Assembly: GCA_010093605.1 (NCBI GenBank)
Contig: MU004196.1
Coordinates: 270,606 to 334,605 of the forward strand
Direction of reading: 5' to 3'
Length of the DNA: 64,000 nucleotides
DNA from: Lophium mytilinum
Lineage: Eukaryota
Shown: one piece after another, positions 1 to 64,000 of the stretch
Layout: every line of letters starts with the position of its first letter
How positions within the stretch are numbered: the first letter of the stretch is position 1
Program-made: the position numbers and the translations under genes
Notes under the pieces: generated by a model
Told to the model about the DNA's origin: nothing
Database searches by the model: none
What the model saw: the letters and a program-made list of their open reading frames with translations, nothing else

Positions 1-751
1 CCTAACAGGTTCCGATATTGCTCTTCTGCATTTTCCCGTCCCTCATTACTTTCATCCAACTGCTCCTTCAGCCCTCCAATCTCTTCCTCATGCTTTTCCT
101 GTATACTCTCCAAACCTCGCCGTAGCTCGGCCACCTCCGCGCGTAAAGAATCACGCTCTTGCGCCAGCGCCTCTAGCCTTGATTCCGTGTCCGCTGTCGG
201 GGGAGATGAGGAGGATTGCTGCCGGCTGCGCGCCATAGCAGCGGCAACGGCATTGGAGATACCACTGGGAGGGGGACTTGTAGTGCCATTTGTGAGGGTG
301 TGCGAGGGGGTGTCTGGTTCGGAGTCGGGGTCATGGTCGTGGTTATTTGGGGTCGGTTTCTACAAGGCCTTTAGCTGCTTCTTCTTTCCCATAGACTAGA
401 GAGTATAGGGAAGGGTTTGTAGATAGAGCAAACACGCACACTTATTGTTTCCGCCTCTTCATCCTCCTCCTGTATCTCCGGCTCTGGTGTCTCGGGCACG
501 CTGTTCCCATTCACGCTCTCCTCCACCTTCGCGCCCGCTCCACCACCTCCACCGCCGGCGCCCTTCTTCTTCTTGCTCTTCTTCTTGGATTTGGAACTCG
601 GCACTGTCCACTCTTATCAGCATTGGTCTTTCAAGATCTCGATATAAGCTTCCGAGCCTTCCCCAGCCCTCCCTTGCCCGGTCTTAGAGTAAGAAGTGGC
701 ATACGTACCATGAGCATTCTCCACCAGATCCGCTGAGCCGGGGGCGGACAT
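1..751 (-). CDS. Coiled-coil golgin, probably Rud3/GMAP-210-like (5' part only; runs off the window)
   Basis: ATG at 751; intron 708-604 (GTACGT...GCTGAT...CAG) and a second intron at about 440-361. Exons give MSAPGSADLVENAH..PSSKSKKKSKKKK... then a coiled coil DTESRLEALAQERDSLRAEVAELRR...EEQYRNLLG, which resembles fungal Rud3 N-terminal coils as I recall them. Confidence 0.65.
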
Positions 752-1437
752 TGTGACTAGACTGATTCCAGACCGCGGGAGTTGATCGAGGGGTAAAGCT
801 GTGGAACGCGTGGGGTAAGGTATGGGAAGCGTGGTGTTTAGTTAATTCATTGGTACCCTCGACTTGGCGTCGTGGCCGTTAATCTCAGACGGGGATCATG
901 ACGGAAGCTACGCAGCGGTACCAAATGTACCCAGGCTCAAAATCAACCACTCAGGAGCATGCATATATTTGCAAAGCCCAAAGGGTTAAGAGCTGTTCTG
1001 GACCGATCTGATTATTTAGAGATAGCGGAGTTGTACCCCACCAATGGCGGTTGATTTGGAATACTTCGAGTACTGGAACTGAAACCCCTCATCCTTCGAC
1101 CCGATGCGGGAACTAATGCACTTGAGCACCATCATCTGGCTCCCGCTGAAGCTATTTGCGGGGTAGTTTGTAGCCAATACTGTCAACCGATTATACTCCT
1201 AGGCGTTTCATAGGTTGCGGAGTGTCTTTGTTCATGTCTACGGCCAGATGGAGGGTCCAAATAAAGTTATGAAGCTCTATAGTAGCCAGACCCCTCATGG
1301 TGTAGACGTCATCATGGATAGATATATAATTTACAATTGGCGATTCCACTCATTTAATTGCAATATCGATGTCTTCATTCTTGACAGTAAACTCTGAATT
1401 CTCCCTCTCATCCAACCCTCCTGCACCATACACCGCC

Positions 1438-2735
1438 ATGGCTGACCTCTCCAACCGCCCCTACATCCATTGGAACGACCCCAATGTCGAAAAGATTCCG
1501 CCAAATGAAGCCGAGGACATTCAAGCTGTGGCAGACATGATCAATCTGATCCAGAAAACCCACTATAACAAGACGAGACACGCGTATGGAGGAACACACG
1601 CTCGCACCCAAGGCGTCGTCAAAGGGACCTTCGTGGTCCCTGATGACCTCCCGAAACATCTCAAGCAGACCGAGCTATTCGAGAAGGGTGGAGAGTATCA
1701 ATGTATTTGCAGGTACAGCAGTGAGCCCGGTGATCCAGGCCTTGACGTAAGTCAACCGGGCGTTTGAGATTTAGGAAAGGGGTAATCTTGGGGATGAGAC
1801 TCATGATACTGAGGAAGAAGAATTGGTAATTACCATGAAACAGCTAACAAACCTCCCAGGATCGCATTCCTCAACCACGCGGCTTCGCCATGAAACTATT
1901 TGACGTCCACGGCAAGATGTTCTCCGGTTTTGATTGGCCAACGCAAGACATCGAGTTCAACTCCACCCCGGCTCTCGACCTTGCCGACGCAAAGACAACA
2001 AAGGAAATTATAGATCTCCGCATAAATTACGGCAACGACAAGCCCGAGCTATACAAACATCTTGAGAAACGTGAAGATACTACACTGCAAAAGGGACGCG
2101 ACGGAGTCCGTAACACGCATCTTGAATCTACGCGCCAGTACTCGCAAACTGCGTATCGCTTCGGGGACTACGTGATCAAGTATTGCCTCGTGCCGAGCTC
2201 CGAGACGCAGAAGAAAATGTACGATGAGACGGTTAAGCCGGAAGATGGTGACGATATCCTGTCGCGCTGGCTGAAGAGCTTCCACGAAGACCATGACGCA
2301 GAATACCTGTTCCAGGTGCAACTTTGTGAGAATTTGGAGGACCAGCCCGTGGAGTATGCGGGCAAAGTGTGGGATCCGGAAAAGTACCCGTGGCAGACGG
2401 TTGCGACTTTGAAGATTCCGAAACAAGATAGTTTTAATTACGAAAGGAAAATGTTCTGGGAGGATCATATGCGCGTTGACCCGTGGCACGGGCTCATAAG
2501 CCTGCAGCCGCTCGGGGGCCCGAATCGGTTGAGGAGAGTTGGTAAGTTGTGCATTTCTACGTGAGTCTGATGAATTTGAAGTAGTATCGGATGCGTCTTG
2601 GTTGGTTTGGGTTGCAAATTCGCACAATGCTAACTTTGTGTGTTTGATGTAGTATACCCAGCTAGCAGCGCCATGCGGAGGAAGCTGAACGGCAGGAAGG
2701 AGTTCAACGTTACATCCATAAACGATATACCGTAA
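1438..2735 (+). CDS. Small heme-dependent catalase-like protein (catalase-related peroxidase type)
   Basis: GCCATGG start at 1438; introns at about 1747-1859 and 2542-2651. Distal-His motif GTHARTQG, RYSSEPGDPGLDDRIPQPRGFAMK, and proximal segment QPLGGPNRLRRVVY. Confidence 0.85.
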
Positions 2736-3423
2736 GGTGGTTGGGAGTATCGTGAGCGGGAAACTGAGCAGGATCATACTGTACATACATACCATCTGTT
2801 AGCTAGAATAATGACGACTTCCTGTTTGGCTGATTCCGAGACTGGTGCTCTGAAACACTAGGGGCACTGTAAAGCTACATTTTTTAATCAGAAGATAGTG
2901 ACACCGTTCATCTGATAAAGCTCCTTTTGTGGCTGGCGCTCTCCCCGTCGTTGTAATTGATGCCTCAGCGATGCTGTATAAATCTCCACGCAGTTACGTG
3001 CGAAAAGATGGCAATGTGGAGCGGCTGGAGCACTGCTTCGCCTTCAAGCCGTATGCGCTGCCCATCGGCAATCTCGAGTCTATGTTGCAGCTGTCAGATG
3101 CGCCTGAGGCCATGTTCAAGCCGCAAAATACTTCGGGGTGTTGCAGGAGGTGGCCATCCCGTGAGGCATCTGAGGCCCCGTGGCTGGCTATGGTAGCGTT
3201 GGAGGATAGCTGATCATACAGTACTTCTCGCCGCCCGCATTGGCAGTGTCCTCACCCTTCAGGCCATGAAGTGAGGTTGCTTCTCTCACGCGAGCGCGCG
3301 CCTTCGTCGTCGCTGCTCCCGCGAATCGGATCGTCCTTCCAAAGTTCCATGGGTCGCGCCAGAAGCTTGGGGCTTCGACGTCAACACCAAGCTCTATATC
3401 AACGTCCCCATTCTTCAGTAACG

Positions 3424-4875
3424 ATGATGGCTCCATCTAGGGGCATGCGCCAGCTGCAGCAAGCTTCGCACAAGCTGCTGGCAAGCGGTGGGAGGCGTGG
3501 CGGCCACAGGGGCATTACGTCGCTTGCGCAAACGATTTCCAACCCCATCCAGAGCTACATTTCCGAAAGCAACGACCCTTACCTCAACCTCTCCATTGAA
3601 CACTACCTCCTTCAGAAGTCGCCGCCCGACTCCACGATACTCTTCCTCTACACAAACCGGCCATGCGTAGTCATCGGGCGCAACCAGAACCCCTGGCTGG
3701 AGGTCAACCTGGGCATACTGAAGGCGGGGAGCTCAACGCCAGCGAGAGAGGATGGACAACCAGTCATCGGCAACGTGGACCTAGTGCGCCGTCGCTCAGG
3801 AGGTGGCACCGTCTTCCATGATGAGGGCAACGTCAATTGGAGCGTTATATGCCCACCGGCAGACTTCACGCGCGATAAGCATGCTGAGATGGTCGTGCGG
3901 GCGCTCCGCAAGCTGGGCATCGACCGGGCCAGAGTTAACGAGCGACACGACATCGTCCTAGACCAAGGCAATCGAAGTGGCAGAAGCGACCCCCAAGATA
4001 CCCATAGGACGCCATATACGGTCGACGACGGAGCTGGCCCACGGCCGCTGAAGGTATCGGGATCGGCATACAAGCTCACCCGGAACAGAGCTCTCCACCA
4101 TGGAACCTGTCTCTTGCGATCGCCAAACCTCGTGACTATACCGCAATACCTCCACTCGCCGGCAAAACCGTACCTCAAAGCACGGGGCGTCGAGAGCGTA
4201 AGCTCGCCGGTCGCGAATATCGGGTTGAGCAACCAGGCGTTTCAGAAGCAAGTTCAAGAAGAATTTGCGCGAATGTATTCCGGTGTACCAGCGGCGAACG
4301 GGGTCGACCAGTCGCTTCTCAGCACTCCTGAAATCAGCAAGGGATACGATGAGCTCAGAGTATGTCATCTCATGAACCCTCCCGTGGTCTTCAACAGGAT
4401 TGCTGACTTGATTTAGACTTTGGATTGGACGTATTCTCAAACCCCTCAATTTACTCTGTCGAGCCACCCCGAACTCGACGAAGATCCGCAAGTTTTGGTG
4501 CATGGTCGTTCAGATACATCCCCAGTACCATGGTTTCATCCAAAGGTGAGCATTCGACTTTCTAGTCTTTCGGCGGACCTAAGATCGACATAAGGTCGAG
4601 AGAGCCCTTGTGAAGACATAGCTGACCCTGTTGAGCAGATTCCAGTCATTTTTAAGGTTCAGCATGGTGCCATTGTTGACGTCGAATCATCTACAATGTC
4701 AGCTCAGAACCTCGAGGTTTTATCGACCCTGAAAGACCAAAAGATACAAGAGCTGGAGAAATTGACATACGAGCTTGAAAGAGAAGGAGACGAAAATTCC
4801 ACGATGATTCGACCTGTCGCCAACTGGCTTGAGGCGATGCTGCCAATAGTGGATGTGGCACTTTCGAAGGACTGA
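3424..4875 (+). CDS. AIM22: Mitochondrial lipoate-protein ligase A (Aim22/LIPT1 family)
   Basis: Motifs NLSIEHYL, VVIGRNQNPW, RRRSGGGTVFHDEGN and KVSGSAYK..HHGTCL. Introns 4360-4416 and about 4546-4639 join in frame through WTYSQTPQF to TGA at 4875. An alternative ATG lies at 3349. Confidence 0.9.
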
Positions 4876-4999
4876 ACACAGCTCTCGAAAACGCGATGTT
4901 CAACTTACTGTCGATTGCTTTGCAACCGTCTACTACCACACTTGCCCTGGACTAGTCTAGCCTTGACTGGATTTAAAAGGCAGTTTGCAAGGGATGCTA

Positions 5000-7100
5000 A
5001 TTCCTACCTGTTACATCCAGCATATTATAGTATAGGATGAGACGTCGTGACACCGACTAATTCGAGGACGGACAGGAAGAAGGCGAGACCTCTCGTTGAA
5101 GACTTAGCAATTCTTGTTTTCAAGTCCGACAACCTCTCTGACTAATGATAATTAACGTCGATGGCCGTAGGAGCTAGCAAATACAGTGCTGAACTCTCTG
5201 AGAAAGGATGAGTGCTGGAAACTATTCATGCTATCTGAGCAGAGAACCTGTTGCCAGTCAACACGAGTCTTTGTCTTATCCACGTTAGCTTGCTTATAAA
5301 CAGTCTTCCTTTGGCATCGTATGCTATTTCGTAACCAATATGCCTTCTTTTTCCTTCCTTGTTGTCAACCTCTTTCTTTGAGAGGACAACTCTCCTCTGT
5401 CTCTTTGATGTCCATTGAACGAGTAAGACATCTCATGAGCAACTGGAATTCGTCATAACATCCAGTCTTTCGTCTTCCTTTCCATTATGCTTTTTTTCTT
5501 GCTCCCGATCATTTCCTGCTGTCAACTTTCAATTCTATGGCATCGATGCCGTCTGTGATCTTGGCTTTCAGCGTTCGTTTGATTCCAAGATACCGAAGCT
5601 CAGTCCGGAGGCCAGAACCCTATCGCGTTAGCCTAGGACCAATGATCCAGTACCAAGGAAGCCCGGACCAAAGACCAGGATTTAGTACCAGGATTCAGGA
5701 CCAGGAGTCAGGACCAGTGTTCAGGACCAATGTCCAGGAACCAGCAGCCAAGACATAAGTCTACCATGGCATTCATGTGGATGCCAATGCCGCTTCTTTC
5801 ATCAACTTCAAATCCTATTGTGCCTGCAGCTTCATCACGCCTCCAACGGCTCGAGCATTCAACAGTGTGGCCGCAATCATGTCCATTGGCTCGTACAACG
5901 TAGCGATCGTCAAGGCGTCTCGGCTGGCTATCGAGTAATGTGGAGGGGAGGATGGTCGCTTGGTGCCGCGTGCGACTGTCCTGTACGATGCCTGCCAATC
6001 GACTCCAGGCTAGTCAGTATGGCTAATCGAACGAAGTAACCAAAGAGATGAGGGATGTTAGCAAACGCTCTTCGTCTTCCACCTCAACTTCACCTTTGCT
6101 GCCCTTGACTAGGTGCTTTTTGCTGAGGCTGTCTTGCGTCTGCTCTCAGAGCACCTGGTTCGACGACTCGATTGAGGGGCCGACTCTGCTGCCATCGAAG
6201 CAGACCGAGTATCCCGAATCTCTCTTGGGCACCTCCTTGATGCAAATATGTTGGGCTCGTGTGTGAGTCTGCTGGGGGTGGCCGTATATCGTTGCTGCAC
6301 GACTCCATGGACTCATACTCTAGGCCTCTTCCATCTGTTTAATGACGCTCTCCTGTGCCATGAGATGGCTCGATGGTGTGCGGCTGATCAGTATCGACGT
6401 CCGGGGCTGCCAGCCTAGCCATCACATTCGACCGCTCGTTCGGACTGCCGTCGCTGCTCGGAAGCCGGAATCAATTCCTCGCCATCCAGTATTGCTGTCG
6501 TGCTGGAGCTAGCCTGCTGCTCAGTGGCTCATATTTTGAGGTCGACGGTGTGGAGATGGCGGATGGCAGCTTGAGCAGCAATGAAGCCGTTGAACAAATA
6601 TCACGCCTGCCTCGAGGTGTGGTGCCCGCTTTCGGCCGGGTGGTCGGCGACTCTCCGTGGACACCAAAACCTAGTTATGACTGCTGCTCTAGACTCGTCG
6701 TCCGTGCTCTGGAGCTCGCCGCTTTGCTGTGGAGGGTTGATGGTGATGGGGCTGGTGACCGAAGCGGTGGCCGCGGCAGTCTATCAACAACTTCAAGGAG
6801 ACGGACGCCCGCGACGCATCTCCACTCATTGTGGTGGACGCCTTGAGCATTGCACTGCTAAAAGCATAGTGCATCGATGAAGCTACGGATCTGGCAATCC
6901 CTACAGTAGATCGACTTCAAGCCACTGGGCAGTGTCTCAAGATATGATGTTGGGGTCTCCCTGGAAAATGCTGTGAACGAAGGAGTCCAGCTCAGGGTGC
7001 CACCCCTTCAACACTGCTATTCACATCACGGCAAGAAGACCTCTTCATGTCCTGTTGAGAGTATTCTCTGTGGAGTCTACATATCGGCAGCTATGGCGAG
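5000..7100 (-). pseudogene. Possible decayed protein-coding remnant, family unrecognised
   Basis: One minus frame from about 6780 to 5765 reads as protein-like, interrupted only by TGA/TAG stops. It is followed by an intron-like segment (GTAGAC at about 5764 ... GCTAAC...TAG at about 5621). Confidence 0.25.
5633..5755. repeat. Degenerate ~13-bp minisatellite (CAGGACCARTGTY-like), about 9 copies
   Basis: Visible units include caggaccaggagt, caggaccagtgtt and caggaccaatgtc. Confidence 0.75.
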
Positions 7101-7176
7101 TAAACTAAGGGGAATGCGTGGGCCCTCATGGTGTTGCAAAGCTCGCGAATCGCCAAAAAGAAGCCCTCCACCCCCA

Positions 7177-7187
7177 GGACTCGAACT
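7177..7187 (-). promoter_or_regulatory. Isolated Pol III B-box-like motif (AGTTCGAGTCC)
   Basis: The minus strand reads GGGAGTTCGAGTCC, followed about 15 nt later by TTCTTTTT. I could not build a tRNA cloverleaf around it. Confidence 0.3.
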
Positions 7188-9349
7188 CCCAACCCTCGCC
7201 TACGGCCAAAATGCAAAAAAAAAATGTTGAAGCAACTCTTTGATAGAGCGTGTCATCCTTAGTGCAGGGGCCATGCTGATCTTCTCTGTGTTGTTTCAAA
7301 TTGACCAAATGCCCGAAGGCGGGAGATGGTCGGAAATATACGAAATATATACCTAAGCTGCGGAAAAGTAAACAAGCACGGGCCAGCTCCATGCGGGATT
7401 TTACACCTTAGGAGCGCCTCTCGAGCACCTCAGCACGCCCGAATGGATACGTTTATTGCTTGTCACGATGCACGGAGGATATGAAGAGTCTCACGGCTGT
7501 CATAACGCTTATGATCGCGATTTGAAGCTACTCTACGCGTTTTCTGGCAACTCACTCTGCTGGAAGCCAGCCACTGGACGATTTTCACCCAGTGGGATTC
7601 CAGACTAGCGGGTTTTACTGCGCCAGCTGTCAATTCGGTCACTACACTCCTACCACTGAAATCACCGCAGTGGATGATTTGGAAAAGTGAATGTAGATGT
7701 CCCACACGGTCCCCGAGTGCGAGCACGGGCTTCGAATTGACATGGCAACTGAAGCCCATCTCTGATGCACTTCCATCAGAACGAGCATATTAAGCTTCAC
7801 TTCGTGCGACTCGAAGAAGTGCAAAGGCGTTGAAACCTGCAAACCTAGCATACCCAAAGCTCTCGCCATTGCCTGAAATTCTGGAGACGCAAGTAACGCT
7901 CAGAAGATCAATAATAATGTTGACGCCAAAACTGAATATGGAAAATGCGGTTATCCTTCTCAAAACCCACCGAATCCTGGTGGTGGGACATACAGATCTC
8001 AGGGGTACTGCTGAAAGCTCCGCTTAAGCTCAATTGGGGATTCGATCATGCCCACCGTCATTCCCTCACTGCAATTTCGTGAAATGATGGAATGGAGGTG
8101 ATAAAATAACGTCGCTCACCTCCTGACATCGGAGATCATGATGCTTCGAGCCGCTTCCCGAATGACATAGATCCCACTTCTCGACCTACCTGCAACTTCA
8201 TAGCAAACAGAGCGAATAATGTGAACGAGAGAGGGCTATGACACCCAAAGTCTCAGTTCGCAAAATCTGAAATATCGAGCAGAACCTAGAAATCTTGCAA
8301 AGGTGCTGGAAGATACGGCCCAAAACCCTACCGCCTCAGGACAAAATTTGAGGAGCTCCTATTGCCGTAACACGTCCTCGGAGGAAAGCGTGGCGGTGTC
8401 GAGCGTTGCGAAGATAGCGGAGGAGTGGACTCCCTTACCTCGCCTTCAATCTAGAGGTGACAGTCAGCAGTGCTGCCGCTTACAATATCGCCTGAGAGAC
8501 TTGATATATGGTGTTCGTGGCACTAGGAAAGCTCCAGTATTATCAGAATTCTGCAAACATGCTGAAATATCGGCCCATGGTTTCACTCGGGGCGTATGGG
8601 TTGGGATGGAAAAGACGAGCTAACGTCTTGAACTCAGTTACAAGAGCGAAGTGAAAGACAATTTACCTGGAGGAACCCACTGTTTCTGCCGTGGAGGGCA
8701 ATTCGGGTGTTACGATTTCCTAAGCCTGGACGTGAAAGCACGATAGCGGTCATTGAGACCTGAATGCTGATGACCGGCCTAAGCATTCTTGTAGCATCGA
8801 AATCAATGTAAAAGCTCGGGGACTACTTCCAAAAGACGATACAGTTGAACTCCAACCTGGGATTTCAGGGATACTCAAAAATCCCTGACAGTGCTGAGCT
8901 CTTGTCATAACATCCTTCATCTCGAACTCTACACAACTGCCCATAGGCTTTCTAACTGCAACGAAAAGTTCGACATCTAAGGGCAGATCTGATAGCAAAT
9001 TCGTTTGAGGTGTACCTCAGAACTTACAAATTCTTTGGGGTCTCTAAGCATTGCTGAGGACCCGGCAGAATCATGGTCATTATAATACCCGATTTACTCC
9101 AAACCGGCGCCTTGAACGACGACAAGCAAGACCGTACGACCATCACTCCCAAAGCTTCGGCATGTCGCAAAATCTAAAGTCTTGATCTACGATTTGCAAC
9201 CTTTGACGTCTCATATCGCAAAAGTCTCCCACTGTCTTGAAGCCACCTAGAGACATATCTCTGCTTCCAAATTGATAAGCATGTTCCTATAAATCTTACC
9301 TTTGGAGCCGCGCCTCAAAGCAAAATCCGAAGGCTCGGTTCAGCACGTC

Positions 9350-12300
9350 CGAACTTTGACATTGTCTTCCCAGATTATCTCCACGTCCAGGAGTCCTTCA
9401 AGATCATATCGCTGGCCCCCTATCAAACGCATGGGATCATGGATCTTGATTGCCATGGATTACCCACAAGGAGATGCCATGTCAAACTCACAGTTCAATC
9501 CAGCGTGTGTAGGCTCCGACATCGCACATCGAAAATTACCCACCGTCCCGAGGATCTTTGGAATGATATCATTGCTTTCAAGCCGAACGCATAGAAAGTC
9601 TTGATTTGGAGTGGTTGGAAGTATGCTTGAATGGACCCACGAAAATATCCAAGGCCAGTGTCAGAGACCTATGGATGTGACATTCAACCGCGACATTTTT
9701 GACTAGCTGGTGGCCTTCGGACGATATCATACCCTCGGAAAAAAAATTTAATATCAAACTCCGACTTGAAGAGAGAAGCAAATATCTAGGCAGCTAGAGA
9801 TCGAAATTCCTATAGTCCCAATCAAAGATGAGGGAATCTGACTTTCACCCTAGAGTTCCTAATTAGAAGGGCGACTCCCGACGCCGTTGAAAGGCAACAA
9901 TGCTATGGGGTTCAAGCTTAGAATCAAACAGAGAAGCGATTTCCACCTAATCCAGCAGCTGTATCAAGCCACAGAATCCGGACTCTTGGATTCAAGAGCA
10001 GCGAAAGTGGCATTCGGCAAGGAGAACTTTGCCCAGCTAGAGCGCCTCCAACGTTGTCAAGCAATGAAAAATGCGAAGCAATCTTGATGCAAGATCGAAG
10101 GGAAGAACCAATATCATCCGAATCATGGACCAAGTGGAGGAGCGGATTCCGAGCGCCAGAGTCGAAAGAGACCGAACATGACATTCGACGGGAAATTTTC
10201 CACCAGCTAGAGGACTTCCAACGCTGGCAAAGACCTTTCAAAGGTACAGATGCAGAGTTGCAGCTCTACATGAGAAGCATCTGCATTGAATATCTCGTCC
10301 AACTCCAGTCCTCGAAAACCAGTTTTAGATCTGCAGCCTGCAGAAATGATGTCCGACCGAAAGAATTTCGACTTTCCGAAGGAACTCGGACGTCGCCAAG
10401 CAAGATTCAAAGAAGCAGGTCCATGACGTTGGAATATACACAACTTGCCGTCTCCTCTGCTTTTCGAGGTGTTTGACCTAAGTATGAGCTAGCAAGGTCA
10501 GGCTGCAAGTGTAGGAAACATGGCATCTTAGAGGAACATTCGCGAGAAGCTGGGAGACGAGCAAGGAAACTGCAGAGCCATGGCGTTGCTCGTTTGCCAT
10601 GAATATCTCAGAAGACAAGTAGGAGGGCGTTGCAGAGCCACAAGCTCAGTCCCTAAGGGTCCCGGAAGAAGAGTTCTTGGTTCTTTTCAAGAAGTTCGCC
10701 ACATGTAATGAAGATAGCGTTTGACCGACAAAATCTCGGCTAGCTAGAGGACTCCTGACGCCGCTAAACATCTAGCAAAGGAACGAGCGTGAAGCTTAGA
10801 TTTGAAGATGAAGCAAATCTTCGGGTTACCGGGTCACCAAGACCAGATTTTGATAACAGCGGACGCCAAATCCGCCTGCACAGAATTTGCACTGCCAGCG
10901 GACCTCAGACGGCGCCCATCGTCAGCCAAAACGCGATAACGTCGGGAGGTCAGATTTAAAGGACAAGAAACATTCCATTCAACCACGGAGATCTCGACTC
11001 GTTAGAGGCTTCAGACGGCGTTACCTGCGCAGCAAAACCTACGAACGTAAGGCTCTGTTTCAGGGTAGAAGCAAACCATGTATTCAAGATTCCAGGACCC
11101 GATATCGAGACTGGAGGACGAAAGCTTCGACCAGCCGGGCTTCGAGTAGCTGGAGGACGTGCGACGCCGTTCACGTCCGGCCAAAAGACCATGAAACTTC
11201 GAAGTGCTATTCGAAGGGCGTGGAATGGAACATTCGATCGAAAATATCTCAACCAGCTAAGGGGGTTCCGACGAGGCTAGCTATATTCCAAACCTACGGA
11301 CTTAGAGCTCGATTTTGAAGCTAGAGTAGACGCCATACCTTGCGGACTCCCGGGGCTAGATTCGCAGAGCCGGGATTGCAGCATTTAAATACAAAAAGCT
11401 CAAACAGCTAGGGGGCTTCAAACGCCGTCGAAGAGCGATCAAAACGCCTCGAAACCGCCAGGTCAGATATGAAGAATCGGGAGTACAGCATTCAACTGCG
11501 TAAATTTGGCCCAGCTGGGGGACCTCAAACGATGTTAAGAGGCGATCAAAATGGCGCGAAACTGCTAGGTCAGATTTGAAGGGCTGGAAACGTAACCTTC
11601 GATCAAGAGAATGTCGACTAGTTGGCGGACCTCTAACACCGGTGACCAGTGATCAAAATGCCGTGGAAAAGGGATATCAGACTTCAAGAGTTGAAAACGT
11701 GACATTCGACCGCGAGGATGTTGACCAGTCAACGGGCTTCAAACGCCGACAAGGAGCAGTCAAAACGGCGGGACTCTGCTGGGACAGAACCAAAGAGTAG
11801 GAAACTTGACATTCAACGGCGAGAATATCGACTGGCTGGCGGACCTCGAACGCCGGTAAGGAGCTATCAAAACGGCGGGAATCTACTGGGACTGATTTGA
11901 AGAGTATGCAACGGAACGTTCGACTGTGAGGAAGTTGACTAGCTGGCGGACCTCGAGCGCCGTGGAGACTCGATCAAGACCACCAGGAAAAGAGAGGTCA
12001 GACTTGAAGAGAAGAGATCATGACATCCGCGCGGCGGTTTTTGACGTTGCCAGGGCACTCCAAACATCGCTCAAGACCGATCATAACGCCCCGGAAAAGC
12101 GAAGTCAAATCTAAAGAGGAAAATTATAACATCCTTCCGGCGATTTGTGAGGCTGTCAGGGCACCTCAAACGCCGTGCAAGACCGATCAAAACGCCTTAG
12201 AAAAGCGATGTCGAATCTGAAGAGAAGAAACTGTAACATCCTTCCGGCGATTTGTACGGCTGCCAGGGTATTCCAAACGTCGTTCACGACCGAACAAAAC

Positions 12301-13190
12301 GGCGCCAGAATGCACACTGAGATTTGAAGAGGAGGAACCAAGACATCCTTGCTGCAATTTCTCATGTTGCTGGAGAGCCCCAAACGTCGGCAACACGCGA
12401 TTCAAAGCGAGAGAAATGGCACGGTGAGAGTTGAAGAGGAGAATTCCTTACGTTGATCCGGAATTTCTTTAGGCTGCCAGGGTACCTCAAACGTCGGCTA
12501 AATGCAATCAGATCGGTGCTGAGACGGGCTGTAAGAGTTGAAGAGGAGAACTCCTTACATCACTCTGCAATTTTCTCAGGCTGCCGGAGGACCTCAAATG
12601 TCGGCGAAAGGCAATCAAAACGTTGCGGAAATGGGTTGCGAGAGTTGAAGAGTCACGAACGGGACATCCGTTCTGATTTTTCTCAGGCTGCTAGAGGCCT
12701 CCAAACGTTGAGGAAGCGCGATCAAAACGGTCTGCAAAGAGGAAGTGAAAGTTGAAGAGTTGGAAACGTGACATCCGGTCCAGTTTCTCTTAGGCTGCTG
12801 GAGGACTCCAAACGTCGATGAAACGCGGTCAAGATGATGCAGAACTGGGGTGTGGGAGATGAAGAGTCACGAACGTAACATTCGTCTTGATCTTTCTCGG
12901 GCTGCCAGAGGACTCCAAACGTTGATGAGGGGCGGTCAAGATGGTACGGAAATGGGCTGTGAGAGTTGGAGAGTTGGAAACGTGACATCGGCCTTCATTA
13001 ATCACAGGCTACCAGAGGACTCCAAGCGTTGATGAAAGGTGGTTAAAATGATGTGGAAATGGGTAGTCAAAGATGAAGAGTCGGGAACATGACATCGGCC
13101 TTGCTTTTTCTCAGGCTGCTGAAGAACCTCAAACGCTGTCAAGATCAAAGCAGAATCACGGAAGGCAAGCTCAAGTTTGAAGAGGAGAAC
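9350..13190 (+). repeat. Non-coding tandem array A: about 30 diverged monomers, 107-bp core period
   Basis: The anchor GGAC(C/T)(T/C)CAAAC recurs at 11419, 11526, 11633, 11740, 11847, 11954, 12061, 12167, 12274, 12381, 12488, 12595, 12702, 12809, 12916, 13023 and 13130. Companion motifs are GATCAAAA, TTGAAGAG and TGACATYC. Longer units continue leftward to about 9350. Confidence 0.92.
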
Positions 13191-13671
13191 AGATTGGATT
13201 CAAACTACCAAAGAAAGCAACAAAAGCAACCACCAATCCCGAACCCAACCCATCCCCTTTCTGACCCCCAAAGCTTCTAAAACCTGCACGCTGTGGTCAG
13301 TATTCACATCGCAAGAAGTCACCATCATGTCACAACATCACCATCAAGTCACTCAAGCAAGGCAAGACATGAGAGAGAGCGAGAACGAGGGTCTGTCGCG
13401 ACAAGTTAGCCCAAGAACAACCATGAGAGAACAGAGGCAACGTACCAATTCGGAGGCCACAGCGGGCCTTCTCCCGGCGCCCCCTGCTGGCGCAACCCAG
13501 CAGACACGAACAAAAGAAACATCACCAAAAACCCCGAAGGGCGGACGTGCTGTGGCCATTGTCAGCACAAGAAGCAACGAAAAAGGGGAGGATAAGAACT
13601 TACCGCGGTGCCGAGAGGGCCCGGCAACTTGTCGTCAACAAAAAAAAACGAGGACCGGAAGAGGCATGCCC

Positions 13672-14154
13672 TTAGGCAGAGGCCGATTGCTTGCCACCAG
13701 CAGCGCCGGCGGACGGAGCGGACGGGGGAGCTGGGGGCGGCGAACCCGGGGGAGTCGGGGGTGCGCGGCCGGGGGCTGGGGACGGGCCGGGGGACCGGCG
13801 CCGCTGCTCTTCTGCCACGGAGGGGGAGACCTCCGACGCTGTGGACAGTTAGTGATGTTGAAAGAAGGGACTGAAAAGGGGTAGACCACGTGACAAGAAG
13901 AGGAAAAAGGTCAAAGAAGAAGATTTTGAAGGGGTAGGACAGGAACAAACGAAGGTTGATTGGGTCAAGAAGGGATGAGAGGGGTGAGCAAGAGGAGGGA
14001 ATGGTGAAGAGAAGGACCAGGAAGGACGCGATGAGTGACAGAAAAGGAAGAGGAGGCTTACCAGGCCAGTCATGCTCCTTCTTGCGAGCTATGTCGACAG
14101 TCAGTTAAGAACAGTGGAAGAAGAGGAGGAAGAAGACTTACGAGGACGCGCCAT
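13672..14154 (-). CDS. Putative spliced 68-aa Pro/Ser-rich microprotein (3 exons)
   Basis: GCCACCATGG start. Exons 14154-14142, 14088-14062 and 13838-13672. Introns GTAAGT..CTGAC..TAG (53 nt) and GTAAGC..CTAAC..CAG (223 nt). Product MARPPRKKEHDWPASEVSPSVAEEQRRRSPGPSPAPGRAPPTPPGSPPPAPPSAPSAGAAGGKQSASA*. Confidence 0.55.
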
Positions 14155-14308
14155 GGTGGCGGGCGGTGGTGGTGGGTGTGGGTGGTGGGTGGTGTGGTGG
14201 TTGGTGGGTGGTGGTCTGGTGGTGGTCGAAAGCTTGTCGCAACGGGTGGGCAATTGGGCGCGGTGTGGGCAGCTGGGCGCGGTGTGGGCAATGGGCGCGG
14301 TGTGGGCA
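14155..14308 (+). repeat. (GGT)n-rich tract plus 3 copies of TGGGCGCGGTGTGGGCA
   Basis: 17-mer copies at 14255, 14274 and 14292; dense GG/GGG runs at 14155-14226. Confidence 0.8.
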
Positions 14309-16391
14309 GGCTTTCGGACACCTCTCGAAAAAGTGGGCGACGGCCTTTACTTATACTTGGACTCCCGCTAGCGCGGCCAATCCGTTGGGCCCCTCGGATC
14401 ACCACCCTCGCGTCTGCCTGCTGCGGCCGGGTTCAACCAGACGAGGGGCCCCACAGAACCTGATAGACCGGCCAGGAACACCCCCTGATCCTCAGGGTGA
14501 AGGAAGGAGAGGTCTAGGACATCACGATAGGAAGCCGCAGCTGGATTCTATTTGCTATCACCCTCAAATGGCCGCTCCTGGGCTGCAGCGCTGCTCCAGC
14601 TTCTGCCAGCTGGGAGGACCTCCAAGAGCTATGAGCAGCTCCAATCCGCCGCTCTCACCAGCTCAAGATGTATCTCATGGCCTCACGATGTACCTCGTCC
14701 CCCAATCCAGCTCCCCCCAGGCTTTGTGTACCCCTTGCACCTCCATATCAGCCCACCGTACCTGATCGACGTGCCTGATGCCACATCAGGGCAGACCGGC
14801 CTCGCCACCTCTCCCAATGTCCCACCCGTTCGCAGATCATGCGTCGATCTGTGGAGTCAGCCCCTCTCTGGCGCCGGCGTGAACCGAGCTCTGAAACCCG
14901 ATTGTGCCTGGACTATACTGTTTGCGGCGGGGGGAGGACGGCCAACGGGTCAGGAGGGCCAGAATGGGCGCTCAACAAGCTTCCATGTGGACGGCGGGTG
15001 AGCGAATCACGCCATAGAGGGGCTCAGGCAGGTGGGCGCGCTCGGAGGGGCTGACGTAGCTGCGAAACCGCTGGGGACTGCCGCGGGGGTGGACGGAGGT
15101 CGGGGGGCGCTGGGAGAGTCGAGAGAGAGCAGAGGAGGGTGCGAGAGGGCTCGGTTTGGTACCAGGAAGGTCTGCGAGCTCGAGAGAGGGAGGGAAGAGG
15201 CATACTATGGAGTGTGAGGGCGTGAGGGCGTGAGGGTTCGAGATCTGGTGGTGAGGGTGAAGCCGGGCTGGACACGGCACGAGCAGCGCTGGCAAGCTGC
15301 CACAATGCCCAGAGAGGAGTGAGCGGACGGTGGATATGGGCTGCGGTAATTCTGGAAGGTCATATCACACTCGGCAGCATCACAATGGTCGATTTCCAGG
15401 CCTCGGGGGTGGGAATCTGGCGTGGACGTGAGGATTTTGCGGACGCCCCGCGGAGGAGCGTTTTCGGACTGTCAACACACCCAAAACACCACGAAGACGC
15501 GCCAAAATTGCTGTGCGGAAGCCTGGGAATGACGAGATGGATGCCAGAGCAGCATATTCCTCAAAATCTCCACTGAGGCTTGCGAAATCAAGGAGAGCTT
15601 TCACCGCAGCTCCAGCGCGGCGCGGAGGTCTCGGAGGTCGCCACAAAGGTCTACAAAACACCATTCAGATCGGAATTGGATACTCACAAAGCTGGCAACT
15701 TTCGGAGGGCGTTCTGCAGAGTTTGAAATCTACCCCTTTTCGCTCTTGGCTGGAATTAGGCGTTGATATAGAACTACGTGAGAGTCTCCGCTGAAAGAGC
15801 ATTCACGGGCAAGAAAGGTCTTAGAACACTATAGAACTTCTTCTAATTCACTTCTCAACACATATTTCTTCGATGACATCTGTGAAAGCTTCCATAATCC
15901 ATCCCAAGTGCGTTCAGGGGCATCTCCGGAGCTCAGAATCTACCTACGTCATACCCTGTTGCCTCGCTCACCACCATCACTCGCTACGCACCATATCTTT
16001 CATAGCATGGCCTTCTCAATACATCGAAATCCCACGCAGATCTCATGGTCTCAGCAAATAACAATATATAAAAGCTTGCAAAGAACCCATGCATTGAATC
16101 AACTACCATTCCCCTCAGCCCCCATCCCAAAAAACGCCAAAGCTATGCAAATGCCACCCACCCAGCTCTAAGTATGCCCGTGGCCCCATATCCCCCGTAT
16201 AAGAACCCTAGGCATGGTCGAAACGATGAGACCAAAGCCAGTCAAAACTCGTAGGCCAAAGCGAAAGAGAGCAGACAGCTGATGACCAGCTGCTACCGAA
16301 TAGAAACCCCAAGAAACGCCAGTAACACCATCGTTAGAAAAGTAGGGCGAGAGCTCAGCAGCACCGTCTACCATCCCATCTCATCTCGAAC

Positions 16392-19300
16392 CTACGACAA
16401 ACTCCTCCCACCAGCGCCTCTCCCGAAGCCCTCACCTCCACTCGTCTGCCTCCGCCTTCGTACGACTGTCAGCTTGCTGGGGACGCTGGGTTGCGTCGGC
16501 GTCGAATTCTCCGGCAAGCCCTCCCGCCCTCTCTCGTCCACTCGGTCTCGATCTCTATCTCGTCTGCCGCCAGCCGTCCCTACGCTCGTTGTCCCGCTCG
16601 CCGCCCCACCCGCCAGACTCATCCGCGCAAACTTGGTCCGCGGCAGCCGGCTCTTGGTGCTACTCCCGCTGCTGCCGCCGCTGCCGCCTTGGGTCGCGTT
16701 ATTGCCGTTGGCAGTGAGGATACTAGAGGTGCTGCTCGAGCTGTCTCGGCTCGCAGGCCTATAGCCTGGTGTGCGCGCCGTGATGGACGTCGAGGCGCGA
16801 GTGAGCGGCGCAGGCGTAGTCGTGGTGTCTAGGAGCGAGAGGCTACTCAGTCCATTTTCAAGGCCTACCGCGCTCTGCGTCCTCACGTGTCGGTCACGTG
16901 TGCTGGGTGTCGGCGGCATGCTGGCGCTATGAATGAGCGACGGAGTCGGCGGTGTCATCGATGATACACCATTAGTAGAACCGTTAGTGGAGCGGCCTCC
17001 GGATGGTGGACGCGACAGGCCGCTCCGACGGGAGGAGACACGACCGACGTTTTCGTTGTCGCAGGCGCGGACGAGCTCTTCTGCCATTTGGCGGACGAGA
17101 ATGGCCGGGTCTTTCTCGGCGAGGTGGCACACAGTGTTGTAGACGCCGAAGCGTTTGATGAGACCACACGCCTCATCCGTGGCGTCGCAGATGGTACGAA
17201 GGATTCGGAGAAGGTTAAGACGCGCGACGGCGTCTTTGTGGCCTAGCTTTTGGACTGTGCGGGTGAAGATTTCGGGCACAGCGAGGGAGGCGGCGATGAG
17301 AGGGGAGAGACGCGTGAGTTTCTGCAGTGGTTCTAGCATAGATTCAAATGAGTTTTGGGAGGTGTCGGGGGACGTGTAAGCGTCGATAATAGCTGTTGAG
17401 AAAGTTGACGTCAATAGATATGCCTCCACCTTTGCGGTTTCTTCTTGAAGCCTATAACATGGTCAGCTGCATGTAGGAATCTAGGATGAGTGAGATTACG
17501 AACCATATGAAGATGGCGTCAAGCGCCGTGACCTGCCAGTTCCGGTCCGCAAGCATGCTGATGTAGAACTGCAGGCCACGATTTTCCCAGAGCTTCTTTC
17601 TCGCCACTTTGCCAGAATGTGCAAGCTCGCACAAGATTGGCAGAGCGAACTCCTTCAGTGGCCATTCCGTTTGCACAATGTCTTTGAGAATCGGAATGAC
17701 ATCGTTCAGCGCTGCTTCTTCTTGGCGCGAGCGGTTGTGGCGACATAGGTTGTACATTGTGTTGAGGATCTGGTTTGAGATCTCACGGAACAAAGGAAGC
17801 TTCTTTGAAGACCGAAGCAGATCGGTGAGGACGTCGATGGCGTTGGAATTCTGTAAGGCTTCGTGGGTGGATGACAGCATGGAGAGATTCTTGATGAACT
17901 TGAGCATTGTGACCTGGTGGTTTGGAGACATCTTGCGAAGATCCTTCAGAACACCTGAAAGCAGTTAGCGCTGAAAAAAGGTACTAATGAAAGCGCCTTA
18001 CGTTTCAATATCATGCGATCGGCCACGAGATCCTTGACGTGGCTTTCGGCTTGCGAAAAGATGAGGAAAATGTTGACGATGCGACCTTCGATAAGCTCCG
18101 ACAGCTCATCTCGTTCGTCCAGAACGCGATTGAGAACAAGCGAAAGGGGATATAGAACCGAGCTTCTCGAGAATATGCGACAGAAATCATTTTTGGGCGT
18201 TGGCCCCTAGCTATTTGTGAGTATGGAGCCAATGAAAAGAGTGGAAGACTTGAACTAACCTGAAGCTCAAAAACGCTCCATACGCCATTGACACCAATCA
18301 AGACAAGGTCACGGTCAGTATCAATATCCTCCTCGAGAAACTCGACCAGAACATTGATACCGCCACAACCGATGAACATCTGTAAAGTTAGAGTAGATGT
18401 CTGGTACATCTGCCGGACGAAAGCAGCGGCCTCTTTTCGGATCTCGCTTGGGTATTTCTTATAGGCGAAGTTGGAGATGATCGGGATACCTCCCAAAAAG
18501 GACAAACTCTCTTGAGCTTCAGCATCGTCTAGGATGATCTAATACATTATCAGAGCTTATCACTTTGTGGCACTGGCAATGATCGTACCATGTTGACTAT
18601 GCGTAATAGTCGCAAAACGACATCTCTTGGCTGTTCCGTACCAAGAATTTCGAGAAGGGGGAGCATGCCATGTGACCGTAGAACAATTGCCCTCTTTTCC
18701 GGAGACTCGAACAATACTTGTATCTGTAACATGTCAGCTGTAGTCGACTAAATTACAACCAAGTGTACTCACAAGTTGATCGGCGATGTCTAAAAGGACA
18801 TCATATGGCTGTGTAGTCTTGAGAGCGCCCACTAGGCTTTCTGTAAGCTTCGCCAGTCGATCATCCCTATCACGGGCGACATTGCTTTCAAGGTTGACAT
18901 TCTCAAGGCCTTCCTCGAGGTTGGCAAAAGGATCAGACTCGTCTTCATCGGTAATGATAAATGACGAAGACATCTTCGAGGTAATCATAGCCAAACTATT
19001 TTGATCGGACCCACTGTCGCTATCCGCTTTTGGTAAACTGGCTCCATCGTGGCCAAAGATGTCTGAGAAGTCCTCCTTGTCATCCTCAGCGTACTTCTGA
19101 ATTTCGATTTCAGACTGCGATCGTTGCATGCCCTTGCGCTCTGAGGTGTAGGAAGACGAGCGTTGTCGCATACTCCCGCCCTTCTTCGCATTGAGCGTCG
19201 AACGTGGAGCTGTCTTGAGATCAGAGGGATGAAATAGGCGAGGAGAGAAGGATTCTGCAGGGTTGGCCTAGTCCAGTTAGTGGGTGGAGACAAACATAAA

Positions 19301-21291
19301 ATCTTTCGATCATACCTGCATGGCTTGCAACTTTCTTTCGAAAGCAGACTCGTCGGTTGCAATGAGATCCGAGTAGTCCTCGACAGAGTTCTCCCTGAAT
19401 AGAACTGAAGGTCTTGCTAGAGCTGCTACCTTTCCTTTGGCTACTTGATTTACTTTGGGGATACCGCGAAGAATAGCGGTCTTAGGCTCCGTGTCGTGCT
19501 GTTGGGACGAGGATCTAGAAGTAGGAGGTTGTGGCTTGGAGCTAGAACGCTTCTTTTTAATGGGAGTCGGCGCGCGGACTGTCTCCATGTCATCGAAGTG
19601 GTCGTCCGCCGTGAATTGCAGTGGCCCGTTGACAGTAGCATTGCTTTCACCAAAAGTCATAGGCTCCTCGGTCACTGACTCAAAGGTTGCGAAGGATTTG
19701 AGGCGCTCCGAAGAGAGTAAGCCAGCGAAGTTGTCGTGCGGGCGGAGGTGAGGCAGATGAAGAGCACTAGGGCTGATGGAGGAGACGAAATCGTCGTCCC
19801 AGTTGTCGTTCGTATCAACATCTGGAGAACGATAGAGGTCCGCATTAGGCCGTGACTTTGCAACACTTAATCCTCCTTTGGCCACAGCGGGCGTCTTCAA
19901 CTGAGAAGGGGGGCTTTTCTTGGTGGCGCCAAGACTTGAGGAGAGTGGCCGAGATGCCCGACGGACCGAGCCGTTGTTCGGTGACCTCAAGGCTTCGTTC
20001 CATTCTTGAACACTCTTTACAGCTTCGTCGTACTCAGTTGGTTTCGCAGGGACGGCAGCTACCGTTCTCTTCGCGCTCAAGATCCAGGGATGCTTCAGTA
20101 ATCGTTTGGCAGATATCCGGAGGTTGGGATTCTTTTGAAAACATTGCATAAGAAAATCTCGTACAGCCTGGAGGTAAGTAAGTAAGTAAGTTTTCAATGG
20201 CCGCATCATGATCTCATTCACATACCGGAGAAGCACTGCCTGGGATAGGGGGGTGCTCGTCGTTGACTATTCGAAATAGGGCCTGCATCGGTTGGAGCTT
20301 ATGATACGGCGGTTTGCCCTCAATCAATTCGATGACTGTACACCCCAAACTCCAGATATCCGAGGATGTTGTTGCACCTGAAAGCTCAATGACTTCTGGT
20401 GCCATCCAGTACGGGGTTCCCACAACACTCGATTCGTCTAGTCCAGATGCTTTCGTGGCAACGCCAAAGTCTGCCAGCTTTACCAGACCTTCCTTGGTGG
20501 TCAGAATGTTGGCACCCTTGATATCCCTGTGGATGACACCCTGTTCGTGGAGGTAGAGGAGCCCGTGCAAGACCTGGGACATGTATAGGGCCACTAAGTT
20601 CTCCGGAAACTTTCCAAAATTCTTGCAGATTGAGTGGAGGGAGCCGTTTTCGCAGTATCTAGAGTCATGCATTAGCCACAGACCCCGAGGAGGAAGTGAG
20701 TCCAGTCATACTCTAGGATAATGTAAAGCGCATCCGTAGCCTTGACGAAACCATGATATTTCACAATGTTCGGGTGCTATCCAAAGTATCAGCAGTTGTA
20801 CCGAAAAGGGGGTATGTGGATTGGGAGCGTACGTTGAGGTTCTTTAAGAGGTCGATTTCGATCTGGACAGTAATTAGCGAAAAATCCAACACCACTAGGT
20901 ATATATTTCCATACCATGATAGTCTTCAGCTCGCTCTTAGGCAGATTTTCCATCCGGACCTGCTTGACTGCCACTGTCTCGCCCGTTCCCCAGTTTAACG
21001 CCCGATATACAGACCCAAAGGCCCCTTTGCCTAAGCAATCGCCCAATTGCTGTACAGCCCAATCATTAGCCAATGTACGTTGCGGAACTCCTGCCATTCT
21101 CCAATTCCACATACATAATCTTTCAAGCCTGCCACCTCCTGTGCTGCCCTCTGAGCATGCCCATCTCTACTCGGGGGAGCCGAAGTAGGCTTGGCTGCCC
21201 TCGACTGTGCCAGTGCTCCACTCCCATTCCCATATCCAGCCTGGCCCGTCTGCTTGCCACTCTTCGGCCTGTCGGGCGGGTGGGAGACCAT
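16392..21291 (-). CDS. sepH: Septation initiation network kinase SepH (S. pombe Cdc7 / S. cerevisiae Cdc15 family)
   Basis: N-terminal kinase with [49 protein letters not shown] and [14 protein letters not shown] motifs in the linker and an ARM-repeat C-terminal half ([25 protein letters not shown]). Multiple canonical introns. Confidence 0.95.
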
Positions 21292-22095
21292 CGTGGGGCC
21301 AATTCGGGGCTGCCCCGGGCGGGCTATGACGCAGCGTGGGTCTCGAGGAGGTCGACAGCGGTGGCCGGCGTCTCGAGGTTTCGATATGGAGGTGATGCCG
21401 CAAGGGCTGCATAGCACTCGGCGAGCGTGCGGTGTAGTGCTTAGAAAGACCCCGCCGCGGCGGTCTCGAGAGGTTGAGACGTGCTATAGGCGATATAGGC
21501 GTTGTGTCGTAGGGATCCGGGCTGGAATTTTGTTACGGGTTGATTGCACGCGACTGCGGTCCGATCCATGCACGCGCCGACTGCCGGGCGTCCTGCGAGC
21601 TCTGCATAAGGCTGACACGGGCACCTTTGATGTCTGAGGGATTGCCACAGGGCGGAGGGTGGAGAAGCCGTTCGCAATGGAGAAAAGGGTGAATGCTGTC
21701 GTGGGCGGTTTGCTGCCCGAGGCCAACTTTTGGGTCGCTGTGGCTTGCGTAGAAAGCACCGGCTCGGGAACGTTGTCGGCCATAGCACCGACTTTCGACT
21801 CACCAACACTCAGATATTTGCACGGCTTCATTGGATACTGAAGTGTTTCAGATGTCTCGTCTCCCACCTGTCGCGATCAAACCCGGATCCCGGGTCGTAA
21901 GAGGTCTATTTTCAGCCTAATTTCGCGTCGTCACGTGCACATTTCGAATTCTGGATTGAGACTACCGTCATTCGAATTGCCTATGTTACAAGTGTAATTC
22001 TAGAGTCTAATACTGCTCCTTATACGAGCCTCAAGATGTAGGTGCTTGTTTGTTGCCCAGGAGCCTCGAGTCCGACCAACGCAAAGGTAGCCCAT

Positions 22096-23224
22096 CTACT
22101 TTCCAGCCACAACATTCAGAACGCCTCCATCAACGGCAATGATTTCGCCGTTGACGTACGCGTTTTTCGTCAGGAAGAGCTTCCGAAGAGATTAGCCCCT
22201 AGTTTTTAGATGTATGGAAATATGCTTACCACAGCCTGCGCCATCTCCTCGTCGCTGCCCGCCCTCTGAGCCGGAACATGTCCTTTCGCCTGGACTGTCT
22301 CGTCTGGCAACTCGCTCTTCTGGTCTTCGCCACTCGACTGTGTGGTCATCTCACTGGGGAAGTAGCCGGGAGCAATTGAGTTCACCCTGATCTTCAGCTT
22401 CTGGAACTCAGCACTCATAAGCTTGGTTAGTTGGACTGTGCCGCCTTTGGCAGCGTTGTACGAGAAGTGACCCTGGGCATGTCGCATGATGCCGCTCATG
22501 CTGGAGATGACAATCACCGACGCCGAAAGATGGCCATGGCTCTCGGAGCCTGCCTGGAGGAGCGGGAGGAATGCTACCGTCGTAAAGTACACCGAGGTCA
22601 CATCGGTGTTGTACGTCTCGTTCCATTGCTCGAATGTCTCCTCCTTCCATAATTTCTCTTTCATTTTGGATGCAGACTCTTCATTCGGTTCGACCTTGGT
22701 ACCTGATATGCCCGCGGCACAGACTACTTCGGTCAGCTCGAGGAAGCGAAGAGGAGAAAAGGCACGCACTGAGAAGGTTTATGTATTTCTCCTTCTTTGA
22801 GATCTCTTCGTACAGCTTGGTCAAGTCCTCTTTCTTTGTGACATCGCAAGCAAGCCTGCATACATCAGCCACTGGACTACACCAACAATGACACGACGAT
22901 CTTACGGGATGATCGCTCCTTGATCAGGTTCGTGAGATCTGGCTGCCTTCTCCAAAGCTTCGAGTCCTAAAAGCGATTATCAGTTCCTATCCCATGCGGA
23001 TGTCATTTGCCGAGACTCACGTCGGCCAATGATGTAAACCTTCGCGCCTATATCGACCATTAGCCATTTATGCCAACCCACCCAGATGAGCCTCCAAACG
23101 AACCATTCGCTGCCAGGGCCTGCGCCGCCATCAACCCAATTCCCGATCCGCCACCAGTGACGATGCAGACATAGTCCTGCACGGAAAACAGCTTCGAAGC
23201 TTTCAGATCTGAAGTTTGAACCAT
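22096..23224 (-). CDS. Short-chain dehydrogenase/reductase
   Basis: VTGGGSGIG cofactor motif, catalytic YNAAK, IRVNSIAPGYFPSEMT, C-terminal YVNGEIIAVDGG; several short introns. Confidence 0.9.
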
Positions 23225-23913
23225 AGTGACTGAGCTCAGAGATGAATCGAGAGTGTGAGAGACTGGATCAGAACATGGGAATTTGAAATTGTCGTAGTGA
23301 CTTTGCCATGGGAGATGAAAGCCGCATTATGACGTCAGGGGGCCAGCCGTAAACGGCTTAGCGCGCTCCGAAACCTTTCAACCACCTGCACCACACTGGC
23401 TGTCACAACTTTCTTACCTCTTGGACATTAAAAGAAACCTCACAGTAGAATACCCTGTTTCTTCAATGTAGGTCTGAAACCCTTGTTTCCACAATGGGAC
23501 AAACATGCGAATAAAGGAGGACGAAGAAGAATATTGTTTATCGCGAAGAATGTTCGTACTTCTAACAACTCCATCCATGGGGTAGCTATGGGCGATATTG
23601 ACGGCTCGATTGTATGGCCAATGGAAGGAGTAATATCAACAGCTGTCAGCCTTGGCTCCATGCACAAACGAATTGTAAAGGACGGTCTCTACAACGCAGA
23701 TTAGACAATAATGTAACATTGTGAGAACTCCCTACATAAAAAGAGAAGAAGCACAGCACTTTCCATCATCAGAAAGTCTTTTGGATAACCAAAACAGAAA
23801 CCCTCTAAAGGCCGGAAGTTTTCAGCCCCTCGTTGGGCCTCCAAATTCCTTCTCAGCTTCCACACAGCTCACTGGCTCCTCAAGCCCCATCGAACATTCC
23901 ATCGGAGAATACG

Positions 23914-25278
23914 ATGCTTACTCAGAGCCCCTGGTGGTCTCGGGATGAGGGACGGAAGGCCATCGCTGCGATACCCATCATGGCATTCATGCATCCTATG
24001 CTGGAACGCTTGACGAAGGGCAAGGTAAATATCATCAAGTTGATGCCTTTGTACTTTGCTTACAGCGCAATAGCACCATGTATCCCAATCTTCCGAGGGA
24101 TGCTCTCTACTTTCGCGAAAGCGCACGTCACCGTCGCCCTCAATACGTCAGTTCATAAAGGAGTGGTAGAGTGGCTGAGCGCGAACGTTATCAGCAAAGG
24201 CACACGTTATGCCCTGGCTACAACAACCGCAGTCGCTGATGGGTACGGTCTCATTATGAAACCAGCCTCGGGCAAATACACGTTCTGGTTCCGTAAGCGG
24301 TTCTTCACTTGCACGATTGAGACTACCACCGGTGGTAAAGAATCGCAGAAGAATGACGCTATGGTCATCAGCACTTTGGCGTTTTCCACCGACCCTATCG
24401 AGGCATTCCTTCGCCACTGCAAAGATCTCTATGATAAGAACCATGATGATACAGAAATTTGCGTCTACACCTGGAGCGAGAGCAGCGAAGGATCGCACTT
24501 TAGGCCCAATGAGAAGGCCCCACGCTCTTTCGATACCATCTATATGGATGGCGCAGTCAAGGCAGACGTCATTAAAGACGTAGACAAATTCTTCGACGAA
24601 GAGACAAAGGAGTTTTATGGCGAAAACGGGATCCCCTACCGTCGGGGGTACCTCCTCCATGGCCCACCAGGCACAGGTAAGTCTTCATTCTGCTTCGCAT
24701 TGGCCAGCCATCTCAAGAGCGATTTGATGCTCATCAATCTTTCAGCTATGGATGATAGCTCCATCCTAGATGCATTCCAAGGCCTTGGCGGCGGATGCGT
24801 TGTCGTGCTCGAAGACGTTGACAGTGCAGGTATCACCCGCGAAAACGGGAAGAAGGGCAACAGCTCCTCCAAGCTCACTCTTAGCGGACTCCTAAATGCA
24901 ATTGATGGCAACGCAGCGCCCGATGACCGGCTGCTCATCATGACTAGCAATTGCCCCGATGACCTCGATGAGGCCCTTGTCCGACCTGGCCGAATCGATC
25001 GCCAGATCTACCTTGGCCATATCTCGCAGTCCTCAGCAGCAATCATCTTCACGCGCTTGGTCGCTAAGCTTGCGGCTCGTGAGGGCATCATTAAGGAAGA
25101 AGAGGTTGAGCCGCTGGCGCAGCGCTTTGCGGAGCAGATCCCCGAAGACACGGTGACGCCGGCTGAGGTGCAAAACTTCCTGCAGATGCGCCGTGGCGAG
25201 CCATTGCGAGCCATTGATGAGGTCGGTCCATGGGTGGCCGATTTAATTGCAAAGCGGCAGAAGGTTTCTGAGTCGTGA
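23914..25278 (+). CDS. BCS1-like AAA+ ATPase (divergent, intronless paralogue)
   Basis: GIPYRRGYLLHGPPGTGKSS (Walker A), VVVLEDVD (Walker B), LTLSGLLNAIDG, ALVRPGRID and TPAEVQNFL, plus a BCS1_N-like region with FWFRKRFF. Confidence 0.88.
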   Translation: MLTQSPWWSRDEGRKAIAAIPIMAFMHPMLERLTKGKVNIIKLMPLYFAYSAIAPCIPIFRGMLSTFAKAHVTVALNTSVHKGVVEWLSANVISKGTRYALATTTAVADGYGLIMKPASGKYTFWFRKRFFTCTIETTTGGKESQKNDAMVISTLAFSTDPIEAFLRHCKDLYDKNHDDTEICVYTWSESSEGSHFRPNEKAPRSFDTIYMDGAVKADVIKDVDKFFDEETKEFYGENGIPYRRGYLLHGPPGTGKSSFCFALASHLKSDLMLINLSAMDDSSILDAFQGLGGGCVVVLEDVDSAGITRENGKKGNSSSKLTLSGLLNAIDGNAAPDDRLLIMTSNCPDDLDEALVRPGRIDRQIYLGHISQSSAAIIFTRLVAKLAAREGIIKEEEVEPLAQRFAEQIPEDTVTPAEVQNFLQMRRGEPLRAIDEVGPWVADLIAKRQKVSES

Positions 25279-25304
25279 GTTCTGAGCGCTGGATGAAAAG
25301 AGAG

Positions 25305-25440
25305 TTCGCGTTTTGCTTTCGCGTTTTGCTTTCGCGTTTTGCTTTCGCGTTTTGCTAATGCCTGATGGCGCGAAGGTCTAGAAACTGAGACGGCGTTGAG
25401 GCGTTAAGGCGTTATGGCGTTACGGCGTTCGGGCGTTCGG
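25305..25440. repeat. Minisatellites: (TTCGCGTTTTGCT)x4 and (GGCGTTNN)x6
   Basis: A perfect 13-mer occurs four times at 25305-25356. An 8-bp-period GGCGTT runs from about 25392 to 25440, in the 3' flank of the AAA gene. Confidence 0.9.
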
Positions 25441-26856
25441 TTTGAGAGGGCATTGAGTGCTCTCCGGTTCTTATGTGAGTAGTTCTAGCGCAGCGTTGAC
25501 CGCTGCGCCCACAAATCAAGAAAATCTCTAAAACCTTTAGATGTGTATCCGATATGATGATGTGATATTTAATGATGAGACGTTCCTTACATATGTTTCC
25601 GTTCAATTCTCTTTAGATTAAACTGGGGGTCCCTTATTCGTTATGTGCCTTCACGTTGGAATCGACTTCTTGAGACTGCAACGTATCAAAGATGAAGCCT
25701 ACGTGAAAAATTAAGCAGCAGTGTGGAACTTTTTTATGCCCGAGATCCCTGGCCTACTGTCTGCTTGAAGTTGGATGAGCCAGATCTTACCCCAAGCCAG
25801 TGATTTCTGATTGAAGCCTTTGTCACACATGTAGTCGCCGAAATTATTCGCTATTGAGCTGGAATCTCGCAAAGCTACAAGCAGAGTTTGTTGCGCTTCC
25901 GGTGGGTGTTCGGTGTGTAGCTCAAAACGCATTCTTTCTTGCTAACTCGTTCCCGTCCAGAATAACCTGTGTAAGCTTTTGTTTTCACCCAGGTTGTGGC
26001 TGTGTCGGTGTGTTTTCGCCTGTGCTTCATGAAGGATATCGTTCGCCTTATATAGCTACCAATAAGGTGATAGAGGTACAACGTCGTTCGCTTTGAACGC
26101 GATCCGCTAAAGTGTAGGCTGAGTAGGTGCTTGTGACTAGGAACCAGAGGGTGGCGGCCCTGATACCCGACTAGGTAGAGCACTCAAGCCGAATACGCCG
26201 TGGCGAGGCTTATTCTAAATCACACGATATAGAACCTGGCATAGCCATCTAAAAGCGAATGGAGTTTGCAGATCAAAGATGTATCTAACTAAATAAGCTT
26301 GTAGATCGATACCTCAGGTAGAGATGCTCTTGACCACCAATCAGTTCTGGCGGCTAACGCCTTCACTGAAAGGTGGCATTTACACTTCTATGTCTGGGTA
26401 CTGACTTGTCTAAACGTCGAATAACCGCCTTCCTGTCGGCCAGCTCTTCTCTTCTCCGGGCTTTGCATACCGTCAAGTACTACATCGCCTTTGCACCATG
26501 TGGGAGACAGTAAGAAAAGACAGGAGGCGGAATCTCGTTTTCCGCGAGGCCTGAACCTTAAGTATTTCCGTATTCAAGAGTGGCAGGTGTGTCGGGGAGC
26601 AGGCCGAGATCGAAGTTCAGCTGAACGCTATGCCGAGACGCCTGCAGCAAGGTTGAAACGCCATGAACTCCTCATTGGATACGGCATGCAGCGAGTCTGC
26701 CTAGCACCCCGCCTCAAATAAATCGTGCGCTGTCAGAATTCTTTCCGTCTTCTCCGTCTGCTCCGTCTTCTTTCTTCACTCGAGACTGCTGGGTGTTAAT
26801 CCATCCCAAGTATCTTTTCATCAAATGATGGTCAATCTCGTAGCAACGTATTTGCA

Positions 26857-29800
26857 ATGGGAGATCCGTTCTCTATCACCGGAAGCGCCGTCGGCGTCAT
26901 ATCCCTTGGCCTCCAAGTCTGCCAGGGCGTCATAACCTACTACTCAAACTTCCGGGCCTTAGGCGATGATATTGCAACGATTATCCAGAAAACAGAAAGC
27001 CTGAACGGTCTCCTACAGGTCCTGGAAGCACCCCTGAAAAAAGTCGAGTGTGATACCAATCCCATCTCCGCGCAGGTCAGGTTGTCAGTTATTGCATGCG
27101 AGGCTGGTTTAGCCAAGTTAGATCACGCGGTGACAAAGTATGCCAACGACGTACCGGCCACTACAGCGAAAGCGAAGATATGTCTATTCGGCGAAAGAGC
27201 GCTGTATCCGTTCAAAAGGGAGACTTTGAAGGAGTTAAGTGCTACTCTCGAGGGGTTGCACCATCATCTCGATTCTGCGGTGCAAGTTCTGAACTTGTAG
27301 GTATTCTACCCTCTATTGGAACGTCATCTGGCAGCCTGGCTGAAATGCATGGTAGAGACTCCCTAAACCAACAGTCAGATCTCACTCGCTCGATATCAAC
27401 ATCAGTGGCATCACAAAGCAATGCTCTACAAGGACACGTGACCTTCGAAGCTCAATCGATCGCAGGACGTTTAGAGCAACAGATGACTACAAACACTGAT
27501 GTGATCTTGGGACGTCTAGATCAGCAGATGGCCAATGCTCAACTGTTTATGAAACGTGTCGAGCAGCTAGTAAGCATGGAAGTGCCCAGCTGTATACATT
27601 AGACTGAATCACCTCCAGGAATTTACAATTACCTCGAGCCCTGAGAGCCTCGTTCGCAGTCCTTCGTCTCTAAGGGAAGTTTGCAAGGAGCAATACAGCT
27701 TATGTGATGAAGTCAGCCAGTTCAGCAATCTGCGCCTAATATCCCGTAGAATAATCACCCGTCCGAGACCACTTTGTTCTTGTAGGCGACGTCAATACCA
27801 CGCTGAGCAGGCGCGATCGCTATCGTTCATCTCGGTGTTCCAACGTCAAGTCTCGACTCATCATCCTTCTTGCGCACTCTTTGGTTTCAATCTCCGCGAA
27901 AAGTCTATCGGGTCTCGAATCACGTACTGTGGACGATTTCTCGGGCGTATCCTAGAAGCCTCCCTAACTGTCTCCAGAGGACCTGCAGGGTTTTCAGTTA
28001 TTGGGCCTCAGCTAAAGTTCCGTGCTGTCGTGTCCGAAGATCATTCGCCCGCCTTCAAACTCATTCACGGGCTAAATCGCGATCTTAGGTATCGCCAAAG
28101 CGTCAGCGAGGATGATTTACGCAGACTCGGATTGTTGCCATATCAGCTTGTGCAAATGTTTCACGATCGCCGTGCTTCTCCAACAGATGTCACCATAGAG
28201 GGGAAGAGTCTACTTCATGTAATACAGTGGCCCCTGAACATTGCCCCAACAAGGATGATAGAAAGCTAAAGCAAGGGTAATAGATAGCTGCGTCCTTGAT
28301 AGAACCACTTCTAAAGAACAGTGCTCCCATGAGCACTCCAACTATCCTCGAAATGTGTAGAGAGCTCTTCACTACCCTAGCTGGAGCTGGGGTACCCATA
28401 GACCAACATGATGAGTACAGAAAGTTAGTATTTGCAAACATCCTGACCACTGTTTCGCATCCCAAGTTTACTGCGAGTCTGACCAAGTGACATACAAATA
28501 GGACCGCATTAGATTGCCTCGTTTTCCGCCTAAGATATCGTTCATCTATGAACATTCACCCAGATATATGGACAAGCTTCATATCGGCGTTGATCGATTG
28601 CGATCTAGAAATTACAGGATTTGATCCATATTTTGAATTTTCAAAGATGAAGATCTTATATTCCGTCTATCACAGACTACTCATATCGGATAGCTGGAAG
28701 CACGGTAAATTTGTGGCACACCGCCTGCAAGCTCTGGAAACAAACCGCTAAAGTTTACAGCAATTGATCTTCCTCATCTCACTCGAGTTATTTTATCGCG
28801 ATCGGATACAGAGCTCGACAAAATACTACGTCGGACCCCCGCTACTGAATTGGTAGACACGTGGGATATGGGCGGATATTATATACTTGACATTGCAGCA
28901 GATTGGCCGATCGGGATCGCGAAACTATTAGATCATGGTGTCAGTGTTTATGATGTCAGAAGCAAAGACCGACCGACGCCTTTGGACTACGCTTGTGTCT
29001 GCAACTTGGAATCCTGCAAGCTCCTCATCGACGCTGGTATTTGCGTGACTAATTGGAATCTCGATTTGTCTCTCCGTTCAGGGGTTCTGGGTGTGCAATA
29101 TACGATCATTTCTGGTCTAGTAGATCGACGACATCAACTCAAGCAATACGCGAGGAAAGTTTTGCCGTCGGAGCTCCAAGAAAGATATGGTTTGAGTGAT
29201 GACCGGATCCTAGATGCTCAGGCGGTGGACGTCTACGAAGCCATCTGTCATATTGATGGATCAGAACACAGAGCCCTATACCCAGGAGTGCTTAGAGATA
29301 CCGTCTACCACTGCAGGAAATTGACCAAGCCAATGGCCGAGATTTTGTACCAGGCTGGCTTCCGAGACATAGATTGTCGGAATCAAGAGGGAATTTTACC
29401 CGTCCTAAGTGTAATAGGCAGCCCTAGAATTGTTCTCAATATGAGTACACATCTAGAACTTGTCGAATGGCTATGGTCCAAAGGAGTGAACCTACACCAG
29501 GTGGAGGAACCTTCAAATACAACGCCGGCTCTTGCTCTTGTAGACGAACTCAGGTTCTTGGGGCCATGGAGCAGATTCAAAATCAAAGATATTGGCCAAG
29601 CGTTGTTAGCTGAAGTTTTCCTGCCCGACATATCCGACGACTGCGAATGCTACTGTTCTCCTCACGGATGTCGCGCAATATCACGAATTCTCAGAGGTAC
29701 CGAATGGCTGCAGCTTAATCATCCTCAAAGGATGATGATCCTCGGGTCATGGGAACCGTTTCGAGAGCTTGCTCCCTGGTTCGATTCTGCCATCATCAGA

Positions 29801-30118
29801 GCTCTGACTTTTGGAGGACTGGGACTCAGGCACACTTGCCACTCGAACTTCAATATGTTGAGGCCTTGCCGTACACCATCCGAAGAAGAAATCCACGAAA
29901 TCCATGACGAGGAGCACGAAATCATTGAACAGTTGGAAGATCTAGTCATCGAATTCGAAACACAACTCAAACACCACAATGGCATACTCCTAGAGTTCCT
30001 AAAAGGCTACTGGAGCGAAAGAATGCACGAAGTACTGAGTGAGGAGGTGGATTTGGATGAGGCAGAGATACACCGAATCGAGGAGGTCGGCGTTGTTCTG
30101 CATCGATCGAAGGTTTGA
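26857..30118 (+). CDS. Fungal HeLo-like (STAND N-terminal type) domain plus degenerate ankyrin repeats; no NACHT/NB-ARC seen
   Basis: N-terminus MGDPFSITGSAVGVISLGLQVCQG...ALYPFKRETL. Five introns (starting at 27297 and at about 27570, 28219, 28424 and 28704) join in frame. Ankyrin-like GKSLLH, TALD and TPLDYAC..CKLLIDAG; Cys cluster DDCECYCSPHGC; acidic C-terminus after LTFGGLGLRHTC. Confidence 0.75.
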
Positions 30119-30159
30119 ATCTGGGCCATAGGTTTTCATACCACCTCTTTCTCATCCAG

Positions 30160-31715
30160 ATGGAGGTAGAGGACTCCTAACGGTGACAAACCCATGGAAA
30201 AAGCGTATGGAAAGGGCTCATCTCATTTGAAGCGGCTGGAGTATGATATTCAGGTAGCGACTTTCATATTGTACTTAGACGTCCTTCACCATGTTATATA
30301 TGTGCGCAGCCTTAAGGCTTATGGGCTCTGATATGACATCTCCTTGCCCGTGTACCCCTTCATAGTCATGAAGATGGACGCAGAGGCCTCCCAACGGCGG
30401 CGAGAAGATGGAAAATGGAGGTAGAAAGCGTAGATTCAATCTAGAGCGAGCGGAAATAACATCCGTGGGCCGATCATCATGTAACACGTAGACGTCCTTC
30501 ACGAGATCCAATGCATGCGCAGCTTTACGGTCTAGAGAGCTCGATACAAGCTGTTCTATTCTCGCACGACCTCCTGCTTAGGAGGGCGTCTGCGGAGGAC
30601 TTCTGGCATGCGCAAGTGGGACGTGAAAAACACCCATTTGATTTGGAATTTACAGTACATGACATTCATTGCGTAAAAACCCTGAAACCTCTAGACGACC
30701 TCCGCATATTTTTGGATAGGCGCAGCTTCATCGTCGCAAGGGCTAAAGTCAAACGTTGCTATTCTTACATTGCTTCTCGACCACAGCTATACATTAAAAG
30801 GGCTCCTGACACTGGCAAGCATATAGAAAAAGGCTATAGAAAGCACGCATCTAATTCCAGGGCTCTAAACTATAACATCTACATATTTGCCATTTTGAAA
30901 GGTTTAGATGGCCTTCGCGTAATTTTCCAGATCTACACTTTCACGATAAAGAGCGTCTACTTTGAAGTGCATTTATTGTTGTATTCGTTACGCTCTAGAA
31001 GCCATCTCTAGAGGACTCCTAACACTAGCAAGTAGCTAGAAAAACGGCGTAGAAAGCACGCGCCCAGTTCAAGTCGTCTAGAACATGACATCCAAATTGG
31101 CTCTATCTTGAAATGTCCAGGCAGACTTCATGTACTTTTCCAAATGAGCAGTTTCACAACAAAGGGCGTGTAGTCTAAAGTGTCTTTGTTACTGCATTAC
31201 CTCAGGTCCGGAAGACGTCACCGGAGGACTCCTAGCATTGGCAGGTGTATGAAAAAGGGTCGCAGAAAGTACATGTCCAATTCCAGGTATCTGGAACATG
31301 ACATCGACGTAGTCGCCAGTTTGAACTGTTCAGAAGGCCTATACGAGATTTCACGTGCGCGAAAAATCGCCATTGCGAAGGCCTAATTCTGCGCATCCGG
31401 GATATAACATCCATGGGACTATTATTCTGATACCTTTGGGAGGACTTTACAAGATTGCACATATGCGCAATATCGCAGTTACGAGGGTTCAATCTAACGC
31501 CTTCAATATATGACATCCATAGGGTCTCTATCTTAGTACCTCCAGAAGGATTTCACGAGATTGCACTTACGTGCAAAATCACGATGATGGGGACCCAATT
31601 TGACGCATCCAAAAAATGACATCAGCAGAGTGAAAATCACGAAACATCTTGACTGGCATCACGCAATTTTCCACATGCGCAATGTCACAATCAAGTGAGT
31701 TCAATTTGAAGCAGA
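30160..31715 (+). repeat. Non-coding tandem array B: 213-bp dimers followed by 106-bp monomers, same family as array A
   Basis: The T(G/A)ACATC-like anchor occurs at 30244, 30457, 30660, 30873, 31086, 31299, 31405, 31511 and 31617. GAGGACTCCTAAC-like motifs occur at about 30169, 30383, 30798, 31011 and 31224. Confidence 0.88.
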
Positions 31716-31853
31716 GAGTTGGATTGATCAGAAGAGAACCCGAATTCCGAACCATTTTGTATGACCGTTGCCAGCGCGTCAACCCTTGAGGAGCCCCTCA
31801 GGGCATCCAAGCAGTATGCAGAACCACTATCTACAGGCCTAGAACCCCACCCA

Positions 31854-32558
31854 TCAGTTCGCCCACTTGCTAGCCATGAGGCCCGGCACCTTGGCAGTAG
31901 GAGCCTTCGATTCGGCCGGCTTCTCCTTCTTCTTTTCCGGATCTGACGCGACCACGGGGGAAGGAACAGGGGACGGAACCGGGGCAGCAACAGCGCGCGG
32001 AGCAGGCGCAGGAATGGAGGCACGAGGAGCAACGGGAGCAGGAATAGAGGCACCAGGAGTACGCTGCCGTGAAGCGCCCGAAATGACGCGCATTCCCTCC
32101 CCCCAGTCACGCCGACCTCGTTCAGCGGCTCCGAGATGCGGGTAGACGGTCTCATTTCGCGGTGTGCTGGAGGCCATCGGCACCACACGGCCACGGCCAG
32201 AGATCTCCCCACGCGCGGCTCGATTCAGACGGTGCAGTTGTCCGGCGTGCAGCTCGCCCAGGTCGTCGGCATGGTCGTTGACGTCTTCGGTGCCGCGGTG
32301 GAAGTCTGGCCTCAATCAGCATCGTGTGACCCAAAGGGTGTAAATCAGGAAGGGTTGGAACTCACTTTGCCAGTCTGCGGCTGCGCGCTCGAAGCCAGGC
32401 CGGGCACGTCCTGGAATCATGGTAGAGCCTCCGAGACCGCGGTAGAAGGCAGCATCTCGATCGCCGGGGGCTGCGACGGCTTCGTTGTAGCGGGAGGTGC
32501 CGAGGTCGCCCTCGGTGAAGTCGCGAGCGTGGTGGTTGTTGAATCCGTTTGTAGTCAT
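31854..32558 (-). CDS. Uncharacterised ~214-aa disordered Pro/Ala-rich protein ending GLMASKWAN
   Basis: CACCATG at 32558. A 60-nt intron at 32365-32306 (GTGAGT..GCTGAT..CAG) joins ADWQ to NFHRGTED in frame. A TATAAG motif lies at about 32780. Confidence 0.7.
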
Positions 32559-35500
32559 GGTGACGGGACGGATGGTGCTTGTGAGTGGGGTAATAGACAG
32601 TAGGTTCGTAGAAGGCTTGTAGGTGAGCAGCGCTGTGTTGGAGAATGAGGTGGATGTTGTAGGTGGAGGGTGAGCGGGCTGTCTAGAAGAGGGAGGAAGA
32701 TGTTGTAAGAAGGCGGGTGAGCCGTCGGGGGGTAGCGAGGAATCTTCTGGAGGCGGTGAAGTAATGTGAACGCGGGCTTATACAGAGCTGGAAATTCGGC
32801 TCCCGCGTCCTGCTCTGGTGACGAAGTAGTAGACGATTGATACAATGCTGCCGATGATGAGCAACGCGAGTATTATGTACGCGAAGATGAAGAGGGCAGC
32901 CATATGGGAAGACGTCTTTTGAATGATGTGTGCAGTTGTGGTGATGTTGTGGAGGCGAGAGCGAGAAGCAGATGATATATTTGACTGACCGCCCAACCGC
33001 ACGCGAGACCACGGTGCGGGCCGCACCGCCTTCTTGAGCAGCCTCTACACTTGGCTGCCACTGTTTGCGGTGCCCCGAGGCATTTTCGGAATTCTGATCT
33101 GGATACAAGCCCAGCAGATTGAACAGTTGTTATACTCGACAGGCCACACCAGACAGCGGCAGAAGAGTGTACACATATTGGAAGTATGGCGCACCGCTCC
33201 AGGCCTCTATCGGTGCTTTACACGCTTCTGACAGGATGTACGGATATCTAGACCGAGATACTGTACGGTAGCACAAGGGCTGCGCGCTTCAATCCCGAAT
33301 ACATCCACGCTGCTGACAGACCTAGTAGAATCTCTGCGCATCCCAACCTGCAGTGAGCTCTTGAGCACCTCCTCTAGACTTTCAAGCCTTCTTCGAGCCT
33401 CCTCGAGGACAGGGTGCAGCTTCAAGCCCTCCTCGCCTTCCGATCGATGCCCCTCGCGCCACGGCGCCCCGCCGACACGGCGAAGTCGACATGGGACCAC
33501 CAAAAGCAGGGACTAGAGATACTGGCACGATCCAGCTTGCGAAATTGATGGCGGAGCATGGTCATAGAGACGGCATTCGTCCCGCGGGGCAATGCGATGG
33601 CGACAGCGCGCTCCGGCGACAGGACTATGGTTGGCGACTGCTGCGGCGGAGTATATCAGGCATGGCGGCCACCTTTAAGACGGCTATCTTGTAGGGGGTC
33701 GACGGTATACAAACGTGTTTGGAAAGCCAATTTGAGAGCCGAGATGACTTATGGACATAGGTCTCGCAGATCCCCCTAGAAGACCGAGCTGACAAGCGCT
33801 CAAGACCCATCCAAGTAGCCGTCATACTTCAAGCGCTGAAGAACTTGCCCTAAAACAACCCCCACACGCGATGCCGACTTGCAGCATCGGAAAATGGGAC
33901 CACATTGAGGATATTGGGATCCCGGGTTTGGACGCCACCAGCCGGGACGCTTCAAGAATAAACAAAGAGCGGGAGAGTTTGTTCCAGAAGTAAAAAACAT
34001 AAAGAGCAGATTATAAAGAAGAGACAGAGATGTAGAAGCAAAGCAAGCGGAGAAGCGGGCAAATTATGATGCTGAAATGAAAAAGAAAGACGAAAGCCGG
34101 TACCGTTATGGGACGTATGCCCTCTCGTAGCTCCCTGACATCCACTTTGGGCTATCTGACAGCTTTCAGCGACCTATGAGAAATGCCATACTACATGATC
34201 ATCTTACTTTTGGAGGGTTCAGCGTCTCAGTCTCAATCTCTCTAGTCCTCAATCGTCTAGACCATCCTAGGATCCTACAGGATTCTTAGCCTCCTAGCGT
34301 TAATGAGATGGCAAGAGAAGGAATCGCACCGTGGTGATACAAACGGCATGAAGGAGCGGAATGACAGCTTAGTGGAGCTTTGCTATGGCAGGGCCGTTGG
34401 GGTTGATAGCCCCTGATTCTTGGGATGGGACATGGTCACGTGACTCATGTCCAGAGTCCAATCCTCAGGTAAAACACCAAAATGGCCTCTGTGCTTAAAG
34501 AATCCTCAACAAAACGTCCCGGCCAGGCGCATGGAATCTATTCGTGAAACTTAAGACCAAAGGTGTACGTGCACTCCGCTGTGTCAGTCTCGCTCTGTAA
34601 GCATAGCCGCTTTCTCATGCTGCCTCAGATGCTCAGTCATCTCACAAGCTTACTTCCTCCAGGACGCAGAGACCGGAAGAGATCAACGCTACCTTAAAAG
34701 CCTTTTGGCAGAGTCCTCGTTCATGGTGAAGAAGGAGGAAAAGGGATGGCACCTGGGTCGAAATAAAGTTCCCCGCCATTGTCTCGCTTGCCCCTGACTG
34801 GTACCACGGCCCGTTCGCATGCAGAGCCGTGGCACGCTTCGGTAATTGCCATGCAATATATGTGTATTGCGTTCGCCTGGGTTCCGGTGTCGATCTCATC
34901 TCACTCAGCTCCTCATCTACACTCCGTTCCTAAAGACGATCAATCCAGCGTGCTTTCAAAGACAAATAGAATATGGTCCAGGTCTCTAGATGAAAACCGC
35001 CGGATTGATGGACTTCCAGCTAGACCCAGGGACAGAGACATTATTTGTAACCAGCAATACGACATCGGGAGCTGTGGGAAGTCCCCCTGTGAAGACTTGG
35101 TGAGGTCAATCTAGCTCGGTGTATATGCATTCGCAATCCATGGATGTACCAACTCTTCAGGCCATGAAGGTCGCGCCGAAAACCTTTTGTCGGCTGTCTT
35201 CCAATTTGCTTGATAGCTCCGGATCTGAGCCTAGGCTGGAGGTTTCCATGGTCAAACCCTTCCCACCAAGTGGCTAGAAAACTGCATCGCATGGCTAAAT
35301 ATCTGAATTCTTTACGTTGGATGACCTTCCATGATAGTCCGCCTTCTATTGTCCAGGAATGGGACTTGGACTGGTACCTATCCGATATGGGATCTTCTCC
35401 TTTCTTCTCTCCTTTCTATCCTCCATTCGTCAATCGACCCGGACAAACTGTATATCTTTTGAAAATTGTTTTAATGCTCGCTCGGATTGTCTCATTGCAG

Positions 35501-37963
35501 ACCCACAGATGTCGTCCACATCTGGCATAAAATCAGCACCATGAAGGAAACCCCCGAACTCTTTAGCTACACCCTAAACCCATTGGTTGGAATGAGTATA
35601 AGATGAACTCCTTATCGGGACCAATTGGTGGGCAACTTGGGTACCATCTCCACGTTAGCGAGGAAGATTTAGTATGGGCTTTCGTTCGACGCCTGCGGTA
35701 AACCTTATGATTCTGCTGGGCTCGAGGGGACGCTCGAGTTCGTTGAGGCCGTATGATTCGATGTCATACCGCTCGACTAGGTGTTGAAAATGAACACAGT
35801 GAGGATGTGCCATAAAAGGTTGCCTCCGATTCAAAGAGTGAAAGACATTGACCAGCAATTAGGCAGGCTGGAGGCCATTGACGAACCCTAGGGAATGAGG
35901 CCACGAAGACCGCCCAAGGACTGGCTTCTCTTTTGCGACAGAAGCACTAGGCCGCAGTGTATCTCCAGGCCTTGTACTGCCCAGATGTACTAGGCATATC
36001 TCCGTCCCATTCGCCGACGCCAAAATACCTCTTGTCTCCGCAAGTATGGTCCGGTTCATTCTATATCCAGCAATCCGGTACGCCTTGGCCATCTCGATTG
36101 CCTTGGAAACTTTGACCTTAGCAATGGCTCTCGAATCGGGGATGCCGTGGGCCCGCGGCTTGCTTCTTGACTGGTTCGGCACCTTGGTTGCCAGCATAGT
36201 GGGTGTTTGCTTGGAAAAGTGACCTGCTGTGCCTGTCCAGTAAGCAGCGACCTTATAACGCGTTAATCACGGCCATCGGATTGAGTGTAAGATGTTTGGG
36301 CCCGGAAGCCTTCCCTAGCTTCAAAAACGAAAAGTAGTGCTACCCCCGTGGGATCTCCGGGCGTCAGTCATCACCGTTTTGCTGCCTTAGACATGCCCAG
36401 CCACAAACCCCTAGGATCTCAATGAAGGAGGGTGATTGCATGAGGTATTATACTCGGGAATTTCCCGAGCTCAGAACGACGTCCCATAACATTTGTATGA
36501 CCTTGGCTTCGCGGCAGGGCGAGGCTGAGAGGAGACGAAACCCGGTCGAGGGAAAAGCTTAGTCTAGTTGAAAGAGTATTAATGCTAGCTAGAGCTTTGT
36601 GAAGATGGTGTTGGTAGGGTGGTGGTTACTCGCTGGAGCTGAACGAAGGTGTCTAGATGGTGCGGGCATGAGCTGGCTGGTGGTATCCGAAGCGACGCCA
36701 ACCACAGGAGCGAGAATAAGCCGCGTTGACTCAGATCTGCCGAGCAGAGTACGCTTTTGAGTAGTGAGTGCTGGTAAAGTAAATAAAAGAAGAGGGTGTT
36801 GAATGAGTCGTTGGTGGAGGGAGAGGACGCGAGAGCCCGGAGAATGGAAAACACTAGGACAACGATCTACATCACGACCACATAGCAGAGTCCTCTCAGA
36901 CTATTCACGTATCCCACAGAACTCAGTGTTCACCGCGTCCGACTCCGCTACCGTGTCATCTGCATCTGACGACCCTCTATCATCCTCCCCAATGCTGCCC
37001 AAAGAAGCACTCCCAAACTCCACGCGCTCTTTGCGTTGACGGTAGTTATTTGGACGAGCACTCGCCTATCACAGCTTCAAAGGCACAATCTGCTCTAGTA
37101 TCCGATTGATGTTTGATTCTAGTCTGCTATAATCTACTTAGCACACTCGGTTTCTGGACCTCCAGTTTCGAAGATGCTCGGCCGAAACCCCTTCGGCCAA
37201 CCATCCCATCGAGCCCTTTCTTTTACCAACGCCTCTTTTGACTCTGCTTTCAACTTCAACAACTACACCACTCCGGCGATTTTCCTTCGGCTTGTTACAT
37301 TCCGCTCTCTCGATAACTACTACACACGGGTCCGTCAAATATGTAAAGCAGTATTCGGCATCCAACGCCTCTTAGAAGTCGCGACGGTATAAGATCGGAG
37401 TCTAGTCATGCATGGGAAGGCCCTATCATACCACAGTGACGAAGCTGTCGGGGATGACGAAGGGATCTCGAAGGCTTAGAGAAATTACCAACGGGTGGAT
37501 TACGAGGTGGAAGAGCTAAATCAAGATTGCGAGCGGGTTGATAACTCTCCGAACTGAGAAAACGGGAATATACAGACGGATGCAGTAAGTAAATTGCTTC
37601 CTAGCTTGGGGGCCCTATAGGTTAGTGCAAGATATTGTCGCGTTGCCTAGACATCGATGCAAGCGGAGGATTGCATGCCAAGGCGCCATTGTCCCAAAGA
37701 GGGAATATTTCGAGACATTTAACAGTTCCGCTTCCAGTATACGGCACCTTTTTATCGAAAGATTAGGAAGCAGTCGGAGGAACACAACGATATGATGACT
37801 ATTTGCACAGAAGTACAAAAGCACTGGAAGATGTCGTTTGAGAAGATCATCCTAAGAAACACTCACAGCAATCAGCCAAATCCCAAAACCACACCTTTGT
37901 TATCGTCCAAGAAGAATTATTACTTCAATTCTTCGCCTTTTTGCAAATTCTAAGAAACACAAT

Positions 37964-38895
37964 ATGTCTGACCTCACCTACCTCATCACTGGCGCCAATC
38001 GAGGTATTTACAACCCTTTCCTTGCTCTATTCTCGCTCTAACACTAACCGCCCAACCATAGGCATCGGCCTTGGCCTCGTAGCTCATTATCTATCGCTCC
38101 CCAACACGACCGTCATTGCTACCGCTAGGAACATTGACTCGGCCCCCGAGCTTAGCAAACTCAAGCACCATACCAGCAGCCGTCTCGTTGTCATCCAGCT
38201 AGACAATCTTGACCCCTCTTCCATCACCTCAGCCATCTCCACGCTAGGGCCGAAGTACAATATCACCGCTATTGACGTTGTGATCCCAAACGCCGGACTG
38301 GGTTCCTTCTGGGGTACCGCACTCGACACGCCGATTGCAGAGTTCGTCAAGCATTTCAACGTCAACGCGACCGGCACACTCGCGCTCTTCCAGGCCGTCT
38401 ATCCGCTACTCGAGAAGAGCAGCGCCAAAGAGCCAAAGTTCATCCCGATCGGAACTCCCGTGGGCGCCATCTCCGAGATTGAGAACTTCCCGCTCGGAAG
38501 CACAGCGTACGGAACTAGCAAGGCTGCGCTGAACTTCTTGACTCGCAAGATCCATTTCGAGCACGAGAGGTTCTGTGTATTCCCGTTGGCTCCTGGGTGA
38601 GTGGTGCACATTCGTTCGCTCGGCAGCTCATGCTGGGTGATAGTAATCAGGATCTCTGCTAACGGTAGGCGTAGATGGGTCCAGACAGATATGGGCCAGG
38701 GTGCGGCCGAGTCTGTGGGCATGGAGGCTGCGCCTACGACTTTGGACGAATCTGTTGCGGGGTTATCGAAGACGGTAGGTTGATTCTTTGTGCCCAATCG
38801 AGCGATAACTGACTCGAGTGCAGATTGACAACGCGACTAGAGCCACCGTGGGCGGCGTATTTGCCTCGTACGATGGAAAGGTTTATGGTTGGTAG
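37964..38895 (+). CDS. Short-chain dehydrogenase/reductase (Nor-1 ketoreductase-like subfamily)
   Basis: YLITGANRG|IGLGL, VIPNAG, catalytic YGTSK and APG|WVQTDMG; three introns; ends FASYDGKVYGW*. Confidence 0.88.
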
Positions 38896-39558
38896 AAATG
38901 AGGAAATCAGGCTTGGGAGCGGGTCAATGATCAGGGCGCAATATCGGCTTGGAAGCGGTTTGATCAACAGCCCGCAACACCGGCTTGGAAGCGACTCTCT
39001 TTTCAGCCTATAACACCTGCTTAGATTCGGTTCGATAAACAGGGCGCAATACGCAATACGCAGTTTCGATGTCGTATAGTTTTATGTCACGTGTATATCA
39101 CGTGATAAACCTACTTTTGTAAGAGAAAATACTATCCTTACCACTTGAACTCCGACTGTTCCCCTTCTTCTTATGAAAATATCTTGAAGTACATTTGAAG
39201 AGTCTCCACAATGATCCGCTTCCAATGCTACTGAACCTCTGCCTTTCTAGCTGCAATTCACTGCCCAACGGTCTAATTTCGCATACCATCCGATGAGTAA
39301 TCGTCTCCACACAACCTCTATACACAGCGCCTAGATGTTGCTATCGTACTCTAACATTTGGCTTTATAACCTACCACATTGATTACTACACGCTTTGGGT
39401 AATTTCTCCAGGACGGCGCGATTACTCATCGGATGCCTAAGCACTTTCGACTACAGCCTCAACTTTTTCAATGGTAGCTGGACTGGTTATAGAGACAGGA
39501 ACAGGCTCAAGGTATTTTCCTATCATTTAGTCAATATATCATCAAGACACACGGCAGA

Positions 39559-41320
39559 ATGGGAACACAGACTAAACTTGATGCACCCAGGACCGCAACC
39601 CGCAGTCAAGATGGCGCTGAACTCGGGGAGAAAATTCAAGCCCATTCAAGTAGAACACCAGAAAGGCCACTAAGATTCGTCACGTCGATCGGAATCCCAA
39701 ACTCTCACCATGATCCGCAGTCCCGAAAGCTTGTGCGAGTTCAAGCCATGCGGTCGTTCTTATGGCAGAAAGGCGTCGATAGACCAGACGGGGAAGTGGA
39801 CAGTCCCAAACATGTGGCACCAGTTACTTCCTTGAAAGAGAATACCGGTCGGTTCAAGCTGGCGAGCTGGTCGCGGAAAAGCAGAAAGAGAAAGGTGGTG
39901 GTGCCGCGAATCAAAAACGATGAACGTGGCGTACATGCTATAAAGAGCATCAAAGAATTAGGAGTTCTCAATGTATTACCTATTCCACTATCGCCGAGAA
40001 CTAAAGAGCTTCTCTACCACTGTACGTTCCTTCGTTCCATTTCAGAATGTTTTGTAGATTATAAACTTACCCATCTTATGCGTTGATCAGATCATCACGA
40101 CTTCTCCCAAAACTCATTCGCCGTAAATCCTGATGGCAGCTTCTTTTGCTTCGCCACATCGGATGGCACTCTCCTTAACGCCATCTTGACAATGGTAGCA
40201 CAGCATTTCCACCTCAGTCACGGGATGGACGAGACCGCAGATGTCTCGTACTATCGGAATGAAGCTATCCGTATGATAAACCAGCGGTTGGTTGTTGGGG
40301 ATGCTCCGCCCGACGATACGCTTGTTGGCTCCGTTGCGTTGCTTGCGAACTGTGAGGTTTGTGTTATATCCTTTTTCTATCGTGTGAGATAACTGCTAAT
40401 GCCCAAGCTTTCCAGACTTTGAACGGGTCTGCAGAAGGCTCGTCTATTCATATGAGCGGATTAGCTCAGATGGTGCAACTCCGCGGTGGAATCTTAGCTT
40501 TTGGCGATAATGCCGTTCTTCAAAGAGTACTTACATGGTATGTGGCACCGATAAGCCGCTCTACACGCTAATCACATCTCACTAATGTTTTTTAAGGACC
40601 GACTTCAGCTTCGCATCAACCTATAATCGCAACCCACGCTTCGGCATCTTACCCAAACTCGCAGGCACCCTCGACCCATCCACTCGCTTCATATCCGCCT
40701 CCATCGCCGACCTCGCAAGTCCCGAGCTCTCCACCATCGCTATAACCAGCTGGGAAGTCCTCGAAATCATGGACTCTCTCCAAAGCATCTCAACCGCCAT
40801 CACCTCGTTCCAAGGCACCCTCACCGAGCGAATATCCATCAGCAACGCAATCTACCTCGTCGAGCGCCGGCTGATCGCCTTCAAATCTGAGGTCTGGTCT
40901 ACCTTCTTCGAACCCTCGGCGGAGCTCGACCTGTCCGAGCCGCTGCGGTATGCAGCCCATCTCTTTTTGCATCTGGCGGTGCGAGAGTTGCCTGGAAAGG
41001 CGAAGATGCATGATGGGCTATTGCGGAGGTTACGGAATGCTTTGCCAGAGTATATAGATGTTGGGGAGATAGTGGCGTCCGAATTTAGTCTTGGGCTGTT
41101 GCTCTGGATATACTTCATAGGAGCCGCCGCTTCGCGGGAAGAGGTGGATCGCGCATTCTTCGTAGTGGGTCTAGTTCAAATGAAGCATGCGGTCGGAGTG
41201 GACAGTGCTGACGCTTTTCAAACATCTTTGAAGAGTGTTTTGTGGCTGGAGGGTTTTTGTAGATCACGGTCCAATGACTTGTGGGAGGAGATGGCTGCAG
41301 TCGACGGCATTTGGGATTGA
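39559..41320 (+). CDS. Fungal-specific transcription-factor-domain protein lacking a Zn2Cys6 cluster
   Basis: RKLVRVQAMR N-terminal motif; EAIRMINQRL..DDTLVGSV; HMSGLAQMVQLRGGI; LLLWIYFIGAAA; LKSVLW. Three introns. Confidence 0.7.
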
Positions 41321-41698
41321 TCGATAGATCCCTGTATAGAAAATCTGAAAGAGTCTGCGCAAAGCAATGGTAACAAAGTAAGGGTGAAGTTTATGCTAGG
41401 AGTGCTCCCTACAGGCACTTGGAAAGAGGGAGTAGTATGGACGTCTAAGCATTGTGAATCGCTTACTCTGGTTTCATTCTCTTTCCCCTTATGCCTAGCA
41501 CCGCCAGGATTCACCCCTACCCGCAGCTACAGGCAGGAGCTAATATAATGATAGGAAGGCGTTAGATGGTAAACCTAGGTTTCCTATCTTTGTTACTAGT
41601 ACGTAACCTTGTAAGCACTCCATACGCCCAACTTCAAGCCAAGCGTTTACGGCTCAAAAGTCTCAAATCTCCCACAGCTTTTTGAAGTATTCGCCGTC

Positions 41699-42624
41699 CT
41701 ATATCTCCTCCCATTTCTCATAGTCCGGGAAAAAGTTCTCATGAATTCTCTCCGCATACTCCACCAACACCGGAAACCCCCTCACCACTTCCCTCGACTC
41801 CGGAGACCTGTGATCAATTAGCGAACCCCCTTCTTCAGCCCAATGCGCCTTGCAGGGGAGAACTCACGCAGTACAAACAAGCACCGAAACCACAAACCCG
41901 AAGACAACCGCGTCGGCCTCCGAGGGCCCTGCGCCTCCGAAAATCCAGAATGCCGCTCGGCTTCCCTCTGGAGAGGCAGACTTTGAGCAAACGAGTAGAG
42001 CGTTGACGTTCTCCCATATCTCAAGCCTGAATGTGCGGATCTCGTCTGCGGAGTAGCGTCCTGTACCTTGCCCGTAAAGGGTTTGAACTACTTTGCGGTA
42101 GACTAAGAGGCCGACGAGGATGCGAATGGGATAGGGGATGGCGGAGAGGATGTGGTCGCGCATAACGTAGTAGTTTTTGGTCCAGCGCTCCCACGTCTGG
42201 AGCACTTTCGTTAGCAAAACGGAAGAGGGCGTTGGGAAGAGCGAAGCGGGGAGTTACCTACGTGGTAGAAATAGAGCTTATCCTCCAGCAACGCCCGGAG
42301 CGCTAGATCTACTGCCTTCTTTTCTGGGGAGAGGGGAGCGTTTAGGTCTAGGAGGGTACCGGAGTGGGTAAGTTGGTTGATGATAAGGGTTGAGTCTCCC
42401 AGGGTAGTTGTGTGGTTTGATTGGTCTCTGTATTTAACGTAGGGGATCTTCCCCTTCGGCGCCTTCGTGGGAGAGCCTGATTCGGTGGTGTAGGTAATGC
42501 TGGAGAAGCGTAGGCGCGCCTCGAGCTTGATGATGAATGGGGACCAGACGTGTGCACCTATGGTGGGCCAGCCGCGGTATACCATCAAGCTGGGTTTTGA
42601 ATCCTCGAAAGCTGCGTCTGACAT
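41699..42624 (-). CDS. Metaxin/Fax-like glutathione S-transferase-fold protein
   Basis: VWSPFIIKLEARLRF, APKGKIPYV, LGDSTLII, RALLEDKLYFY, LYGQGTGR and PSEADAVVFGF; two introns; ends IHENFFPDYEKWEEI*. Confidence 0.85.
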
Positions 42625-43590
42625 GATGTTTTACTTGAGATTTGGGGAATTTGGAGATAGAAGTGAGGTTTGAATGAGGAATTGGAGAGGACAAAGGGAG
42701 ATGAATTTTCTCGATACTAGGAACTAAGAAAGACCCGATTGCGACAAAGCTTCTTGAGAGATAGCTGATGTGAATAGTCATGGTGGTTTACCTCGAAATG
42801 GTATACCTACTTATGCTCGAAGCCTCGTACAAATTTCGTACGAAGGTCACGTGTTTCGTACACCGGTTGCTTCACTACCTCGCTAAATAAGTCAACAGCA
42901 CTCCACCCTAGAAGATCCCGCCCTATATCCGACAGAAGCTACCCGTCTTTATCACACCAAGGCTCAAAATTGTACGTGAGGCACCCGGTCTCGGCGTATG
43001 GAGAGGGAGATGAAAGGTGCGTCGGGGACAGCCGCCCGAAAGACTTGGCATCAGCATCAAAGATGGGACGCTACCTTCTTGTTTCTGGCATCATCACACC
43101 CCCAGAACTTCACACAGGTTCTCGTCTGACAGGCTTGCAGACGTCGTGTTGTTGAAGGTCGAGGATCGACATGCATCATTCGCGACTTCAGCACCATGCC
43201 AAGCATCGTGACGCGTCGTTCCACACGCTTCAAACGCTTTCGTATCTCATTCCTCATCTTGTCTTCATTGCAAGCAAAAAGCCGAGAATACCGTCCCTTC
43301 ACTGAGGTCTGGTTAGCTAACAGAGGTCACCGCGGCCGCAAACGAGGTCCATTTTTACAATAGCAGACCTTTAGTAAGAGTCAAACTCGAAAGGATGTTC
43401 CCGTAAACCACATTATAGGTACAAATGACAACGCCCAGATCTCCAGAAATAGTACGCAGACATACCTAAACCCCAAATCCGCTCACCCAAACTCACCGTG
43501 CTCATAGTTCAATTTTCATCTCATTCCAGGTGGTTTCGTTTCTTAGAGCCTCCCCTTCCTTCATCTCGGGGATTATCATACTCGCTTCGT

Positions 43591-45420
43591 CTAATGCCCC
43601 ATCTTATACCCACGGAACCGCTTACTCTTGTCACCGGTTCCAGTGCTGTGGTTGTGTCTCTTGTCCTTGCCGTTGGTTTGTTGTTTTATCTGACTTTGTA
43701 TACGAGCCCTCACAGGACGGTCTTCATGGCGATTTCCTGGCATTATCACAAAGTCTCGCAGTTCCTGAGCGCGCATCATGATATGCGGGCGCCTTTCCCG
43801 ATTTTCCGGAGTTGCTTCAGGATCTGGGCCTTGCGTGTTACTGTCACTGCTGTGGTCGGTGGCCGACTGCTCGCTCAGCATACGCTGACTCTCGAATAGA
43901 GCAGCTTCATCGGAAGACCCGTCTTCAGCAACGGGGGTAGGAGATATCTCAGTAGCAAACGGTATCTCCTGTGAAGGCTCAGTCGCAGGGGCTGCAAAAC
44001 CATCCACGCGAGCATCTCCCGCTTCGCTTTCAGAGTCATTCCAGTAGCTTTCTAGGCAGCTGCTCGATGTCGATCCACTCCGGCCTTCGCGAAATGCATC
44101 TTCCTCGGGACCTTCCGACTCGTCGTCATCGAACGCATCAGCAATGCCATGCAGCGTCCTCCTCTCAGCTGCCAGCTGCTGCTCAGCCACATCTCGAATT
44201 TCGATCTCCCTATCCTCAGCCGCCTGACGACGATCTATGATATGCTGATGTCGGAGATGCTCTCGATGGAGATGATACTCCTCTAGATCTTGGTCCTGGA
44301 GCTCCTGACGATGCCGATACCTCCCGTTTGCTGTACTCCGTCGAGACGCCTCGGATCCTGCGTCAGAAACGCTATCGTCTTCCCATCGGCGGCACAAGGC
44401 GTGGGGCTCGTCTTCCTCCTCAAACCGCCCGAAGTAATCTTCCGGCTCATGCTGCTCAACCAACTCAGAGCGATCTTTCTTCTCCACCCGCCTACGCGCT
44501 AGGAGACTCTCCACCTTAGCATACCGATCACTCATATACTGGTCTCGCATAGATGTCGCAGCCCGCACAGCACTCGGATAGTGATACTTCGTGCACGACT
44601 CTTTATGCCACTTAGGCGCGCGATGAAGCCTAAACCCCCACCGTTCTTGCAGCGGACCGCGGCGGTACTCATCGACCTCCTGAACATCATTTCGAAGCAG
44701 CGTCTCCGGTTCGTCGTCGCCATCGCTCGGCGAGACACTCCGCGCCACCCTTGGCTTCTTGAAATACCCCTCCGGAAGCTCGCCCTCTTTACCGACGGAA
44801 GAAAGGCTGTGCGCCCGCTTGAGAACTCGCCTTGGGCTTTCTCCTGAAGATTCTGGAGGAGTAGACGGCAGCGCAACGCCAACCCACCGCGCTTTGAAAG
44901 GCTCGCGCGGGCGACCTCGACTCACGGCTCGCCGCGAGATGTACGGGCCTTCTTTGCTGATGCTGTCCTGCACGAGCTTGTCGTGTTTCTTGAAGAAGCC
45001 CGCTGTGGATTTGCGTTCTCGATCGGGTGGATAGAACTGGGTTGCCACTGTCGGGCTCGCCTCAGCCGGCTCCGGGCTATCGAACGGGTTGTGGAAGACG
45101 CAGGGGTTGGGACCGGTGCCGAAGGCGACGAGCTCGTGGGGTGAGAGGGGAGCTGAGGTTCTTGGACTCGAGGAGTCGCGGTGGCATGGGCAGGGACATG
45201 GCGGGATGGAGCGGCTGGGTGCATTTGGAATTGATGTTGTTTCATTATCGTGGGCCCTTTCGTTTTCTTGACGATTGCGTTTCTCCTCTTCTGGTGTGAG
45301 GCCGTGCTTGATGTTGAATGCCATGCGGATCTCCTCTGGGGACTTGCTCATGGTTATGTCGGCCGCCCATTTGGCCCAGCATGGGCAGCAGCGGGTTTTC
45401 GGGCTGATCGGGCAAGGCAT
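43591..45420 (-). CDS. Large low-complexity orphan protein with a Skp1 C-terminal fragment (5' end uncertain)
   Basis: A 691-codon open frame. The first in-frame ATG is at 45420 (609 aa), but CTAAC..CAG signals near 45490-45460 suggest an upstream exon. Contains KSPEEIRMAFNIKHGLTPEEEKRNRQENERAHD. Confidence 0.65.
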   Translation of the reverse strand: MPCPISPKTRCCPCWAKWAADITMSKSPEEIRMAFNIKHGLTPEEEKRNRQENERAHDNETTSIPNAPSRSIPPCPCPCHRDSSSPRTSAPLSPHELVAFGTGPNPCVFHNPFDSPEPAEASPTVATQFYPPDRERKSTAGFFKKHDKLVQDSISKEGPYISRRAVSRGRPREPFKARWVGVALPSTPPESSGESPRRVLKRAHSLSSVGKEGELPEGYFKKPRVARSVSPSDGDDEPETLLRNDVQEVDEYRRGPLQERWGFRLHRAPKWHKESCTKYHYPSAVRAATSMRDQYMSDRYAKVESLLARRRVEKKDRSELVEQHEPEDYFGRFEEEDEPHALCRRWEDDSVSDAGSEASRRSTANGRYRHRQELQDQDLEEYHLHREHLRHQHIIDRRQAAEDREIEIRDVAEQQLAAERRTLHGIADAFDDDESEGPEEDAFREGRSGSTSSSCLESYWNDSESEAGDARVDGFAAPATEPSQEIPFATEISPTPVAEDGSSDEAALFESQRMLSEQSATDHSSDSNTQGPDPEATPENRERRPHIMMRAQELRDFVIMPGNRHEDRPVRARIQSQIKQQTNGKDKRHNHSTGTGDKSKRFRGYKMGH

Positions 45421-46435
45421 TGAACGGACGGATCGTTCAGGTAGTATTGTGGGATCTGAATCTGTTCTTTTAAACTGACCGGAGTTAGATGTCGAGAGTC
45501 GCCTGAACGTAAAGATTACTGTTCGGACGATTTGGCTGATTTGACGGAAAAAACTCCAACTTAAGTACTGCTGCCCCTTGTACGCTTTCTCGAAAGAACC
45601 AGTTGACGTGTTGGAGTTCGGCAAGAAGCGCGTACCGTCTCTGCCTCGAGGATAAAGATGTCTCACCTTCCAACTCTTTGTGGTTTAGAGGTAGAAAAGC
45701 AATGCTGTGCAAAGTTGATTCCGCCCCATTGTCGTGAAAGCCCTTCGAGTTGGTCCTGTGTAGTCCTGGGTGCACCGAGCTCTAAGACAAAATCCTCGCC
45801 CTTTCGCGCCCATTCTCACTACGCCCACCTCTCCGACTCGAAGTCAAAAGCGTAATCCCCGTGACTACTTTGTTCCATCTTCCTTACAGTGAAGAAGCTA
45901 GGGAGATTGACATATCCATCCACAAGGACAAAAAGAGCGTAGCCCTCAAAAGCTGAAAGAAGTCACAAAATACCGTGGCTGCCTTTCCTAGCTTACACAA
46001 TGTGACAAGCCTGAGGGTTTTTCCGCAATTCAGAAAGGATACTTTACGTGTCGCCGCTCTGTCTTTTCGCCTGTCCCATAACGCCCGATGGTACGAGGGA
46101 AGCGAAAGGATATTTTCTTGAACATCTGATCACAGCTCTTCTTCACTGGAGAATTTTGAGCGTTGGAGAACGAAGTAGAATAGAGGGATATAAAGAGATG
46201 GACTAAAAGGTCACCTTTATAAACAGCGTCGCATCGTCACCCGTCCCAAAAACCTCCCAGTGCATTTCTGCCGAATACTTGCGCATCTCTGCCTTGGCTC
46301 TTTTCACACTACAGATATACAAGTATAAGGTACGCAGCACGCTTCCATCCCAATGCATTGGACCCTCTAGACGCCGTCTTTCTTCGCGGTATAGTACAGT
46401 ATGCTTCCGTCGCGCCTTCGATCGCCCAGTTGTGT

Positions 46436-47478
46436 TCACACAGCTTCCACCTCCGCTTCGAGCACCGGCGCTCCAGTCATCTTTCCAGTGAAGGGAGGCA
46501 TGCTAAATTCCGGCCAAGGCTTCTTGATCGCATCCTGGATCTTGACGATACATCCTTTAGGGCCGCCGACACAACCTGCACATTGTTAGCCAGCTGTCCA
46601 GTCACATCTACCTAAAATACAACATACCAGTGACTACCACAATCCCATTCTCCTCATCCACCTTCAACACCTTCAAATTCTGCACCGTCACACTCTCATT
46701 CCCCATCCTCCCCGCCATCTTCTTCCCCGGCAACACCCTCGACCCACTCCCCTGACTCCCACCCGCCGACCCCATCGCACGATGCGTGAGCGAATTACCA
46801 TGCGACGCCGGCTGCCCACTAAACCCCCACTTCTTCATTCCCTACTCCAATATTAGCCTCACCCTAAACCATGGCAGGAATCTCCAAACTTACACCCGCA
46901 AACCCCATCCCCCGCCCCGTACTCCTCACATCCACCCACCCCCCCTCCCTCCACCACCCCGCCTCAATCCTCCCCCCCACATCCACCATCCCCCTCTCAT
47001 CCTTAACCCTAAACTCCGCCACCCACCGCTTCGGACTCACGCCCGCCTGCGCAAAATGCCCCAGCATCGGCCTCGTCACATTACTCGGGTGCTTCCACCC
47101 CGCGCCCACCTGCACCGCCCAATACCCATGCCGATCGCGTGTCTTCAGCGCGATAACCTCGTTGCGCTCGAGCTGCAGCACCGTGCAGGGCGTGCGCTTC
47201 CCCGACTCCGGGTCGTAGATGGCCGTCATGCCTTTCTTGATGGCGAGCGCGCCGGGCCGCAGGGGCAGGGTGTTGGAGGCGGCTTTGCGGGCGAGGGCGG
47301 CGGTGGAGGAGGCGGAGAGGGTGGGGAGGCCGGTGGTCGGGGGCGCGAAGCGCGAGGGGCGGGGCGTGAAGGTTGATTTTATGGTGCGGGTGGTTGAGCG
47401 GGGGAGGAAAGGGAGGCGGGGGGTCGAGCGGGGGAGGAGGGCGTTGCAATTGAGCCCTGTGGGCGGTTTGGGCGGCAT
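46436..47478 (-). CDS. MRPL9: Mitochondrial ribosomal protein uL3m (yeast Mrpl9 orthologue)
   Basis: [25 protein letters not shown]|..[33 protein letters not shown] and [10 protein letters not shown]; two introns. Confidence 0.93.
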
Positions 47479-48045
47479 GATGGCGGTTTTTGCGCAGTTG
47501 TGGTCGTGATGTTGGAATGGGTTGGGGAGGTGAGGTTGAAGTTTTTGGGACGCGGTTGGGGTTTGCCAAGACGTGCACGTGATGAAGCTTTGGGATGCGC
47601 TGGGGCAGGATTCCGTTGCAGAGCTACTTTAGACGTCGAATGATCGTTGGATATTTGGAAAACGTGCGATTGCTTCATTCCCCGTAGGTTTCAACAATCT
47701 TCGTAGTTTCGTTTGGAATCTTTGATGGCAATCAGGAATTCAACATGGTGCACGGCTTCTCACAGCAACAGGCAAGAATCGTAGATGAAAGGTCATGTAT
47801 GCACTTGTCGTGATCTCATATATACATGTTGAGACGGATAGCCAGAAGAGAAAAGGAGAGGACAATAAAGGCAATACTTCAAAATGCAGGATATCCGCCC
47901 ATGGCCGTTAAACTCCATCGTCACAGTCCATGTGACGCATGCAGTATATATAGCCAAAGTTTACGCTTCCGTATAGCTCAGAACAAAGCCTCATTTGGGA
48001 AACAAATCAAACACGTAAGGTCTATCGTGTACTCGACTTTTGGTT

Positions 48046-50262
48046 TCAATTCGACTGCTCGACCCAGATGCCTCGCTGCACTCTGGCGGGATTGCCGACG
48101 GCAACAACGAACTTGGGAACGCTCTAAAAACGAAGTTAGTTCATGTAGAATCGAACGAATAGTAATCGGAATGGGCTTACATGTGTCACAACTGAGCCAG
48201 CACCGACAGTGGCGCCCTTCCCAATCGTTACACCGGGCAGAATGGTAACATTACCACCAATGTAGACATCTTCCTCGATGATGATTTCTTTCCCGATCGC
48301 AGTTCCCTTGCTCCCTTTCCGAGCCCTTGGATCAGTCGAGACCGTGTTGCCGAATATGTTAACGTTCGGGCCAATGATCGTCCTCGCCATGATGATAATC
48401 CGGCAAGGATCGAGAATCGTGCAATTGGAGCCGAGAACTACTTCATCTCCAATGTTGATGTTATACCCATATTCACAGGTAAACGGTGCATCAACGCAAA
48501 CGTCCTTTCCGAGGCTTCCGATCGGGCTATTGTGTGGAGAACGGAGATTCTTGACCCATTTTGGTTCGAGGACCTCTCGGAAGAGCCGGGCGCGTTCTTC
48601 GCGGGAGATCCCGCCACCGGGATTGCTGCCGTTGTTGAAGCGGAATAGAGAGGCCTTGCATTGCTCGCGCTCGTCGACCAGTTGAGGATTAAATAGCATG
48701 TAATGCTCCCCGCTCAACATCTTCTCCTTCTCAGACTTGGGTTGCTTGACTTCTGGCGGCGGCGCGACATGCTGCTGAGGCGGGCGCGGATGGACACCCT
48801 GAGTGTGATGCTGGAGGGCAAGTTGTGCGGTCATGGCAGACTGGGAAGTGCCAATATTTTGCACATTTTGGCCGTAGCCCGGCGGAGCTGGAGGAGGCCG
48901 CTGGGCAATTGCTGCGGGCTGCATGCTGTGCTCGTACTCATGAGTGTACTGTCGCGGGCGTGGTGCCATTGGAGGCGGCTGCTGGTAATCGTGAGGCGGA
49001 GGAGGCTCTTGGGCGTATGGTCGGGGTTGCTCTGGCCACCCGTTATTCCATGCGGTTCTTGGAGCTGGCCGCTCAACCTCATCAACTACGATGGGTCTCG
49101 TCCGAGCTCCATCGACATGTGATGATGCATGTGGCTCTGCATAGCTTTCTCGGGGATGACCGTGGCTACTTATTGATTAGCAAGTATCCAAAGGAGAAAG
49201 CATGAAGTTCTCACGTGTGGTAGAGTCCAGACTGTTCAGAGAAACGGTCTTTCGCTTGCAGAGGGACGTGTGCCTTGGAAAGACTCGGTTTGGTCCAGGT
49301 AGCTTTATGCGCATAACCTTCGCAGATGAAGCCCCCGCGAATACAGTTACTACCTACGGAGCATTAGCATTTGCGACATAAAGACAGCTTGAACACGTAC
49401 ATTCAGGTTTTGCTTCGTCACATTTCTTCTTTCTCCTCCTACATGTTTGACAGCCAGTCTTTGTTCGGTTGGCAAATTGCTGGAACGTGTTAATCATGGC
49501 CGGAAAAGGTAATAATTGTGACCTTACCCTCTTTCTCTTCTTGGGGTCAACCTGGACACCAGCACGAGTGAGCTCGGTAGTGCTGCTCCGGTCTCCTTGG
49601 TTTTGGGTGTCGCCATCAGCCGTCATGGATCCACCATCAGGACTACCGTCTCTGTCTCCGTTCGATTCCATGCTTCGCGAGTCCCGCTGTAATGCCTCTG
49701 CAAATTGACTTTCGTTCATGTTTTCTGCTCGTTGGCGAGATTGCCACGTGCTTCCGCTTCGCTCGACTGGGTGCTCAATTGAAACAGGCAAGCTATGAGA
49801 AACGGTGTTTGGCGAGTCGTCCTCCTGAACCGAGTCGTAAGATGCAACGCGTCTCCGTGCCTGGGATGTGGCGTTCTCGTAGGCGCGGTAGCCGTTAGCC
49901 TCCTCCTCAGAATCTGATCGCTTCCTCTTCCCTGGGCTGCCGGTGGCGGTTCTCTCAACTCCGTTCGGAGGAGTTACTATTCTATGTCCGTTTCCGTTGG
50001 TCGTGGGATACTGCCAACCCTCTCTCTGGGGCACTGGGACCTTGCGATCCTGCTCTTCGGAGCTGTTTCGCGTAATCGGGGTTACGTTGATGGTGTCGCT
50101 GGCGGGCATGCCGTTGGTCCCGCTCACACCGTTGGTCTTGTGGGGTTGCGGAGGTGAGCCTCGTCCATTCACAGCGGTAAATCCAGTCCGTGCAGGCTCT
50201 CCGAGCTTGTCCTTGTGGCCGAATTCGACTCCGTTAATGAATGGCTGCGCAACAGACGGCAT
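48046..50262 (-). CDS. Zn(II)2Cys6 protein fused to a maltose/galactoside O-acetyltransferase-type (Mac + hexapeptide repeat) domain
   Basis: RTKTGCQTCRRRKKKCDEAKPEC|..NCIRGGFICEGY. C-terminus EKEKMLSGE..APFTCEYGYNINIG..IGGNVTILPGVTIGKGATVGAGSVVT..VAVGNPARV. Confidence 0.88.
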
Positions 50263-53200
50263 GGTAGAGTCCCCAGAGAGTGAAGGGATACTCGCCAGCC
50301 TGGTGAGGTTGGAAGAGAGCGTGGAAGGAGTGGAGATATGTCTGATATGTGGGGCTCACGCGTCTGATCTCAGCTCGGGCGCGGTATTTCGAGCTACTAT
50401 GGGAAGTCAAGGGCAGGCTAAGCGGGCAAGCAGATTACCTTATCCGCATACACAGCTGGCGATCTATTCTTGCTGGCGATTGTCCGGTGGGACAAAGTCC
50501 GACGCGCAAGTCGTACAAGTGGGCGGCTTCCGCGCTTAGAATGGGCGAAGACGCTGGATCTCTCCGCAAAACAGCCAATGCGCCCTGCGCGCGATTCGCC
50601 TCGATCTTCTCTCGAGCTGGCTCCAGTGCTCTCGCGCGACGAAGAAGCGGTGGTGGTGAGGGCGGGGTTATCGCGGATGGTCCGACTCGTTTAACGGTTG
50701 ATACTGGGGAATAGAGAACGTGGTAGCCGCGCTGAACAACGGAGGAGGCGGAATGAAGGCGACGGCGGCGGTGGAGATAGCTGCTCGGAGGGAACGGGCA
50801 GACAGCGCAGTGTATAAAGCGCGGCGAGCGCAGGCAGTCCTGCAGAGGCTCGGGGAGGGGCGCAGCGTGGGCAGGTTGCGGTGGACGGCGGCGGCTGTTC
50901 TTGTCCTCAGCACGGGTGGCCGACAGCTAGATCCCCGTCGAGAACGCTCATTGGACGTGGGCCTGGCGAGTGCAGGCGGCTAGGGTCGACGGCAGCGCGA
51001 TCGCTGGTGGGCTTGCGCCGTTTCCCGTGGCGCATCGATGGGGGACTATGTGGTGGACGAGGACGTAGTAAACGGGTATCACGAGACCAGACTCAACACC
51101 ATGATTTGCCCACAACAACAACAAAACCACACAAACAACGACTTCAACAGTACACACAGCAAGAGCTGGGTGGGAGAAGAGGGCATTCGCCGACAAGGGT
51201 CTGTGAGGCACAGATGTGGATGCAGCTCAGCGCGCACCGGCAGCGGCAGCACGTCCCCGGCGGCCACACCCTGCGAGAGGCGGTTCGGGGTGCTGGAGAC
51301 GACGCATCCCACGCCGCTGGTTGGCCCTCACCGACGGCATCCCGGGCAGCCTTGCAGCGAGGACAACCGGCGAGCCGACTGCTTTTGCGACAGCCGCGCC
51401 AGGCTCGCCAGGCGCTGTTCCATCTCGAATACACCGTCGGGTCGCGCACACCTCGCCTACAACTCGATCATCCAACAGCGGCCGGGTGGACGTCCCTGGA
51501 CCTCAAGTCTCGAGTCCTCAGACTTCATTTTGGCCTCTGGGGCTCTCCTGAGTGTTTAGCGCCCACCTCTCATGCCCTCTCGCGCGCTGGCGCTTACGCC
51601 TGTGATCTGCTTGTAGCACGACGAAGCCGCGAGGCAGTGCAGCGACGCGCCGACTCCCTCCAGCGGGTGGAGATTGCCTGAGGGCCGTCAGAGGCGTTTC
51701 ACGGCCTGCTCAGGTGCCTCTCTTTTAGGGCTGCCACGCCGTAGCCCGCGTTTCATCGCTGCCCACGCCGCCCAGAACTTGGCCTATCCGACGACCCGCT
51801 CTCTCCACACGCCAGCGGACCCTTTAAGGTTCCTCTAGATCCCGCACCTGCTCGCTCCCACCGTCGTGTGCCTCGCCTCAAGCCGTCCTCTGCGACCTTT
51901 TACGCGCCCTCAACCGCCCATCTTGCTTGCTCGCCGCTTCCAGGGAACGTGGCGGAGGCTGCTGTGAAACATCTCCCAGCAAAAGCCAGCCGCTGCCTGT
52001 TCAGGCTGCTGGTGCGTGTCCCGAACATACGCTCTCTCGCGCCGCTGAACGAAGCGCCACGTCGGCCCCGACCAAGAGTCGTCGGGATTGGGCACCACGT
52101 CCCCGCTGCTTGACGAGCCTCGAGAACGCATCCGGTGGCGAAGGCGGCCGACATGGCTCGCCCCTGGCAGCTTACCCGGCAGCTTGTAGCCGCGGGCAAT
52201 GAGCCGTGCTGCTCGCGCATATGAATGGACGAGCCAGCCGCCAGGAACCACATGACCGCCGACACGCCCGTTCTATGCAAGGTGACTAGCTGACTTCCTT
52301 GTTTACTGATTGACCCTCTACACACTGCGATTCCGCGCCGCAACTCCCAATCTTCTGCTCTCCTTGCCTCAGTCCCAAGGCTCGTCTTGGGCTCGTGCCG
52401 TTCCCGAGCCGTCCCGCAAAAAGAGAACATCGACAGCTGCTGGGTCTCTAGCCGTGCTGGAAATACTCAAGATTGGCGGGACCCTGTACCGAGCCCACGG
52501 ATGGGCGGTTTTCTGGGTCTCGTGGCGCTTCGAGGAACTGCTCACAAGAACAATGCTCCTCCTGTTTATCCTTTTAATCTACTCACGCGCCCTGTTTTCA
52601 ACCTGCATTTCATTCGGCATCGGGGACGTGCCCAGTTCAGATAACTACCTCTCGTGCATACAACCGCCCCCCACCAATAGATTCCTTCGGTGACGAAACC
52701 GCAAGTCACCCTGCCCTATATTACGTGTGCTGCATCAATTGAACAGCCGTGGCGTTCGTGTCAGCGAACAGCTGCAGGAGATCTTGTCGAATTGGTTGTT
52801 GGTGGGTTGCTGTGCCGCGATACGCAGTCTGCCTCGCCGCCCTCGCCGCAATCCTAAGAGAAGTCACACGGGGTGCAATCCCTGCACCCTCTGGCTTTCG
52901 AATCAGATTCATTCAGGGTTTCCATATCGATATTTGGAATGCCGGAGCTTGGGTTCCCCCTCCAAGCCCGTACCTCATAGGTACACTGCCATTCAACATC
53001 GGAGCTTCACAACGGAAGACGCCGGGTCGAAAAAGAGCTGCCGTGCTGCATGCAAATGTAAATTTGTAGACCAGTTCCATATGGCAGCTTCCAATGCTCA
53101 CTGACACCGCAAACATCTCATGGTAAACTCATCAACGTAGTATGGAGATGCTCAAAGTTGACGGCTACAGGACTGTAATCGTAGAGACCCACTAGTGCTA

Positions 53201-54024
53201 ACTGCAGGGCTACTCCACCCATTTATATATATTAATAACACTCTCCTCGCATCATCCCACTGTCCGATGTTGTGACCACCGCAGAACAGCGTTTTCAGAA
53301 GTCAACAGCAAGAAGAAGCAGTATACTTACCGATTGCTATTATGTTCCGAGATCTAGCTATTAGCCAATGAACTGATTATAGTGATTTCTCAGTCAATTC
53401 AATCTCAATCAAAGGCAGCACCACACGGTTTTGAAGTTCTGCGAGAATTCGTAACTATATCACGTGAAGCGCTAACGACTTTGGCGAGGCTGACGACACC
53501 TCTTCTCACCTGCACACAGTGTGCATGCATCTACCTACGCCTCGAACTCATCCCAGTAGACTCCTGATAAGCCACAAAATCATACATCAAGCACAAAATC
53601 GATGATATTCCAAACATAGTGGGTCATGCCCTCCCGCTAACGATGTCACTAATTCCAGAGAGCAACTACAAAATAAATGTTCAGCTCCAGATGAACACAG
53701 GTTGCCACTCAGTCAACCTTGAGGTGCCTGCATTGATTTCAATGTTCGAAAGGGCGTTCTTGCATTCTGATTGATGCTTCTCCTTCTCTGCCTAACGCCA
53801 ATGGACGCACATGCGTTGGCGGAGTTGTGGCTGTGTAAGGCTGCCAAGCTGAGGTCGTGAACGGTGAGCGGGGAGGTTTTCAGCCTTCCCCGCAACATTT
53901 TTTTCTTCGTTTTCTCTTCTCGTTTCCTCGCAGTGTTGGTAGGCTTCGAGTCTAGCAAACGAATCAGCAAAACAGTCCGGTCTCATTAGAGCGAAAGCTT
54001 GCTTCGACGCCGGACTAGAGCGGT

Positions 54025-57000
54025 ATGGCTGAGCCCTATAACCGCAAAAGCGCTTCGGTGGCCAAGAACGATGCTGCACAAGGCGGGCTCCCACCTCGGC
54101 ATGATACAACTTTACCTAGGCTTCCCGGGCTTCCCAATGACTACGCCCAAAACGAAGCGTCGCCGTCAAGGTATCCTGATCTTGTTCAAGACGAGCCACG
54201 TCCTTTTATGGAGAATCAGTATCTAGTCCCTGAACCTAGACGCAGTAGACCAGATGAAGACTACTCGCAGGTGAGCTTCGCTCCTTTCAGTTCATATTGT
54301 AGGCGGAGGAGGCACTGGTTAAGGAACTGAAGTGTTTCCTTGTCTGGGTCCTGAAGTAGGCAAAGCAGTGGTTATGGTTATCACCTTTAGTCTCACCTTG
54401 TAGGCTATTCGAATGTCTTAGTAACTGATATTTTGGCCAGAGTAACATAGGATACGGATCGCAGCTGAAAGGCTCCAGCAATCTAGGTATGCCAAGCAAT
54501 TTCAACGCACATCAACTTGGCTCGTCATTATACGCAAGCAAGTTATTCGATTCCGGCCCAGGACATGAAATAGAGCCAGAACTGGAATATTCAGGAAGTT
54601 CCCGGTCTAGGAAAAGGCAACGGACCAAGAGCCCAGAAGCTCACTACACTTCTAATTTTCTCCATCCTTCTGCGAAAAACCCTGGGCAAAGCGGAACTTT
54701 TCCCTCCCGGCTAGGACCACGAGAGACGGGTCCAAAACTTAACCCTACAGCAGCCTTTTCAACCCCTTTAGTCCGTCCAAATAAACAAAATCATGGAACA
54801 CACACTGCAGCCATCCAAGACCAACTTGGAACAGCCCTTGGGATGAAGGAGCTGAAATTACATGCCTCCCTTATGCCAGCGTCTACTGCAACTATCGTCG
54901 GCAATGTTTGCAAGTATGCACACCCAGACGGCTCAATCCCATCCGAAGAGAAGATCATCGCGCTGTCAACCTTGACAGATGTGCCATCGCAAGTCATCTC
55001 TGCCTGGGCTAGAGTGTATCAAGGAAGCAGAACTGTAGCCAAAGCTGATTCAGGTCGCACTCGTAATAAAGGCTTACCCCAAAGCGGTTCGAAACAAAGG
55101 AACGACGCCCTTGGGCCTTCCGTCCCTTCAGATTCTCCAACTGCTCTAGAGCCTGATTATTTCCAAACATACCAACCCTTGTCTCATCCGTCTCCCTATA
55201 TGCCATCTTCACGACCGCAATCTGCCACTTTAGATCCAAAACAAGAGCCCTTTCGGAAGGGAGACTTCCCGTGCCCTGGAATTTCAGGTATCACCACCGA
55301 CGACTCTCTTGGCTCTGTCGATGCGTTTGCAAACTGGAATTTCTCACAGCCCAACGCAACAACGCAGCACTCGCCCGTATTCCCCGAGGTGCCATGCCAG
55401 AGTCTTAACGGCAGTCATCTGATCCCTGCCATAAGAAACATCGAGCCGAACGGCCAGGTACTAGATGCTCAATGGCTAGCTGCGCCTGAAGATCTCTTCG
55501 CGGCTTCAAGTATATATGACGCTGGCACGCCTCAGGCGCCCCTTCCCCAGCAAAATCAACATCGCCAAAACATTAGTGTCCATACCAACTTCCCAATTTA
55601 CAACAACAACGAGACCCCCAACACGCCAAATAATGCCAGTATTCTCAGTCCAGTCAGCATGGGCGGAGAGCGATCGCCCGTTTCTGAGTGTTCTGAGGAA
55701 GATTCAGCCGCCATCAACGAGGAACAGTACGCCACCAGCGACGAGGAAGACTCCCTCCCCATCAAGTGTATCTGTGGCTTCTTTGACGACGATGGCTCTA
55801 CTGTTCCGTGCAAAACATGCAACAAGTGGCAGCACCTAACCTGCTACTATGACACTAGTGACGTGCCTGACAACCACGAGTGCGTGGACTGCTCACCCAG
55901 ACAGGTTGACTCGGAAAGGGCAGCCGTGCGACAACGCCAGCTTCGAAATCTGCCCAAATCCGAAGAAAGCACACCTTTGCCAGCCAATAGGCATTCAGAT
56001 CCCAGCCAAAGACAATCGATCGCTCTAGTCTCAGAACGAACGATTAACGTCCCCGGTGTTGTCGTTCCTTCTGATTCTGGGTATCAAAGTGGTTTAGGGA
56101 CAGACACAGCGTCTGTCTGTTCGGAGGAATCTGTCGGAAGCTCCCTCGGCCTTTCTCAGGACTTTCTCCAAGACTTTGTTGCTTTCTTTGGAGATGTACT
56201 CATCGAGAGGGCAGGCGCACGGAACTGGGCGGAGCATGCCCTTGCGCAACATCCATCGGAGGTTATCGAAAAGAGACTCAATTCGCTGCTGAAAGACTAT
56301 GCCATGGAACTGCTAGAGACGAAAGATACTGTTGTGAAAGATTACTTAAAAAACAGAACCCCCGCTCGAGCCTTAGGAACAGACGTACGCATTGCGACTG
56401 GTGCAACAAAATTGATTCGCAGGTACCGCCCAAAAATAACACGTTACTTTCGAGACAATATCACTACGGCCGCAATTTCAGCAGATTCGATGTCCTCGCG
56501 TCTACAGGAAATAGGCAAGCAACTCACTCTCAGAGAGAGGTTGGCGTTGTTCGAAAGACAATCAGCAACGAAGACAGATCCGAGCGAAGGCCTCGAAGAC
56601 AACGACGATGACGCTGATGATAGAGAGTATGAAGCTGACTTGGCGCCCATCCAAGACTTTCTAGTCTCCGGAGAACCATTTCAAAATCTGCTGACAGCAG
56701 TACGCCGAAGTCTATATTACAATGATCTTTCCGGAATGGAGCAAGCCAGACAACAAGTTTATGCGGCGTTAGCAATCCAATGCACAGGCGCGTGTATCCG
56801 CCCGGAGCTACCTCTTAATGAATACCCCGGTACACGCCAAGAGTGTCACTGTAACTGCACTGAGGCTCGGCTGGACCTAGTCGTTGATTGGAGTTTACCG
56901 GAATTTCTAAATTCACAATTCAGCCGACGAATACCTCGATTAGGATCTTTGATCACACTCACTGGCTCAGCTCTATACGCACAAGCAGCCACATGTTCAG

Positions 57001-59510
57001 AGTACCTCCAATCGACATGGCCTAGTAGTGGGGGGCTATTCCTCGACTCTCTTCAGGATGCGCTGGATAAACGATTTAGCGCTGACTCTGCGGAATGTAT
57101 CCATCTTGATCGTAAGTTCAGACCAGATCTTTAGTCCCTTTGCGTTTCGTATAAACCACAGCGCAATTGTGCCTTATCCAAATTCCAGTTTCTCTTACAT
57201 GGCCCAAATGTTGGGGTTTTCAAATATCCATACTTCTCTTCATGGCTACTGTTGTTCGTCTACTTGCCATCAAGCTCATCCACTAACGGTGTTGGTCTAG
57301 ATACCTCCTCGAAACTACGCATCAAATTTACTCTGCCTCCGGTGTCCTCCAAAAAAGACGGTACTAGCAGAATGGAGATCTGTGCAAACGGAATTCCGCA
57401 ACATCTCACTGAACTCACTCAGCAAATATTGTGGATTGGATCTGCATTGAACTTTTCGGCTTCAAGTGAGCAGATAGCCTACTCGGAGGCCGTAATTGGC
57501 CAGGGCCCATCTTGCTTGAATATCTCCTTCCGTAATACGGCCTTACATCCCACCGAAAATCCATGCTGGCTTCCACTCTTCTCTGGTGCAACTATTGCAC
57601 GAAATTTCCCCATTCCCGAGCGTCAAGACCAGACAGGACTGGAGATACCAATAGACATCATGGCAGGGATTGCTGGAGTTCGACACGCTGTAGAGTATGC
57701 CGGCGGTGTCGTCATGAAAGGGTTCTCGTCCATGTTTGTGCCCATTGAAAGGCTCGGAAACCTCGTGCAATGGCATCTAATCTCCAGTTCGGACTGCGAC
57801 ACTCGGCTGAGCTATAAAGACGTTCTCGAAAGATGTAAGAACCGAGCTACTCTCAAAGATGTGAGCCTAGACTCTCTTCGCACTACTCGCGCTATTGTTG
57901 GTTGGTGCAATACGGCGAGCACAACCCTGGGGTCTGCCTTGGCCAACTATGAGAACCTCGACTACTCTGGAGCAAAAGATGCTGAGAGCTCACTAAAGTG
58001 TGCTGGTGGTACGCTTGGATTCCAGCAATTTGGAGTTGCTCAAGCCGATTTCAGTTTTGGGCCCAAGGACGGGAAATGCCACTTCCAGAGGAACGGGCCT
58101 TATGAGAGTATTGTCAAGATCGCGGAGAAGACCCCGGTCACTCTCTATGACACAGCAGAAAATCGAGCCTGGCTGGTGCCCGCTTCAAGTGTCATTCTCC
58201 ACATTGCTCAGCACCGAAACTGGTTGGAACCTTTTCAAGTTGACGGCCAGCGTGTCAATCTCTTCTCTTCCTTAGCGAAGTGCTCATCAATCAGAGACAT
58301 TCTACTCCGGAATGCCTCAATCGAGTTGTCAGATTACGAGAGATACACATTCAAAGACATGGTCACTAACATATGGTCACTTCTCGAGTTTCTCTTAGAC
58401 CAAAATGTGAGAATTGATCGGACGGCAGGCGGAGCCATCGAAAAGCCATGCCAAGATATACTTAAGGGTTTCGAATTCAAGGCCGTTGTCGAAGAACTAT
58501 CACCGTTTCGCCAGAAACAGGCCAAAATTAAGAAGACTTGCGGCGGTTGGCCAACTCTTGTTCGCGACATTGATGCTCTGGTTCTCTTCGCGAACGGTTT
58601 CGAGGATCTCATTCTACCTCTAGAAGACGAAAGCGCCGATCTTTGCAGGCTTTGGCAAAGAGTACCAAAAGGGCAAGACTATTTGGCCACTAGCGTCAAG
58701 ACCCTTACTGACCTATACAATGTCGCTGGATGTAGAACTAGCCGTGCTTACCTTACTTCTACTGAATTGCAGTGGCACCGGGGTACCTCAACTCTTTTCG
58801 AGCCTTGTAAGAATCCGGGAGCCTACAGATGCGAGTGTGTCCGACTGCAGCGGATCCTGCCTAAATCTGCGACTGGTACCATCATACCCCCAGGCTCCCT
58901 AACAGAAGCCAAAGATGGTGCCGTTATCTTCGGGCACTCTAGTACTGTGTTACAAACGCTCAAGCCTACTTTTAAAGTCCCGTCGACCAAAGGGCTATTC
59001 ACTCAACCAAACATTCCTCTCACTCCGGTCATCGTGGGCCAGGATTCGGACGAAGGTCTCACGGACGGCGAAACAGTAGGGCAAACGGACTCAGATGGCA
59101 CTGGCATAACACCATCGTCAAGTATAACATCATACACCAACGAGGATGAATCTAGCAACCAGGACGTGAGTATGACCGGCCTGGAGCTTGAACCTAGGGG
59201 TTCGCGAAAACGACGGTGGCCTCCCGATGAGTCTGGCGATAGCCTAATGGCACCCCAGCGAAAGTGCCAGTTTCTTGAACCGAACAAGAGGACGAAAAAC
59301 ACGACGCCCAGCCGCGAGATGAATCCTGGTTGCCGTGTATTCGGCGGGAGTCAAAAGTCTCCTGAGCCTTCGACACTGGGTCCTGGCAATGAGACATATT
59401 CTTGTCAGTTCGGGGACCCAACCTGCCTGAAGTCTCCACCCCAACTTCGCGTTCTGAAAAAGCAAACGGCTCAGACCTTTGATCGGCGGTATACTCAAAG
59501 GGAGCCGTGA
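54025..59510 (+). CDS. ~1708-aa multidomain protein: homeodomain-like remnant, Set3-type PHD finger and an uncharacterised fungal C-terminal domain
   Basis: Exons 54025-54270, 54441-57111 and 57301-59510 join in frame (GTGAGC..CAG; GTAAGT..CTAAC..TAG). C4HC3 PHD at 55767-55892. The C-terminal region CWLPLF..IARNFPIPER..GLEIP..GVVMKGFSSMFVP..QWHL is typical of a fungal hypothetical-protein family. Confidence 0.8.
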
Positions 59511-60791
59511 TTGACCTGGCGAGGTTTGACAACCTCAGCTCTCTCTCGAGCGCTGCGAACCAATGCAATGATGGTCTTCACCATTTTATGGATAGCGAAT
59601 GGAGTTCTAGCCAAGGAAACTAGATTTCCATCGACCTGCGTCCGCTAGCTGGGCCTCAGCTCAACAGCATTCATCGAAGCCCATCAGATGCCGAAATCGT
59701 TCTGTGCGAGTGGTTTCCGGTGACAGTCAGCCACCTTCACGTCGTCAGCGATCTTGTCCACAGTTTTGTTGCGCAGAGATTTCGGGATTGTGGAAACATG
59801 GCTCGGCTTTCACCAGGCCTCAAATTTGTGACCCCGAGACCCAAAGATGGCTTTTCCCTGGAGGGCCCAGCTCAACCTCCACCCGCAAGCAGTTGTCTGC
59901 GTTGTGTTAGTGGATAGAGATTGGAGAAGGCAGGACACTGGGCCTAGAAGAAAGTGGCGGGGGCATGATCTTGGGTTTATACGACACCATTTCCTGGGGT
60001 TTTAACAAGCGGAGGATCGATTTAGATGGATGAGTTTCTATGATTGGAGCTCTAATCGGGATGAACATGCTGATGATACTCCTGGGGCATAAGGAAACAT
60101 GTTCAACGGCCGAGAACTCGTGACGGATAGTACTAGGATATCAATTTGCCGGGCTATATAGAGCAAAACGTGACGAGGAACCTTGTGAAAGAAAGGGTCT
60201 GGTGAACATTTGAGGATTTCGAAATAGTCTTACGGTTGTCTCCCCAGCCATCCATGGTACTGGAAACAACAGAGCCGACGACCTCGTCCCACTATAGGGG
60301 GCCAAACAAGTGACCCTCACCCGACATCCCCATCCCCTCCCCCCCCATTCCATCAGCAATATGCGCACACCTGCATGCAGCAGCGGCGACAAAATGTTGC
60401 CCTCCACGCCTCCCACCCTGCGCAGCCCACGCGGCATTAACGCGGGCGGGATCGTCCGCTGGGCCGGTGGTACAGAAACTCGAATCTATTATCCCTCCTA
60501 TGCTCCCCCATCTCGCCCACGCAATCCATCCCACCACGTTCCGGCCGCTTGGACGCGGAAAAGCATAGTCGCGTTTTTGCGGGGAGAAAAAAGGCCAGCG
60601 CTCTGAGCCGGGGCCTGCAGTTAGCGAAAACCCGCCCAGCCGAGGGAGGGAAAGCTTGCCGGTGACATAGCTCCAGAAGCAACCTCAACTCTGCTTTGCT
60701 TGCTCCCCACCATCAACCCCGGATTCCACCCCCGCCGATCCTCCACCACGCCTCGACTGATGCTCGTGTAGCTGTGCGAGGCAGTGCCACG

Positions 60792-62057
60792 ATGCTGAAC
60801 AAGGGAGTGCGCGCCATTGCGCCTGTGGCTAGTCAGCCGCGGGCCAGCGTCATCCGGCGGCGGCGATGGATGAGCACAGCGACGACGAAGAGGCCTCGAA
60901 CTGCTCTATTCTTCCCAGGTATCTATCCCCTATTCCCCCTTCACCCACTCCCCATTCTAACACCTCGACCTCCAGGCCAAGGCGTCCAACGCGTCGGCAT
61001 GATCACGCCCTGGCTCGACGCCTTCCCCCGCACCGTCCTCCCCATCCTCGACGAAATCGACAGCACTCTCCGCATCCCCCTCTCGCGCATCATCGCCGAC
61101 GGGCCCAACGCGACCCTCACCGCGACCGAGAACGCCCAGCCCGCCATCATGGCCACCTCGATCCTGATCCTGCGCGTGCTGGAGCAGGAATTCGGCTTCG
61201 ACACGCCCTCCCGTGTCGACATCACCCTGGGGCACTCGCTCGGCGAGTTCGCGGCCCTCGTCGCCGGCGGCTACCTCACCTTCACCGACGCGCTGAAGAT
61301 GGTGCGGCGGCGCGCCGAGGTCATGGCGGGGTGCAGCGCGGCGGCGGCGAGCGCGACCGAGGGCGGCGAGTTCGGCATGGTGGCGCTGGTGTGCGAGAGC
61401 GAGGCGCACATGCGGGACCTCGTCGTCGGGATCTACGAGTTCCTGGGCTTGTCGAGCGCGGGGTCGAAGTCTGATTCCGCGAACGACTTGCCGGCGGTCG
61501 AGCAGGTGTCGATTGCGAATATCAATTCGAAGAATCAGATTGTGCTGAGTGGGAGTATCGAGCGGATTAACACGCTCATGACGAATTTGAGGCAGTTTGG
61601 CGGACATGATCCTAGGCATGTGCGGTTGAAGAGTGATAGTCCGTTTCACAGTCCGCTGATGAAGCCGGCGGAGGAGATGATGAAGAAGTTGCTGTATGAG
61701 CCGACCGAGGAGGGGAGGGATATTATTACGTGGCCGGGGGTTATGCCGTGTATTTCGAATGTTTCGGCGAGGCCGTTTAAGTCGGAGGATCAGCTTAAGG
61801 ATTTGCTGGCACGAGGGTGTGTGGATACTGTCAGATGGTGGAATTCTGTCAAGTACCTGGATCAAGAAGAGAAGGTCAGGAGATGGGTTGGCATTGGGCC
61901 TGGCAAGGTGGGTAGGAACCTAGTGGGCAAAGAGGTGGGCATGAAGGGGGCTGTCAAAGGAGGGGGAGTCTGGGGCATCACATCACCAAAAGAGGCCGAA
62001 GAGGTCATGCGAGCACTGGACGACACGGAGCACATAGAAGAGGAGGAAGAGGAATGA
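60792..62057 (+). CDS. MCT1: Mitochondrial malonyl-CoA:ACP transacylase (FabD)
   Basis: ALFFP|GQG across an intron at about 60919-60975, TENAQPAI, GHSLGEF nucleophile motif, ANINSKNQIVLSG and PFHSPLM; Arg-rich presequence. Confidence 0.93.
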   Translation: MLNKGVRAIAPVASQPRASVIRRRRWMSTATTKRPRTALFFPGIYPLFPLHPLPILTPRPPGQGVQRVGMITPWLDAFPRTVLPILDEIDSTLRIPLSRIIADGPNATLTATENAQPAIMATSILILRVLEQEFGFDTPSRVDITLGHSLGEFAALVAGGYLTFTDALKMVRRRAEVMAGCSAAAASATEGGEFGMVALVCESEAHMRDLVVGIYEFLGLSSAGSKSDSANDLPAVEQVSIANINSKNQIVLSGSIERINTLMTNLRQFGGHDPRHVRLKSDSPFHSPLMKPAEEMMKKLLYEPTEEGRDIITWPGVMPCISNVSARPFKSEDQLKDLLARGCVDTVRWWNSVKYLDQEEKVRRWVGIGPGKVGRNLVGKEVGMKGAVKGGGVWGITSPKEAEEVMRALDDTEHIEEEEEE

Positions 62058-62137
62058 TTCGGGCTGCCAATAGACAGTCAAATGCCTCTAGCCAGGAATG
62101 CGCCGACGATGACCTCAATCGCCATACCTTCAGCCCT

Positions 62138-63381
62138 CTATGGAGACGAGATGACCAATCCAGCATCTACAAAAATCAGCAACCACACGGAGCAAATGGA
62201 GAGACCAGAGCACTCACCGACTTGGATTTTCTGGCCCGTCATGGACGAGTTCTTGGCCAGCATTATAAACGCATTCGCGCAATCTACCAGATCCGTAGCC
62301 ATCTTCAGCGCCGCCCGGTCCTCGATCGACTTGATCATTTCGGGCGAGTATTTGAGTCCCTGGAAAAGTGAGCGATCACCGGAATTTTGGAATGGAAAAT
62401 TAGAAAGAAGGACGCACCCATTCCGTCATCAGCAAACCAGGCAGCACGGCGTTCACCCGCACTTTCGGCCCCTGCGTGCTCGCAAGACACTTCATGAGAT
62501 GCAGCTGCGCGGCTTTGGTGATGGCGTAGGCCATTGAGGAACCGCCTTGAGAAACACCCTACTCTCGCTGCGTCAGCCTCTACCTACCTTCGACATTCGG
62601 GTTGCAGATCGAAGGGATATTGGGGTACGCACAGCTACCGAAGAAGTCATGATAAACGCGCCGCCGTCAGGATTCGCGTTGAACGTCGGCAACGCGGCTC
62701 GGAGAAGCGCGTGCTGCCCCTTTACGTTGACGGCCCAGCACTGGACTGATCAGCTACCTGTGTAGATTTTGGGCAGAAGGGAAAGGAAAGTAAGGGAGAG
62801 GAGGTGGAGCGTACTTTATCCCACTCCTCCTCCGTCAGCGCGTCCAGATCCGCAAACGTGCCGAATTGCGTCCAGCCCTGTATATATATTAGCAAAGTAG
62901 TGATTATCGTTACACTCTCCGTAAACCAAAAATAGGGAGTCCTTGTAACAATAGTACCCAAAATTAAAAGTCTACGCAACCCAACCCATACCACATGCAC
63001 CTAAATGACGCGTGCATGAATATGGAAAGAAGGACCCACCGCGTTCCCAACGAGCACATCTATCCCTCCCAGCCCCTCCACCGCCTCTTGTACACATCGC
63101 GCGCAGTCCGCGAGATTCCCGCAGTCCTGTGACGCACGTCATCAGCTATGCGCCTTCTTTGGTCTTAAGAAACCCCTGCACTCGGATGCGTACGGCTTGC
63201 ACTACTATAGCTTTAACGCCGTACTCTTTCGAGATGTCCGCGGCGAGGGAGTCGGCGGGTGCACGCGCGGAGACGTAGTTGATAGCGATGTTCGCGCCTT
63301 CGGATGCGAAGAGGCGCGTTATTACTGCGCCGAGGCCGCTGGGCGGATTATGAGCTTGGACAGTTGAAGTAGCTTTTGTGG

Positions 63382-63423
<42 letters not shown>

Positions 63424-63668
63424 GGGGGGGGGAAGAAGAGAAGAAGAAGGGAGGGGTGGGGTGCACAGCATTGATATAAGTCTGGACGGAAACCAATCAC
63501 GGGAACGGCGGATGGAGGGGTATGACCCAGGGGGCGCGTGTGGATGTGATTTCGGAGAAGGTTTTGGTAGTGCTGGGGGAATGGAAAAGTATGGGGGAGG
63601 GAAGCAGAACAGGCATACCGCGAACCGCCGGTGATGAGCACGTTGCGGGATTTGAGGTCGTAGGGCAT
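62138..63668 (-). CDS. Short-chain dehydrogenase/reductase (FabG-like)
   Basis: VLITGGSR|GLG, NIAINY, DVLVGNA|GWT, catalytic YAITK, VRVNAVLPGLLMTEW and SMTGQKIQVD; multiple introns. Confidence 0.88.
63385..63420. repeat. (AG)18 microsatellite in the first intron of the SDR
   Basis: Read directly from the sequence. Confidence 0.9.
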
Positions 63669-64000
63669 CGTGATAGACTGCGGAAAATAAGGGTTGAGAA
63701 AGTAGCTCTGGTTTTAGGAATGTTAGGGTAGTTTCGTACGTTCGATTGGAAAGGACGAACGGTTGCTTACGCAGGAGAGCGGGTGCCGATGTCGTACATG
63801 TAGCGTCTGAAGGGCGTAGGTCGAGTCGAGTTGCCTTACCGACGTACCTAGGTACAAACCTCCAAGGCGGGGTGGTGGGATGGCAGTGGCTGGTGGGATC
63901 GTCAACGTTGTGGCTAGTATTATCTAACTGCATCAGTGCAGGTGCTAGAAGCATATCCAATATGCGAAGACATGCAAATGTAGATCAGTGGCGCAACCCC

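What the first reader, a model, noticed from the sequence alone, without database searches (positions are those of the whole stretch)
11405..13190. Strict 107-bp array whose length is conserved while its sequence drifts
Seen: 17 consecutive anchors are spaced 107 bp apart (one step is 106), although distant monomers share little beyond GGACYYCAAACG, GATCAAAA, TTGAAGAG and TGACATYC. 107 is not a multiple of 3 and all frames contain stops, so the array is non-coding. Within one monomer, AA steps recur about every 10-11 bp (12810, 12821, 12831, 12843, 12862, 12872). Neighbouring copies resemble each other most, and the right end forms a 214-bp dimer (GAAGAGTCACGAACG at about 12647 and 12861; AGAGTTGGAAACGTGACATC at about 12756 and 12970). 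Established: ~10-bp phased AA/TT bends DNA and positions nucleosomes, and satellites form higher-order repeats. Inference: heavy substitution with almost no indels implies constraint on spacing (10 helical turns). That would suit a structural chromatin element such as a CenH3-type or other short-wrap nucleosome array, an origin, a boundary or a phased protein-binding platform. I do not recognise it as a described fungal repeat.
Basis: partly seen in the sequence, partly recalled or inferred. Interest (0 to 1): 0.88.

Follow-up and report, generated by a model that had tools for sequence, protein, structure and literature searches.

The report
Helically phased fungal DNA box arrays
This 107-base repeat is one of dozens of non-coding arrays in a fungal genome that repeat the same short DNA box at near whole turns of the double helix, mostly just past gene ends, which points to an unidentified DNA-binding protein acting there, though its binding and function are untested.

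Summary
The array is real: 17 units, 15 steps of 107 bp and one of 106, about 490 substitutions against 1 indel, non-coding, no RIP signature. It is not a lone satellite. Its best-kept part, a 19-bp box, occurs 181 times genome-wide (control 4). It forms at least 29 direct arrays on 15 contigs, with unit lengths of 66-235 bp close to 10.6 x n + 2 bp (class-level p about 0.01; 0.07-0.12 in stricter tests). The same box sits as back-to-back pairs (52 or 62 bp apart) inside a MITE with 5-bp target duplications, where indels are rare within pairs and common between them. Arrays favour convergent intergenic regions (14 of 21; background about 20%; MITE pairs 3 of 28). Best reading (0.5): a phased platform for a sequence-specific DNA-binding protein at gene 3' ends, probably a barrier. 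Main rival (0.25): amplified transposon subterminal sites. A centromeric role is unlikely; the 214-bp dimer is only local. No protein, transposase or related genome was found, and ten paper searches found no description. The scan had already noted the MITE, a 151-bp boxed family and helical-turn spacing elsewhere in this genome.

The parts
11405..13204 (+). Core array: 16 full 107-bp units plus a partial 17th. Each unit has a 19-bp box (YRGAGGACYYCARACGNYG type), CAAA about 30-35 bp after the box start, a mid-unit TTTGAA, and TGACATC 25-26 bp before the GAGGAC core of the next box
12051..12157 (+). The single 106-bp step (1-bp deletion in unit 7)
12581..13115 (+). Most homogeneous block (units 12-16), with a local alternating 214-bp signature
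9700..11404 (+). Decayed left arm: boxes at 10038, 10208, 10377, 10745 and 10896 (steps 170, 169, 368, 151) and a profile match at 11147-11253
30163..31750 (+). Second, related array (213/214-bp period, then 106-bp period) between the 3' ends of two predicted convergent genes
13672..14154 (-). Context: inferred small spliced gene (68 codons, two introns with canonical splice sites), transcribed towards the array and ending about 470 bp from it
   Evidence: sequence inspection; expression not shown
7221..7320 (-). Context: U6 snRNA gene in the same 12-kb gene-poor interval
   Evidence: Rfam RF00026, 82 bits

Best explanation
The array is a multimerised binding platform on double-stranded DNA. 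Each unit holds one composite site of about 65-70 bp (TGACATC, 25-26 bp, a 19-bp box, CAAA) for a sequence-specific protein that has not been identified. Units grew by local duplication and unequal exchange. Selection keeps successive sites on one face of the helix: changes of 1 bp or of whole turns are tolerated and half-turn changes are mostly removed, while spacer letters drift. Such arrays sit mainly just past gene 3' ends, in convergent intergenic regions, so the most likely job is a chromatin or transcription barrier that limits read-through or organises chromatin there. Shown: the box family, the spacing steps, the indel deficit and the location bias. Inferred: protein binding, host-level selection and the barrier function.
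For: Box: 181 matches vs 4 in the reversed control; 18 of 568 sites fall in predicted exons, which cover 41% of the 89 regions read. Spacing: 112 locus-level events give R=0.57 at 10.7 bp, reached by 0 of 2000 jitter nulls; without the 107, 161 and 214 classes n=70, R=0.42, again 0 of 2000. Eleven hand-picked classes fit 10.58+-0.06 bp per turn plus 2.3+-0.9 bp. Of the odd steps inside 107-type arrays, 15 of 18 distinct lengths lie within 0.2 turn. Indels: 1 against about 491 substitutions in 16 units, where even a 3% ratio predicts 15. In 13 MITE copies chosen by their ends, box pairs show 4 indels per 168 substitution states against 40 per 219 elsewhere (p=3e-6), and three copies lost a clean 10 bp. 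AA/TT power at the predicted harmonic in 10 of 15 arrays, with G/C steps in antiphase. No RNA fold and no covariation between pair arms, p=0.8. Location: the exon ahead of the boxes shows its 3' end in 23 of 26 callable arrays vs 45% background; 14 of 21 arrays are convergent vs about 20% background and 3 of 28 MITE pairs.
Against: At the most conservative level the phasing is moderate: p=0.010 within a prior 10.3-10.9 band, 0.074 with a free period, and 0.12 for all 31 classes unweighted. Arrays share ancestry, so loci are not independent, and the period used was fitted on overlapping data. Polarity is weak: ahead vs behind Fisher p=0.086, with 5 vs 0 discordant cases. Gene calls come from a home-made codon model that missed the small gene beside this array. 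The MITE linker used as the neutral reference holds simple repeats and may overstate the indel rate. The box is built into a transposon family, so the constraint could date from transposition. Regions were chosen around box hits and no random regions were read. No binding, expression or cross-species data exist. Yeast roadblock sites showed no preferred orientation (PMC5052057, passages).
Confidence: 0.5

Rival explanations
1. The box is the subterminal binding site of the transposase of a CAC-ended DNA transposon group. The arrays are satellites amplified from such elements. Phasing was selected while the elements were mobile, and the arrays are now relics.
For: The same box lies as fixed back-to-back pairs inside a MITE: 236 end matches vs 0 control, perfect 5-bp duplications in 13 of 20 copies. 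Multi-unit blocks align in register between contigs at 64-67% identity, so arrays were copied between loci. Short scattered arrays inside mobile elements are described in oysters (PMC8268682, passages).
Against: No CAC-ended inverted repeat with a 5-bp duplication encloses arrays beyond chance (7 vs 7 control). Array flanks are mostly unrelated. Arrays favour convergent regions and MITE pairs do not (p=7e-5). Array units are more diverged (48-65% mean identity) than MITE copies (75%) and lack their RIP-like signature. None of 2 hAT and 14 Tc1-type loci had box pairs or these ends as its own termini.
Confidence: 0.25
2. An old neutral minisatellite family. Length is kept mechanically, because in-register exchange purges indels and we only recognise intact runs. 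It survives at 3' ends because promoters do not tolerate it.
For: Similarity falls with distance, and the left arm is decayed and irregular. The unweighted class test is not significant (p=0.12).
Against: It does not explain steps of whole helical turns, the fixed spacing in single non-tandem box pairs, or the high conservation of one box across otherwise poorly alignable unit classes.
Confidence: 0.1
3. A nucleosome-positioning or CenH3-type array read by DNA shape alone.
For: AA/TT and G/C steps are in antiphase. The 52-bp pair is a roughly 120-bp dyad-symmetric module with a 10.6-10.7-bp period. CenH3 binds divergent monomers sharing a 19-bp box in nematodes (PMC8097292, abstract).
Against: There are up to 5 arrays per contig in gene-rich DNA. 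Units are as short as 66 bp. The signal is concentrated in a base-specific site. A 325-genome atlas saw no satellite centromere architecture in fungi (bioRxiv 10.64898/2026.09.17.752431, passages).
Confidence: 0.08
4. Replication origins, or cohesin or condensin anchor sites, marked by the box.
For: Intergenic, convergent location. That yeast origins and cohesin favour convergent regions is recalled knowledge and comes from no call.
Against: The 181 strict matches in 43 Mb seem few for origins (inference). Nothing here tests initiation or looping.
Confidence: 0.07

Closest known systems
Divergent tandem monomers sharing a conserved 19-bp box in Meloidogyne holocentromeres (PMC8097292; abstract read)
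   Same: Short tandem arrays of divergent monomers that keep one box of about 19 bp, spread over chromosomes.
   Different: There the DNA is shown to carry CenH3 in a holocentric nematode. Here the host is a filamentous fungus, unit lengths step by helical turns, arrays favour gene 3' ends, and no protein is known.
Short satellite arrays inside Helitrons/Helentrons and MITE-derived satellites (PMC8268682; passages)
   Same: Scattered short arrays linked to a mobile element family.
   Different: No shared element ends flank these arrays. The MITE carries inverted box pairs, not the 107-bp unit.
Yeast general regulatory factor roadblocks: Reb1, Rap1, Abf1 (PMC5052057; passages)
   Same: Works like: DNA-bound sites past transcript ends that could stop Pol II read-through.
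   Different: Yeast sites are short and showed no preferred orientation in that paper. Here the sites are long, composite, multimerised and phased, and binding is not shown.
Transib/RAG-type elements (PMC1131882; passages), for the box-carrying MITE only
   Same: CAC ends and 5-bp target duplications; spacing rules near one or two helical turns (12/23).
   Different: No Transib/RAG1 transposase was found (uninformative blank). A fungal survey lists Transib as absent (PMC5751038, passages), while PMC1131882 reports it in soybean rust only. The end repeat lacks the 23-bp spacer layout.

Membership tests
Satellite DNA with higher-order repeats | Head-to-tail non-coding monomers | tested here: met
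Satellite DNA with higher-order repeats | Multi-unit period more alike than adjacent monomers, sustained along the array | tested here: not met
   Lag 214 (0.571) is below lag 107 (0.628); alternation only in units 12-15
Satellite DNA with higher-order repeats | Long, high-copy homogeneous arrays | tested here: not met
   3-24 boxes per array in the 29 arrays seen
Regional CenH3 centromere | One locus per chromosome | tested here: not met
   29 arrays on 15 contigs, up to 5 per contig
Regional CenH3 centromere | CenH3 occupancy | not testable with these tools
   needs ChIP
Nucleosome-positioning repeat | AA/TT and G/C steps in antiphase at the helical period | tested here: met
   10 of 15 arrays for AA/TT and 9 of 15 for G/C steps at p<0.05; weak outside the composite site, 3 of 45
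Nucleosome-positioning repeat | Unit long enough for a core particle (147 bp, textbook value) | tested here: not met
   Classes of 66, 98, 107, 129 and 141 bp; a 214-bp pair of units could still hold one
Internal or subterminal repeat of a DNA transposon | Array enclosed by terminal inverted repeats and a target duplication | tested here: not met
   7 candidates vs 7 control in 89 regions, CAC-type ends with 5-bp duplication only; no long inverted pair around this array
Internal or subterminal repeat of a DNA transposon | Motif shared with a bona fide element | tested here: met
   Box pairs in the MITE
Internal or subterminal repeat of a DNA transposon | Match in Dfam or Repbase | not testable with these tools
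   libraries not held
Transib (the box-carrying MITE) | CAC termini and 5-bp target duplication | tested here: met
   13 of 20 perfect, 87 of 100 letters; other lengths 21-35%
Transib (the box-carrying MITE) | RAG1-like transposase in the genome | tested here: inconclusive
   Blank, and the control rang nowhere
Transib (the box-carrying MITE) | 38-bp end repeat: heptamer, 23-bp spacer, A-rich nonamer | tested here: not met
   The A-run starts about 13 bases from the end (one search compared)
Protein roadblock or insulator sites | Located downstream of transcript 3' ends | tested here: met
   (predicted genes only)
Protein roadblock or insulator sites | Bound protein and Pol II stalling | not testable with these tools
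   needs footprinting and NET-seq
Structured non-coding RNA | Conserved fold or Rfam match | tested here: not met
   0 pairs on the + strand alignment; no Rfam match over the array; no arm covariation
RIP-decayed repeat | High TpA/ApT ratio and loss of G+C | tested here: not met
   Product index 0.44, GC 0.50, transitions/transversions 307/222

The most novel reading that the evidence does not exclude
A filamentous fungus has a sequence-encoded boundary system. An unknown protein polymerises on helically phased boxes at convergent gene ends, and the same site, used as a dimeric pair, has been captured by (or domesticated from) a 5-bp-duplication DNA transposon that spreads it.
Probability: 0.25. 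Interest if true: 0.9.

Novelty: new variant of a known kind. Interest (0 to 1): 0.7.

Why it matters
To my recall, filamentous fungi have few sequence-defined insulators, terminator barriers or origins. A 19-bp box with a spacing rule and a location bias gives a direct handle: pull down the protein, shift spacing by half or whole turns, delete an array and measure read-through. It would also tie a transposon motif to a host chromosome element. If the rival is right, it still describes an unclassified fungal transposon group whose sites obey a helical rule.

Tried and rejected
Literature: ten searches found no description of this repeat, box or MITE end. One search searched six motif strings and returned two papers on unrelated organisms (listing only). 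The library lacks most subscription papers, and no supplements were read. Other collections: no exact box pair in viral contigs, prokaryote genomes or metagenomes. The composite pattern gave 5 metagenome hits; 0 of 5 match the unit model and none shows a box array, so I treat them as chance. No fungal genome collection is held, so conservation in relatives is untested. Sequencing runs: 3 listed, no RNA holder on record; no reads or contigs were laid, so strain variation and expression stay open. Transposase: KDZ and RAG1 searches were blank and uninformative. hAT (2 loci) and Tc1-type DDE_3 (14 loci) showed no box pair or matching end as their own termini; one locus had a MITE beside it. An OrsD-domain ORF beside one pair looks like an ordinary gene. 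'Repeated proteins' near arrays were translations of shared non-coding DNA. tRNA genes: 0 in 30 array loci. The TKACATC count had an unsuitable control and was dropped. The atlas search gave no useful taxonomy. The first indel comparison was biased by picking pairs on their spacing and was replaced by copies chosen by their ends. The whole genome could not be scanned with a profile. Counts rest on 89 regions (772,243 bases) around listed pattern hits; 81 of the 181 hits were not listed, and 15 further hit regions and 5 random control regions were not obtained. The 29 arrays are therefore a lower bound.

Full report
1. Observation. The window is G000:C16:270606-334605 of a 43.4-Mb, 49-contig genome. 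Spliced genes, a Zn2Cys6 domain and a U6 gene indicate a filamentous fungus. The label Dothideomycetes comes from earlier AI notes and was not tested. Over 11405-13190 identity at lag 107 is 0.628, at lag 214 it is 0.571, and at unrelated lags about 0.30. Seventeen boxes are spaced 107 bp fifteen times and 106 bp once. Distant units keep about 53% identity. The dimer signature is confined to units 12-15. Decayed units run left to about 9700, and a related 213/106-bp array lies at 30163-31750.

2. Length constraint. A tree of the 16 full units has length 4.59 substitutions per site, about 491 events (minimum 186), against 1 indel. At assumed indel ratios of 3%, 5% and 10% the expectation is 15, 25 and 49. 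RIP does not explain this: product index 0.44, GC 0.50, transitions/transversions 307/222. Two caveats apply. The array is defined by its intact run, and in-register exchange could purge indels. Blocks on C14, C19 and C23 align to this array at 64-67% over 500-1050 bp. Their gaps are mostly small compensating ones (many likely alignment noise), plus one 10-bp and one 11-bp gap.

3. A genome-wide box. The best-kept part of the unit matches 181 times at up to 1 mismatch against 4 for the reversed pattern (97 vs 6). I read 89 regions (772,243 bases) around listed hits. A weight matrix found 568 sites (534 vs 15 in reversed DNA one iteration earlier), of which 18 lie in predicted exons covering 41% of the DNA. 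They form 29 direct arrays on 15 contigs. Most unit classes, including 66, 98, 107, 141, 161, 226 and 235 bp, keep TGACATC or TTACATC 25-26 bp before the box core and CAAA after it. A subset of the 129-, 151- and 161-bp units has another upstream motif. Length changes fall in the middle of the unit.

4. Helical steps. All 251 direct spacings of 40-300 bp give R=0.72 at 10.7 bp. The 112 locus-by-class events give R=0.57, and dropping the 107, 161 and 214 classes leaves n=70, R=0.42; none of 2000 jitter nulls reached these values. Loci share ancestry, so I also tested classes. Eleven classes repeated within a locus give p=0.010 in a prior 10.3-10.9 band and p=0.074 with a free period. Eighteen classes seen at least twice give p=0.010. 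All 31 classes unweighted give p=0.12. A regression on eleven hand-picked classes gives 10.58+-0.06 bp per turn plus 2.3+-0.9 bp, which is B-DNA pitch plus a small offset per site. Of the 18 distinct odd steps next to 107-type steps, 15 lie within 0.2 turn; the exceptions include 125 and 136 (fitted period, neighbouring lengths not independent). AA/TT power at the predicted harmonic reaches p<0.05 in 10 of 15 arrays, with G/C steps about 5 bp out of phase. Outside the composite site only 3 of 45 unit sets reach p<0.05 (combined p=0.024; non-107 classes 0.11). The periodicity is therefore mostly a property of the site, not of the whole unit.

5. The same box in a transposon. Of 83 back-to-back pairs up to 100 bp apart, 46 are 52 bp, 10 are 51, 15 are 61-63 and 5 are 84-85. 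Many lie in a MITE whose end pattern matches 236 times vs 0. I picked 20 copies with two listed ends. Thirteen have perfect 5-bp duplications (87 of 100 letters; 21-35% at other lengths). In the 13 long copies the first pair spans 90 bp in 12. The second spans 99-101 bp in 10 and 90 bp in 3, while linkers range over 85-191 and 44-78 bp. Indels per substitution state are 4/168 in pairs and 40/219 elsewhere (p=3e-6; the linker holds simple repeats). The arrays are not enclosed by such ends (7 vs 7 control), and their flanks are mostly unrelated. No transposase could be tied to the box.

6. Location. With a home-made codon model, the nearest exon ahead of the boxes presents its 3' end in 23 of 26 callable arrays (29 in all; 21 of 26 and 21 of 23 at other thresholds) against 45-49% background. 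Behind the boxes the figure is 15 of 23 (Fisher p=0.086). Fourteen of 21 arrays with both sides called are convergent, against 19-21% background and 3 of 28 MITE pairs; the discordant cases are 5 vs 0 in favour of the 3' end ahead. The model placed 11 of 11 checked window ORFs on the expected strand (partly training data) but missed the 68-codon spliced gene that ends about 470 bp from this array. The convergent preference is solid under this caller, and the polarity is only suggestive.

7. Mechanism. Most likely (0.5) the array is a host-maintained, phased platform for one sequence-specific protein at gene 3' ends, acting as a barrier. The box, phasing, indel deficit and location are shown; binding, selection by the host and function are inferred. 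The rivals are amplified transposon subterminal sites (0.25), a neutral minisatellite (0.1), a nucleosome or CenH3 array (0.08), and origin or cohesin sites (0.07).

8. Comparison with what is known. The closest architecture is the 19-bp-box monomers of Meloidogyne (PMC8097292, abstract) and the element-linked short arrays of oysters (PMC8268682, passages). The closest function, if the barrier reading is right, is yeast roadblock sites (PMC5052057, passages), which showed no preferred orientation. Model yeasts lack high-copy centromeric tandem arrays (PMC4053949, passages), and an atlas saw no satellite centromere architecture in fungi (bioRxiv 10.64898/2026.09.17.752431, passages). The MITE meets two Transib hallmarks and fails the end layout (PMC1131882, passages; PMC5751038, passages). 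Ten searches found no description of this family; supplements were not read. Earlier notes of this scan describe the MITE, a 151-bp boxed family and helical-turn spacing in the same genome. I could not see their sequences, so identity with this box is likely but unchecked. No look-alike was indexed from other genomes.

9. Verdict. The feature is real, constrained and more extensive than reported. It is a new variant of boxed tandem arrays, with an unusual helical rule and location bias, and has no functional data. Interest 0.7.

Noticed in passing
window 13672-14154 (-): Apparent 68-codon, Pro-rich gene with two canonical introns, missed by ORF-length filters.
   Followed up: partly
window 7221-7320 (-): U6 snRNA gene. 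L084:6783-7088 resembles window 7129-7407 in translation and may be a second copy near another array.
   Followed up: no
L148-L167 (for example G000:C19:1283530-1284000): MITE family with CAC ends and 5-bp duplications, in forms of about 230 bp (one box pair) and about 400 bp (two pairs); transposase unknown.
   Followed up: yes
L063:1700-1830, L095, L100, L102, L139: A second dispersed element with a box pair 84-85 bp apart; in at least three copies the spacer holds the TGACATC composite, a possible bridge between pairs and direct arrays.
   Followed up: partly
L080, L098, L113, L119, L122: A second end-like motif 23-100 bp outside box pairs that shares a core with the MITE end; possibly a sister family.
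   Followed up: no
L122:2790-3560 and 5470-6600: Nine 66-bp steps (the shortest class) and, 2 kb away, a tandem array of inverted pairs with a 204-211-bp period.
   Followed up: partly
L069 (G000:C23:175000-184900): Largest array seen: 24 boxes mixing 107/108-, 161- and 226-bp units in one run.
   Followed up: partly
window 54429-59510 (+): Two adjacent long ORFs (901 and 791 codons) with no Pfam match, separated by one stop codon.
   Followed up: no
L171:722-2017, L182:736-2016, L175:506-1985: Tc1-type elements with long, near-perfect inverted ends, different from the MITE ends.
   Followed up: no
window 25305-25437 and 5673-5744: Short tandem repeats (13-bp x4 perfect, 8-bp x6, 13-bp x4) next to genes.
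   Followed up: no

Follow-up and report, generated by a model that had tools for sequence, protein, structure and literature searches.

Fungal MITEs of the Tc1/mariner type include mimp of Fusarium oxysporum (PMC3599309) and the TA-flanked EFT families of Epichloe (PMC3227409), both considered here from excerpts of the respective papers. A review (PMC6947457) lists MITE-derived satellites and, in the part available to us, makes no mention of helical phase. For Tetris TIR-220 of Drosophila virilis and for Galileo, repeats internal to the TIRs have been proposed to serve as additional transposase sites (PMC4079207, in excerpt). The sizes of the IESs of Paramecium have been read, in the available section of PMC3464196, as a natural helical-twist experiment on a transpososome, and the available section of a paper on Sleeping Beauty (PMC5224488) does not discuss spacing or helical phase. 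In the open full-text literature, searched without targeting MITE length periodicity, nothing was found on the repeat family described below or on helically stepped fungal repeat monomers.

The genome of Lophium mytilinum, a wood-dwelling dothideomycete of the Mytilinidiales, contains a repeat family that can be set against each of these systems, as far as the excerpts of the cited papers describe them. Like mimp and EFT, it has a non-coding element of ~220 bp with TIRs of ~28 bp and TA flanks, and many dispersed, degenerate copies with no intact parent seen; the behaviour of the Lophium elements is that of ordinary Tc1/mariner MITEs of fungi (PMC3599309, PMC3227409, PMC4112212). Unlike mimp and EFT, which are described there without tandem arm arrays and without helical length steps, the inner motif of the Lophium element is arrayed, with up to 57 units in the longest arrays. 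As in Tetris and Galileo, tandem repeats internal to the TIR have become kb-size satellite-like arrays, with the flanking end present or absent; Tetris is described with monomers of a single length that are ~94% identical, and helical phase is not mentioned, whereas Lophium units recur in 13 or more lengths, separated by one turn or several, and are 45-70% identical (PMC4079207). Like the IESs of Paramecium, the Lophium repeats are transposon-derived DNA with length peaks at every helical turn. IESs, however, are excised as single segments; their period is 10.2 bp, they lack a conserved internal motif and they are selected through obligatory excision (PMC3464196), whereas the Lophium arrays consist of direct tandem units with a long motif and a period of 10.6, and show no sign of excision. 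The element also resembles the IR/DR structure of Sleeping Beauty, in which each end carries an inner, non-cleaved site and an outer, TA-abutting site (PMC5224488); in contrast to Sleeping Beauty, the homology between the inner motif and the outer TIR is suggestive only and not significant in Lophium, and the two arms differ in length (44 and 76 bp).

The window analysed here is a stretch of 64,000 nucleotides (C16:270606-334605) of the 43-Mb assembly of 49 contigs that was used for the genome scans. Its features relevant to the family and its surroundings are, in window positions:

3424-4386, lipoate-ligase frame; 99% identical to a Lophium mytilinum protein and 93% to one of Mytilinidion resinicola
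7221..7320, minus strand, U6 snRNA gene; adjoins the array, outside the motif family
7400..8868, no strand assigned, possible additional decayed tract; anchors there at chance level
8869..11401, plus strand, degenerate long-unit section of the array; 149-194 bp per unit, with two units of 106-107 bp among them
11402..13155, plus strand, regular section of this array; anchors, 17 in all, from 11419 to 13130
11409..11444, plus strand, example of the core motif; ~22 bp around CAAACG and an A-run 22-25 nt downstream of the anchor
30161..31260, plus strand, another array of the motif family; anchors 30177, 30391, 30806, 31019, 31232
33048..33169, no strand assigned, solitary MITE-like 122-bp element; back-to-back motifs 83 bp apart

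The main array is non-coding, extends from ~8870 to 13155 and lies between the U6 snRNA gene and transcribed DNA at 13.8-15.9 kb, where RNA contigs of run X3 cover 13810-14139 and 14205-15864. No contig of this run, in which the contigs skip the introns of the neighbouring kinase gene, spans the array, which does not imply that the array is silent. Run X1 matches 7400-21000 without differences and may itself be the source of the assembly DNA. By eye, a possible small spliced gene with a short proline-rich product and an ATG at 14154 was seen at 13700-14154 on the minus strand. A low-depth contig of run X3 matches window positions 11406-11454 and runs on into sequence of the C14 array, a hint that this array, which is related to that of the window, is either transcribed or present as DNA in run X3. 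A coding or exon-intron repeat was rejected: 107 is no multiple of 3, and neither a long frame nor a conserved splice signal was seen. A link to U6 was likewise rejected, as no array was found within 1.5 kb, the full reach of this test, of 19 other U6 copies, which have at most three scattered motif matches in their flanks. The genome contains at least 21 U6 snRNA copies, clustered on contigs C4, C1, C19 and C23; several have a spliceosomal-type intron after the ACAGAGA box, and in several (L018, L019, L021 and L022) this box is altered while the TATA and downstream B-box-like signals are kept.

Three models served to place the repeat units of the window: a profile HMM built from its own monomers, a core PWM 46 columns wide and a profile of 90 columns, with the C of CAAACG as anchor. 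The PWM and profile anchors lie at 8885, 9045, 9397, 9557, 9718, 9878, 10048, 10218, 10387, 10561, 10755, 10906, 11012, 11161, 11268 and 11419, giving steps of 160, 352, 160, 161, 160, 170, 170, 169, 174, 194, 151, 106, 149, 107 and 151 bp, and the HMM steps from 9653 rightwards are 161, 169, 171, 168, 174, 194, 151, 107, 148, 107 and 151. The initial annotation had read a series of steps between 9357 and 11419 from the letters, and this series is real: the 13 objectively placed steps from 9397 on agree with it within 1-2 bp per step. The anchors at 9397 (per-position p of 3e-4) and 9557 (3e-3) are weak, and at these two positions and at 10561 the core is lost and was missed by the core PWM. 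A continuation of the array to the left, which had been envisaged, holds for the two anchors at 8885 and 9045 and gives way to chance-level matches at 7.4-8.8 kb. The regular part contains 15 steps of 107 and one of 106 bp, with a unit identity of ~57%, and the second array of the window has steps of 214, 415, 213 and 213 bp. A Rayleigh test on the window yields p ~0.001 for the 13 raw steps and 0.04 for the six length classes, and the window alone is modest evidence of helical phasing.

For the genome-wide analysis, a PWM was started from 16 units of the window and refined by iteration on the window plus 86 loci of 10 kb, 80 of which had been picked by motif matches, resulting in 725 matches compared to 37 on reversed sequence. 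The 446 steps of 50-330 bp outside the window cluster at 65, 97, 107-108, 129, 140, 150-151, 161, 170, 180, 203, 213, 226 and 235 bp. When these are reduced to 167 locus-level length classes, with lengths from 65 to 235 bp and multiples, the best period is 10.62 with R=0.56, compared to a largest R of 0.32 among 2000 uniform permutations; without 107 and its multiples, 129 classes give R=0.50. The independent length events are fewer than 167, because the classes share descent, and arrays with both orientations were counted on both strands. A line of 10.585n+1.78 was obtained from the 68 classes that occur two or more times in a locus, and the resulting rule of 10.6n+1.8 bp spans n = 6 to 22. 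With the window included, 84% of the 450 steps of 55-245 bp lie at most 1.5 bp off the line, compared to 28% expected, and the six steps (152, 321, 204, 205, 195 and 119 bp) of two tandem arrays of back-to-back pairs found apart from the fitted loci (C12:1486836-1487986 and C10:709475-709667) are all within 2.7 bp of it. Whole-genome pattern counts, which show that the main length classes dominate and no more, are 49 for a step of 107/108 bp (reversed-pattern control 15) and 9 (8) for 112/113 bp, 52 (8) for 150/151 bp and 8 (7) for 155/156 bp; for inverted pairs they are 22 (7) in phase and 8 (10) half a turn longer. Genome-wide, the phase rule is well supported, and we regard it as close to certain.

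Measured against the line fitted on other loci only, nine of the 13 window steps fall within 1.5 bp and 12 within 2.5 bp; the step of 174 bp is off phase by 2.9 bp and the interval 10387-10755 by 4.5 bp. With period and phase fixed from the other loci, the window classes give p=0.009, or p=0.025 without the 107 class. The proposal that surviving length changes keep rotational phase finds much stronger support across the genome than in the window from which it was derived. The accompanying description of the steps as multiples of 10.7 bp is correct as to helical stepping and needs revision as to exact multiples, the period being 10.6 with an offset of ~+1.8 bp per unit. A polarised array, also proposed from the window, was found there and in the three longest arrays, in which longer units lie upstream with respect to motif direction; over all arrays the tendency is weak (18 versus 9, two-sided p ~0.12, calculated by hand). 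A centromeric repeat was rejected, as contigs C16, C17, C19, C23 and C12 each contain several arrays.

The C14 array is interrupted by an N run (L041 ~5795-5895), and one step there is uncertain. Near an array on C23, a 101-bp tandem repeat was observed (L004 9549-9851; three copies, 90% alike) that lacks the motif and has an out-of-phase period. A metagenome scan with a three-motif pattern yielded 74 loci, which the PWM identifies as unrelated tandem repeats, a result that says nothing on related fungi: 71 have at most two matches per strand, and three have 5-8 matches with periods of 30-40 bp or multiples. The 33 periods of at least 95 bp among these loci, hand-picked and with duplicates dropped, show no phase (R=0.13).

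The derivation of the units from a MITE, which was not part of the initial annotation, follows from the arrangement of inverted motifs. Back-to-back motif pairs within 130 bp are spaced by 72-74, 82-84 or 104-107 bp in 63 of 70 cases. The 106-bp pair forms the core of a 227-bp element, which has TIRs of ~28 bp starting with CAGT and is flanked by TA; 37 of the 40 non-self matches scored for it (of 299 candidates) have both ends in common at 77-97% identity, and sharp common ends were shown for this element only. The distance from motif to TIR end is 44 bp on one side and 76-79 bp on the other in 40 of 47 cases. Complete paired ends are present in 12 long elements, four with TA, a possible target-site duplication, on both sides and seven more with TA on one side; three of the 12 are off phase (219, 221 and 175 bp). 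Among the shorter pairs, TA is found on both arms in 8/14 of those spaced by 83 bp and 3/33 of those spaced by 73 bp. The motif ends in GTG and then TA (+20) in 18 of the 28 arms of 83-bp pairs and 23 of the 66 arms of 73-bp pairs, compared to 5% of 596 other matches, which indicates that these pairs represent elements of 122 and 112 bp, respectively. The 122-bp element at 33048..33169 has CAC...GTG ends with TA on each side. The motif is terminal in the 112- and 122-bp elements and an inner, subterminal site in the 227-bp element, and the core motif at 11409..11444 is a candidate TIR-type transposase-binding site with a decayed terminal GTG-TA.

Two array lineages can be related to this element. 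In the C6 array, the MITE HMM matches nearly all units with E-values down to 2e-20; in this array and in the upstream part of the C14 array, the middle and right arm of the 227-bp element are repeated in tandem, and the C14 array terminates in an intact TIR plus TA. The lineage of the window, which also includes the 107-mers of C14 and arrays on C17, C12 and C3, is in register with the left arm of the MITE from -60 to -17, a match that lies outside the PWM core and takes in the TGACAT block. Column shuffles gave p=0.001 for this left-arm match in the regular part and p=0.002 in the long window units; the match to the right arm is not significant. The whole-element MITE HMM matches only the core in the window (best E=0.018), the window array has a TIR at neither end, and window block C is not significantly similar to the outer TIR (p=0.28), so that its reading as a TIR relic was rejected. 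The middle segment is common to the two lineages but lies the other way round relative to the motif, from which we infer that the arrays arose from the inverted element and not the reverse. A MITE origin of the arrays is likely, and on this reading the window array, one of many in this genome, arose when one arm of a Tc1/mariner-type MITE was amplified in tandem.

All 14 DDE_3 matches in the genome contain stop codons. Five of these 14 loci were examined for an autonomous partner, with the DDE_3 family as the only family considered, and in none of the five did either the motif or the TIR score above threshold. A DDE_3 element at L194 764-2058 has an inverted repeat of 52 nt without a mismatch, TA and CAC...GTG ends included, and only one stop in the matched domain; its ends differ internally from the motif family.

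What keeps the unit lengths in phase can be approached through the protein expected to read the motif. The element's transposase, or a protein descended from it, would bind the motif, and neighbouring sites less than ~250 bp apart would permit joint binding or looping only when located on the same helix face; because of this need for a common face, in-phase length variants alone would have been retained and amplified. A comparable argument, by which sites nearer to each other than roughly a persistence length have to share one face, has been made for IES sizes (PMC3464196). Such transposase geometry is, in our analysis, the best single account of the phasing, with a probability of roughly 0.55, and the constraint may have acted only on the selfish elements. 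The core is more conserved than the spacer in 19 of 20 array groups, which is partly built in since units were found via the motif. Indels per substitution amount to 0.029 in all arrays, 0.010 in the window (7 per 678 substitutions) and 0.16 in the U6 flanks; in BLAST alignments the ratio is 0.043 with and 0.057 without the motif, the latter from 14 alignments. Indel/substitution ratios in yeast mutation-accumulation lines are of the same order as those of the arrays, so that the arrays give no clear sign of small-indel suppression or of selection at the present day.

Alternatively, the MITE arm could be a rotational nucleosome-positioning sequence in which length changes either arise at the positions exposed once per turn or are kept because the bending pattern survives them, a reading that we consider doubtful. 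The AA+TT profile about the motif has a period of 10.8, and the best A/T period of 10.7-10.8 lies above that of nucleosomal DNA (10.2-10.4). The A/T dinucleotides of the 73-bp pairs have their maxima half-integer numbers of turns away from the centre, which is the canonical WW/SS phase, and 73 bp is half of a core particle; the sign of this phase, however, is a one-in-two outcome, and spacings of 73 and 83 bp are accounted for as MITE lengths. Factor spacing has been found to take a ~10-bp periodicity from nucleosomes (10.1101/240598, in excerpt), and the available section of PMC13407906 defines the WW/SS pattern without these positions. The base-specific core, with up to 1.6 bits per column, looks like the product of sequence-specific reading, and units of 65-129 bp are too short for one nucleosome each. 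The initial annotation had tied the units of 160-171 bp to a nucleosome repeat length; this link fails, because units of 65, 97, 107 and 129 bp are common and, like others up to 235 bp, obey the same rule.

Host co-option offers a further reading, in which the MITE-derived sites would have become arrays where a chromatin-organising host protein docks between convergent genes, with host selection keeping motif and phase today. Core and phase persist in units of 45-70% identity, and a RIP signature is absent from the arrays. Predicted coding sequence, comprising 37% of the DNA, contains only 20 of the 725 motif matches, and the 3' ends of genes point at the arrays in 37 of 48 flanks, both counts being based on a crude coding model; tolerated insertions would likewise avoid coding sequence and promoters, and the metagenome scan yielded no orthologous array of another species. 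The fullest form of this reading, that domesticated MITE ends constitute genome-wide phase-locked docking arrays of perhaps more than 1000 sites, at which a transposase-derived host protein loops or positions chromatin between convergent genes, is unlikely, as is host co-option as a whole.

Steps of this kind would arise without selection if an ancestral subrepeat of 11 or 22 bp underwent slippage or unequal exchange. In its favour, the best self-match lags of the 107-mer are 22, 44 and, lower, 11 (mean match 0.306 and 0.286), and some long window units contain a second copy of block C, clear in three of 11. The cleanest differences in unit length, as seen in the 11 best-aligned of 26 unequal unit pairs passing the filter, are single blocks of 11, 11, 43, 44, 81 and 84 bp, and of the 17 blocks that change unit length, only two reach a resemblance of 50% to a flank. 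For the ~21-bp subrepeat that the initial annotation had proposed to check, the 107-mer shows a weak self-similarity at lags 22, 44 and 11, and with self-similarity this weak and 15 of the 17 blocks not being copies of their flanks, the phase claim stands against slippage. Furthermore, one and the same 11-bp block is absent from two unrelated array lineages, and inverted-motif spacings and motif-to-TIR distances are stepped as well, leaving slippage very unlikely.

Recombination-independent DNA-DNA pairing of the RIP type through short matches once per helical turn is extremely improbable: RIP recognises sequences of 36% identity in which triplets match with a periodicity of 11 or 12 bp (PMC4858203, in excerpt) as opposed to the array period of 10.6, the fixed inverted spacings would be left unexplained, and the RIP pattern is absent, with C to T changes at CpA of 0.11 compared to 0.16-0.21 in other contexts and a TpA/ApT of 0.54. 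As the arrays carry no such signature, RIP was also rejected as the source of their indel-free divergence. An array of structured RNA or ssDNA hairpins was rejected as well, the U6 gene being the only Rfam match in the window; pairs within the inner palindrome of the motif have a mutual information of at most 0.03 and no covariation.

Satellite-like arrays derived from transposon ends were already known, and the Lophium arrays, with unit lengths sampling most turns from 6 to 22, constitute a natural helical-twist experiment. They provide a handle on the limits to MITE size and satellite monomer length, which would be set by protein geometry and not by nucleosome repeat length. If the docking arrays of the co-option reading were real, they would represent a type of sequence-encoded, chromosome-organising element as yet undescribed in filamentous fungi, and if the host maintains the phase constraint today, this would point to an undescribed element organising fungal chromatin.

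Follow-up and report, generated by a model that had tools for sequence, protein, structure and literature searches.

A probable satellite-type tandem array of a ~107-bp monomer family fills the gap between two convergent genes of Lophium mytilinum

Satellite-like repeats dispersed as short euchromatic arrays are represented by the TCAST-like and Cast elements of Tribolium castaneum, as described in the available excerpts of several reports (PMC3411249, PMC4675708, PMC11610590; review PMC10048060). In insects, molluscs and primates, satellite-type families located among genes are well documented, going by parts of three such accounts (PMC3411249, PMC7492417, PMC7719264). For Lophium, Dothideomycetes or filamentous fungi, a literature search found no description of the family considered here or of one like it. 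The array under study, designated array B, occupies positions 30139-31715 (+) of a 64-kb window, namely the whole stretch of 64,000 nucleotides of Lophium mytilinum DNA that was analyzed, and fills the gap between two convergent genes. It has a sister array in the same window, designated array A. Judging from the excerpted descriptions, array B has in common with the Tribolium repeats head-to-tail non-coding monomers of ~100-200 bp in arrays of 1.5-3 kb near or between genes, and the ~107-bp family as a whole shares with them the occurrence at several loci, locus-specific variants, dimeric higher-order units and a kept monomer length. Unlike the repeats in those descriptions, it was seen at two loci (in a 64-kb window), has no known heterochromatic 'mother' array, consists of far more diverged monomers (~60% identity) and resides in a filamentous ascomycete.

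Alpha satellite is organized in higher-order repeats, which collapse by unequal crossing-over. Array B resembles it in having an a+b dimer as the amplified unit and chimeric monomers that would have arisen by out-of-register exchange, but it is non-centromeric and small. Hypervariable minisatellites, or VNTR loci, classically have units of 10-60 bp with near-identical copies, and their arrays expand and contract through slippage and unequal exchange. Array B is likewise a single-locus non-coding tandem array in gene-rich DNA, but its unit is longer and its copies are old and diverged. Alpha repeats are also found in primate euchromatin, according to part of one report (PMC7719264). Repeats borne by Helentrons or Helitrons form satellite-like arrays at dispersed euchromatic sites, as described in the accessible part of PMC7492417, and the ~107-bp family shares this distribution; unlike them, it showed no element termini, common flanks or transposon genes. 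For L. mytilinum itself, the excerpted text of PMC12910237 gives a bimodal age distribution of transposons. As in satellite-like families, the copies of array B are arranged head to tail, are non-coding, occur at more than one locus and form higher-order units.

The periodicity of array B was evident from several analyses. The autocorrelation of the segment 30160-31715 reached 0.413 at a lag of 213 and 0.346 at a lag of 106, with a background of 0.253 and a maximum of 0.311 over 200 shuffles. A repeat search returned families with a spacing of 213/214 and 106, and self-blastn aligned 30799-31092 with 31012-31305 (71% over 301 nt, E 8.5e-10). Array B was not reported by Tandem Repeats Finder even at a minimum score of 30, since the likeness of its units is just ~55-71%, while array A was found by this tool with periods of 107 and 214. 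Anchors of the TGACATC type were located at positions 30244, 30457, 30660, 30873, 31086, 31299, 31405, 31511 and 31617. The steps between them are 213, 203, 213, 213, 213, 106, 106 and 106, i.e., modal (213 or 106) in seven of the eight cases, and they reproduce the series given in a first-pass annotation of this DNA. The lone step of 203 is explained by the MAFFT alignment, where the third unit (B3a) has one gap of 10 nt. The same annotation had described this unit as shorter by exactly one helical turn; the single 10-nt deletion stands, but array B has no helical-period composition signal that would bear out the helical part of the description.

The array starts at ~30139 (blastn alignment of 30139-30214 with 30353-30428) and ends at ~31711-31715 (Bb profile match at 31643-31711, E 4.3e-6). 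The convergent stop codons that flank it are located at 30116-30118 and 31854-31856, in agreement with the earlier remark that the repeat nearly fills the gap between them.

The higher-order unit of array B is a 213-bp a+b dimer, which is repeated six times at 30160-31427 (+), with lengths of 214, 211, 204, 213, 213 and 213 bp. The third dimer (204 bp, 30585-30788, +) holds the sole 10-nt deletion, in B3a, and the remaining indels in the units are a few of 1 nt. In global alignment, two 'a' halves are 55-71% identical and two 'b' halves 53-67%, and a-b pairs are at the shuffle baseline of 54%. The 'a' halves are homologues of the 107-bp unit of array A, which is detected by the 'a' halves only; the motifs GGACTCC.AAC and ACATC have been lost from the b halves. 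At the 3' end, four 106-bp monomers, namely B6b, B7, B8 and B9 (31322-31715, +), are chimeras with a b-type head and an a-type tail, and the first three of them are mutually 65-67% alike. The first ~70 positions are b-like in three of the four monomers, where positions 4/8-72/75 of the Bb profile match 31435-31502, 31541-31606 and 31643-31711 (E 4e-6 to 9e-3); the fourth was matched weakly (E 2.9). The final 45-65 positions are a-like, also in three of the four, where positions 41/59/60-105/106 of the Ba profile match 31365-31425, 31485-31532 and 31592-31637 (E 5e-4 to 2e-2).

This unit layout allows us to infer how the array may have been amplified. One ~107-bp monomer would have duplicated, and divergence of the two copies would have given the 213-bp a+b dimer. 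Recombination out of register, or slippage during replication, then presumably amplified this dimer about six-fold. A 106-bp chimera could have been produced if a b half crossed over with an a half at a shift of half a dimer; b/a chimeric units of this length are as expected from unequal crossing-over. The chimera would then have been amplified four-fold at the 3' end of array B. Later, the units may have drifted to ~60-70% identity; the changes comprise substitutions of an ordinary kind, the 10-nt deletion and a few indels of 1 nt.

Array A is located at 10033-13190 (+) and is built of 107-bp units, which are in register from 11400 to 13190. Tandem Repeats Finder reported a period of 107/214 at 11742-13135 and a period of 214 at 12471-13119, and nhmmer gave 16 core matches with E 1e-19 to 1e-25, plus weaker ones back to 9821. 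Array A therefore exceeds the part of it that had been compared in the first-pass annotation, and runs from about 10033, perhaps from 9821, to 13190.

Reciprocal profile searches revealed the homology of the two arrays. A profile of 16 array A units matched array B at 30167-30253 (E 9.7e-4) and 31008-31097 (E 2.2e-3), with further, weaker in-phase matches at 31220 and 30382. In the opposite direction, a profile of the six 'a' halves of array B matched array A at 13012-13105 (E 8.8e-6) and also at 10743, 10206 and 11624 (E 3e-3 to 7e-3), and it found nothing better than E 2.7 in the window outside the two arrays. All matches between the arrays are on the + strand. In neither direction did any of 300 dinucleotide shuffles of the array searched attain the observed score: the best shuffles scored 8.2 and 6.4 bits, and the real arrays 21.3 and 14.8. 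The profiles align collinearly over 87-90 positions, and this accounts for the 67-bp anchor offset common to both arrays. Thus, the proposal that A and B form one family, in the same orientation and with the same anchor offset, was upheld. An iterated family profile run over the 64 kb gave 27 matches, all on the + strand and all inside array A or array B, with the 'a' units of array B at 30167, 30382, 30799, 31008 and 31221; within the window searched, the family is present at these two loci, 17 kb apart, and the dispersal supposed in the first-pass annotation is thus seen at two sites of a 64-kb stretch. A metagenome locus (L001) that carries a 20-base two-anchor pattern was rejected as a chance match, as it has no periodicity and no profile match beyond the fixed motif.

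The consensus sequences of the two arrays are the same at 55 of 91 columns. Over the match columns, identity averages 62.5% among the units of B, 61.7% among those of the A core and 49.6% between the arrays. In a maximum-likelihood tree of 26 units, five 'a' units of array B form one clade (98/91 support), and adjacent units of array A group locally. This clustering by locus fits separate amplification or homogenization at each locus. With a median of 0.22 changes per column for its end branches, the tree agrees with what the first-pass annotation had supposed on both points, the age of the family and its homogenization locus by locus. The further statement of that annotation, that the arrays keep phase, fails for the older part of array A: before 11400 the matches of the iterated profile are out of register, with spacings of 170, 153, 254 and 259, which indicates that unit length is not rigidly held in the family. 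The best-kept columns in both arrays are those of the GGACTCC.AAC and ACATC motifs (Spearman rho 0.32, p 0.002), a correlation to which little weight was given, as the alignment of B to a profile made mostly of A introduces a bias. Segmental duplication was rejected as the origin of the two arrays, since word-7 blastn found no similarity between the flanks of A and those of B and self-blastn found no other internal repeat in the window.

Some features of array A and its surroundings may be added. In the tree, three of its edge units (10033 and 10739 at the 5' end; 13114 at the 3' end) are placed on the B side, weakly supported; this hints that B-like variants could be the ancestral form of the family. 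The array lies in a ~9-kb stretch (6900-16300) without a Pfam-recognizable gene, and no recognizable open frames were found on either side of it. Its + strand is strongly purine-rich (AT skew of 0.23-0.27 at 10-14 kb). Downstream of it there is a GC-rich (0.59) segment with GGT/GTGG low-complexity repeats at 14154-14308. A tblastn search with a single-exon translation of the minus-strand gene that adjoins array B did not reveal a paralogue next to array A.

The transcripts around array B were deduced from contigs of run X3, which was taken as RNA from its GT..AG splicing and whose sequence is that of the window where it covers it. The DNA runs X1 and X2 belong to one sample, probably the source of the window. 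A spliced RNA contig (26764-30420, +) represents the transcript of a plus-strand gene that encodes 984 aa (26857-30118; five GT..AG introns). Its 302-nt 3' UTR spans the first dimer of array B and part of the second. The 984-aa protein has weak ankyrin matches in its C-terminal half, below the Pfam cut-off, and its N-terminus may resemble the N-terminal domain of fungal NLR/STAND-type proteins. From the other side, a minus-strand transcript (RNA contig at 31718-34719, -, three introns) carries a 214-aa ORF at its 3' end, and its 136-nt 3' UTR reaches to within 3 nt of the final base of array B. Thus, one transcript enters the array and the other abuts it. A protein search identified the 214-aa product as a hypothetical protein of Lophium mytilinum (99% identity), and its counterpart in Mytilinidion resinicola is 54% identical. 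The minus-strand RNA contig is 2835 nt long, and its longest ATG-started ORF, that of 214 aa, lies in the last 780 nt; the spliced leader of ~2 kb without a long ORF may have come from an assembly join or from merging with a non-coding transcript upstream, or it may be a long 5' UTR. The interior of array B (30421-31666) has no RNA contig, which has no bearing on expression. Between the two arrays, the window contains a kinase gene with ARM-like repeats, a short-chain dehydrogenase and a BCS1-type AAA ATPase; the kinase is consistent with the sepH gene that had been placed there earlier.

As the first units of array B are transcribed within the 3' UTR of the plus-strand gene, the units themselves might be supposed to be genes, namely tandem small structured RNAs, a locus generating small RNAs or exons of a repeat protein. 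A 183-aa stop-to-stop frame does cross 30460-31011, but it matches no Pfam family, and a search of proteins of 100-321 aa gave no relative; moreover, the unit length cannot be divided by three and stops occur in every frame of the array. Among eight single-unit folds, that of 31002-31108 (+ strand) gave a z below -2 (z = -2.18), but the other seven were no better than shuffles, the consensus structure of 21 units contained 0 pairs and Rfam gave no match in array B at E up to 1. In array A, Rfam gave one chance-level match (E 0.92), and at gathering score the only match in the whole window was U6; no tRNAs were found there. The coding and structured-RNA readings of the array B units are thereby largely refuted, and we consider it barely conceivable that the units are genes of any of these kinds. 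Boxes resembling those of C/D snoRNAs, seen by eye in some units of array A, were also rejected, since they are not kept across units and Rfam found nothing.

Many filamentous fungi mutate repeats by RIP, which is recognized by a TpA/ApT index above ~0.89 and a (CpA+TpG)/(ApC+GpT) index below ~1.03, together with an excess of C:G-to-T:A changes. These indices are 0.78 and 1.28 in array B and 0.46 and 1.13 in the core of array A. The transition to transversion ratio is 2.4 in B and 1.4 in the core of A, and the transitions are symmetric (20 vs 26 in B, 104 vs 85 in A). With negative indices and symmetric substitutions, RIP was rejected as the source of unit divergence. A regional centromere was rejected as well: array B measures 1.6 kb, its GC content of 0.45 is close to that of other spacers and expressed spliced genes lie on both sides of it. 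The view of the first-pass annotation that one ordinary regional centromere is not involved is supported by these data.

The position of the array between two transcript ends raises a further reading, in which array B would work as a chromatin or DNA-binding element, either by providing phased protein-binding sites or as a spacer by which convergent transcription units are separated or terminated, with the 106/213-bp spacing under selection. The unit length has been kept at 30-45% sequence divergence, the GGACTCC.AAC and ACATC motifs persist in both arrays, and array B fits the gap between the convergent genes exactly, with both transcripts ending inside it or at its edge. However, in composition analysis of array B neither WW nor SS dinucleotides gave a 10-11-bp signal; for AA/TT, a weak peak at 11.2-11.9 exceeded the 95% level of shuffles. 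The periodicity of array A consists of harmonics of 107 only and, for AA/TT, 11.9 is stronger than 10.7. Helical phasing as a compositional signal was rejected for both arrays. In addition, the b halves are without the motifs and the older part of array A is out of register. No open frame could be recognized to either side of array A, which therefore gives no sign of lying between convergent gene ends. All these observations make a role as a chromatin or DNA-binding element quite improbable.

The conservation of unit length deserves separate consideration. The MAFFT alignment of 21 units contains two internal 1-nt gaps, and this well-kept length counts against a neutral reading of array B: set against ~0.22 changes per column, it may point to a constraint on spacing, which would not be expected if the array were purely neutral. 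Stable monomer length is, however, a general trait of satellite DNAs. As satellites are commonly length-stable and the older part of array A has lost its register, the unit length was not read as proof of function. In a bolder version of the functional reading, the ~107-bp family would be a lineage-specific euchromatic element whose unit length is selected and whose sequence mostly is not, serving as a phased spacer or chromatin boundary at gene 3' ends and keeping convergent transcription units apart. Selection on length would explain both the few indels at 30-45% divergence and the ending of both transcripts in or at array B, and, if true, it would point to a spacing-dependent chromatin role; we give it very little credence.

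It was also considered how the family came to occupy two sites. Two unlinked arrays with unrelated flanks call for some means of moving a monomer or a short array. A decayed non-autonomous mobile element (Helitron- or Helentron-like, a MITE with central repeats or similar) could have carried the arrays as tandem repeats in its interior; it would have seeded them at two places or more, and its ends would have eroded since. The same orientation of two unlinked arrays, 17 kb apart and with unrelated flanks, would fit such an element, and satellite-like arrays borne by Helentrons in the oyster offer a precedent, as far as the excerpt of PMC7492417 describes them.

A second genomic copy of the 3' edge of array B points in the same direction. 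The segment 31667-31864 is 86% identical to a 713-nt contig (28 differences in 198 nt, no gaps) and takes in the last 49 nt of the array, the 3' UTR of the minus-strand gene and 11 nt of coding sequence. The depth of this contig in the two DNA runs is 170 and 197 vs 161 and 143, which corresponds to a single copy, and in the RNA run it is 755 vs 6-20 for the local genes. The 30-nt loose ends of the contig suggest weaker similarity onward on both sides. It may be a third locus of the ~107-bp family or a duplicated 3' end. Apart from this piece, the source contig was the only one in the DNA runs that matched 26000-36000 at a likeness of at least 80%, a level at which more diverged copies would escape. 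The depth of the source contig over array B equals that of the flanks, the contig depth being one figure per contig.

Other searches were unfavorable to a mobile element. No terminal inverted repeats bracket array A or array B, where only short inverted repeats (12-21 nt, 75-92% complementary) were found, and the flanks of the arrays are dissimilar. No transposase, reverse-transcriptase or helicase domains were detected at E 1e-5 or better in the 126 open frames of at least 110 aa in the window, which has no other internal repeat. The suggestion that the repeat is carried by a mobile element, put forward in the first-pass annotation, thus gained nothing from the terminal inverted repeats, flanks and protein domains that were looked for. 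Since the units of A and B are only ~50% alike, eroded termini would be invisible; the negative results thus weaken this reading rather than refute it, and we regard it as unlikely.

The sequence data as a whole argue that array B is probably a neutral, decaying, non-coding euchromatic satellite-type repeat of the same ~107-bp monomer family as array A. Beyond serving as a spacer and as 3' UTR material, it would have no sequence-specific function. As an ordinary repeat, array B is chiefly of use for annotation, where it should be masked and not be mistaken for a centromere or a gene. The fungal ~107-bp family combines two old arrays, dimers, chimeric monomers and a stable length with no mark of RIP, and represents a small clean case of the origin, movement and decay of tandem arrays in a compact genome.

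Several other elements of the window were noted. A perfect 13-bp tandem repeat of 4.0 copies (TTCGCGTTTTGCT) is located at 25305-25356, just downstream of the BCS1-type AAA ATPase frame, and it is adjoined by an 8-bp tandem repeat of 5.8 copies (GGCGTTAA) at 25392-25437. The U6 spliceosomal RNA gene found with Rfam is full-length and is located at 7221-7320 on the minus strand (82 bits, E 2.7e-19).
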